Source of the DNA: Candidatus Thorarchaeota archaeon
Lineage (GTDB): Archaea; Asgardarchaeota; Thorarchaeia; Thorarchaeales; Thorarchaeaceae
Assembly: GCA_003345555.1 (NCBI GenBank)
Contig: PRDJ01000077.1
Span: 1-32,000, forward strand
Length of the DNA stretch: 32,000 nucleotides
Direction of reading: 5' to 3'
Shown here piece by piece: positions 1 to 32,000 of this stretch; position 1 is the first letter of the stretch, and every line of letters begins with the position of its first letter. The position numbers were made by a program, and so were the translations under genes. Under the pieces are notes generated by a model that saw only the letters and a list, made by a program, of their open reading frames with translations, was not told the DNA's origin and searched no databases.

Positions 1-585
1 CGATCCAAGTTCACGTATGTTGTCGGGTCTGCGACGGGCAGAGTGAGAAAGCGTGATGTTCTCTCGGCGGGTGGAGCCAAGATCGGGGATGTGATTGTTC
101 TTCTGTTTGACCAAACTGGTAAGCGTGGCTCCAGCTACCGTTTGGGTTGGGATTCAGTCGTAGAACGTGAGTCGGAGGTCGTCCTGGAAAGGTTATCCAT
201 AATGAACGAGCTTGCTCGGATGCACCTTGTCAACGCATCAAAGGACGTTTCGGTAGCCGGACTTGTGGGCACGGTGGGCATGCTACTCGAATACTCGGGA
301 AAAGGCGGGTGCATCGACCTTGAGTCCGTGGAACAGACTTGTCCACCATCTATCGAATTTGAAGACTGGATCAGGATGTACATATCATTGGGCTTTCTCA
401 TCACGCTGTCTCATGACAACGCTACCAAGGTCGCTAGTATCGCGGCGAAGCACGGTATGACATCCAATATGATTGGCACTGTCGATGATTCAAGTGCGCT
501 TCGCCTTAGGCGAGGATGTGACGAGCATATTCTATTCGACTTTTCAAAGGGGCCCGTGCTGACTCCGCGCGGCACTGACCGATAG
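1..585 (+). CDS. AIR synthase-related (PurM/SelD/HypE-like) protein, C-terminal part; 5' end lies outside the window
   Basis: The frame is open from base 1 (RSKFTYVVGSATGRV...). AKIGDVIVLL and ASKDVSVAGLVGTVGMLLEYSGKG match the AIRS C-terminal domain of methanogenesis-marker-2-like proteins. Confidence 0.75.
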   Translation, partial: RSKFTYVVGSATGRVRKRDVLSAGGAKIGDVIVLLFDQTGKRGSSYRLGWDSVVERESEVVLERLSIMNELARMHLVNASKDVSVAGLVGTVGMLLEYSGKGGCIDLESVEQTCPPSIEFEDWIRMYISLGFLITLSHDNATKVASIAAKHGMTSNMIGTVDDSSALRLRRGCDEHILFDFSKGPVLTPRGTDR

Positions 586-630
586 CGCCAACATAGTTAT
601 AATGATATCAAGTCGGCATATGTAGTTGAA

Positions 631-861
631 GTGGTGATTTTGGAGAAGTCCGATAAGACATGCAGCGTGGCTGGATGTAATAACCCCTCCAAGCGAGCGT
701 TTGCCACACCAAGGATAACGGCAAGCGTCACGGCAAGCGGCCTGAGACTGAAAGACGCGTCCGCGCGGACCACATATCTCTGTTCTGACCACTACAAGAC
801 GGTCAAGAAAGCATTCAGGAAAGACACCAAACCAGAACGTCTCCGCTGGGGACATCCATAG
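631..861 (+). CDS. Small C2CH zinc-finger protein (THAP-like spacing)
   Basis: CSVAGC...YLCSDHY gives C-x4-C-x34-C-x2-H, followed by a basic C-terminus. It follows the AT-rich TTATAA at ~597. Confidence 0.7.
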   Translation: MVILEKSDKTCSVAGCNNPSKRAFATPRITASVTASGLRLKDASARTTYLCSDHYKTVKKAFRKDTKPERLRWGHP

Positions 862-924
862 ATTTCTTCATTATGTCGTTCTGATGTCTATATCATAGTG
901 AGAAAAGGAGACGCAGAGTCTCAG

Positions 925-1284
925 ATGAGTGAGGATAGTCGAATCACACGTTCTCTCTCAGTGCGGTGGAAGATGTGGCTGGAAATCGATGGCAAGCCTG
1001 TATTCGGTCCGGGGGCATACATGATTCTGAAAGCTGTTCAAGAGACTGGAACCATCACTGAGGGCGCAAAGAAGCTTGGAATGTCTTACAGGTACGCATG
1101 GGGAGTAATTCGCAAGATCGAGAAGAGAATCGATGCCACTCTCCTAGAGACGCACAAAGGTGGTACGATTGGCGGCGGAGGTGCCACAGTCACTCCGCTT
1201 GGCCTTCGGTTCATGCAGCTCTTTGCTAGAGCCGAGGAAGAGTTCGGCGATGTGGCACAAGAAGCCGTCAGGAGCCGTTCATGA
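925..1284 (+). CDS. ModE-family winged-helix transcriptional regulator (N-terminal HTH only)
   Basis: KMWLEIDGKPVFGPG...ILKAVQETGTITEGAKKLGMSYRYAW...LLETHKGGTIGGGGATVTP is the ModE N-terminal signature. ATG 925 is preferred over GTG 898. Confidence 0.9.
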   Translation: MSEDSRITRSLSVRWKMWLEIDGKPVFGPGAYMILKAVQETGTITEGAKKLGMSYRYAWGVIRKIEKRIDATLLETHKGGTIGGGGATVTPLGLRFMQLFARAEEEFGDVAQEAVRSRS

Positions 1285-2352
1285 GAATCTTATGACAATC
1301 GCCTTTCTGGGGCAATGTGACTTGCATTCTAAGCAAAGTATGCAGTCTGGACTGTGCATGTGCTGGTACGGGAAGCGTCTAATCTTGATGTTCATCGGGC
1401 AGACCACTTCGCAGATGTTGCACGTGTCCGGAGTGCATTTTGCAGGGTTTCTTCCGATGCCGATCAGTGAATCCTTAGAGAAGATTCCGTAGATCCACCC
1501 TGCAGGGCATAGCCACCTGCAGAATGCTCTTGGGAACCAGAAAGAGATAGCAAGTATCACGATGACAAAGATGAGCTGAGGAATGAACCAACCCCACTGC
1601 AGGACATACCACAGATTGCCGAGGCCTGTGGGCCAGAGTCCACGACTGATTATTGAGGGAAAAGCCACAAACAGGATGTAGGCAGGGCTGAATGGATCGA
1701 ACGCCGCTTCTGCGAATGGTCCCAACGCTGCCGTAAGAGCTGCCGACGTACCTGTGAGCTTGCTTACGCCCACCCAGACAGCCAAGAACATCACGATGAT
1801 GAATATGTACGCTTTCAGGCGGCGCATCTCAGTTTCTGTATTTGGTGCAGGTCGGATTTTCTTCCGGTTGGGAAGCGTTGCAAAATCCTGCAGGGTGCCA
1901 AACGGGCACATCCAACCGCATCCGGCTCTCCCCAAGACAATAAGGACGATTATCATTGTGCCCAGGGTATAGAAAGGAAAGAATCCGCTTGCGAACTCCC
2001 TCTCGAAGGTATCAAATGATCCCGCGAGTATGGCAGCCGGAGCTTGCAGTGGTGACAGGATCGGCAGGGCGGGGATAATGAAACTGATATTTCGCCAGAA
2101 AGCTGTGAACGCCTCTCCTCCGCTCAGAGATGCTACGAAATATGCGTTTATCCCGACGATGAAGAGAATTTGCACAAACCGGCGCAACATTCGCACATTG
2201 AATATGAGCCCAACAGGGTCCGATAGCATTTCACGATAGGAACGCTTCGGCAATCCCTCATATGCTTCGGTCTTCTCTTCGCGGCTGACGTCTTTGCGTG
2301 GGGGAATCTCTTCTTCACGTTCGACATCCGCCTTTTCGGCATCTTCTGCCAC
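1279..2352 (-). CDS. Membrane 4Fe-4S binding protein (NapH/MauN/CcoG-like polyferredoxin)
   Basis: Several TM segments, GRAGCGWMCPFG and RAFCRWLCPAG motifs, and C-terminal ferredoxin motifs CNICEVVCP and CILCLECKSHCP. Confidence 0.9.
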   Translation of the reverse strand: MAEDAEKADVEREEEIPPRKDVSREEKTEAYEGLPKRSYREMLSDPVGLIFNVRMLRRFVQILFIVGINAYFVASLSGGEAFTAFWRNISFIIPALPILSPLQAPAAILAGSFDTFEREFASGFFPFYTLGTMIIVLIVLGRAGCGWMCPFGTLQDFATLPNRKKIRPAPNTETEMRRLKAYIFIIVMFLAVWVGVSKLTGTSAALTAALGPFAEAAFDPFSPAYILFVAFPSIISRGLWPTGLGNLWYVLQWGWFIPQLIFVIVILAISFWFPRAFCRWLCPAGWIYGIFSKDSLIGIGRNPAKCTPDTCNICEVVCPMNIKIRRFPYQHMHSPDCILCLECKSHCPRKAIVIRFS

Positions 2353-2501
2353 TGAATCACTCCTCGCCTTGGGCTGCGTGACCCGCGCAGAACTGGAGGG
2401 GCATTAAAAACGTTTTGATGAATGATGGTCGAAATATGGCATCATAGGTGAGTTCTGACTGCAGATTCAGGGAGAACTCAAGAGGGCGTGGGGCCTGTCT
2501 C

Positions 2502-2906
2502 TTACACTTGCCGCTTCACTGCCGGCACAGAAGAGCCGCAGTAGGGACACTTAATCGTGAGAGGCCCCACCCAATCGACGTTGGAGCTGGTGAGCTTTCC
2601 TCTGCAACTTGGGCAAACAGTCGGTGGCTCATAGACGTACGTTGCTCCAGCGGCTGGCTGGCTTTGGGTTGATGGCGGAACGTACCTGACCGAGACGGTG
2701 CCGCCCGGTGGCGTGGTGATGCCCTCTCGCACGCCCGTACACAGGAACGGTATAGCGAAAAGGAAGCCCAAGAAAGGAACTCCGAGTGTGTAGACCAGGA
2801 TTAATACGACATCGAATGTGCCAGACGTGATCGCGTTAATCATCCCTATCATTCCGAGGAGAAACGTACCCACGATGATTGCCACGCCAATGCAGATTCG
2901 GGCCAT
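2502..2906 (-). CDS. Two-TM membrane protein with C-terminal zinc ribbon
   Basis: Hydrophobic N-terminus starting MARICIG, then CPSC...CPYC. ATG 2906 is preferred; the ORF extends to 3047. Confidence 0.7.
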   Translation of the reverse strand: MARICIGVAIIVGTFLLGMIGMINAITSGTFDVVLILVYTLGVPFLGFLFAIPFLCTGVREGITTPPGGTVSVRYVPPSTQSQPAAGATYVYEPPTVCPSCRGKLTSSNVDWVGPLTIKCPYCGSSVPAVKRQV

Positions 2907-3147
2907 GTTAGGCACAAGATTTCCTCCGTCTGTCTGTCGAACGGACTCAGTCAGTCTAGATGTACTAATAACCTGTTCTGCGATGGAGAACGTTCTGCTG
3001 ACCGCGTCTTCCGGAGTACTGTGCCGTGATGAGATACAGGCCGCCATCTTCTGAAGGTCGCGGTTTCAAGGGCTTCTCGAAGTCAGAATGGCTTAAAACG
3101 CGAGGGATCAATCGAGGGCTGAAGCAAGAGACATATTCCGTTGCTGT

Positions 3148-4395
3148 TTGAATGCCATGCTCGACAGAAAGGGAGACACGGTTCACTTGGTGCGTCAAAA
3201 TACGAAGGAGTTCGTGCCCGAAGGAATAGGCAGTGAAAGGATAGTACTGGATTTTCATCACTTTGGAGGAGGGAAGAACTGCCAAACCAGCTCCATGGTC
3301 CGACTGATGCATCATATGGGTTACGACATCAGTGAGCCAATGCTGGTTGGAATCTCGTCCGGATTGGGTTTCATCTATTGGTTCATGAAACTGATGCCAT
3401 ATCCAATTGTCGGTGGAATGAATAGAGCTGACTGCCGTCGTTTCCCCGGCATATTGAGTAAGGCTGCGCACAGACTCGGAGGCGACTATGATGCTATCCT
3501 TACAAAGAGCGTCAAGAAGGCACATATCTTCCTGAAGGAGACTCTACGCGAAAACCAGCCCGGCCTCGTTTGCGTCGATATGGCTTACTTGGATCACTTG
3601 CTGACCGGTGAGGACGACCATTTTGGTGAACATAACATCCTTGTATACGGAATCGACGAGTCAAAGGACTTTGTCTACATTTCTGATAGGTTCGATGGAA
3701 CTGCCACAATGTCTCTGGAGAAACTGCAAAAGGCACGTGCTTCGGAGTTTCAGCCGTTTCCAGCAATGAACCAAATGGTGAGATTCCACTTTCCGAAGAG
3801 TCTAACTCCTCTGAAGACGATTATTCCAGCTGCTATTAGAGAGAATATCCGAGCTCTTCTCAATCCGCCTATCTCCAACATAGGAGTCAAGGGGATTGTG
3901 AAGTGGAGCAAGGAACTTCAGAAGTATCCGAAGATGATTCCTGATCCCAAGGATCTTGCCCACGCTCTCATGATGCATTACATCTACATTGAGACCGGGG
4001 GCTCAGGAGGAGCTATTTTCAGGCGCATATACGCAGATTTCCTCAGAGAGGCTGGCGACCTCATGGACAACAACGCTCTGATTAATGCCTCAGAAGAGTT
4101 CATTGAGATATCGGATACTTGGAGTGAGATTGCCAACGAATTACTACCTGACAGTCTCCCTTCATTGCGAAGGCTACGAGAGATACAATGGTCTGCAAAC
4201 CATGAGTTGGAAACAAGAGGTCTGAGCGCCTTAGGCAGTGTAAGGCATCTTGTAGAGGCTGTCCCAGCCTTGTTGAAGGAGGCCCGGCTAGAGGTATCAA
4301 GCTTCCCCGAGTTCGTCAAGCCAGTTCAGAATCTCTTGGTAAGAGTGAGCGATATGGAGACAAAGTCTCTCGAGAAGCTGGCGGTACTGCTTTGA
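3148..4395 (+). CDS. BtrH N-terminal (C39/papain-like) domain plus DUF4872 protein
   Basis: HHFGGGKNCQTSS (Cys), LVGISSGLGFIY, HFGEHNILVYGID (His), VYISDR (Asp), and C-terminal IETGGSGGAIFRRIYADFLREA. Confidence 0.8.
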   Translation: MNAMLDRKGDTVHLVRQNTKEFVPEGIGSERIVLDFHHFGGGKNCQTSSMVRLMHHMGYDISEPMLVGISSGLGFIYWFMKLMPYPIVGGMNRADCRRFPGILSKAAHRLGGDYDAILTKSVKKAHIFLKETLRENQPGLVCVDMAYLDHLLTGEDDHFGEHNILVYGIDESKDFVYISDRFDGTATMSLEKLQKARASEFQPFPAMNQMVRFHFPKSLTPLKTIIPAAIRENIRALLNPPISNIGVKGIVKWSKELQKYPKMIPDPKDLAHALMMHYIYIETGGSGGAIFRRIYADFLREAGDLMDNNALINASEEFIEISDTWSEIANELLPDSLPSLRRLREIQWSANHELETRGLSALGSVRHLVEAVPALLKEARLEVSSFPEFVKPVQNLLVRVSDMETKSLEKLAVLL

Positions 4396-4471
4396 GCATC
4401 TGCAAGAAACGAACTAACGGAACATCACATGCGGGGGGCCAGCCAACCGGTTCGATGTTGGAACGTATGGC

Positions 4472-5185
4472 TTAGTATTCGACTAGAAGCGGCAGATCCC
4501 TTGCGGCCCTGACTGTAAACTGGGCTTCTTTGGGAGTAGGCGGAATCCCTTGAAATCTGGTCCGCCGAATGAACTCGCTCGTGACTCGTATCAGCTCTAG
4601 AGGATCTATTCTGGCCATCTTGTCCACGGTGTCAACGCCAGAGTCGTGGTACAGCCTTGCTCTTATTGCCTTCAGGCCGAATATCCTTGTGAGATCTGAC
4701 ATCTTCACCAGCTCCAAGATAGTCTCAAGCGGTAATCCAGTCTCCTCTTGGAGTCTTCTTCGGTCGGACTCGGTCTGCCCTGCCTTGACCATCTGGTTGG
4801 CATCTCGAATGCCATATTGAGCTAGTCTGCTAACGGCAATTGGTTTGACACCGACAAGATCCTTAAGCTTGAAGGCTTTCTTCTGGAGGAATCTGGCCCT
4901 GATTTCTGTGGACTTGTCAGCCATGGGCTTGTTCTGCATGAATTCATAGTAGTATCTTAGAGCATGCATCAGGTTCTTGATTCTGCTTACATCGCCAATC
5001 GTGCTTGCGAAGGCATCAAGGTCGTGTTTCGAGGGTGTGCCGGAGTCTCTTCCACTCTCTTTGAGGAATTCTTCGAACACATGAATAGACTGAAGGCTCC
5101 CCTTGATGATATTGTCTTTCTTCTGATTGCGTTTCATGAATCGTCTGAACTCTGTCTCGTCAAAATGAGACCTCGGTCCTGTCAA
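4472..5185 (-). CDS. DUF4332 (HhH) protein with integrase-SAM-like N-terminus, paralogue 1
   Basis: C-terminal ILELVKMSDLTRIFGLKAIRARLYHDSGVDTV is DUF4332. It aligns end to end with 11126-11827. The TTG 5185 start is inferred from the paralogue length; the ORF extends to 5308. Confidence 0.8.
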   Translation of the reverse strand: MTGPRSHFDETEFRRFMKRNQKKDNIIKGSLQSIHVFEEFLKESGRDSGTPSKHDLDAFASTIGDVSRIKNLMHALRYYYEFMQNKPMADKSTEIRARFLQKKAFKLKDLVGVKPIAVSRLAQYGIRDANQMVKAGQTESDRRRLQEETGLPLETILELVKMSDLTRIFGLKAIRARLYHDSGVDTVDKMARIDPLELIRVTSEFIRRTRFQGIPPTPKEAQFTVRAARDLPLLVEY

Positions 5186-5373
5186 CGCTACGGCTTGACC
5201 TCCGCCTAACCCTGATACTTCCGCAGGCCGCGAGTGTTTTCTTATATCCATTGCTGTCACAAGTAAACGCCGCGTGTGTCGCGGCAAATCCAATGTCCAA
5301 TCAAGCACTCAGGAGCCTACCGGAAAGGTTTTTCTCGAACGAAACGTTTACTCCTCACAGGAAGCGGGTTTTC

Positions 5374-5730
5374 ATGAAATCTGAGCTAGACATGGCATTC
5401 TCAAAACTGACGAACCCGCGAATGAGCGCTGGCCTGATGATACTTCACAGTCTCCTGGAACCTCTGAAGGGTCCTAATGTTGCACCCAGAGAGGTTCGAG
5501 AGACCGTTGACCGCTTGGTCGAGGAGCGGAAAGTGTCAAAGCAGTCAATTACCAATGCTGCCCGCAGATTGGAGGAGGCCAGAATACTCGCGCGCGGTGA
5601 GGGTTACTCAGTGAACTATGGGCGTCTGATCTCGGTGTTGCTCAACACCGTTCTGGATCAAGAGCAGCGTATCGCTAAGCTCGAAGATGAGATCGATGAA
5701 CTGAAGCGTCCAGCCGCGCGTGAGAGCTAG
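5374..5730 (+). CDS. Winged-helix protein with C-terminal coiled coil
   Basis: VSKQSITNAARRLEEARILARGEGYSVN resembles an HTH plus wing; DQEQRIAKLEDEIDELK is a heptad repeat. ATG 5374 is preferred. Confidence 0.6.
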   Translation: MKSELDMAFSKLTNPRMSAGLMILHSLLEPLKGPNVAPREVRETVDRLVEERKVSKQSITNAARRLEEARILARGEGYSVNYGRLISVLLNTVLDQEQRIAKLEDEIDELKRPAARES

Positions 5731-6914
5731 TCCGATGGCACCGTGCCTGCTGCCTCTTCAAGGTCATTGAGCAACGCATTCACGGTTCCATCTGTCATGT
5801 GCGGCATGACGACAATCCTCATGGTTGGTGGCAAAGGCGACAAATCGATTCGCCATCCCCGATCTTCCATCTTTTGCGTTGCCAGCTCGAGCGAAACCAC
5901 TTTGGTCTTTATTCCAAGGATATTCATCACGGGTTGAATCGCCAAGCTCAATGTCGAGCTGGGTTCGACCCGGTCCTTGATATTCATCGTCCGCTTCATA
6001 CATTGTCGGACGATTGACCTGTACCCGCTTCTTCCGAGGTGTTTCATTACAGCCCATGTTCCGAGTATCGAACCTGCTGGCCTTGTGCCCAGCAGTGTTG
6101 GCTGAAATGCACTTGCTCCTCTCAGGTAGGGAACCTGTCTTGTTACTGTCTTCAGGTGACGCTCAGACCTGAATAGAATGCAGCCGCAAGGTATTGGTCC
6201 CAGCCCCATCTTGTGTGGATCTGTGCTTACGCTCGTGACGCCGTCCACTTGGAAGTCGAAGGCGTGATGGCCAATCCCGAGGTCGTTCAGAAAAGGTATC
6301 ACAAACCCTCCGAATGCAGCGTCTATGTGAAGCGGCAGTCTGTGTTTGCTGGCTATATCCGCAATCTCTTCGATTGGGTCCACTTGGCCCAGATACGTGG
6401 TGCCTGCGGTGGCAAAGATGCCAACCGTGTTTGGGCCAATCGCGTGCTCGATTGCATCAGGTACTGCCTTAAACTGGTCGTCGACTTCCGTCTTGACTAG
6501 TTTCATGCCCAGAATCCAGGCGGCCTTGTCAACAGAGGCGTGAACCGTCTTGGAGGCGATAATCTCACGCATGCCGGTCTTCTTCCTTGCAGCTTCGCGA
6601 TGTGAGAGCATGGCCAGAATGTTGGATTCGGTTCCCCCGGAAGTCGTCGTGCCAAAAGGTTCAGCAAGATGTAGCAGGTCCCCAATCATGTCTATCACTT
6701 CGCGCTCCACCTTTGCTGAGCCGGCAAAGGTATGAAAACGGCCTGCATTCTTCTCCATTGACCTTGAGAAGACCTCGACGCCCAGACTATGGGGCTCCGT
6801 GGACATTGAAGCAACCGGACGCCCACTTGCGAAGCCGACATCGTCTGCCAGTAACGACTGAAGCATTTGGGTCACCTCCGAGGTTGTCAACCCTTTGTCT
6901 TCGAACATCTGCAT
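5727..6914 (-). CDS. mfnA: L-tyrosine/L-aspartate decarboxylase (group II PLP decarboxylase)
   Basis: TTSGGTESNILAM, VHASVDKAA, LHIDAAFGGFVIPF and SVSTDPHKMGLGPIPCG (PLP lysine). The start MQMFEDKG at 6914 fits the usual MfnA N-terminus. Confidence 0.9.
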   Translation of the reverse strand: MQMFEDKGLTTSEVTQMLQSLLADDVGFASGRPVASMSTEPHSLGVEVFSRSMEKNAGRFHTFAGSAKVEREVIDMIGDLLHLAEPFGTTTSGGTESNILAMLSHREAARKKTGMREIIASKTVHASVDKAAWILGMKLVKTEVDDQFKAVPDAIEHAIGPNTVGIFATAGTTYLGQVDPIEEIADIASKHRLPLHIDAAFGGFVIPFLNDLGIGHHAFDFQVDGVTSVSTDPHKMGLGPIPCGCILFRSERHLKTVTRQVPYLRGASAFQPTLLGTRPAGSILGTWAVMKHLGRSGYRSIVRQCMKRTMNIKDRVEPSSTLSLAIQPVMNILGIKTKVVSLELATQKMEDRGWRIDLSPLPPTMRIVVMPHMTDGTVNALLNDLEEAAGTVPSD

Positions 6915-7073
6915 AGCACCGCTCTGGGTTGGTCGGGTCCGTCCTACTATAACCGTTGTGGAATGAAGAACCTGGTTCGGGCTTAGCAGATGGTTTCGAA
7001 GCAATTATAACCTGAGAAGATAAGCGCCGTACCCGCATGACTCCCGGCGTCTTCTCGCATGGGGTCGAGCAAT

Positions 7074-7178
7074 GGCCTGGGTGAGGTAGTTCGTTCGACC
7101 TTGTGGTCTGCGAGCCCTCTGGTAGCCTAGAGGACTGTGGATCCTTTCGCGCGGGTCCGATTCCCGCCCCGGGCCCCA
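7074..7178 (+). tRNA. trnH: tRNA-His(GUG) with encoded G-1, CCA and a 28-nt D-loop intron (7091-7118, position 16/17)
   Basis: Acceptor GCCTGGG/CCCGGGC; D stem AGGT/GCCT; anticodon arm GAGGA-CTGTGGA-TCCTT; T arm GCGGG-TCCGATT-CCCGC; ends C-CCA. Removing 7091-7118 gives the canonical D loop AGTCTGGTA. Confidence 0.9.
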
Positions 7179-7265
7179 TTCCCTTTTGCGAATCCGCTTC
7201 TAGTCGCACTCTCGTCGTCACGTCAACTGCGGTCCCCGAGCGATTAATTGTCTACGAGTTCTCAC

Positions 7266-7688
7266 TTATGCATGGGGTTCGTCACGATCGCTTAATGAGA
7301 AGGCGAACAGCCTCGCAAACTCGACACCTGATAGACCACCGATTTTGTTAGCGAGATTCTCGATATCGGCTCTTTTGCCTTCTAAAGCTAATACCTCCAG
7401 ACAGTGCGAACGAGTCAGATGAATATGTACAGTGGAAATTACATGCGCTGCCGCATCGTGCTGAGCATTCACCAACTCAGTCATTAGTCGTGGCTTGTGC
7501 TCGTAAACAACGCTTAAAGTTGCTCGATTCCCCTCTTGACCTGACTCCCACTCGCACTGAGATATACATGCTCGCATCGCATCGCGGACTGCCTCAGAGC
7601 GGCCTACATAGCCCTTGATTTCAACAATCTCATCAAAGCGATCAAGCAAATCCTCAGGGACGGACACGCCAAATCTCTTGATAGTCAA
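7266..7688 (-). CDS. nikR: Nickel-responsive ribbon-helix-helix regulator NikR
   Basis: RFGVSVPEDLLDRFD...RSEAVRDAMR (RHH domain) and QH...STVHIHL...HCLEV (Ni site H-x-H-x-C). The TTG 7688 start is inferred. Confidence 0.92.
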   Translation of the reverse strand: MTIKRFGVSVPEDLLDRFDEIVEIKGYVGRSEAVRDAMRACISQCEWESGQEGNRATLSVVYEHKPRLMTELVNAQHDAAAHVISTVHIHLTRSHCLEVLALEGKRADIENLANKIGGLSGVEFARLFAFSLSDRDEPHA

Positions 7689-7740
7689 AGTAACACGAAC
7701 CCCTTCATATAGTAACACGATTCTAGGAAAAGTAACACAC
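7689..7740. promoter_or_regulatory. Putative NikR operator: three GTAACAC direct repeats
   Basis: AGTAACACGA at 7689 and 7711 and AGTAACACAC at 7731, between divergent nikR and nikM. The last two form GTAACAC-N13-GTAACAC. Confidence 0.7.
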
Positions 7741-7791
7741 TTAAGAATATCATTTTGACAAACATCCGTCTTCAAACACGAGGGAATCCAG

Positions 7792-8487
7792 TTGCACGTA
7801 CCGGATGGCATCGTCCCCTTCTGGCTGCAGGTGCTCATGTTCGCCTTGAGCGGAATCATGCTCGTGTTGTCCGGGCGAAGACTGAGCAAACAGTTTGATG
7901 ATCGCCTAGTACCTTACATGGGTGTCCTTGCTGCAGTCGTATTTGGAATACAGTTTGTTGACATTCCTGTGCCGCCATCGAGTGGTCATTTGATGGGTTC
8001 CACTCTTCTCGCAATCATGGTAGGTCCCTGGGCTGCTATCATAGTGATTGGACTAGTGTTGTTCGTGCAGGCGCTGACCGGGGACGGCGGTCTCCTGACC
8101 TACGGTCTCAATCTGTTCAATATGGGCATTGTATGCTCTCTAGTAGGTTGGTCTCTTTCGCTCCTGATTTTCAAGGCGCTTAGAACCCACCTCAATGACA
8201 GGTGGTCTGTCTTGACAGCTACTGCAGTGGCCTCATACGTAGCAGTCGTTGTGACAGCAGTGGTTCTGGGCCTTGAGTTTTTCACAGTTGCTGGTTTTGG
8301 CTATATCGCATTCCTGACTATCGTGGGAGTTAACGCTGTTATCGGTGTAGGCGAAGCTATTGTGACATGTATGGTACTTGCCTATTTTGTGAGAGCACGA
8401 CCGAGCGTGATTTCGTTGCTCTCCGGCCGCAAGAAACTCGATGTGACTCAAAGCGCACTAATAGGACAGAAAAGTCCTTTGGACTAG
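7792..8487 (+). CDS. nikM: Ni/Co ECF transporter substrate-binding component (NikM/CbiM)
   Basis: N-terminal MHVPDG metal-binding motif, SSGHLMG, and VQALTGDGGLLTYGLNLFNMG; TTG start. Confidence 0.92.
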   Translation: MHVPDGIVPFWLQVLMFALSGIMLVLSGRRLSKQFDDRLVPYMGVLAAVVFGIQFVDIPVPPSSGHLMGSTLLAIMVGPWAAIIVIGLVLFVQALTGDGGLLTYGLNLFNMGIVCSLVGWSLSLLIFKALRTHLNDRWSVLTATAVASYVAVVVTAVVLGLEFFTVAGFGYIAFLTIVGVNAVIGVGEAIVTCMVLAYFVRARPSVISLLSGRKKLDVTQSALIGQKSPLD

Positions 8488-8498
8488 GAGGCTTTGGG

Positions 8499-9278
8499 TT
8501 GAACGATTTTCTATTACCCTTTGTTGAAGGCCGAAAGGCTTCAGGTGTCTTCTCTCCCAAAGCTATGATTATCGCGTCTGTCGCAACGGCTATTCTAGTC
8601 TCCATCCAAACGAATCTTCGTATAGTGCTCCTTCTAGGGTTCCTGATTGTCGCGTGTGGAGTAGCTTCTCGCACCCGGTGGAGACCAGTAATCTCATTGG
8701 CTGCCAGATTCGAGGTGTTGGTCCTGTTTTGGGTTGTAATGGTACCGTTCATGTACGGAAGCACTGTCCTTGCAACTATCTCGCTTCCGTTTGGTCGATT
8801 CCAGATCTATCTCGAAGGCCTCACCCTGGGATTCATGCTGACCCTCAGAATGTCACTAATCGTACTTCTCTTTGTGGGCACGTTGTCGCACATGGCTCTT
8901 AGTGATTTTGTGGGTGCTATGTACGGCCTACGACTGCCAATGCCAGTCATAGGGTCATTACTCATAATGCTCAGATATGTTCCTCAGCTTGTCAACGAGC
9001 GAAGAGTCATGCACGAGTCTCAGCTCCTTCGGGGTCTCGGTGGCGCTGCGCGTTCAGTGCAGATACGTTCAGTAGGCTTTCTCATCGGCACAACTATAGA
9101 CAGAGGATTTGACAGAAGCACCGTGGTCTATGACTCAATGGTGTTGAGGGGTTTGGGAAAGCAATTCCGCCCGTCAGGAACAGGGTTTCATCGCTCCGAT
9201 ACTCTCCTTCTTGGTGTAGTCCTTCTTCTGGCCTCTATTCTCTGTGGCATTCTCCCGATTCCGGTTCAGGTGTTCTAA
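8499..9278 (+). CDS. nikQ: Ni/Co ECF transporter transmembrane component (NikQ/CbiQ)
   Basis: TM segments, LIMLRYVPQLVNERRVMHESQLLRG and RSTVVYDSMVLRG (T-component Arg motifs). TTG 8499 follows GGAGG. Confidence 0.88.
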   Translation: MNDFLLPFVEGRKASGVFSPKAMIIASVATAILVSIQTNLRIVLLLGFLIVACGVASRTRWRPVISLAARFEVLVLFWVVMVPFMYGSTVLATISLPFGRFQIYLEGLTLGFMLTLRMSLIVLLFVGTLSHMALSDFVGAMYGLRLPMPVIGSLLIMLRYVPQLVNERRVMHESQLLRGLGGAARSVQIRSVGFLIGTTIDRGFDRSTVVYDSMVLRGLGKQFRPSGTGFHRSDTLLLGVVLLLASILCGILPIPVQVF

Positions 9279-9279
9279 C

Positions 9280-10029
9280 GTGATAAAACCGATCGAGCTC
9301 GAACATGTCTTCTTCAGCTATCCTAGCTTCTCCATCGACAATGTCACTACTGAATTGAGACAGGGAGAGCTCAAGGCGGTAGCAGGGCGCAATGGCTCCG
9401 GAAAGACTACACTCTTCCGACTAATCCTAGGTCTACTGCAGCCAAGGCAAGGTGAGATTCGTGTATTCGGACGCCCTGTAAACAAGGATAACCTCTGGTC
9501 TGTCAGGCAAGACGTTGGATTCCTGTTTCAGAGCCCGCAGGATCAACTCTTCGCTCCGACAGTCTGGGAGGATATCAGCTTTGGTCCAAGAAATCAGGGA
9601 CTGACTGAAGAGGAGACCAGCGCTAGGGTCGAACAAGCACTAGATATCGTGGGTCTGTCGGAGCTGGGAGGGCGACCTGTGAACCAACTCAGCCATGGTG
9701 AGGCGAAGCGCATAGCTCTTGCAGGAATCATTGCCATGCGTCCGAAGATACTGCTGTTGGACGAACCGTTCTCAGGACTAGACTATCCCATGATTGCAGG
9801 TCTTCTTGATATTGTGAACAATCTGAGGAGAGAAGAGAGAGTGAGCGTAATGTACACGACTCATGACAGATTCTTTCTCGAGAACTGGGCTGATTCTGTA
9901 CTGGTCATGAGGCGAGGACGCGTGGTATATGATGGGGCAATTGGCGCGGCTCTTGTTAGTCCGGATCTCCAACCGGAGGTGGGTGGCTGCAGCTTGCTAA
10001 GGGCGCATCTTGCGGACTCAACGGACTAG
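9280..10029 (+). CDS. nikO: ECF transporter ATPase (NikO/CbiO)
   Basis: Walker A GRNGSGKTT, Q-loop FQSPQDQLF, signature LSHGEAKR, Walker B LLLDEP, H-loop THD. Confidence 0.93.
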   Translation: MIKPIELEHVFFSYPSFSIDNVTTELRQGELKAVAGRNGSGKTTLFRLILGLLQPRQGEIRVFGRPVNKDNLWSVRQDVGFLFQSPQDQLFAPTVWEDISFGPRNQGLTEEETSARVEQALDIVGLSELGGRPVNQLSHGEAKRIALAGIIAMRPKILLLDEPFSGLDYPMIAGLLDIVNNLRREERVSVMYTTHDRFFLENWADSVLVMRRGRVVYDGAIGAALVSPDLQPEVGGCSLLRAHLADSTD

Positions 10030-10143
10030 ATTCTCACTTTGCCGTTCGAAAACCGCTTCATTCAGAGCTGAGGCGTGATGGTTCACAATCGTTAACCTTA
10101 TAATGGTTGTAGGAATTGTGTTAGGAAAGGGAGGCAAGTCGGA

Positions 10144-10638
10144 ATGATACCACGCGAGCAGAACGTATGCCTAAATATAGGTGAGAAGGCACCGGACTTT
10201 ACACTTCCGGACCAGAATGGCAGTCAAGTGCGCCTGTCGGACTTCAAGGGGAAGAAGAACGTTGTATTGGTTCTGCATCCTAGCACACTCACCAAATCCT
10301 GCAAGGACGATATTCGCTTCTATCAAGAACGAACGGACGAGTTCCACGCTTTGAACACCGAGATTCTGGTGGTGAACATGGATTCGATCGATTACAACAG
10401 AGATTGGGTCAAGGAGATTGGAGGGCTCAGCTTCCCCGTGCTTTCCGATCGCGATCCTCTTGGAGGCGTCAGTTTGACGTACGATTGCTTTGTTCCGAAG
10501 GAAGGGTATGGCAACAGAGCGGTCTTTGTCATTGACAAGAGTGGGATAATTCGGCACATCGAGAAGATCAAGGCTCTTCGAGGCGCCTGTCCTGACATGA
10601 TTCGTCTGAGCGATGTCCTATTGTCATTGAAGAGCTAG
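10144..10638 (+). CDS. Peroxiredoxin (AhpC/TSA, AhpE/BCP-like)
   Basis: GEKAPDFTLPDQNG, PSTLTKSC (PxxxTxxC), FPVLSD and NRAVFVIDKSGIIR. Confidence 0.9.
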   Translation: MIPREQNVCLNIGEKAPDFTLPDQNGSQVRLSDFKGKKNVVLVLHPSTLTKSCKDDIRFYQERTDEFHALNTEILVVNMDSIDYNRDWVKEIGGLSFPVLSDRDPLGGVSLTYDCFVPKEGYGNRAVFVIDKSGIIRHIEKIKALRGACPDMIRLSDVLLSLKS

Positions 10639-10686
10639 TTCATCCTACGATACATTAGAAGGTTCACGGGCGTGACCTGCGACAAC

Positions 10687-10763
10687 GCGGAGGTTGCCAA
10701 GCCAGGTCAAAGGCATAGGACCTAATCCTGTGCGACTAGAGGCGTAGGGCCTACTCCGCCTCC
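10687..10763 (+). ncRNA. Truncated tRNA-Leu 5' half (positions 1-33) with a 15-nt intron and a GC-rich trailer hairpin
   Basis: 32 of 33 nt match the 5' exon at 12286-12318. It has BHB/BHL geometry at 30/31. No anticodon, variable arm or T arm follows. Confidence 0.7.
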
Positions 10764-10787
10764 GTTTGATCCCGGACGATTCATACT

Positions 10788-11075
10788 TCAAGCAATATTC
10801 ATCGAATTCGTTATAGCACAATTGGGCGGCCATTCGTCGGCAGTCAAGAGTGTTGCTGGACACGGGGGCCGGGCGGGGAACAATTCTCTTGTTGCCTGGT
10901 GGTTTTCTACAAGACCGAACTGGCTCATCATGTATGCACGCTGCTCTCGGCTGAGTCCATACTTATCCGGAAAGAATCTCCCTAGGTCGAAGTCCTCCTT
11001 TCCTCCTGCATCGGTTCCTCCTGCCTTGGCTTCTGGCCTGTCTTGTGAAGATATCTTGACGGAAGTCATCTTCAA
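10788..11075 (-). CDS. Hypothetical protein
   Basis: 95-aa ORF with an ATG, divergent from the DUF4332 gene. No motif recognised. Confidence 0.35.
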   Translation of the reverse strand: MKMTSVKISSQDRPEAKAGGTDAGGKEDFDLGRFFPDKYGLSREQRAYMMSQFGLVENHQATRELFPARPPCPATLLTADEWPPNCAITNSMNIA

Positions 11076-11125
11076 TTTCCCGCAAATATTAAAAGTGAAG
11101 CCATAGAGCAGCGCCGAGGGAGGCG

Positions 11126-11827
11126 TTGGTCTTGGATGAAGAAAGGTTCAGACGATATCTGAAGGAGACCGGCAAACCTGAGAAGCGGATTGAGCGCGAA
11201 GTTAGCAAGATGAAGGACTTTGAGCTGTATTTGTCACGACACAGAAAGAGGAAGCTTGGAGCGGAAACTGCTGAAGATCTCAAAGACTTCATGAATCAGC
11301 TAGGGGACAGAAGGGAAAAGATCAACGTCTGGCTGTGGGTTCTCAGCCGGTACTATAACTCTGTGTCCAATGACTTGATGCTCTGCGCAGTAAACGAAAT
11401 GATAGGATTGCAGTTCATCAAGGTAGCTAATCTGAAAGACTTCTTGGGCGTCAATCATCAACATACTCAGGCGTTGAGGAAGGATGGAGTGTTCACATCT
11501 ATGCACTTGCTTGACGGGGGACGAACCGAAGAGGGAAGAGTGGAACTGGCAGAAAGGACTGGCGTTCCTCTTAGTGCCATACTAGAGCTGGTGAAATTGG
11601 CTGACCTGTCCAGGATTCCGGGCTTGGCTAAGAAGCGTGCAAGGCTCTATTACGATGCTGGATTGGAGACTCTGGACAGGATAGCAGAATCGAACCAAGA
11701 GGATATGCGAAAGATGCTTGTTGAGTTCGTTGAACGCACACGTTTCGACGGTAGCCCTCCGACTCCGTCCGAAGCCGCCTTCACTGTGAAACTTGCCAAG
11801 TATCTTCCACGAATCGTGGAGTACTGA
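11126..11827 (+). CDS. DUF4332 (HhH) protein with integrase-SAM-like N-terminus, paralogue 2
   Basis: ILELVKLADLSRIPGLAKKRARLYYDAGLETL is DUF4332. There is an SD GGGAGG at ~11118 and a TATA-like ATTAAAAG at ~11088. Confidence 0.85.
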   Translation: MVLDEERFRRYLKETGKPEKRIEREVSKMKDFELYLSRHRKRKLGAETAEDLKDFMNQLGDRREKINVWLWVLSRYYNSVSNDLMLCAVNEMIGLQFIKVANLKDFLGVNHQHTQALRKDGVFTSMHLLDGGRTEEGRVELAERTGVPLSAILELVKLADLSRIPGLAKKRARLYYDAGLETLDRIAESNQEDMRKMLVEFVERTRFDGSPPTPSEAAFTVKLAKYLPRIVEY

Positions 11828-11830
11828 CAG

Positions 11831-12173
11831 ATGCGTGCTCCGCTTCTTCATCGTGGCCTTACCAAGTGCCCCGGCTGCCGAAGATCACGCAGACTTGGGT
11901 TGAGACTCGATTCTCCTCAACTTGGCTAGGTAGTGGCAGCCCACAATCGCCATGCCGGGGAGGAGAGGTAGAAACAGCTGCCATATGATCCCATGCATCG
12001 CAAGAAACAGCAGAAGGAGACTGCTCAGTTTGAGGAAATATCTTCGCGAGCTGAATCCTGATGAGTGGGTGGCCCTATGCCAGAAGCATCATCGATATGT
12101 CCATTGGGCCATGGACAGGCTTCATCTCGGATGGGAAGACATGGATTGTGCATTTCTCGGGAATCGGACGTAG
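11831..12173 (+). pseudogene. Possible degraded HNH-like zinc-binding protein
   Basis: Short ORF pieces: KCPGC (ORF from 11831) and NPDEWVALCQKHHRYVHW (11952-12173), the latter resembling the HNH C-terminal LCxxCHxxxH motif. Confidence 0.35.
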
Positions 12174-12285
12174 CACGAAAAGCTCCCTTGCTGATTCATA
12201 GAAATGCTTATCATTCGATGACTCTCGGATTGCCGAGAGAGGCGACTTGGTACAGTTACTTGCTGTATCCGTTCGGCTCTGCAAT

Positions 12286-12402
12286 GCGGAGGTTGCCAAG
12301 CCAGGTCAAAGGCGTAGGTCTGTATTCCTCTGGAAATACATTGCGAAACTCAGGCTCCTATTTCGTAGGAATTCGCGGGTTCAAATCCCGTCCTCCGCAC
12401 CA
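12286..12402 (+). tRNA. trnL: tRNA-Leu(CAG) with a 29-nt intron at 30/31 (12319-12347) and encoded CCA
   Basis: Acceptor GCGGAGG/CCTCCGC; D arm GCC...GGC; spliced anticodon arm TAGGA-CTCAGGC-TCCTA; variable arm TTC-GTAG-GAA; T loop TTCAAAT; ends ACCA. BHB central helix CGTA/TGCG. Confidence 0.95.
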
Positions 12403-13648
12403 TTATTCAGAAACATCCCTTATGCTGTATGGTCAGCGGGCGGTCTGCGGCGCCGACAACTGACAGAGCATCTTTGAACCTGAGGCAAGCGCAAGCTGGC
12501 TCATCATCATGAGAACCGTGATAATGGCTATCACAAACGACGATGCTTTGCGTCGTGACACGTCCTGTTTCCTCCAATAGCAGGAAGCTCTGGGCAGTCC
12601 ACGTCTATGAATCCCATTCCACTGCCCAGAAATGTGTACGCCACCGTCCCTTAGGAATTGTTCGGGCTGCTTTGATTCGCTGCACCATTCCACGGTCACA
12701 GACACAGACGCTCTCCTGTAGAAACACAGTCTGGCCAAGATGGGAAATCGATTTGCTGAGAGTCAGGTAGGCACCAACAGACTCGATGAGGGGGAAAATG
12801 TTTCAAGAAGATGGGCAATCCTCTTATTCAATCCGGGAGCATCTACATTACATGGATAGAAAGACCAAGGAAATCATAGCAGTGGTACTGTTTTGTCTCG
12901 CAATTGTGGCAATCGACCTTCTTCTTCTGCGGGTCCAGTATTAGTCTGCCGTTTTACATATTCAGCGTCTGCAAAGACTGCTCTTCGCCCGGAGATCGGG
13001 TTAAGAGATACTACTCCAGCTGTATATCCTGAGACGACATCAAAGAAGGATTCTGCCTGCTGCCCCAAAGACAGAAGCACAAGCTGAAGCGTCCTGTCGC
13101 CCTATTGGGCCCATGATAGACTCACTGATGTAACATGGCACAGGGTCTTCAGGCAATGGCGTGATATGCAGACGACAACAAACTACCGTTTCCGGTTGCT
13201 ACATTAGTCAATCCCGCTTCTCGTGCAGTCTCGGCGGCAGCAGTCTCATGTGCCCTGTTTGTGCGTGGCGGGTCAATCGTCATGCGACGCTGAAAGAACC
13301 CGAGTCCACGGTGAAGCTCAGTATCGCTAGAATCGATACGAGCGCAAGACCGGAAATGCAGACAGCCGCCACATCGGACGAGAATCTATTGCCCGAACCT
13401 TGAGTAGCCACAACCGACATGATACCCTCCGCAAACTTGTCCGTTCAACCTTTCATAGATAGACCCGTTGCCTCAGTTACGCATTCATACGTGGAGTCCC
13501 GTCCTGCGTATCGCTGTTTCTCGTTTCAGCAGATGATCAAGCAAGACTTGTGGACAGACGAAACGGCTGCTTTCCCGGAATGGCCCACGCGCTATGCCTA
13601 GTGCATATATGCGCTCTAGAAGAAGGGACACCGAGGAGACAGTCGTCG

Positions 13649-14167
13649 ATGGAGTTTCGAAGGGCCATTCTCTTGATGATAGTCGTCTTGATGGTCTTGC
13701 GCACAGGAGTTTTGCCTATGACCGTTTTCTCATCCAGCGATGGACCAGTTTTTTCCGAGTACGGAGACTTCTATGCTGACTTCGTTGGTTCTTCCGGCAG
13801 CGTTTTTCTTGCGGTCACGGTGAACGACGGCGATGGAGTACAGACGGTAATAGGAAGTGTCAGCAATGTCTCTGAGCTGGAGTGGCACAACGTAACGATG
13901 TCAGAATCTGGTAGTGTACGGCATCGCTACTACGGCGGCTACAATGTCCCCCTTCCTGAAGACGGTCATACCTACGAGTCCCACGCAAAGTATTTTGCGA
14001 ATGACACCCTTGGTAACTGGAATAAGTCGAATCTCACGCGTCAGTACCTCACGAACATGGGCCTTTGGCGTGCTCCAAGTACCATGCTAACAGTTCTGGG
14101 GATTCTAGCAGGCACATCAGTGGTCGTTGCGGTCCTTATAGTGGTCCTACGGCGACGAAACCGCTGA
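13649..14167 (+). CDS. Secreted or surface protein with signal peptide, beta-rich (Ig-like) domain and C-terminal TM anchor
   Basis: MEFRRAILLMIVVLMVL signal, YFANDTLGNW strand motif, and C-terminal TM followed by RRRNR. Confidence 0.7.
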   Translation: MEFRRAILLMIVVLMVLRTGVLPMTVFSSSDGPVFSEYGDFYADFVGSSGSVFLAVTVNDGDGVQTVIGSVSNVSELEWHNVTMSESGSVRHRYYGGYNVPLPEDGHTYESHAKYFANDTLGNWNKSNLTRQYLTNMGLWRAPSTMLTVLGILAGTSVVVAVLIVVLRRRNR

Positions 14168-14237
14168 ATATCTGCGGCTGGCCTGCTGGCCCGAGCAGGA
14201 ACCGGCGCACACTTCTGGGCCTTGAGACCCGCGCCAG

Positions 14238-14642
14238 TTACTTCTCTGATTTCACGCGCATGATGACGCGCTTCTCCATGACGAACCAGACCTCAACTGG
14301 ACAATTGAGAGTGATTTGAGCGAGGAGGTCTTGGTCAGCTGGCTTGGGCACTTCGTAGGTCTCGAATGTGTCACTGTCCATGAGGCTGAAGTTTTCTCCC
14401 ATGTCAGCGATGACTGTTGCGCCTTTCTTGTCTATGATAGGCACATCGACCATTCGGTCTGCAGGCATGATGGCTTGTCGTTTCCGGTTATCAAAGAAAC
14501 CAACCGCTTCAAAGGTGATTTTCGCTGCTCCGTGTTTGCCTGGCTTTGACTTTTCCACATTAACAACCCTTGAGGGCATATCATCGACAATCACGTATCC
14601 ACCGGGTTTCAGGGTCCTGGCTTCTACTCTCCTAATGCTCAT
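14238..14642 (-). CDS. eif5a: Translation initiation factor aIF5A/eIF5A
   Basis: Hypusine loop KSKPGKHGAAK, LKPGGYVIVDD and VDVPIIDKK; ATG 14642. Confidence 0.97.
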   Translation of the reverse strand: MSIRRVEARTLKPGGYVIVDDMPSRVVNVEKSKPGKHGAAKITFEAVGFFDNRKRQAIMPADRMVDVPIIDKKGATVIADMGENFSLMDSDTFETYEVPKPADQDLLAQITLNCPVEVWFVMEKRVIMRVKSEK

Positions 14643-14796
14643 CCGAATCACCGTCGCATTCTTGCAGACAATTACCGGTCGGTCATGGTGTTGCATTCAT
14701 ATACTTTATGGGGAGTCATCTAGCGACCCAGCGAGGCGCCTAGGCAATGCTTAACAGCAACAGTGATAGAAATCGTTTCCGAACCGCTGTCGGGAT

Positions 14797-15675
14797 GTGT
14801 CAGTCATGATTGAGGAGAAGCCTCAGATTCTATCCAAACGGAGGGCCGTAGGTCTCGTGTGCAGAGCGGGCAGGGCGGAGGCCGATCAGCTTGGCCAAGA
14901 TATTGTGGACTTCCTCCTAGACCGTAATATCGAAGTACAGATCTGCCCGGGCTCCTGCAACGTAGACGATTCTCGAGCAAGTCCTACCCCCGTTGATAAG
15001 ATGGATGTCGATTTCATGACCTTGATCGGCGGCGATGGCACGATTCTTGATACGCTGTCGAAGCTGAGGGACAAGGAGACTCCTCTGTTTTGTATAAACA
15101 TGGGTACAGTAGGCTTCATGACGGAGAGTGACGTAGCGAGTGCCCTGAGCGCATTGGAGAAGGTTCTCAGCCGAGACTGCATAATCGAGAGGTGCACGAA
15201 TCTGAGTTCGGGTATTGGCGACAGGATTTTCCGGGATGCCCTAAACGAGGTTTACGTTGCCTCTTCTATTCACGGTCGCCTGCTGACTTTCGATATCTAT
15301 CTCGATGGAACCAACATAAGCTTCGGCCGGGCTGACGGTGTGATGGTTGCTACCCCAAGTGGATCGACGGCATATGCCCTTTCCGCAGGGGGTTCAATAT
15401 TGTCCCCTTCACTCGGAGCATTCATAGTCGTCCCCGTCTGTCCTCCAAGGTCTGAACTGCGGCCTCTCGTAGTTCCGGACTACTGCCATGTCGAGATAGA
15501 GCTGGTTAAGCCTGAAGCCTTGGGGACAGTCGTAATTGATGGCCAAGCGCAGTGGGATGTACAGCCGCTAGAAAGGGTGTGGGTGAAGAAGTCAGAAGGA
15601 GTAACCCGTTTCATACGACTGTACGACAATTACTATGATCGACTGAGGACCAGACTGGTACCTAGTAGCGTCTAG
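14797..15675 (+). CDS. ppnK: NAD(+) kinase
   Basis: GGDGTIL, INMGTVGF, ALNE, and ADGVMVATPSGSTAYALSAGG. Confidence 0.95.
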   Translation: MSVMIEEKPQILSKRRAVGLVCRAGRAEADQLGQDIVDFLLDRNIEVQICPGSCNVDDSRASPTPVDKMDVDFMTLIGGDGTILDTLSKLRDKETPLFCINMGTVGFMTESDVASALSALEKVLSRDCIIERCTNLSSGIGDRIFRDALNEVYVASSIHGRLLTFDIYLDGTNISFGRADGVMVATPSGSTAYALSAGGSILSPSLGAFIVVPVCPPRSELRPLVVPDYCHVEIELVKPEALGTVVIDGQAQWDVQPLERVWVKKSEGVTRFIRLYDNYYDRLRTRLVPSSV

Positions 15676-16200
15676 GTGAACTTGATGCATAAGGTGTATG
15701 TGGTTGACACAGGGGCACTGCTCTCCATGTGGGCACAAGAGAGTCAAGGTGCAGATATGATTACAGTACCTTCTGTAGTAGAGGAACTCCAAAATAGGCC
15801 GTCACAGACTCGCACTGAAATGCTCATCTCAACTGGGCGGTTGCGTGAGGAAGCTCCAACTGTGGGGTATATTGCAGAGGTCAAGAAGGTCGCACAGAAG
15901 AGTGGCGATTTTACATCTCTGTCAGACACTGATATCGAGCTTCTTGCGCTTGCGTTATCAAAGAAAGAGGCCGACTATTCTGTGACCATTGTCTCTACAG
16001 ACCTCTCCCTGTTGAATACTGCAAGATTCCTGAAAGTCGATGTACTTGACACAACATCGAAATTCACTCATCAGATTAAGTGGATTCTGAAGTGTCCTGC
16101 ATGCGGTCACACATCAGGGGAAAGCAGTGAAGGTCCTGAATGTCCAGTGTGCGGTACAACAATGCGCAGACACCCTGTTCAGAGGAAGTCCGTCCGCTAG
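15676..16200 (+). CDS. nob1: Nob1 rRNA-processing endonuclease (PIN domain plus zinc ribbon)
   Basis: VVDTG, VVEEL, LSDTDIELLALAL, VSTD, and C-terminal CPACG...CPVCG. Confidence 0.9.
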   Translation: MNLMHKVYVVDTGALLSMWAQESQGADMITVPSVVEELQNRPSQTRTEMLISTGRLREEAPTVGYIAEVKKVAQKSGDFTSLSDTDIELLALALSKKEADYSVTIVSTDLSLLNTARFLKVDVLDTTSKFTHQIKWILKCPACGHTSGESSEGPECPVCGTTMRRHPVQRKSVR

Positions 16201-16278
16201 GTAACGCGTATTATGGGTGGAATACAGCTCATTATCTGTCGCTGCGTCCCGGATGATAGTGCAGAGGAGCTTCGCCAT

Positions 16279-16548
16279 ATGACGGACCCCACCACTCTCA
16301 CGATCGATCGCGAAATCGACGATATCAAAGACCAAGTGAGACGCGAAATTGAGACCATACGCGACCTCATGACCACAGTCGGCTATCGTGACAGTTCGCC
16401 TGGCTGGAACGCACCTTTCCAGATACAACGACTTAGGCGTGCTCTTCGTATCCACTATCTGGCATTGAAAATCAGAGATTCGACACCGGTTCCAAGCGGG
16501 ACCCGAGAACTAGCTTGGTCTCTGGAGAGAGACGACGAATCATTTTGA
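16279..16548 (+). CDS. Hypothetical alpha-helical protein
   Basis: ATG 16279 follows SD GAGGAG; the ORF fills the gap between nob1 and yjbQ. Confidence 0.5.
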   Translation: MTDPTTLTIDREIDDIKDQVRREIETIRDLMTTVGYRDSSPGWNAPFQIQRLRRALRIHYLALKIRDSTPVPSGTRELAWSLERDDESF

Positions 16549-16968
16549 TTACTCGCCAACCATGACGACCTCGAGCAGCCTGTTTCTACTGACATTATCG
16601 AAGTCGACGAACACAACTTGCTGCCAAGTTCCAAGACATGGTCTCGCGTCTGCGAACGGTATCGTTAGGCTGGGACCTAGAATCGATGCGCGAATGTGAG
16701 AGTGTCCATTTCCATCTTGCCATCTTAGATGGTGTTCGTAGACAGCATCAGAAGGAGCAATCCTTTCCATCGCCGCTGGGAAATCCTTGAGTAATCCGCC
16801 CTCAAACTCGATTGTTGTTACGGAACCCGTCGAACCTGCGCAGAAGACGTTGCATAGCCCTGTCTTGAGGCCACTGCCTGCGATGCACTTCTCTACATCT
16901 CTCGTTATGTCAATTATGTCGCAGTTGCCTTTGGTCTTCAGAGCAATGGTCGTATGATAAGTGGCCAT
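16549..16968 (-). CDS. yjbQ: YjbQ/UPF0047 family protein (secondary thiamine-phosphate synthase)
   Basis: GSTGSVTTIE, DGNGHSHIRASILGPSLTIP and LGTWQQVVFVDFD. Confidence 0.93.
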   Translation of the reverse strand: MATYHTTIALKTKGNCDIIDITRDVEKCIAGSGLKTGLCNVFCAGSTGSVTTIEFEGGLLKDFPAAMERIAPSDAVYEHHLRWQDGNGHSHIRASILGPSLTIPFADARPCLGTWQQVVFVDFDNVSRNRLLEVVMVGE

Positions 16969-17063
16969 CCTGACAGTCCTTCTATCGTTCTTGCCGGACT
17001 AAGCTGTCTATTTCGAATCAGATTTGCTTTCTGGTCACTGTTAGACTACGAGTCGCGGGATGG

Positions 17064-18929
17064 CTATGTAGCCTTCTTTCTGACCTTGAGCAACTCGACG
17101 AGCTTTCTAAGGCGGTCACGTTTGGGCAGCAGGTCCTCTTCCTTTGCCTGCAGCGTAAGAATGGCCGCAGTATAGTCTCCTTTCTCAATGACTCGCAAGA
17201 CGGTGACTAGCGACAACATGTACTTCTTCCTAGTGGATTTGGCTATTTCTTCCATCTGCCCTATTAAGGCCGAAATCTGATCTCGTGCTTCTGGATGCTT
17301 GTCGAAGGTGACCTCAAAGACTTGGAAGAAGTCCTCAAAGGCATCGTCGCTTTCGTTGATTCTCTTGAACCCTTCCGCAGATTGTCTAAAGAACACAATT
17401 GCCTTCTCAATCATTTCCGGGTCATTCGTGTTGAGTGCCTCTGTGCCTGCATTCCTTACCCACACAGTAGCCACTTCAGGTACAGACATGCTCTCGTAAA
17501 GACTCGCGGCGTCAGTTGCTCTTTCACTTGCCAACTTGTGAAACAAGAAATGCTTCTCGCTGTCTCCCAGCTTGTCAGCGCAGTCAGCAGCCTTGCTGTA
17601 GTATTTTGAAGCGTCTTCCATTTCTGCAGACACAGTCTTCTCCTCAGCTAGGCTGACATAGATATCGAGGGCCGATTGAAGGTGCTTTCTGGAGGTTGCC
17701 ACATCACCGGTTTCACTGAGAACGTCAGCGAGTTCCTCAAGCGATACTGCCTGTTGCTCTTTGTTTCCTTTCTTTGCTTCCGTTTGTGATTGCGTGAGAT
17801 AGTAGTCAATTACCTGCTGATAGATAGTCGCAGATTCCTTCTTTAAGCCCCACAGCTTCAAGCACATCGCTTGATGTCTAAGGTAATCCTTCTGGGCATC
17901 TGTTTCATTGTCTTTTGCGGCCTTTGCAGCCAGCGTGCCGAAGAGCTCACCAGCTCTTTTGTACGCCCACTTGGCTTTAACATTCCCGAGTTCAGCAAAC
18001 ATCCCTCCTGCCTTGACCAGCAACGGTGCGAGGACCTCTGGCGCCCCCTCCATCTTGAGGTAGGCCTCTGCTGATTTCAGGAGAGCTTGCTTTCGTGCAC
18101 CTGTGAGTCTCTGCTGTTGGAATGCCTCTTGGGCCGCATCATAGGTGTTCCCGGCTTTTTCAAATAGCCCTGCTGCTTCATAGAGTTCTGCCGCCTCCAT
18201 CATTGCCCGAGCCGCCTCAGACAGAATACCTCTAATCTGCATTACCTGAGCAGCCTCGGCTAGAGCATTGCCTGCAGAAAGAAAGTCCCCCGTATTCTTT
18301 GACGCCTCGGCCCACCTGAGTGCGATTCTTTGAGCACGATCATCTATGCGTGCGCCGAGATCGTTGTCACCTGAAGCATAGTAGAGCCTGCCCACCTTTT
18401 TCAGAAGTGTGACAGCTTCGCTGAAGTTCTTCTCTTCCTCCTGCTTGTCCGCAAGCTCTTCAAGGGCATCAGCTGCTCGCGTATTGAATTCTGTTCGACT
18501 GTCTTCAGTAGCTGAAAATTCGGCAGCTCTAAAGTAGAAATCCGCAGCGCGTTTGAATTCGATTGCTCTTTCAGCAGTCTTAGCCGCGGCAGCGCTGAGG
18601 CGAACTATTTCGCTATAGGCTTCCGGCTTGGCTCCCTGCCGAATTAGCATGAGGATTGCCTGCTCTATCGCATCATAATATTGCTGGGTCTTGCCGATTT
18701 GTCGATAGACTTGTGCTGACTGTTCGTAAAGCTTCGCTGCTGCGCTATAGGCACCTTTTGACGAAAAGGCATCGGCTGCCTGAGCGAGAAACATGCTGGC
18801 GGCCTCCTTATCTCCACTTGTGACTGCTTTCTTAGCCTTCTCTAGAAGTTCCTCAGTGGAGGTCACCAGTTTAACCCTCAGACTATGCAGTAGATGGTAT
18901 ACAGGGCTGAGAGCTTTCGCCCTCCTCAT
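17064..18929 (-). CDS. Large alpha-solenoid (TPR/alpha-SNAP-like repeat) protein
   Basis: 621-aa Ala/Glu/Lys-rich helical repeats of the type AAxxYxxAAxxF (AAKLYEQSAQVY, AADFYFRAAEF, AGNTYDAAQEAF). GTG 18866 is an alternative start. Confidence 0.75.
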   Translation of the reverse strand: MRRAKALSPVYHLLHSLRVKLVTSTEELLEKAKKAVTSGDKEAASMFLAQAADAFSSKGAYSAAAKLYEQSAQVYRQIGKTQQYYDAIEQAILMLIRQGAKPEAYSEIVRLSAAAAKTAERAIEFKRAADFYFRAAEFSATEDSRTEFNTRAADALEELADKQEEEKNFSEAVTLLKKVGRLYYASGDNDLGARIDDRAQRIALRWAEASKNTGDFLSAGNALAEAAQVMQIRGILSEAARAMMEAAELYEAAGLFEKAGNTYDAAQEAFQQQRLTGARKQALLKSAEAYLKMEGAPEVLAPLLVKAGGMFAELGNVKAKWAYKRAGELFGTLAAKAAKDNETDAQKDYLRHQAMCLKLWGLKKESATIYQQVIDYYLTQSQTEAKKGNKEQQAVSLEELADVLSETGDVATSRKHLQSALDIYVSLAEEKTVSAEMEDASKYYSKAADCADKLGDSEKHFLFHKLASERATDAASLYESMSVPEVATVWVRNAGTEALNTNDPEMIEKAIVFFRQSAEGFKRINESDDAFEDFFQVFEVTFDKHPEARDQISALIGQMEEIAKSTRKKYMLSLVTVLRVIEKGDYTAAILTLQAKEEDLLPKRDRLRKLVELLKVRKKAT

Positions 18930-19140
18930 AACAGTTTTTCTGACAAAACCTGCTCGTTTCGTGGCCGGCTAGAGAAGCTTGAGAAAGAACGGACATCGAC
19001 TGTCTGCTAGGGCGTCAACAGTGCTTGGGAAAGTACACAGTTATCCATGGAGTACTACCTAGGAAATGGACGGTCCAACTTGGCTCAAAAGGAAGCATCA
19101 CTCGACAATGATCAATTCACACCAGAGTCCGCTATTTCCT

Positions 19141-19971
19141 TCATAGCAGAGTGATTACCAGTCCCCATTTACTGATACCTAACTGGAGTTCACTGCCAAA
19201 TTCCTTTACATACCCATTCTCAATCCTTATTGATGACTTGTCCGAAACTTGTCTAATCTGATCATTCCAAAGGACAAGCTTGATTGAAGCCGTATCATCA
19301 GTGAGTACTGCATCAACCAACTTCAGTTGTTCGCCTGTTTTTCTAGATGAAACTGTGCGAGGACTCGAGAGACTTCGGACTTGTCCTTCAACCACGACTG
19401 AGACCAGGTCCTTGTGAAGGCCTTCGATTCTTGACATTGCTCTTGGGAATTCGTGAGAAATCCTTCTTTCGTAGTAGTTGCCGCTCCATTGACTGTACTC
19501 GTGCGTTGTTCCGATTTGAACGAATCCAAGCTTCCTATAGAATGGATTAGTCCTCAGATTCCATTCTGGGGTTCCCAATGCCCACAGATCAACGGAAGAA
19601 TATCTCTCCCAGATTAACTGAAAGGCCTTCTCCCCTATTCCCTTTCTCATGTAGGCAGGATTAACCCAAATCCTTTCACACACTTGATATCCGGGGCCTC
19701 TGTCTCCCACAATGAACCCGCCAACGATGTCTCCTCCCTTGAGAATCTTGTAGTATTGCAGGTACCTATTGGTAATCCTGTGTGAGTTCCAGTCAACCGA
19801 GTCATAGCCGGGAGGGCCGCCCGGACCAGGTGCTCCCACTTCCAAGTCTGAATCAAATGCTCTCCTGCAAGTTTCTGTAAGGATTGCAGCATCTTCGACT
19901 TCTGCTCTACGGACTGTGATTTCGGTTGCGGCATCCATTGAGAAAACCGGTTTCGCATGAGAAGTGCTCAT
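19141..19971 (-). CDS. GNAT N-acetyltransferase fused to an SSB/RPA-type OB fold
   Basis: WVNPAYMRKGIG (acetyl-CoA loop) and NPFYRKLGF at aa 100-150; then VEGQVRSLSSPRTV...LTDDTASIKLVLWND...IRIENGYVKEF at aa 190-270. ATG 19938 is an alternative start. Confidence 0.85.
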   Translation of the reverse strand: MSTSHAKPVFSMDAATEITVRRAEVEDAAILTETCRRAFDSDLEVGAPGPGGPPGYDSVDWNSHRITNRYLQYYKILKGGDIVGGFIVGDRGPGYQVCERIWVNPAYMRKGIGEKAFQLIWERYSSVDLWALGTPEWNLRTNPFYRKLGFVQIGTTHEYSQWSGNYYERRISHEFPRAMSRIEGLHKDLVSVVVEGQVRSLSSPRTVSSRKTGEQLKLVDAVLTDDTASIKLVLWNDQIRQVSDKSSIRIENGYVKEFGSELQLGISKWGLVITLL

Positions 19972-20104
19972 TTTTGACTTCTTCTCTTAATCACATCACG
20001 CGAAGAATGTAGTTCACTTCTGGCTTCTAGACCGATTCGTTCTGTGGGCATTTACAGAAGCCTAAAAAAGAACGAACATTGGTTCCCTCTTCCGGAGTTG
20101 GTTC

Positions 20105-21208
20105 CTGACGAAGGCCCATACGAGAGTTGGCGTTATCGGCACAGGCAACATAGGTAAGGCTCACTTGACTTCAATAGCTGCCCTCCGAGAGGCTAATCTT
20201 CTTGACGTTGAAGTGACTGCAATCTGCGATTCCGATTCAGACACGCTCAGAGCTGCCGCCGAGTTCTTTGACGTGCCCAAGAAATATGCAGCTTACAGTG
20301 AGCTTGTGAACAGCAATGACGTCGACGTTGTCTATGTATGCACTCCCACGAATCTTCATCCAGAGATGGTCGAAGCTGCTGTAAGGGCTCGCAAACCCGC
20401 ATTGTGTGAAAAGCCTCTGGCCCACACCTATGCTCAGGCCTCCAGTCTCATGACCGCGGCTAGGAGCGCCGGAGTACCTACAGGAATCGACCTTGTGCTC
20501 AGGTTCGACCAGTTCCTGCTTTGTGCCAAGAATCTGATTGAGTCTAGAGAACTTGGCAAACCAATGCTGGCCCATATCCGGGACGACCAGCGGATGCCTG
20601 TCGGTTTTCTGTACTATAGTCAGTGGCGCGGCGACAAAGCGATTGCCGGCGGTGGCACGTTGATTGAGCATAGTATCCATGATGTGGATCTTCTTCAATG
20701 GTTCTTGGGGCCAGCTGATACCGTATTTGCGAAGACGAGTTACTTTGCAGGCAAGGAGATAGAGGACCAGGCGTCGGTGATTACCACACACAGAGACGGA
20801 TCGGTAAGTACAATCGACTCTGTCTGGCACCTTGTTGAGCGCCCCAGTGAAAGAATGATCGAGTTCTTCTTCGAGAAAGGGTACATTGGCATCAAGCTCG
20901 GGTCGGACGAACACTACCTTCAGTATCAGCTCCAAGGCGAGAAACCGGTCAGTGTCCCTGAGGAAACGGCGAATCGCGCTCTTCTCGAAAAGCTTGGACT
21001 GGCTAGAGCCAATCTTTCAGCAGAGGCACGAGAACTCATCACATCAGTTGGTACTGAGAGATACATGGCTCTGAGCTACTCGTTTCTGGATGCCATCCAG
21101 AGGAATCTAAATCCTTCTCCCGGTTTTGCCGAAGCAGTGGAGGCGCACAGGGTTGTCGATGCTGCGTACGATTCTGCGAAGAAGCAAAGACTGGTGAAGA
21201 TTCGTTAA
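20105..21208 (+). CDS. Gfo/Idh/MocA family oxidoreductase
   Basis: RVGVIGTGNIG (Rossmann motif, upstream of the ORF-track start 20165), VYVCTPTNLH, LCEKPLA and GGGTLIEHSIHDVD. CTG 20105 start is inferred. Confidence 0.9.
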   Translation: MTKAHTRVGVIGTGNIGKAHLTSIAALREANLLDVEVTAICDSDSDTLRAAAEFFDVPKKYAAYSELVNSNDVDVVYVCTPTNLHPEMVEAAVRARKPALCEKPLAHTYAQASSLMTAARSAGVPTGIDLVLRFDQFLLCAKNLIESRELGKPMLAHIRDDQRMPVGFLYYSQWRGDKAIAGGGTLIEHSIHDVDLLQWFLGPADTVFAKTSYFAGKEIEDQASVITTHRDGSVSTIDSVWHLVERPSERMIEFFFEKGYIGIKLGSDEHYLQYQLQGEKPVSVPEETANRALLEKLGLARANLSAEARELITSVGTERYMALSYSFLDAIQRNLNPSPGFAEAVEAHRVVDAAYDSAKKQRLVKIR

Positions 21209-21220
21209 GAGCAAAAAGGA

Positions 21221-21302
21221 AGGTTGTCCTCCACGTGTGAACGTGGCGGGACGTGTGACACCTACGTACTTCCCGAGTCTTGGGCGGCGGAGAAAACAAC
21301 CT
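21221..21302 (+). other. Candidate structured intergenic element
   Basis: AGGTTGT/ACAACCT closing stem, CCACGT-GTGA-ACGTGG hairpin and CGGGA/TCCCG stem. Confidence 0.4.
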
Positions 21303-21335
21303 TAAGACGGCATTCATTGTGCTGCAGGGGCACTC

Positions 21336-22703
21336 ATGAAAGAGAAATCCCTTGACCGTGTTGACGAGTCAGAGTATGACGTAGTCATCGCCGGTTCTGG
21401 TGCTGGGGGACTCCTTACAGCACTGGGCCTGTCCGAAGATGGAAAGAGGGTATTGGTGCTAGAAAAGGAGAATCACTTGGGGGGTGTCTGGTACGGATAC
21501 AATGTCGACGGATATCGGGTTGATCAGGGTCTCCACGTGATAACGCGGGCAAAGAGAGGACCTTTCTCTCGTTTTCTGAGAAAGTACCTGAGACCTCCTC
21601 CTGAAATCGTTCTGCATGAAGGCTGGTATTTCCGTGTAAATGATCGAGTTGGTACCATTCCGTCAAGTGTTGCTGATGGGCTTCGTTGGCCGCTCACAGG
21701 TATGGTCGGTCGTCTGTCCCTTATCCGAATTGGGGCCAGAATCAAGATGATGAAGCTCCGCGAGATGCGCACCTATCAGCACTTGACATTCATTGAGTAT
21801 CTGCGAATGAAAGGGGTGACAAATCAAACAATCATGGACGTAATGGAGAGTGCGTTGTACTTGGCGGCCGGCGTACCTATCGAGCAAGCATCTGCCTATG
21901 AGGCGCTTCGGACGCTCAAGGATACTGACAAGGAGACACCCAAGATCCGATCTCTGAAGAACCTGTTATTTGGGTCTCAAGATTATGATGAGGGGGTTGC
22001 TATCGGTGGGATGCAAGGGCTGGTGAACAGGGTCGTCTCCGCCATCAACGGTGACTACGTATTGAATGCTCCAGTCGAACGGATAACTGAAAGGGAAAGC
22101 AGGGTTACGGGCTTGACCGTTCGGGGGAAGGAAATCCGCAATTCAAAGATAGTCAGCAATATCCCTCTCTGGTCATTGCCCAACATAATTGATTCCAAAC
22201 GCACAGAAGTCACATCATTCTTTCAGAATTGGAGCCACATGAGACCGACAAAGGGTGTGACACTCTGGCTGGGCCTCGACAAAGTGATAATAGGTGACAG
22301 GAAATCGCGGGTTATTGTGCATCCTACTCCGAGTAGATGGGTGCTATCGTTGTCCAGCTTCGACCCATCATGTGCTCCCGATGGGAAGGAGCTTGTCGCC
22401 ATTGCCATGATATTCATCGAGGGCAAACCAATAGATGAACAGGTTCAGATGATGAAGGGCAACGGACTTTCAACATATCATCCTGGCATAGTCGACCACA
22501 TCGACATGGAGCATGTTCAGGTATCCTATGCAACACGTGCTGCGCTCATGCCCGGCCAGACCGCCCTAGATCGCCCCGGTCCTCGTACGCCAGTGGCAGG
22601 GTTGTACATAGTAGGAACAGATACTGCTGGAGAAGGCGTAGGGCTACAGCAGGCTGCAAATTCCGCTGAGGGCGTCTTGGCAGCTCTTAGGTCAGACAAT
22701 TGA
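21336..22703 (+). CDS. FAD-dependent oxidoreductase (phytoene desaturase/amine oxidase-like)
   Basis: DVVIAGSGAGGL...VLEKENHLGG...VDQGLH, GGMQGLVNRV, and C-terminal GLYIVGTDT. Confidence 0.88.
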   Translation: MKEKSLDRVDESEYDVVIAGSGAGGLLTALGLSEDGKRVLVLEKENHLGGVWYGYNVDGYRVDQGLHVITRAKRGPFSRFLRKYLRPPPEIVLHEGWYFRVNDRVGTIPSSVADGLRWPLTGMVGRLSLIRIGARIKMMKLREMRTYQHLTFIEYLRMKGVTNQTIMDVMESALYLAAGVPIEQASAYEALRTLKDTDKETPKIRSLKNLLFGSQDYDEGVAIGGMQGLVNRVVSAINGDYVLNAPVERITERESRVTGLTVRGKEIRNSKIVSNIPLWSLPNIIDSKRTEVTSFFQNWSHMRPTKGVTLWLGLDKVIIGDRKSRVIVHPTPSRWVLSLSSFDPSCAPDGKELVAIAMIFIEGKPIDEQVQMMKGNGLSTYHPGIVDHIDMEHVQVSYATRAALMPGQTALDRPGPRTPVAGLYIVGTDTAGEGVGLQQAANSAEGVLAALRSDN

Positions 22704-22781
22704 CCAGTCTTGCCGAAAGAGTTTTGTTCATCACCCGTGGTCACATGCCGACGACAGACTAGCTGTCAGAGGCCGTTCAAG

Positions 22782-23342
22782 ATGACCATGATTGAGGTCA
22801 GATGGCATGGGCGAGGAGGACAAGGTGGGGTTACTTCTGCGGAGCTCTTGGCTAAGGCCGCCTTTCTTGATGGATACAAGGGGGTTCAGGCCTTTCCATT
22901 CTTTGGTTCCGAGCGCAGGGGCGCACCCGTGAAGGCATTCACTCGGGTATCCACTGAGGAGATTAATGTTAGGAGTCAGATATACGAGCCTGACGTAGTT
23001 GCAGTACTTGACTCAAGCATACTCGATTTGATAGACGTAACCGAAGGTCTCAAAGAAGGCGGGAAGGTGATTGTCAATACTCCCTCCAAAGCAAGCAAGC
23101 TACAGCTGAACAGGGGGCACGTGTACACCTATGATGGGACCGGAATTGCTCTGAAGCTAGGTCTATTGGTTGCTGGCCTTCCCGTTGTCAATACTACCAT
23201 GCTTGGTGCATTTGCAAGAGCGACCGGACTGGTCAAGCTGGAGACTGTACAGCAAGTCATCCTGTCAAAGTGGTCTGGCAAAGCAGGAGAAAGGAATGCT
23301 GAGGGTGCTCGCGAGGCGTTCGACATCTGTAGCGACCTCTAG
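22782..23342 (+). CDS. 2-oxoacid:ferredoxin oxidoreductase gamma subunit (PorG/PorC-like)
   Basis: IEVRWHGRGGQGGVT, FPFFGSERRGAPV, IYEPDVV and VNTTMLGAFA. Confidence 0.92.
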   Translation: MTMIEVRWHGRGGQGGVTSAELLAKAAFLDGYKGVQAFPFFGSERRGAPVKAFTRVSTEEINVRSQIYEPDVVAVLDSSILDLIDVTEGLKEGGKVIVNTPSKASKLQLNRGHVYTYDGTGIALKLGLLVAGLPVVNTTMLGAFARATGLVKLETVQQVILSKWSGKAGERNAEGAREAFDICSDL

Positions 23343-23433
23343 GATGCTGTGGTGTCGTGACCAGTGCGCTGATTCTCTTAAGAGACGAAATGTATCCTTG
23401 TCTGGGCTGCAGAGGCACGCATCCCACCTGTAA

Positions 23434-24246
23434 TCAGGCGTACATCCTTTCGTAACCTGGGGCGCCAATCTGCGGGGGTGATCTTCGCATTCCATCTACC
23501 TGATGGGCGACGTCTTCCAAGTGCTTGCGAATTTCCTCAGCCGACTCCTGTAGCTCTTTGACATCAACCCCTAGTCGGTACAGCTTGTTCAGAGCTTGTA
23601 TCAATTGGATTGCGCCATCAGGATCCGGCACTACTGCAATCGCAGGTGTCAGTAGAGCGAATCCAACCATTGACCTGCACAAGGTTTCAGCCAATACTGA
23701 CCCAGCGATTCCAGTGATGATACCCTTCTTGAGCATCTCCATCTCCTTGTACTTCTCGAGGTCAGCTATTTTTTCTTCTTCGGCAACGAAGAGGACCTTG
23801 CGTTCTTCTGGTAGACCCTGAACAGGAATCCCGTCAAGTACCACGGTTTCCTTGACGCCCATTGTTGCAGCCCAGTCCAGAAGTGATGAGCTGACCGCAT
23901 ACATACCCTCTTCTGCGACTGGCAGCTCCGTTGTTACAACAAGCAGATTCTTGGTTTTGTGTGCGTAGACTCTGAAAGGATGACGAAGCCTGCCGTCTAG
24001 AAAAACGGCAGCAGAAGGGATGTACTTCGATCGTAGGTGAGCAATCTCTTCCATCCCCAATTGGTCAATTATCGTGTTTGCCACAATTATGCCTACGACA
24101 CCTGCTGACGGGAAGCAGCAGAGGAGGAGAGGCTGGTTGAGCTTTACCTCCTTTGTCTGTACAATCTGAGCATCCGGAGAACCGAGAACCTTGCCAACAC
24201 ATGCGCTTGCCACTTTTGAGAACCCGACACGAGTTGATTGATACAC
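23434..24246 (-). CDS. PAC2-family proteasome assembly chaperone (PbaA/PbaB-like)
   Basis: FPSAGVVGIIVANTII, VVLDGI, GIITGIAGSVL and PDPDGA; C-terminal MYA. The exact start is uncertain. Confidence 0.88.
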   Translation of the reverse strand: MYQSTRVGFSKVASACVGKVLGSPDAQIVQTKEVKLNQPLLLCCFPSAGVVGIIVANTIIDQLGMEEIAHLRSKYIPSAAVFLDGRLRHPFRVYAHKTKNLLVVTTELPVAEEGMYAVSSSLLDWAATMGVKETVVLDGIPVQGLPEERKVLFVAEEEKIADLEKYKEMEMLKKGIITGIAGSVLAETLCRSMVGFALLTPAIAVVPDPDGAIQLIQALNKLYRLGVDVKELQESAEEIRKHLEDVAHQVDGMRRSPPQIGAPGYERMYA

Positions 24247-24251
24247 CGATA

Positions 24252-25655
24252 TTAATCTTGGGTCAGAGGCTCAACATGAACAAAGACCTTGTTCACTTTA
24301 GGAAATGCTCCCTTAATCAGTCTCTCAACTCTCTCTGCAATAGTGTGGCTCTCTATGAGGGATATTCCTCCCTCCGCCCTGCAGTCAAGCGACAAAACCA
24401 GCCCGTTTTCATCTTCTCTCACAATGATATCATGGCAGTCACGTGCGACGGTCTCGCTTTCCACAGTTGTCTTGATGAACTTGACAATTGCCTGGTCCTC
24501 TTCCGTAACGTTGCGCACAGCAGTTTCTTTGCGCACTGACTCAAGATGGAGGGTCACACTTCTGATGTTGGAAATGTGTTCACGCAGAGTTGCCTCGAAC
24601 ATATCAGAGGCCTTGTGGGCTTCATCTAACGTGAGGCTAGGCGGCATCTCTAGGTCGGCTGCGATGTGCACGCCGTCAGACATATCATAAACACGGACGT
24701 TGTGAAGACCTTGGACAACTGGGTCCGCCTCGGCCAAATACTGAAGCTCTGAGTAAACGTTCATGTGGGGGCCAAGCATCCCCTCTCTCTTCATAGGTTC
24801 CATGTGGACCACGACATCTATCCTTTCCACTCGTCCCGCCAAGCCCTTCTCAATGGCATCCGCTATCACGTGTGCTCCGCTTCTTGCCAAGAGTTCGTCA
24901 ACTATTACCAAGACATCTATGAACAGCTGAGGTCCTGCGGTTCTCGTGCGTACTCTCCTGCACTCAATAACGCCTGGTACCTGACTACAAATCTGTCCTA
25001 TCCTTTCGCGCACACCCATCGGAGCGCGGTCAGTCAACATATCATAGGATCTCTTACCCAATCTAGCAGATACGAAGAAGATGACGACCGCTACCCCCAT
25101 TGCGGCCACAGGATCTGCCTGCGGGACGCCAATCCATACGAAACCCAATCCGATTAGTACAACAGTTGAGCTTATCATGTCGGTGCTAAAGTGCAAAGCG
25201 TCAGCTTCGAGGGCTTGACTGCCATGCTTGTGAGCAGTTCTGTACAGCATTCTACTTCTTTCGTAGTCCACGAAGATGCTCGTTGCCATAACTAGGACGC
25301 CTACGAAGGTCGCTTCAGGCCATTCCTGGGCTTGAATCCTCCGAATTGCCTCGAAGATGATCCACCCTGAGGTGAACCAAAGTATGAGGGTTTCTGCAAG
25401 TGCCGCGAAATTCTCTACTTTCCCATATCCATAGTTGTGGTCCAAATCAGGAGCCCTAGCTGCTCTCTTGACTGCAGTAAAGGTAATTATAGCAGCGGAC
25501 ATGTCTAGCCCACTGTGCAAAGCCTCGGATAGAATTCCAAGCGAACCACTGACAATACCAATCACAAGCTTCATGGAGGTCAGAAAGGCGGCTGCGCCCA
25601 CTGAGAGTGCCGCTGCTCTGTTGACCTCTCGCCTGTCCTTAGTAGCCGAGACCAT
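24252..25655 (-). CDS. Cation diffusion facilitator (FieF/CzcD-like) with three C-terminal dimerisation domains
   Basis: SEALHSGLD, PDLDHNYGYGKVE and ALEADALHFSTD; three repeats ending VVVHMEP, VTLHLES and VFVHVEP. Confidence 0.92.
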   Translation of the reverse strand: MVSATKDRREVNRAAALSVGAAAFLTSMKLVIGIVSGSLGILSEALHSGLDMSAAIITFTAVKRAARAPDLDHNYGYGKVENFAALAETLILWFTSGWIIFEAIRRIQAQEWPEATFVGVLVMATSIFVDYERSRMLYRTAHKHGSQALEADALHFSTDMISSTVVLIGLGFVWIGVPQADPVAAMGVAVVIFFVSARLGKRSYDMLTDRAPMGVRERIGQICSQVPGVIECRRVRTRTAGPQLFIDVLVIVDELLARSGAHVIADAIEKGLAGRVERIDVVVHMEPMKREGMLGPHMNVYSELQYLAEADPVVQGLHNVRVYDMSDGVHIAADLEMPPSLTLDEAHKASDMFEATLREHISNIRSVTLHLESVRKETAVRNVTEEDQAIVKFIKTTVESETVARDCHDIIVREDENGLVLSLDCRAEGGISLIESHTIAERVERLIKGAFPKVNKVFVHVEPLTQD

Positions 25656-25729
25656 GTACTATATCCGATTCCTGAGGCCGCAGAGTCCAGAGACTCTGGC
25701 TTTTCAAGTATTCTGTCTAACAGCGGCAC

Positions 25730-25786
25730 TGACAGGAAATTCCCACTCATTGGCTTATTGGTTGACTACTGTGGAACTCCCTGTCA
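25730..25786 (-). other. Long imperfect hairpin upstream of the CDF gene
   Basis: Minus-strand 5'-TGACAGGGAGTTCCAC...GTGGGAATTTCCTGTCA-3' forms 16 bp with one bulge and two G-U pairs. Confidence 0.5.
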
Positions 25787-25918
25787 ATAGACTGCATACG
25801 ACATAATCTGCAGTCTTTCTGGCTTCAGTTGGGCGATTCATCAGCTTTCACGTGTGAAAACCCGCCAAGCCTGTCTCGGCGCTCCGAATGGCACAACGGA
25901 TGGATGATTCAGGATATG

Positions 25919-27226
25919 CTAGATGGATGCGTACTTCTCCCATTCCCAGTCCGTGACACACTTGCTTGTGTATTCTATCCACTCTTCCTGCTTGATCTTG
26001 ATATAGGCCTGAAACAGCTGGGGACCTAGAGTGTCTCTGATTACTGTGTCCTGCTCCAAGAATCTTAATGCGTCTTCGAGGGTTCTTGGCAAGACGCCAA
26101 TCCCAAATCCTTCTCTATCTTCATCTGTTAGGCCAAAGATATCCTCTGTACGAGGTTCGGGGGGAGGCAGATTCCGTTCAACGCCATCCATGCCTGCCGC
26201 GATTATTGCGGCAAACATAAGGTACGGGTTGCATGTCGAGTCGGGTGACCTGATTTCGACCGCTGCCTTCTGGCTATCTGTGAACAGTGGTATTCTCACC
26301 AGAGTAGTGCGATTCCTGTAACCCCACGAAATGTACACGGGTGCTTCCATGTGAGGAACCAGTCTCTTATACGAGTTCACTGAAGGATTCGCAATCGCAG
26401 TAATAGCCTGAGCATGCTCAAGGAGTCCGGCAACGAAGCTCTTTCCCGTCTCAGAGAGACCTGACCCGGTTTCTGAACCGAAGAGGTTCTGCTTTCCATC
26501 CCACAACTGCAGATGAGCATGCAGGCCGCTTCCTGCAGATTCCGGAAACGGCTTCGGCATGAACGTGACGTCGAACCCGTGGTCTCGGGCAACAGCATGA
26601 GCGAGGTTTCGGAAGACCACGGCAGAATCTGATATCTTCCTCACATCGTCAAAGTCGATTTCGATTTCATGTTGAGATTCCCCGCCCTCGTGATGCAATA
26701 CGAGAGGGTGCACACCCACGTCCCTTATTGATGAGGCTATGTCCATGAGCGCATCTGCGGCGGGGTTGGCAGGATATGTGTCTGCATAGTGTCCGGAATC
26801 CAATCTCTCCCCCTCTTCTGTTATGAAGTAGAATTCGGGTTCAAGCTTGACCCTAAGATGCATCTGTCCTGGAAGTAGGTTGTTGCAGACGGAGTATAAC
26901 AATCCCCGAGAATCCTTGGGGTGATAAAGTCCGCTGTCTGAGGAGGTTGCCTTCTCTTTTATGAAACACATTACTGCAGCTATTCTTTGTGAGGCATACG
27001 GGAGTTCTATGAGTGTGGTCAAGTCTGGATCGAGTCTAAGGTCCGACGACTCAACACTGGCCATGCCAGCAATGGAGCTGCCATCTACACTTGCACCCTT
27101 TCTCAGGACTGGATCCCTACTGAGTGTTTCCAGAGAGTCGGCGGGTTCACAAGGCACAATCATGGCCTTAAGGCGACCCAACAGGTCTACAAAGCGCATC
27201 TCAACATAGTCAATGGTTTCGGACAC
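25919..27226 (-). CDS. glnA: Glutamine synthetase, type I family
   Basis: DGSSI, EPEFYF, HHE...QHEI, FMPKP...GSGLHAH, NSYKRLVP..EAP, RNRT.LVRIP and EIRSPD..NPYL. Confidence 0.92.
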   Translation of the reverse strand: MSETIDYVEMRFVDLLGRLKAMIVPCEPADSLETLSRDPVLRKGASVDGSSIAGMASVESSDLRLDPDLTTLIELPYASQRIAAVMCFIKEKATSSDSGLYHPKDSRGLLYSVCNNLLPGQMHLRVKLEPEFYFITEEGERLDSGHYADTYPANPAADALMDIASSIRDVGVHPLVLHHEGGESQHEIEIDFDDVRKISDSAVVFRNLAHAVARDHGFDVTFMPKPFPESAGSGLHAHLQLWDGKQNLFGSETGSGLSETGKSFVAGLLEHAQAITAIANPSVNSYKRLVPHMEAPVYISWGYRNRTTLVRIPLFTDSQKAAVEIRSPDSTCNPYLMFAAIIAAGMDGVERNLPPPEPRTEDIFGLTDEDREGFGIGVLPRTLEDALRFLEQDTVIRDTLGPQLFQAYIKIKQEEWIEYTSKCVTDWEWEKYASI

Positions 27227-27300
27227 CGTTGTTCTGCCCTCGAGTATTGTGTCCGGTCAGCCGACGAAAGGGCTATTTTAAGACTGCTCCCTGATGCAGT

Positions 27301-27612
27301 TCAGCCCCAAAGCTCCTTGTACCACGCCGCTGCTTGCTCTCCAAGTTCAATCTTTATGGACCCACTGGCGACACTTGTGTCTCCTCCCTCGACTATTTCG
27401 AAGTTCATGGCTGCAATCCTGATTGCTTTCTTCTCAAGATGCACATTGGATATGTTGCGCGCATGAAGTCTGGCGACTCTCTTTCCGCCGTCAATTATGA
27501 GAAGTAGATTCTCATATGTTACATCACATTTCATGCTGAATCCGGTTTCTCTGAAGTCACCCACGTGAGTCAGAAGATTGACAAATTCGGCCTTGACCTT
27601 CTCTGCTCTCAT
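27301..27612 (-). CDS. Hypothetical beta-rich protein, possibly PH-like fold
   Basis: 103 aa with an alternating beta-strand pattern and a C-terminal helix AAAWYKEL. Confidence 0.6.
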   Translation of the reverse strand: MRAEKVKAEFVNLLTHVGDFRETGFSMKCDVTYENLLLIIDGGKRVARLHARNISNVHLEKKAIRIAAMNFEIVEGGDTSVASGSIKIELGEQAAAWYKELWG

Positions 27613-27725
27613 AGAGTCTACACGGCCGAGGATGACGTTTCCTGTGCTTTATGAACTTCTGTGTCTAGGCCAGAATTATCCTGCGAGGGCCGTAAAACAG
27701 AAACGCCTCTGATTCGTACAACAAA

Positions 27726-28550
27726 GTGACCATGATACCAAAGGGTTTGCACATAGGTACCTCCGGGTGGAGCTACAAGAAAGACTGGGCTGGTGTCTTC
27801 TATCACGGCAGCATGCCGATGCTCCAGCAGTATTTAGACTACTTCGATACTGCTGAGATAAATTCAACATTCTACGCTTTGCCAAAGCCAGAATTCGTGG
27901 GCCATCTAGCCAGTTCTCTCAGAGCAAGTGTCTTCTTTGCTGCGAAGATGCCGCGGGCAGTCACTCACGACAACCGGCTTGACTTGAGTGGTGAAGGTGG
28001 AACCGCACTAAACGAGTTCCTCACTTTGATGACCCCGCTGGAGAAGCATTTGGCAGTGTTGCTGGTTCAGTTGCCTCCCTGGGAACCGTCAAGACTAGGA
28101 GATCTAGAGTCATTCCTTGCAAACCTTGATCCGAAGTTCAGGTATGCTGTCGAGTTCCGGCACGAGTCGTGGTTGACGGCACACACATGGAAAACCCTTG
28201 AGGATCATAATGTTGGATATGTGATTGTTGATGAACCCAGGCTCTCAATTGACTTACGTGTGACGACAGATTTCTCATATATTCGATGGCATGGCCACGG
28301 CAATAGACCTTGGTACAACTATCGTTATTCTATAGAGGAGCTCCAAGAATGGCAACCCCGGCTTGAACAATTGGGTGACATGACTAAGAGCATTCTGGGG
28401 TATTTCAACAACCACTTTAGTGGTAATGCTCCCTTGAATGCATTGCAGATGCTAAAGCTGATGAATCTGACGAGTCCGGCGCAAGAGGCAAAGCTTGAAC
28501 GGATCTTGGGTCGCGGCGAAGCTGTCCAGGCGTCTCTGGACGAGTTTTGA
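27726..28550 (+). CDS. DUF72 (YecE-like) family protein
   Basis: IGTSGWSY, EINSTFYALP, KMPRAVTH, LVQLPP, AVEFRHESW, YIRWHG and YFNNH. Confidence 0.93.
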   Translation: MTMIPKGLHIGTSGWSYKKDWAGVFYHGSMPMLQQYLDYFDTAEINSTFYALPKPEFVGHLASSLRASVFFAAKMPRAVTHDNRLDLSGEGGTALNEFLTLMTPLEKHLAVLLVQLPPWEPSRLGDLESFLANLDPKFRYAVEFRHESWLTAHTWKTLEDHNVGYVIVDEPRLSIDLRVTTDFSYIRWHGHGNRPWYNYRYSIEELQEWQPRLEQLGDMTKSILGYFNNHFSGNAPLNALQMLKLMNLTSPAQEAKLERILGRGEAVQASLDEF

Positions 28551-28648
28551 CTGCTGCTGCAGAGGCCTCCAATCTCCTGAGGGCTGTTCACCTCGAAAGG
28601 CTAATAAGGCCACCCAAGGGTCGGGTGCTGAGTCAGGTGAACCAGCAC

Positions 28649-29095
28649 ATGAACCCTGATGTTGGAAACGAACCTACCGTCAAATCATCGAGAACACTGC
28701 AACCCCGGCCAGGTCGTGGTTTCAGTCTTGGTGAGATTAACGAAGCTGGACTCGCCTTGAAGACCGCACGGGCGATGGGCCTTATTGTTGATATGCGTAG
28801 AGAGACGTCGCATGAGGATAACATTGAAGCTCTCAAGCAATACATGAAGGCAGCGGGTGAACGTGCACTAGCCCGACCAGCAGGACCAGCACCGCTAGTA
28901 GATACCGATGCTGTGATTACGGAACTGACTTCGATTCGAGCGGTGAAGAAGGCGGATGCGGCGAAGCTTGTCGACGCAGGAATAAGGTCACTCTCAGATC
29001 TTGCGTACTGTGAAATCGGTAAAGTGTCAAAGAAGACAGGTATTGAGAAGGAGCGCCTGACTGCCATAGTGCGGGCTGCGCTCAAGAAAGTCTAG
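28649..29095 (+). CDS. rpl13e: Ribosomal protein eL13 with C-terminal helix-hairpin-helix domain
   Basis: GRGFSLGEINEAGL...GLIVDMRRETSHEDNIEAL is L13e; LTSIRAVKKADAAKLVDAGIRSLSDLA...KKTGI is HhH. ATG 28649 follows SD AGGTGA. Confidence 0.9.
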   Translation: MNPDVGNEPTVKSSRTLQPRPGRGFSLGEINEAGLALKTARAMGLIVDMRRETSHEDNIEALKQYMKAAGERALARPAGPAPLVDTDAVITELTSIRAVKKADAAKLVDAGIRSLSDLAYCEIGKVSKKTGIEKERLTAIVRAALKKV

Positions 29096-29122
29096 GATTA
29101 TGTTTCGTACTATACGTGGGGT

Positions 29123-30232
29123 ATGGTCAATTTGGACCCCAGCCGAGTCATAGAAGTCTTGCACAACCCGCCTAGTGTCGGGCGTCCGACCATTCTGCCT
29201 GACTTCTTTCTAGATCACTTCGTCATAACCGGGTCTCTTGACGAGTTCATTCAAGGTCTCAAGCGTTTGGCTGAACAAGGGGGCGGAAACCTGACTGGCA
29301 CTACCCACTTGATTCGACGAGGCGGTAACTCAGTCAACACAGCCTCGGCTCTCCTCACACTTGGGATGAACCCCTGCCTGATTGTAAAGACCGATAGGCA
29401 GGGCGCTTCATTGCTGAGGAGTCTGGTAAGCCCCCAATTGGACCTCGGTCACCTACATGTAGACGGACGTCTCTCAGCAACGGTCTCCATTGAAGCTGAG
29501 AATCGCGGTAGGAGGGTGGACCTCATGGTAAGTGATAGCGGGTCGGCATTTGACTTCTCCTACTTTGATCTGACAGAGTCCGATATCCAAGCAGTCTTAG
29601 GGAGTCCTCTCGTGGCTCTTCTTTGTTTGAACCACAATAGGAACGCTCCGAAGCTTGCAGAGGATTTGTTTTCGAAAGTGCACTCCGACTCGAAAGCGCT
29701 CACCTTCATGGACATGGGCGATCCATCATCCAATGTAAGCATTGTTGAGCCGCTCGCAAAGAGGGTAGTGTCAGAAGGCTTGGTCGACATTCTTGGAATG
29801 AACGAGAATGAAGCAGGATGGTTTGCCCAAGCGATAACCGGCGAGGTCGATAAGTGGCGAGACACACCCACGCGCCCCGAGAAGTGGCTTTCTGCGGCCA
29901 AGCTTGTTTCACATGAGACCGGAGTGCGCGTAGATTTTCACACGCCGCACTTCACTGCAACCTTGGAGGATGATGCGGTTACTGCATTACCCGCGTTTGA
30001 CGTACCTGTGCAAGTCACCTGTGGCGCTGGAGACGCATGGAATGCTGGGAATATCTTTGGAACCCTTGTCCATTTGGAGACCAGAGACCGTCTTCTCCTG
30101 TCGAACTCCGTTGCGGCTATGTATGTCTCTTCTGCTTCAGCGGTCCATCCAACCCGCGAGGCATTGATTCAGTTCCTTAAGGGGAAGCAGGCACTGTCAA
30201 ACATCGGCAGTAAGCTAATTAGAGCTCTCTGA
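29123..30232 (+). CDS. PfkB/ribokinase-family carbohydrate kinase
   Basis: RRGGNSVNTA, MNENEA and VTCGAGDAWNAG (anion-hole motif). Confidence 0.88.
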   Translation: MVNLDPSRVIEVLHNPPSVGRPTILPDFFLDHFVITGSLDEFIQGLKRLAEQGGGNLTGTTHLIRRGGNSVNTASALLTLGMNPCLIVKTDRQGASLLRSLVSPQLDLGHLHVDGRLSATVSIEAENRGRRVDLMVSDSGSAFDFSYFDLTESDIQAVLGSPLVALLCLNHNRNAPKLAEDLFSKVHSDSKALTFMDMGDPSSNVSIVEPLAKRVVSEGLVDILGMNENEAGWFAQAITGEVDKWRDTPTRPEKWLSAAKLVSHETGVRVDFHTPHFTATLEDDAVTALPAFDVPVQVTCGAGDAWNAGNIFGTLVHLETRDRLLLSNSVAAMYVSSASAVHPTREALIQFLKGKQALSNIGSKLIRAL

Positions 30233-30277
30233 CAAGACTGCTTTGGTGTTTGCAGGTCAGAGGAAGGAAGTGCTCCC

Positions 30278-31210
30278 TTGGCGCTTGAACATATCCTTGG
30301 TAAGTTGAAGTACGACGGTTCCGTCACCGGGTTTGCACTTCTGACCAACAATGGTCAACCCTTTCTGTCGTTCTCCTTACCAGAGGAATTGCTTCCTCAG
30401 ATCCATGGTGCCTTGAGAATTCACGCATCATCACTGAAACTAGTCAATGTGATGACGAAACAAGGAACTCTGATTCTGGCCCGAGTGGATCCAAACTGGA
30501 TACTTGCTGTACACTTCTCAGAGGAATCACTGGGGTCGGCTCTTCAGAAGACTAAAACGGTTGTGGATATGCTCGAGCAAGTCGAGCTGCCTCCGCCACC
30601 ATCCAACATTGCCACCGAGTTGCCTGTCGAGGCTGTGGAGGAAGTGCCTGAAGACCTCAGCCCCGAGATTGAGAAGATGAAGGCTGCCACGATAACAGAG
30701 GGTGCAGAGGTAGGTGTACCCGAGGCAGGTCTCGTTGTTGTCAGGCATGGCTGTATCGTGCACCACGGACCAAGGTACACCGATGCCGTTACTCTCGGCT
30801 CACCTCTCAATCGACTGCTCAAAGACAAATCGGCAAAGTTCGCGGTCGACGTGCTCTTGCTGGCGGATGAGAAACGGACTGTCTTCAAGATATCACAAGA
30901 ACTCGGAAAATCTGTTGAAAGAGTGATTGATGTCGTGACTTGGTGTGTATCGGAGCGTATCTTGACCGTTGAATGTCCGGAAGAGCAGGAAGCCGGGGTT
31001 GCACCGATAGTTGAATACCCATTATATGAGGGCGACCTGAAAAAGGCCAAGAAAGAGCATCAGGCAGTCCTCATGTTATGCGACGGTGTTCACACTGTTC
31101 AGGACATAGCAGCGGAGCTCAACATACCATACTTCAAGGCATTGCAGAGCATCGTACCATATCGAGGAAAGACTGTCAAGTTTGTTGGCAAAGACAAAGC
31201 TGGCGAATGA
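30278..31210 (+). CDS. Roadblock/longin-like domain plus tandem winged-helix protein
   Basis: The N-terminal ~100 aa has an alpha-beta-beta-alpha-beta-beta-beta-alpha pattern (VTGFALLTNNG...GTLILARVDPNWILAVH). An acidic/Pro linker follows, then ADEKRTVFKISQELG and CDGVHTVQDIAAEL HTH-like repeats. Confidence 0.65.
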   Translation: MALEHILGKLKYDGSVTGFALLTNNGQPFLSFSLPEELLPQIHGALRIHASSLKLVNVMTKQGTLILARVDPNWILAVHFSEESLGSALQKTKTVVDMLEQVELPPPPSNIATELPVEAVEEVPEDLSPEIEKMKAATITEGAEVGVPEAGLVVVRHGCIVHHGPRYTDAVTLGSPLNRLLKDKSAKFAVDVLLLADEKRTVFKISQELGKSVERVIDVVTWCVSERILTVECPEEQEAGVAPIVEYPLYEGDLKKAKKEHQAVLMLCDGVHTVQDIAAELNIPYFKALQSIVPYRGKTVKFVGKDKAGE

Positions 31211-31233
31211 CGAACAGAACGGAGGACTAACAA

Positions 31234-31740
31234 ATGGGCGTCAAAGGTTCATTGGCTTGGAGTTTGAAAATCCCGAAAGTATCGAAACCACTGTTTCAGG
31301 CAACTTACAGAGAACTCATGAATTACCTGATCCAGACAAGTTCAAACGTTGATGAAATCAATCAGAAACTGAAGGAGATAGGCTTCAAGGTCGGAGAATA
31401 TCTCCTTATGGACTATGCAGACAGGATAAGGAAGCATGCAGTAGCATTTCATCAATTTGCATCGACTCTTCAGCTAGCATACAAAGTGAATTCGGGACAG
31501 GAGTTTACTTCTATTTGGATCAGCGATGACCGTCGCGTGGTCAAGTTTACAGACGTAAAGTGCCCGATATGCGAAGGCGTTGAAATCAAGGACTTGCCCG
31601 GACTGCAATACTGCAATCTTGTGAGCGGCGTATTCCAAGCTGTTCTTACGCTTAGAGGTTTCAATGGCGATTCCTATCAGGAGTCTTGCAGGGCTGTTGG
31701 AGACGACGCATGCACATGGACTATCAAGTTGCTTGAGTGA
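31234..31740 (+). CDS. TRAPP Bet3-like / V4R domain protein
   Basis: LFQATYRELM...VDEINQKLKEIGFKVGEYLLMDY resembles Bet3 LFxLTYGxLV...VNKQLDKMGFNIGVRLIEDF; V4R cysteines CPIC, YC and C-x7-C. Confidence 0.8.
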   Translation: MGVKGSLAWSLKIPKVSKPLFQATYRELMNYLIQTSSNVDEINQKLKEIGFKVGEYLLMDYADRIRKHAVAFHQFASTLQLAYKVNSGQEFTSIWISDDRRVVKFTDVKCPICEGVEIKDLPGLQYCNLVSGVFQAVLTLRGFNGDSYQESCRAVGDDACTWTIKLLE

Positions 31741-31860
31741 CGATACTGACAGTCTGCGGTCTACTATCACAGAATGCCCCCTTGCCAATAACAGCTAACA
31801 TATCTTAAAATGGACTAATCACAAGGCAGTGTATGCCACGTGCCTTAGGGTGAGTCAGGA

Positions 31861-32000
31861 TTGGGTCAGTTCATTGGTACCCTTGTGGGTCTGATTGTAG
31901 GATTTGTGCTCTCTTTCGCTATTCTTACGCTCGGGACCGTAATGCCTGAAGCGCTGATTCCTTCTAGCATAGTGGCAGATTTTCTTTCGCGTCCCGACCT
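31861..32000 (+). CDS. Membrane protein, N-terminal fragment (runs off the window)
   Basis: TTG follows SD GGTGA; MGQFIGTLVGLIVGFVLSFAILTLG is hydrophobic; the frame is open to the window end. Confidence 0.5.
   Translation, partial: MGQFIGTLVGLIVGFVLSFAILTLGTVMPEALIPSSIVADFLSRPD

Follow-up and report, generated by a model that had tools for sequence, protein, structure and literature searches.

The gene at positions 19,141 to 19,971 of the window (the whole stretch of 32,000 nucleotides that was analysed) encodes a GNAT acetyltransferase joined to an OB fold of the type found in proteins that bind single-stranded DNA (SSBs). On our preferred reading the product would be an acetyltransferase that docks onto single strands of nucleic acid and there acetylates a cationic amine, most likely on a protein; we judge the chances of this reading to be about even. 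The open reading frame contains no internal stops. As the preliminary description had stated, it is one uninterrupted frame of 276 aa in which a GNAT domain is followed by an OB fold, and both domains scored above their Pfam cut-offs. The product probably starts at Met12 and would hence be 265 aa long, because the database call for the Thorarchaeia gene (P0002; 265 aa, 100% identical) and the aligned relatives begin at the equivalent of this residue. The choice between Met1 and Met12 was based on these homologues; the upstream DNA, read by eye, favoured neither. The features are collected in the table.

Table. Features of the GNAT-OB gene and its product (positions of the window)
Feature	Position	Strand	Remarks
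Whole ORF	19141..19971	-	276 aa plus stop codon at 19141-19143
Met12, probable true start codon	19936..19938	-	Product 265 aa; database gene call and aligned relatives
GNAT acetyltransferase domain, aa 17-172	19456..19923	-	PF13508 and PF00583 above cut-off, model, Foldseek
Subfamily signature loop GAPGPGGPPGYDS, aa 46-58, between helices 1 and 2	19798..19836	-	
Acetyl-CoA pyrophosphate-binding motif A, MRKGIG, aa 108-113	19633..19650	-	
TPEWNLRT..FY block, aa 134-145	19537..19572	-	Includes Tyr145, the usual GNAT general-acid position
Linker HEFPR, 5 residues, aa 173-177	19441..19455	-	
SSB/hSSB1-type OB fold, aa 178-276	19144..19440	-	Ends at last strand, no tail
Trp235, equivalent to SsoSSB W56 and hSSB1 W55	19267..19269	-	W in 79/79 relatives
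Tyr254, equivalent to SsoSSB W75 and hSSB1 Y74	19210..19212	-	Y/F/H in 75/79 relatives
Phe258, equivalent to SsoSSB F79 and hSSB1 F78	19198..19200	-	Y/F in 79/79 relatives
C-terminal strand LVITLL, aa 271-276	19144..19161	-	Predicted pairing with GNAT strand beta-6 (aa 152-158)

Sequence and predicted structure mark the N-terminal domain as a GNAT N-acetyltransferase dependent on acetyl-CoA. The Pfam models Acetyltransf_7 (PF13508, aa 74-151) and Acetyltransf_1 (PF00583) were matched at 36.1 and 32.5 bits, against gathering cut-offs of 27 and 20.7, respectively. The predicted model that includes the GNAT region (mean pLDDT 88) displayed the expected order of GNAT elements and topology. When a predicted model was used as the Foldseek query, many GNAT structures were returned with a probability of 1.00, and 1tiq, 8osp and 1s7n were matched at E values of about 1e-9. 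Motif A (Q/R-x-x-G-x-G/A) was present, with G111 kept in 75/79 relatives and position 113 occupied by G or A in all 79; its basic residue comes one position after that of the textbook motif, and R109 was found in 57/79. P135, E136, N138 and R140 were kept in every relative (79/79) and Y145 in 77/79. Many acidic residues classed as invariant lie in family-specific loops of the domain (D40, D42, D57, E136 and E99, the last kept in 68/79). Archaeal fusions and stand-alone bacterial relatives alike conserve the signature loop at aa 46-58. In a search of PHROGs the protein matched a generic acetyltransferase only, and among the PADLOC anti-phage defence models no family was matched at E values up to 1.

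The C-terminal domain was recognised by the Pfam model Ssb-like_OB (PF21473, aa 190-272) at 33.8 bits against a gathering cut-off of 24, and at 35.8 bits in a scan of its own genome. The GNAT-OB protein does not serve as the general SSB of the cell; at least six other Ssb-like OB loci are present in that genome. A profile of the OB part matched the crenarchaeal SsoSSB (1o7i, 2mna, 7wcg) across the whole domain (E 1.5e-16), and an OB-only model (pLDDT 93.7) was superposed on 1o7i with a TM of 0.87 and an rmsd of 1.4 Å over 99 columns. The next fold matches were hSSB1 and archaeal and eukaryotic RPA domains, all of them ssDNA binders. Like SsoSSB and human hSSB1/SOSS-B1 (5d8f, 4owx), the domain is a single PF21473 OB fold with the aromatic triad kept, at a sequence identity of only about 20% in structural alignments. 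Both motifs reported from the letters alone, DxTxxIxLVLW and IENGYV, were located, the former as DDTASIKLVLW at aa 225-235 and the latter at aa 250-255. Assignment of the protein to RPA (replication factor A) was rejected; it has one OB fold, where RPA has several together with a zinc finger or trimerisation core, and the RPA equivalog models gave 14-26 bits against cut-offs of 362-1147.

The pairing of W235, Y254 and F258 with W56, W75 and F79 of SsoSSB was taken from the OB profile alignment. Four stacking aromatics (W, Y, F and W) had been proposed at the outset; the first three stand, and the fourth, W269, was dropped, as the position of hSSB1 Y85 is occupied by G265 and not by W269, which was kept in 37/79 relatives. 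The W/Y/F triad of SSBs has a stacking role in the binding of DNA and RNA (PMC5346138, PMC5027503). SSBs of the SsoSSB/hSSB1 type bind RNA with the same face as DNA, and for this reason a DNA target is indistinguishable from an RNA target here (PMC5346138). The conserved surface aromatics of an OB fold could also serve a ligand other than nucleic acid. The C-terminal end fell at the same residue in 67/79 relatives, and the flexible partner-recruiting tail of SSBs was absent. In this the fusion differs from SsoSSB and hSSB1, which carry a flexible acidic C-terminal tail, whereas its OB fold is covalently and, in the model, rigidly joined to an enzyme.

The two domains are predicted to be packed rigidly, in a fixed geometry, by the 5-residue linker and a strand-to-strand contact. 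The predicted model of the whole protein had a pTM of 0.82. When the GNAT and OB parts, which are two halves of one chain, were modelled as separate chains, the pair scored 0.86, against 0.00 for the best of three controls; the score mark used for such two-chain models was reached by 58/80 solved complexes and by 2/110 mismatched pairs. Contact agreement between runs was 100%, and the pLDDT of the partner was at least 91. No solved structure spanning both GNAT and OB was present among the Foldseek matches. GNAT and OB have evolved in step, with mean pairwise identities of 54% and 50%, respectively (r = 0.88). The named interface contacts on the OB side fall in the N-terminus, strand 1, the helix, R249/E251 and the last strand. 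The stacking triad (W235, Y254, F258) is absent from these contacts, where a residue that is not named is to be taken as uncertain and not as proven free.

Alternatively, the OB fold could have been taken over from an SSB gene to act as a structural, oligomerisation or protein-binding module, or as a built-in pseudo-substrate, and would then be no binder of nucleic acid. Invariant R249 and E251, which together with the last strand hold the GNAT in the model, agree with such a role, as does the lack of an SSB-type tail, and other families use OB folds for the binding of proteins and oligosaccharides (PMC8881015). The stacking triad and the flanking R205, S209 and R210, however, are as strongly conserved across phyla as the catalytic residues and are missing from the contacts named in the modelled interface, and the best 29 fold matches of the OB-only model were all ssDNA-binding SSB, RPA or telomere-protein OB folds. 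We regard a non-binding OB fold as improbable.

Recruitment to ssDNA or RNA, as suggested in the preliminary description, is the most economical reading because the stacking positions are kept and lie outside the named contacts of the modelled interface. The OB fold would bind about 5 nt of ssDNA or RNA through W235, Y254 and F258, and binding would set the GNAT active site beside the strand. The GNAT would then move the acetyl group from acetyl-CoA onto a cationic amine located there. The likeliest acceptor would be a lysine or the N-terminus of a protein on the same strand; a small amine bound to nucleic acid, or the nucleic acid itself, would be less likely. The fused enzyme would occupy the place of the partner-recruiting tail of free SSBs. 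Protein acetylation is tied to DNA location also in Eco1/ESCO at replication forks and in Sulfolobus Pat acting on Alba, and the fusion resembles these by analogy only; they use PCNA-binding or protein-protein contacts and have no fused SSB domain. Should the OB fold dock on single strands, the fusion would be a simple natural case of acetylation aimed by nucleic-acid structure.

The nucleic acid could instead be the substrate, with the OB fold presenting ssDNA or RNA and the GNAT acetylating a base amine (e.g. cytosine N4) or an amino group at the strand end (e.g. aminoacyl). Known targets of GNAT domains include RNA (TmcA/NAT10) and aminoacyl-tRNA (toxins of the TacT/AtaT type), and the predicted rigid packing, with a 5-residue linker in place of a flexible tether, would suit such a role, as would the ability of the SsoSSB-type SSB to bind both RNA and DNA (PMC5346138). 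Against it, TmcA/NAT10 and TacT/AtaT were absent from the sequence matches and from the best 50 fold matches; Pfam detected neither a helicase/ATPase nor a tRNA-binding domain like those of TmcA/NAT10; and the acidic conserved residues of the pocket would suit a cationic acceptor more than a neutral base. We give this alternative little credence. The TmcA/NAT10 RNA cytidine acetyltransferases resemble the fusion by analogy only, as combinations of a GNAT with nucleic-acid-binding modules, and exceed 650 aa. Identity with them was rejected for a protein of 265-276 aa that lacks DUF1726, the helicase/ATPase and the tRNA-binding domain, all the accessory domains of that type; the early idea of nucleic-acid acetylation keeps a small probability.

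Two bolder forms of the proposal are a writer that would need no helicase and would acetylate single-stranded nucleic acid itself (e.g. to N4-acetylcytosine on exposed ssDNA or RNA) and an acetyltransferase switched on by ssDNA, which would turn exposed strands directly into an acetylation signal. Together they seem to us a long shot; if either were true, a sensor of damage or stress and its effector would be combined within one 265-aa protein.

A search for the architecture gave 288 close database relatives. The fusion was located in 117 species genomes, which belong to the Thor-, Hermod-, Heimdall- and Hodarchaeota, the Bathyarchaeia and the Theionarchaea and represent at least three phyla of archaea; it is thus not unique to this assembly. 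Within the Thorarchaeia it was detected in 46/87 genomes (10/24 of the high-quality ones) and was not found in the other 41 of the 87 searched, several of which are 97-99% complete. Paralogues and pseudogene copies exist. One locus (L137) was considered as a natural pair of split GNAT and OB genes and was rejected, since it holds a copy of full length that is interrupted by TGA and TAG codons in frame. The preliminary description knew of no characterised protein of this architecture, and our literature search likewise found no paper on a GNAT-SSB OB fusion. Both domains are of textbook type, and it is their rigid joining for which no studied enzyme was found. To our knowledge almost no biochemistry exists for the hosts of the fusion, the Asgard archaea and Bathyarchaeia. 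The product is small (265 aa), is predicted with high confidence and should be easily expressed, and its substrate can therefore be sought directly.

For the gene neighbourhood, ORFs were called and clustered in 80 archaeal loci and in the window. No neighbour was conserved beyond close clades in this set. The archaeal neighbours included PEMT-like methyltransferase, MFS, EutA, aldo/keto reductase, ferredoxin and LRR proteins, and an 85-aa downstream ORF was confined to 8 Bathyarchaeia loci. In the window the fusion lies near genes for an SNAP/TPR-like protein and a Gfo/Idh/MocA oxidoreductase, and none of its neighbours in the window recurs beside the fusion elsewhere. A targeted search of the 80 archaeal loci detected AKR genes in 7 and an AlkD-like gene in 1, the sole repair-type exception, and no GyrI-like or WYL genes. 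A role at replication forks or in chromatin, as suggested in the preliminary description, found no support in these 80 loci, where no replication, repair or chromatin gene was a conserved neighbour. Since the fusion is found in only 46/87 Thorarchaeia and has paralogues, pseudogenes and no conserved neighbour, the gene is accessory and stands outside the core replication apparatus; it is exchanged among sediment archaea. This patchy distribution disfavours a core role in replication or chromatin and limits the bearing of the fusion on eukaryote origins. Nor was a conserved antitoxin-like neighbour present in the 80 archaeal loci, which weighs further against an acetylated nucleic acid; a GNAT toxin of the TacT/AtaT type was rejected, there being no conserved small antitoxin gene adjacent to the fusion.

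The accessory, patchy occurrence of the gene, with its paralogues and pseudogenes, and the spread of the family over unrelated sediment archaea would also fit a detoxifying or small-molecule acetyltransferase. Its acceptor would be a small cationic compound with an action on nucleic acid, such as a polyamine, an antibiotic of the nucleoside or DNA-targeting type, or a toxin, and the OB fold would hold the enzyme at the site of action of the compound or bind the compound itself. The acidic loop residues D40, D42, D57, E99 and E136 would be compatible with such an acceptor, and PaiA and SpeG (which act on polyamines), MccE (microcin C immunity) and ArsN were among the best GNAT fold matches. No curated small-molecule acetyltransferase model was reached, however (PaiA, NF053587, 18.5 bits vs a cut-off of 250; ArsN1, 13.9 vs 170), and identity with the PaiA/SpeG polyamine acetyltransferases was rejected at that score. 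A soluble detoxifying enzyme would moreover have no obvious need for a rigidly joined SSB domain with an intact stacking triad, and no resistance or transport gene was consistently adjacent in the 80 archaeal loci. We consider detoxification unlikely. PaiA/SpeG, the ribosomal-protein acetyltransferases RimL/RimI, and MccE share the GNAT fold with the fusion (Foldseek E 1e-9 to 1e-8, TM about 0.65-0.8 depending on the target) at 13-19% identity and reach no curated model, a likeness in fold only. Such matches (PaiA, RimL, SpeG, MccE) are of a generic kind and point to no particular acceptor.

The GNAT-OB family also draws attention to a large bacterial group. The GNAT subfamily defined by the AFDxD...GGPPGYDS and TPxWNxRT..FY signatures is widespread and uncharacterised. 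Its stand-alone bacterial members share the signature loops and about 32-49% identity over aa 18-160, lack the OB fold and are annotated merely as GNAT or RimJ/RimL family proteins. The bacterial subfamily is paired repeatedly with DNA-binding or DNA-mimicking partners (pentapeptide repeats, SWIM finger, AlkD-like and GyrI-like proteins). Pentapeptide repeats are fused to the GNAT in 6 cluster representatives, and a single one carries a SWIM finger. In 21 loci of a single lineage the GNAT is followed by an overlapping AlkD-like gene, and these are not 21 independent observations, because one GNAT/AlkD-like lineage dominates the 80 metagenome loci. ORF calling in these GC-rich metagenome contigs was simple and included spurious antisense ORFs. 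GyrI-like genes and WYL regulators were located beside the GNAT in a few further loci. Being few, or confined to one lineage, these pairings are offered as a lead. They count in favour of the detoxification alternative, as relatives that lie near an AlkD-like glycosylase or GyrI-like drug-binding proteins, or whose fusion partner is a set of pentapeptide repeats of the gyrase-protecting type. The same holds for the Bacilli, where the subfamily was detected in 40/301 genomes and where the neighbours in 30 loci included chloramphenicol acetyltransferase (CAT; 5/30), EamA exporters (4/30) and other GNATs; DNA-damage genes and associations of the pentapeptide, SWIM, AlkD or GyrI type were not found among the immediate neighbours in these 30 loci. 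In the Actinomycetota the subfamily was present in 1/401 genomes searched, namely the seed genome.

The fusion gene proved to be a single intact ORF in which a GNAT domain is followed by an OB fold, as had been proposed from the sequence, and both domains were matched by Pfam above cut-off; the two SSB-type motifs ascribed to the OB fold were also located (Table). For the C-terminal part, the best NCBIfam matches were to short SSB and RPA models of archaea, none of which came near its equivalog cut-off. Residues are numbered from the 276-aa ORF; the product is probably 265 aa, since the database call for the gene (P0002, 265 aa) and its relatives in alignment A1 start at the equivalent of Met12.

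Table. Position and conservation of features of the fusion and of genes discussed with it. Nucleotide positions refer to the window unless a locus is named; conservation was counted in 79 full-length relatives.
Feature	Position	Strand	Match	Conservation
GNAT-OB fusion ORF, uninterrupted, 276 aa	19141-19971	-		
GNAT, Acetyltransf_7	aa 74-151		36.1 bits (Pfam cut-off 27)	
GNAT, Acetyltransf_1			32.5 bits (Pfam cut-off 20.7)	
Ssb-like OB fold, PF21473	aa 190-272		33.8 bits (Pfam cut-off 24)	
Motif DDTASIKLVLW	aa 225-235			
Motif IENGYV	aa 250-255			
E99	aa 99			E, 68/79
G111, motif A (108-MRKGIG-113)	aa 111			G, 75/79
G113, motif A	aa 113			G or A, 79/79
Y145	aa 145			Y, 77/79
W235	aa 235			W, 79/79
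Y254	aa 254			Y, F or H, 75/79
F258	aa 258			Y or F, 79/79
SNAP/TPR-like protein, 621 aa	17064-18929	-	SNAP (soluble NSF attachment protein) Pfam, E 3.7e-10; TPR	
PAC2-family protein (proteasome assembly chaperone-like)	23434-24246	-	E 1.1e-38	
Thorarchaeota fusion relative, locus L137	L137:2542-3312	+	50% identical	

An OB-only profile matched the S. solfataricus SSB (SsoSSB; 1o7i, 2mna, 7wcg) over the full domain length at E 1.5e-16, ranking it above archaeal RPA and human SSB1 (hSSB1). The OB-only model (pLDDT 93.7) was superposed on 1o7i with a TM of 0.87 and an rmsd of 1.4 Å; its next structural matches, hSSB1, archaeal and eukaryotic RPA, Teb1 and POT1, are all single-strand binders. In the HMMER alignment W235, Y254 and F258 were paired with SsoSSB W56, W75 and F79, the residues that make base-stacking contacts in the structure with ssDNA; the face on which they lie also binds RNA (PMC5346138). 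In hSSB1 these positions are taken by W55, Y74 and F78, and Y85 is a fourth aromatic residue (PMC5027503). The preliminary description had listed W, Y, F and W as the stacking set. Its first three members were borne out, but the fourth was not: the hSSB1 Y85 position is occupied by G265, so that W269, retained in only 37 of the 79 relatives, is not its equivalent. The conserved triad speaks against loss of nucleic-acid binding by the OB fold, which was considered improbable. The ligand could be either DNA or RNA: SsoSSB uses one face for both (PMC5346138), and in S. islandicus the SSB is dispensable and has RNA chaperone activity (PMC10684826).

The TPEWNxRT block of the GNAT domain was almost invariant in the same relatives. 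Mean pairwise identity was 54% for the GNAT and 50% for the OB fold, and the divergence of the two domains was correlated (r = 0.88). In contrast to SSBs, the fusion lacks an SSB-type C-terminal tail, since 67/79 of the proteins end exactly at the last OB strand.

An AlphaFold2 model of the whole protein (31 relatives; mean pLDDT 88, pTM 0.82) had the strand and helix order of a GNAT followed by a five-stranded barrel. Searched against the PDB, it retrieved generic GNATs only (E about 1e-9, 13-19% identity), including PaiA (1tiq), 8osp, RimL (1s7n), SpeG and MccE. No entry found by this search spanned both domains, and the following score therefore cannot simply reproduce a solved complex. Residues 1-160 of the 265-aa form (the GNAT) and the OB fold, joined in the protein by a 5-residue linker, were supplied to a complex predictor as separate chains. 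The pair scored 0.86 and the best of three controls 0.00; of 80 solved complexes, 58 attain the mark of the pair, as do 2 of 110 mismatched pairs. Because the chains are halves of one polypeptide, any packing between them would be expected to give a pass. Contacts agreed by 100% among three runs, with partner pLDDT of at least 91. The last OB strand (aa 271-276) was predicted to contact GNAT strand beta-6 (aa 152-158), and the OB N-terminus, strand 1, helix (aa 240-241) and R249/E251 to lie against the GNAT beta-3/beta-4 hairpin (aa 90-95). W235, Y254 and F258 were absent from the contacts named in the model, which leaves their exposure uncertain rather than proven. The picture is of a predicted rigid unit, not a tethered enzyme, and such strand-to-strand packing would account for the exact coincidence of the C-terminus with the last OB strand.

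The most economical mechanism would place the GNAT in fixed geometry beside a functional single-strand-binding cleft, so that acetyl-CoA-dependent acetylation would be aimed at something on or near single-stranded DNA or RNA. We give about an even chance to this general reading, in which GNAT-OB directs acetylation at or near single-stranded nucleic acid; within it, the acceptor would most likely be a protein on the strand. Invariant acidic residues are abundant in the family-specific loops (D40, D42, D57, E99 and E136), which by inference makes a cationic acceptor more likely, for example a lysine, an N-terminus or a polyamine-like amine. The rigid domain geometry would suit direct acetylation of the nucleic acid, but the fusion has none of the accessory features that mark known RNA acetyltransferases, and this activity appears very doubtful.

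Full-text searches, which also covered a systematic survey of fusion proteins in archaea, yielded no paper on a GNAT-OB fusion, in agreement with the original statement that no characterised protein of this architecture is known. The names assigned in databases are generic ('GNAT family N-acetyltransferase', 'replication factor A1'). Each domain is familiar, but their combination is unstudied, conserved and, by the model, rigid.

Confinement to one assembly, which would have counted against the original proposal, was not observed. A word-indexed search returned 288 relatives; the best 120 (256-326 aa, 60-74% identity) nearly all had precomputed Pfam hits for both domains, a few for one only, and their named sources were Thorarchaeota, Sifarchaeia, Hermod- and Hodarchaeota. 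Further full-length fusions (31-45% identity) were recovered by exhaustive search of 50%-identity representatives, and relatives were present in 117 genomes of a one-genome-per-species scan. The best 80 loci from these 117 genomes were labelled Thorarchaeota (28), Bathyarchaeota or Bathyarchaeia (24), 'Promethearchaeota' (9), Heimdallarchaeota (4), Hermodarchaeota or Hermodarchaeum (4), 'uncultured archaeon' (4), Hodarchaeota (3), Theionarchaea (2) and 'bacterial' bins (2). The bacterial-labelled contigs L047 and L064, binned as Patescibacteria and Krumholzibacteriaceae, nested within Bathyarchaeial clades of a tree, the L064 fusion being almost identical to those of L065 and L077; both are probably mis-binned archaeal contigs. 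The clade holding the window protein in this tree was well supported; its 38 rows bore the labels Thor, Hermod or 'Promethearchaeota' or were from unnamed archaea. Loci L050 (labelled Thorarchaeota) and L051 (Heimdallarchaeota) carried identical fusion proteins and the same neighbours, and probably represent one organism under two names.

Within Thorarchaeia the fusion was detected at E below 1e-20 in 46/87 genomes, including 10 of the 24 of high quality, and was not found in several nearly complete (97-99%) genomes among the 87. Paralogues were of two types (about 490 and about 260 bits), which some genomes have together, and two copies contained in-frame stops. One such copy, in L137, had been called as separate 'GNAT' and 'OB' genes; it is a single, otherwise full-length frame interrupted by one TGA and one TAG, not a natural split. 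The fusion is present once in the window's genome, alongside six or more further Ssb-like OB loci; it is therefore not the general SSB of the cell. The gene is thus genuine and conserved, yet accessory.

In the window the gene directly downstream of the fusion, on its strand and 211 nt away, encodes the SNAP/TPR-like protein, a eukaryote-like helical-repeat protein whose homologues were not alongside the fusion in other loci; upstream lies a divergent Gfo/Idh/MocA oxidoreductase gene. Both flanking genes are unrelated to the fusion. Across the 80 archaeal loci no neighbour was kept beyond close clades, and no replication, repair or chromatin gene was among the conserved neighbours. The suggested role at forks or in chromatin gained no support from this context or from the patchy distribution. 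No defence-system model matched the fusion. In one Bathyarchaeial clade (L056, L059, L064, L065, L068, L073, L077 and L081) a conserved 67-101-aa ORF lay directly downstream on the same strand, 45-150 nt from the fusion; it had no Pfam match and was absent from the window and other clades.

The fusion's GNAT belongs to a distinct family of mostly bacterial stand-alone proteins of about 150-170 aa (32-49% identity), generically annotated, that share the loops AFDxD...GGPPGYDS and DTPxWNxRT..FYEKxGF. In Bacilli, 40/301 sampled genomes had a member, and in about half of these the frame was 300-340 or about 510 aa long; the neighbours included chloramphenicol acetyltransferase, EamA exporter and other GNAT genes, with no DNA-damage gene among them. 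A small-molecule or detoxifying acetyltransferase would fit these resistance-type genes and the accessory distribution of the fusion, and was considered unlikely, though less so than the other alternatives.

Several partners bear on the reading of acetylation at single-stranded nucleic acid. In a Gaiellaceae-like lineage (L097, L138, L141-L165) the stand-alone GNAT gene overlaps the start of an AlkD-like DNA_alkylation gene by 11 nt, and a 2-oxoacid dehydrogenase E1/E2 operon closely precedes the two. The pair, apparently undescribed, was seen in 21 metagenome loci, all of one clade, and an AlkD-like gene in only 1/80 archaeal fusion loci. A GyrI-like/Cass2 gene was directly downstream of the stand-alone GNAT in L099, L100, L101 and L180, with an HTH-WYL-WCX regulator nearby in L099, L101 and L180 and an aldo/keto reductase in L099 and L101; no GyrI-like or WYL gene occurred in the 80 archaeal loci. 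The same GNAT subfamily was fused to pentapeptide repeats in six cluster representatives (P0162, P0210, P0236, P0238, P0260 and P0268) and to a SWIM zinc finger in one (P0137, 47% identical). As a lead from a small and partly non-independent sample, the subfamily repeatedly accompanies modules that bind or mimic DNA. Single cases of fusion to a transglutaminase core, a P-loop kinase, a metallo-beta-lactamase and a second GNAT were also seen. Locus L102 likewise has a pentapeptide-repeat fusion; these fusions are bacterial and mostly from Bacilli.
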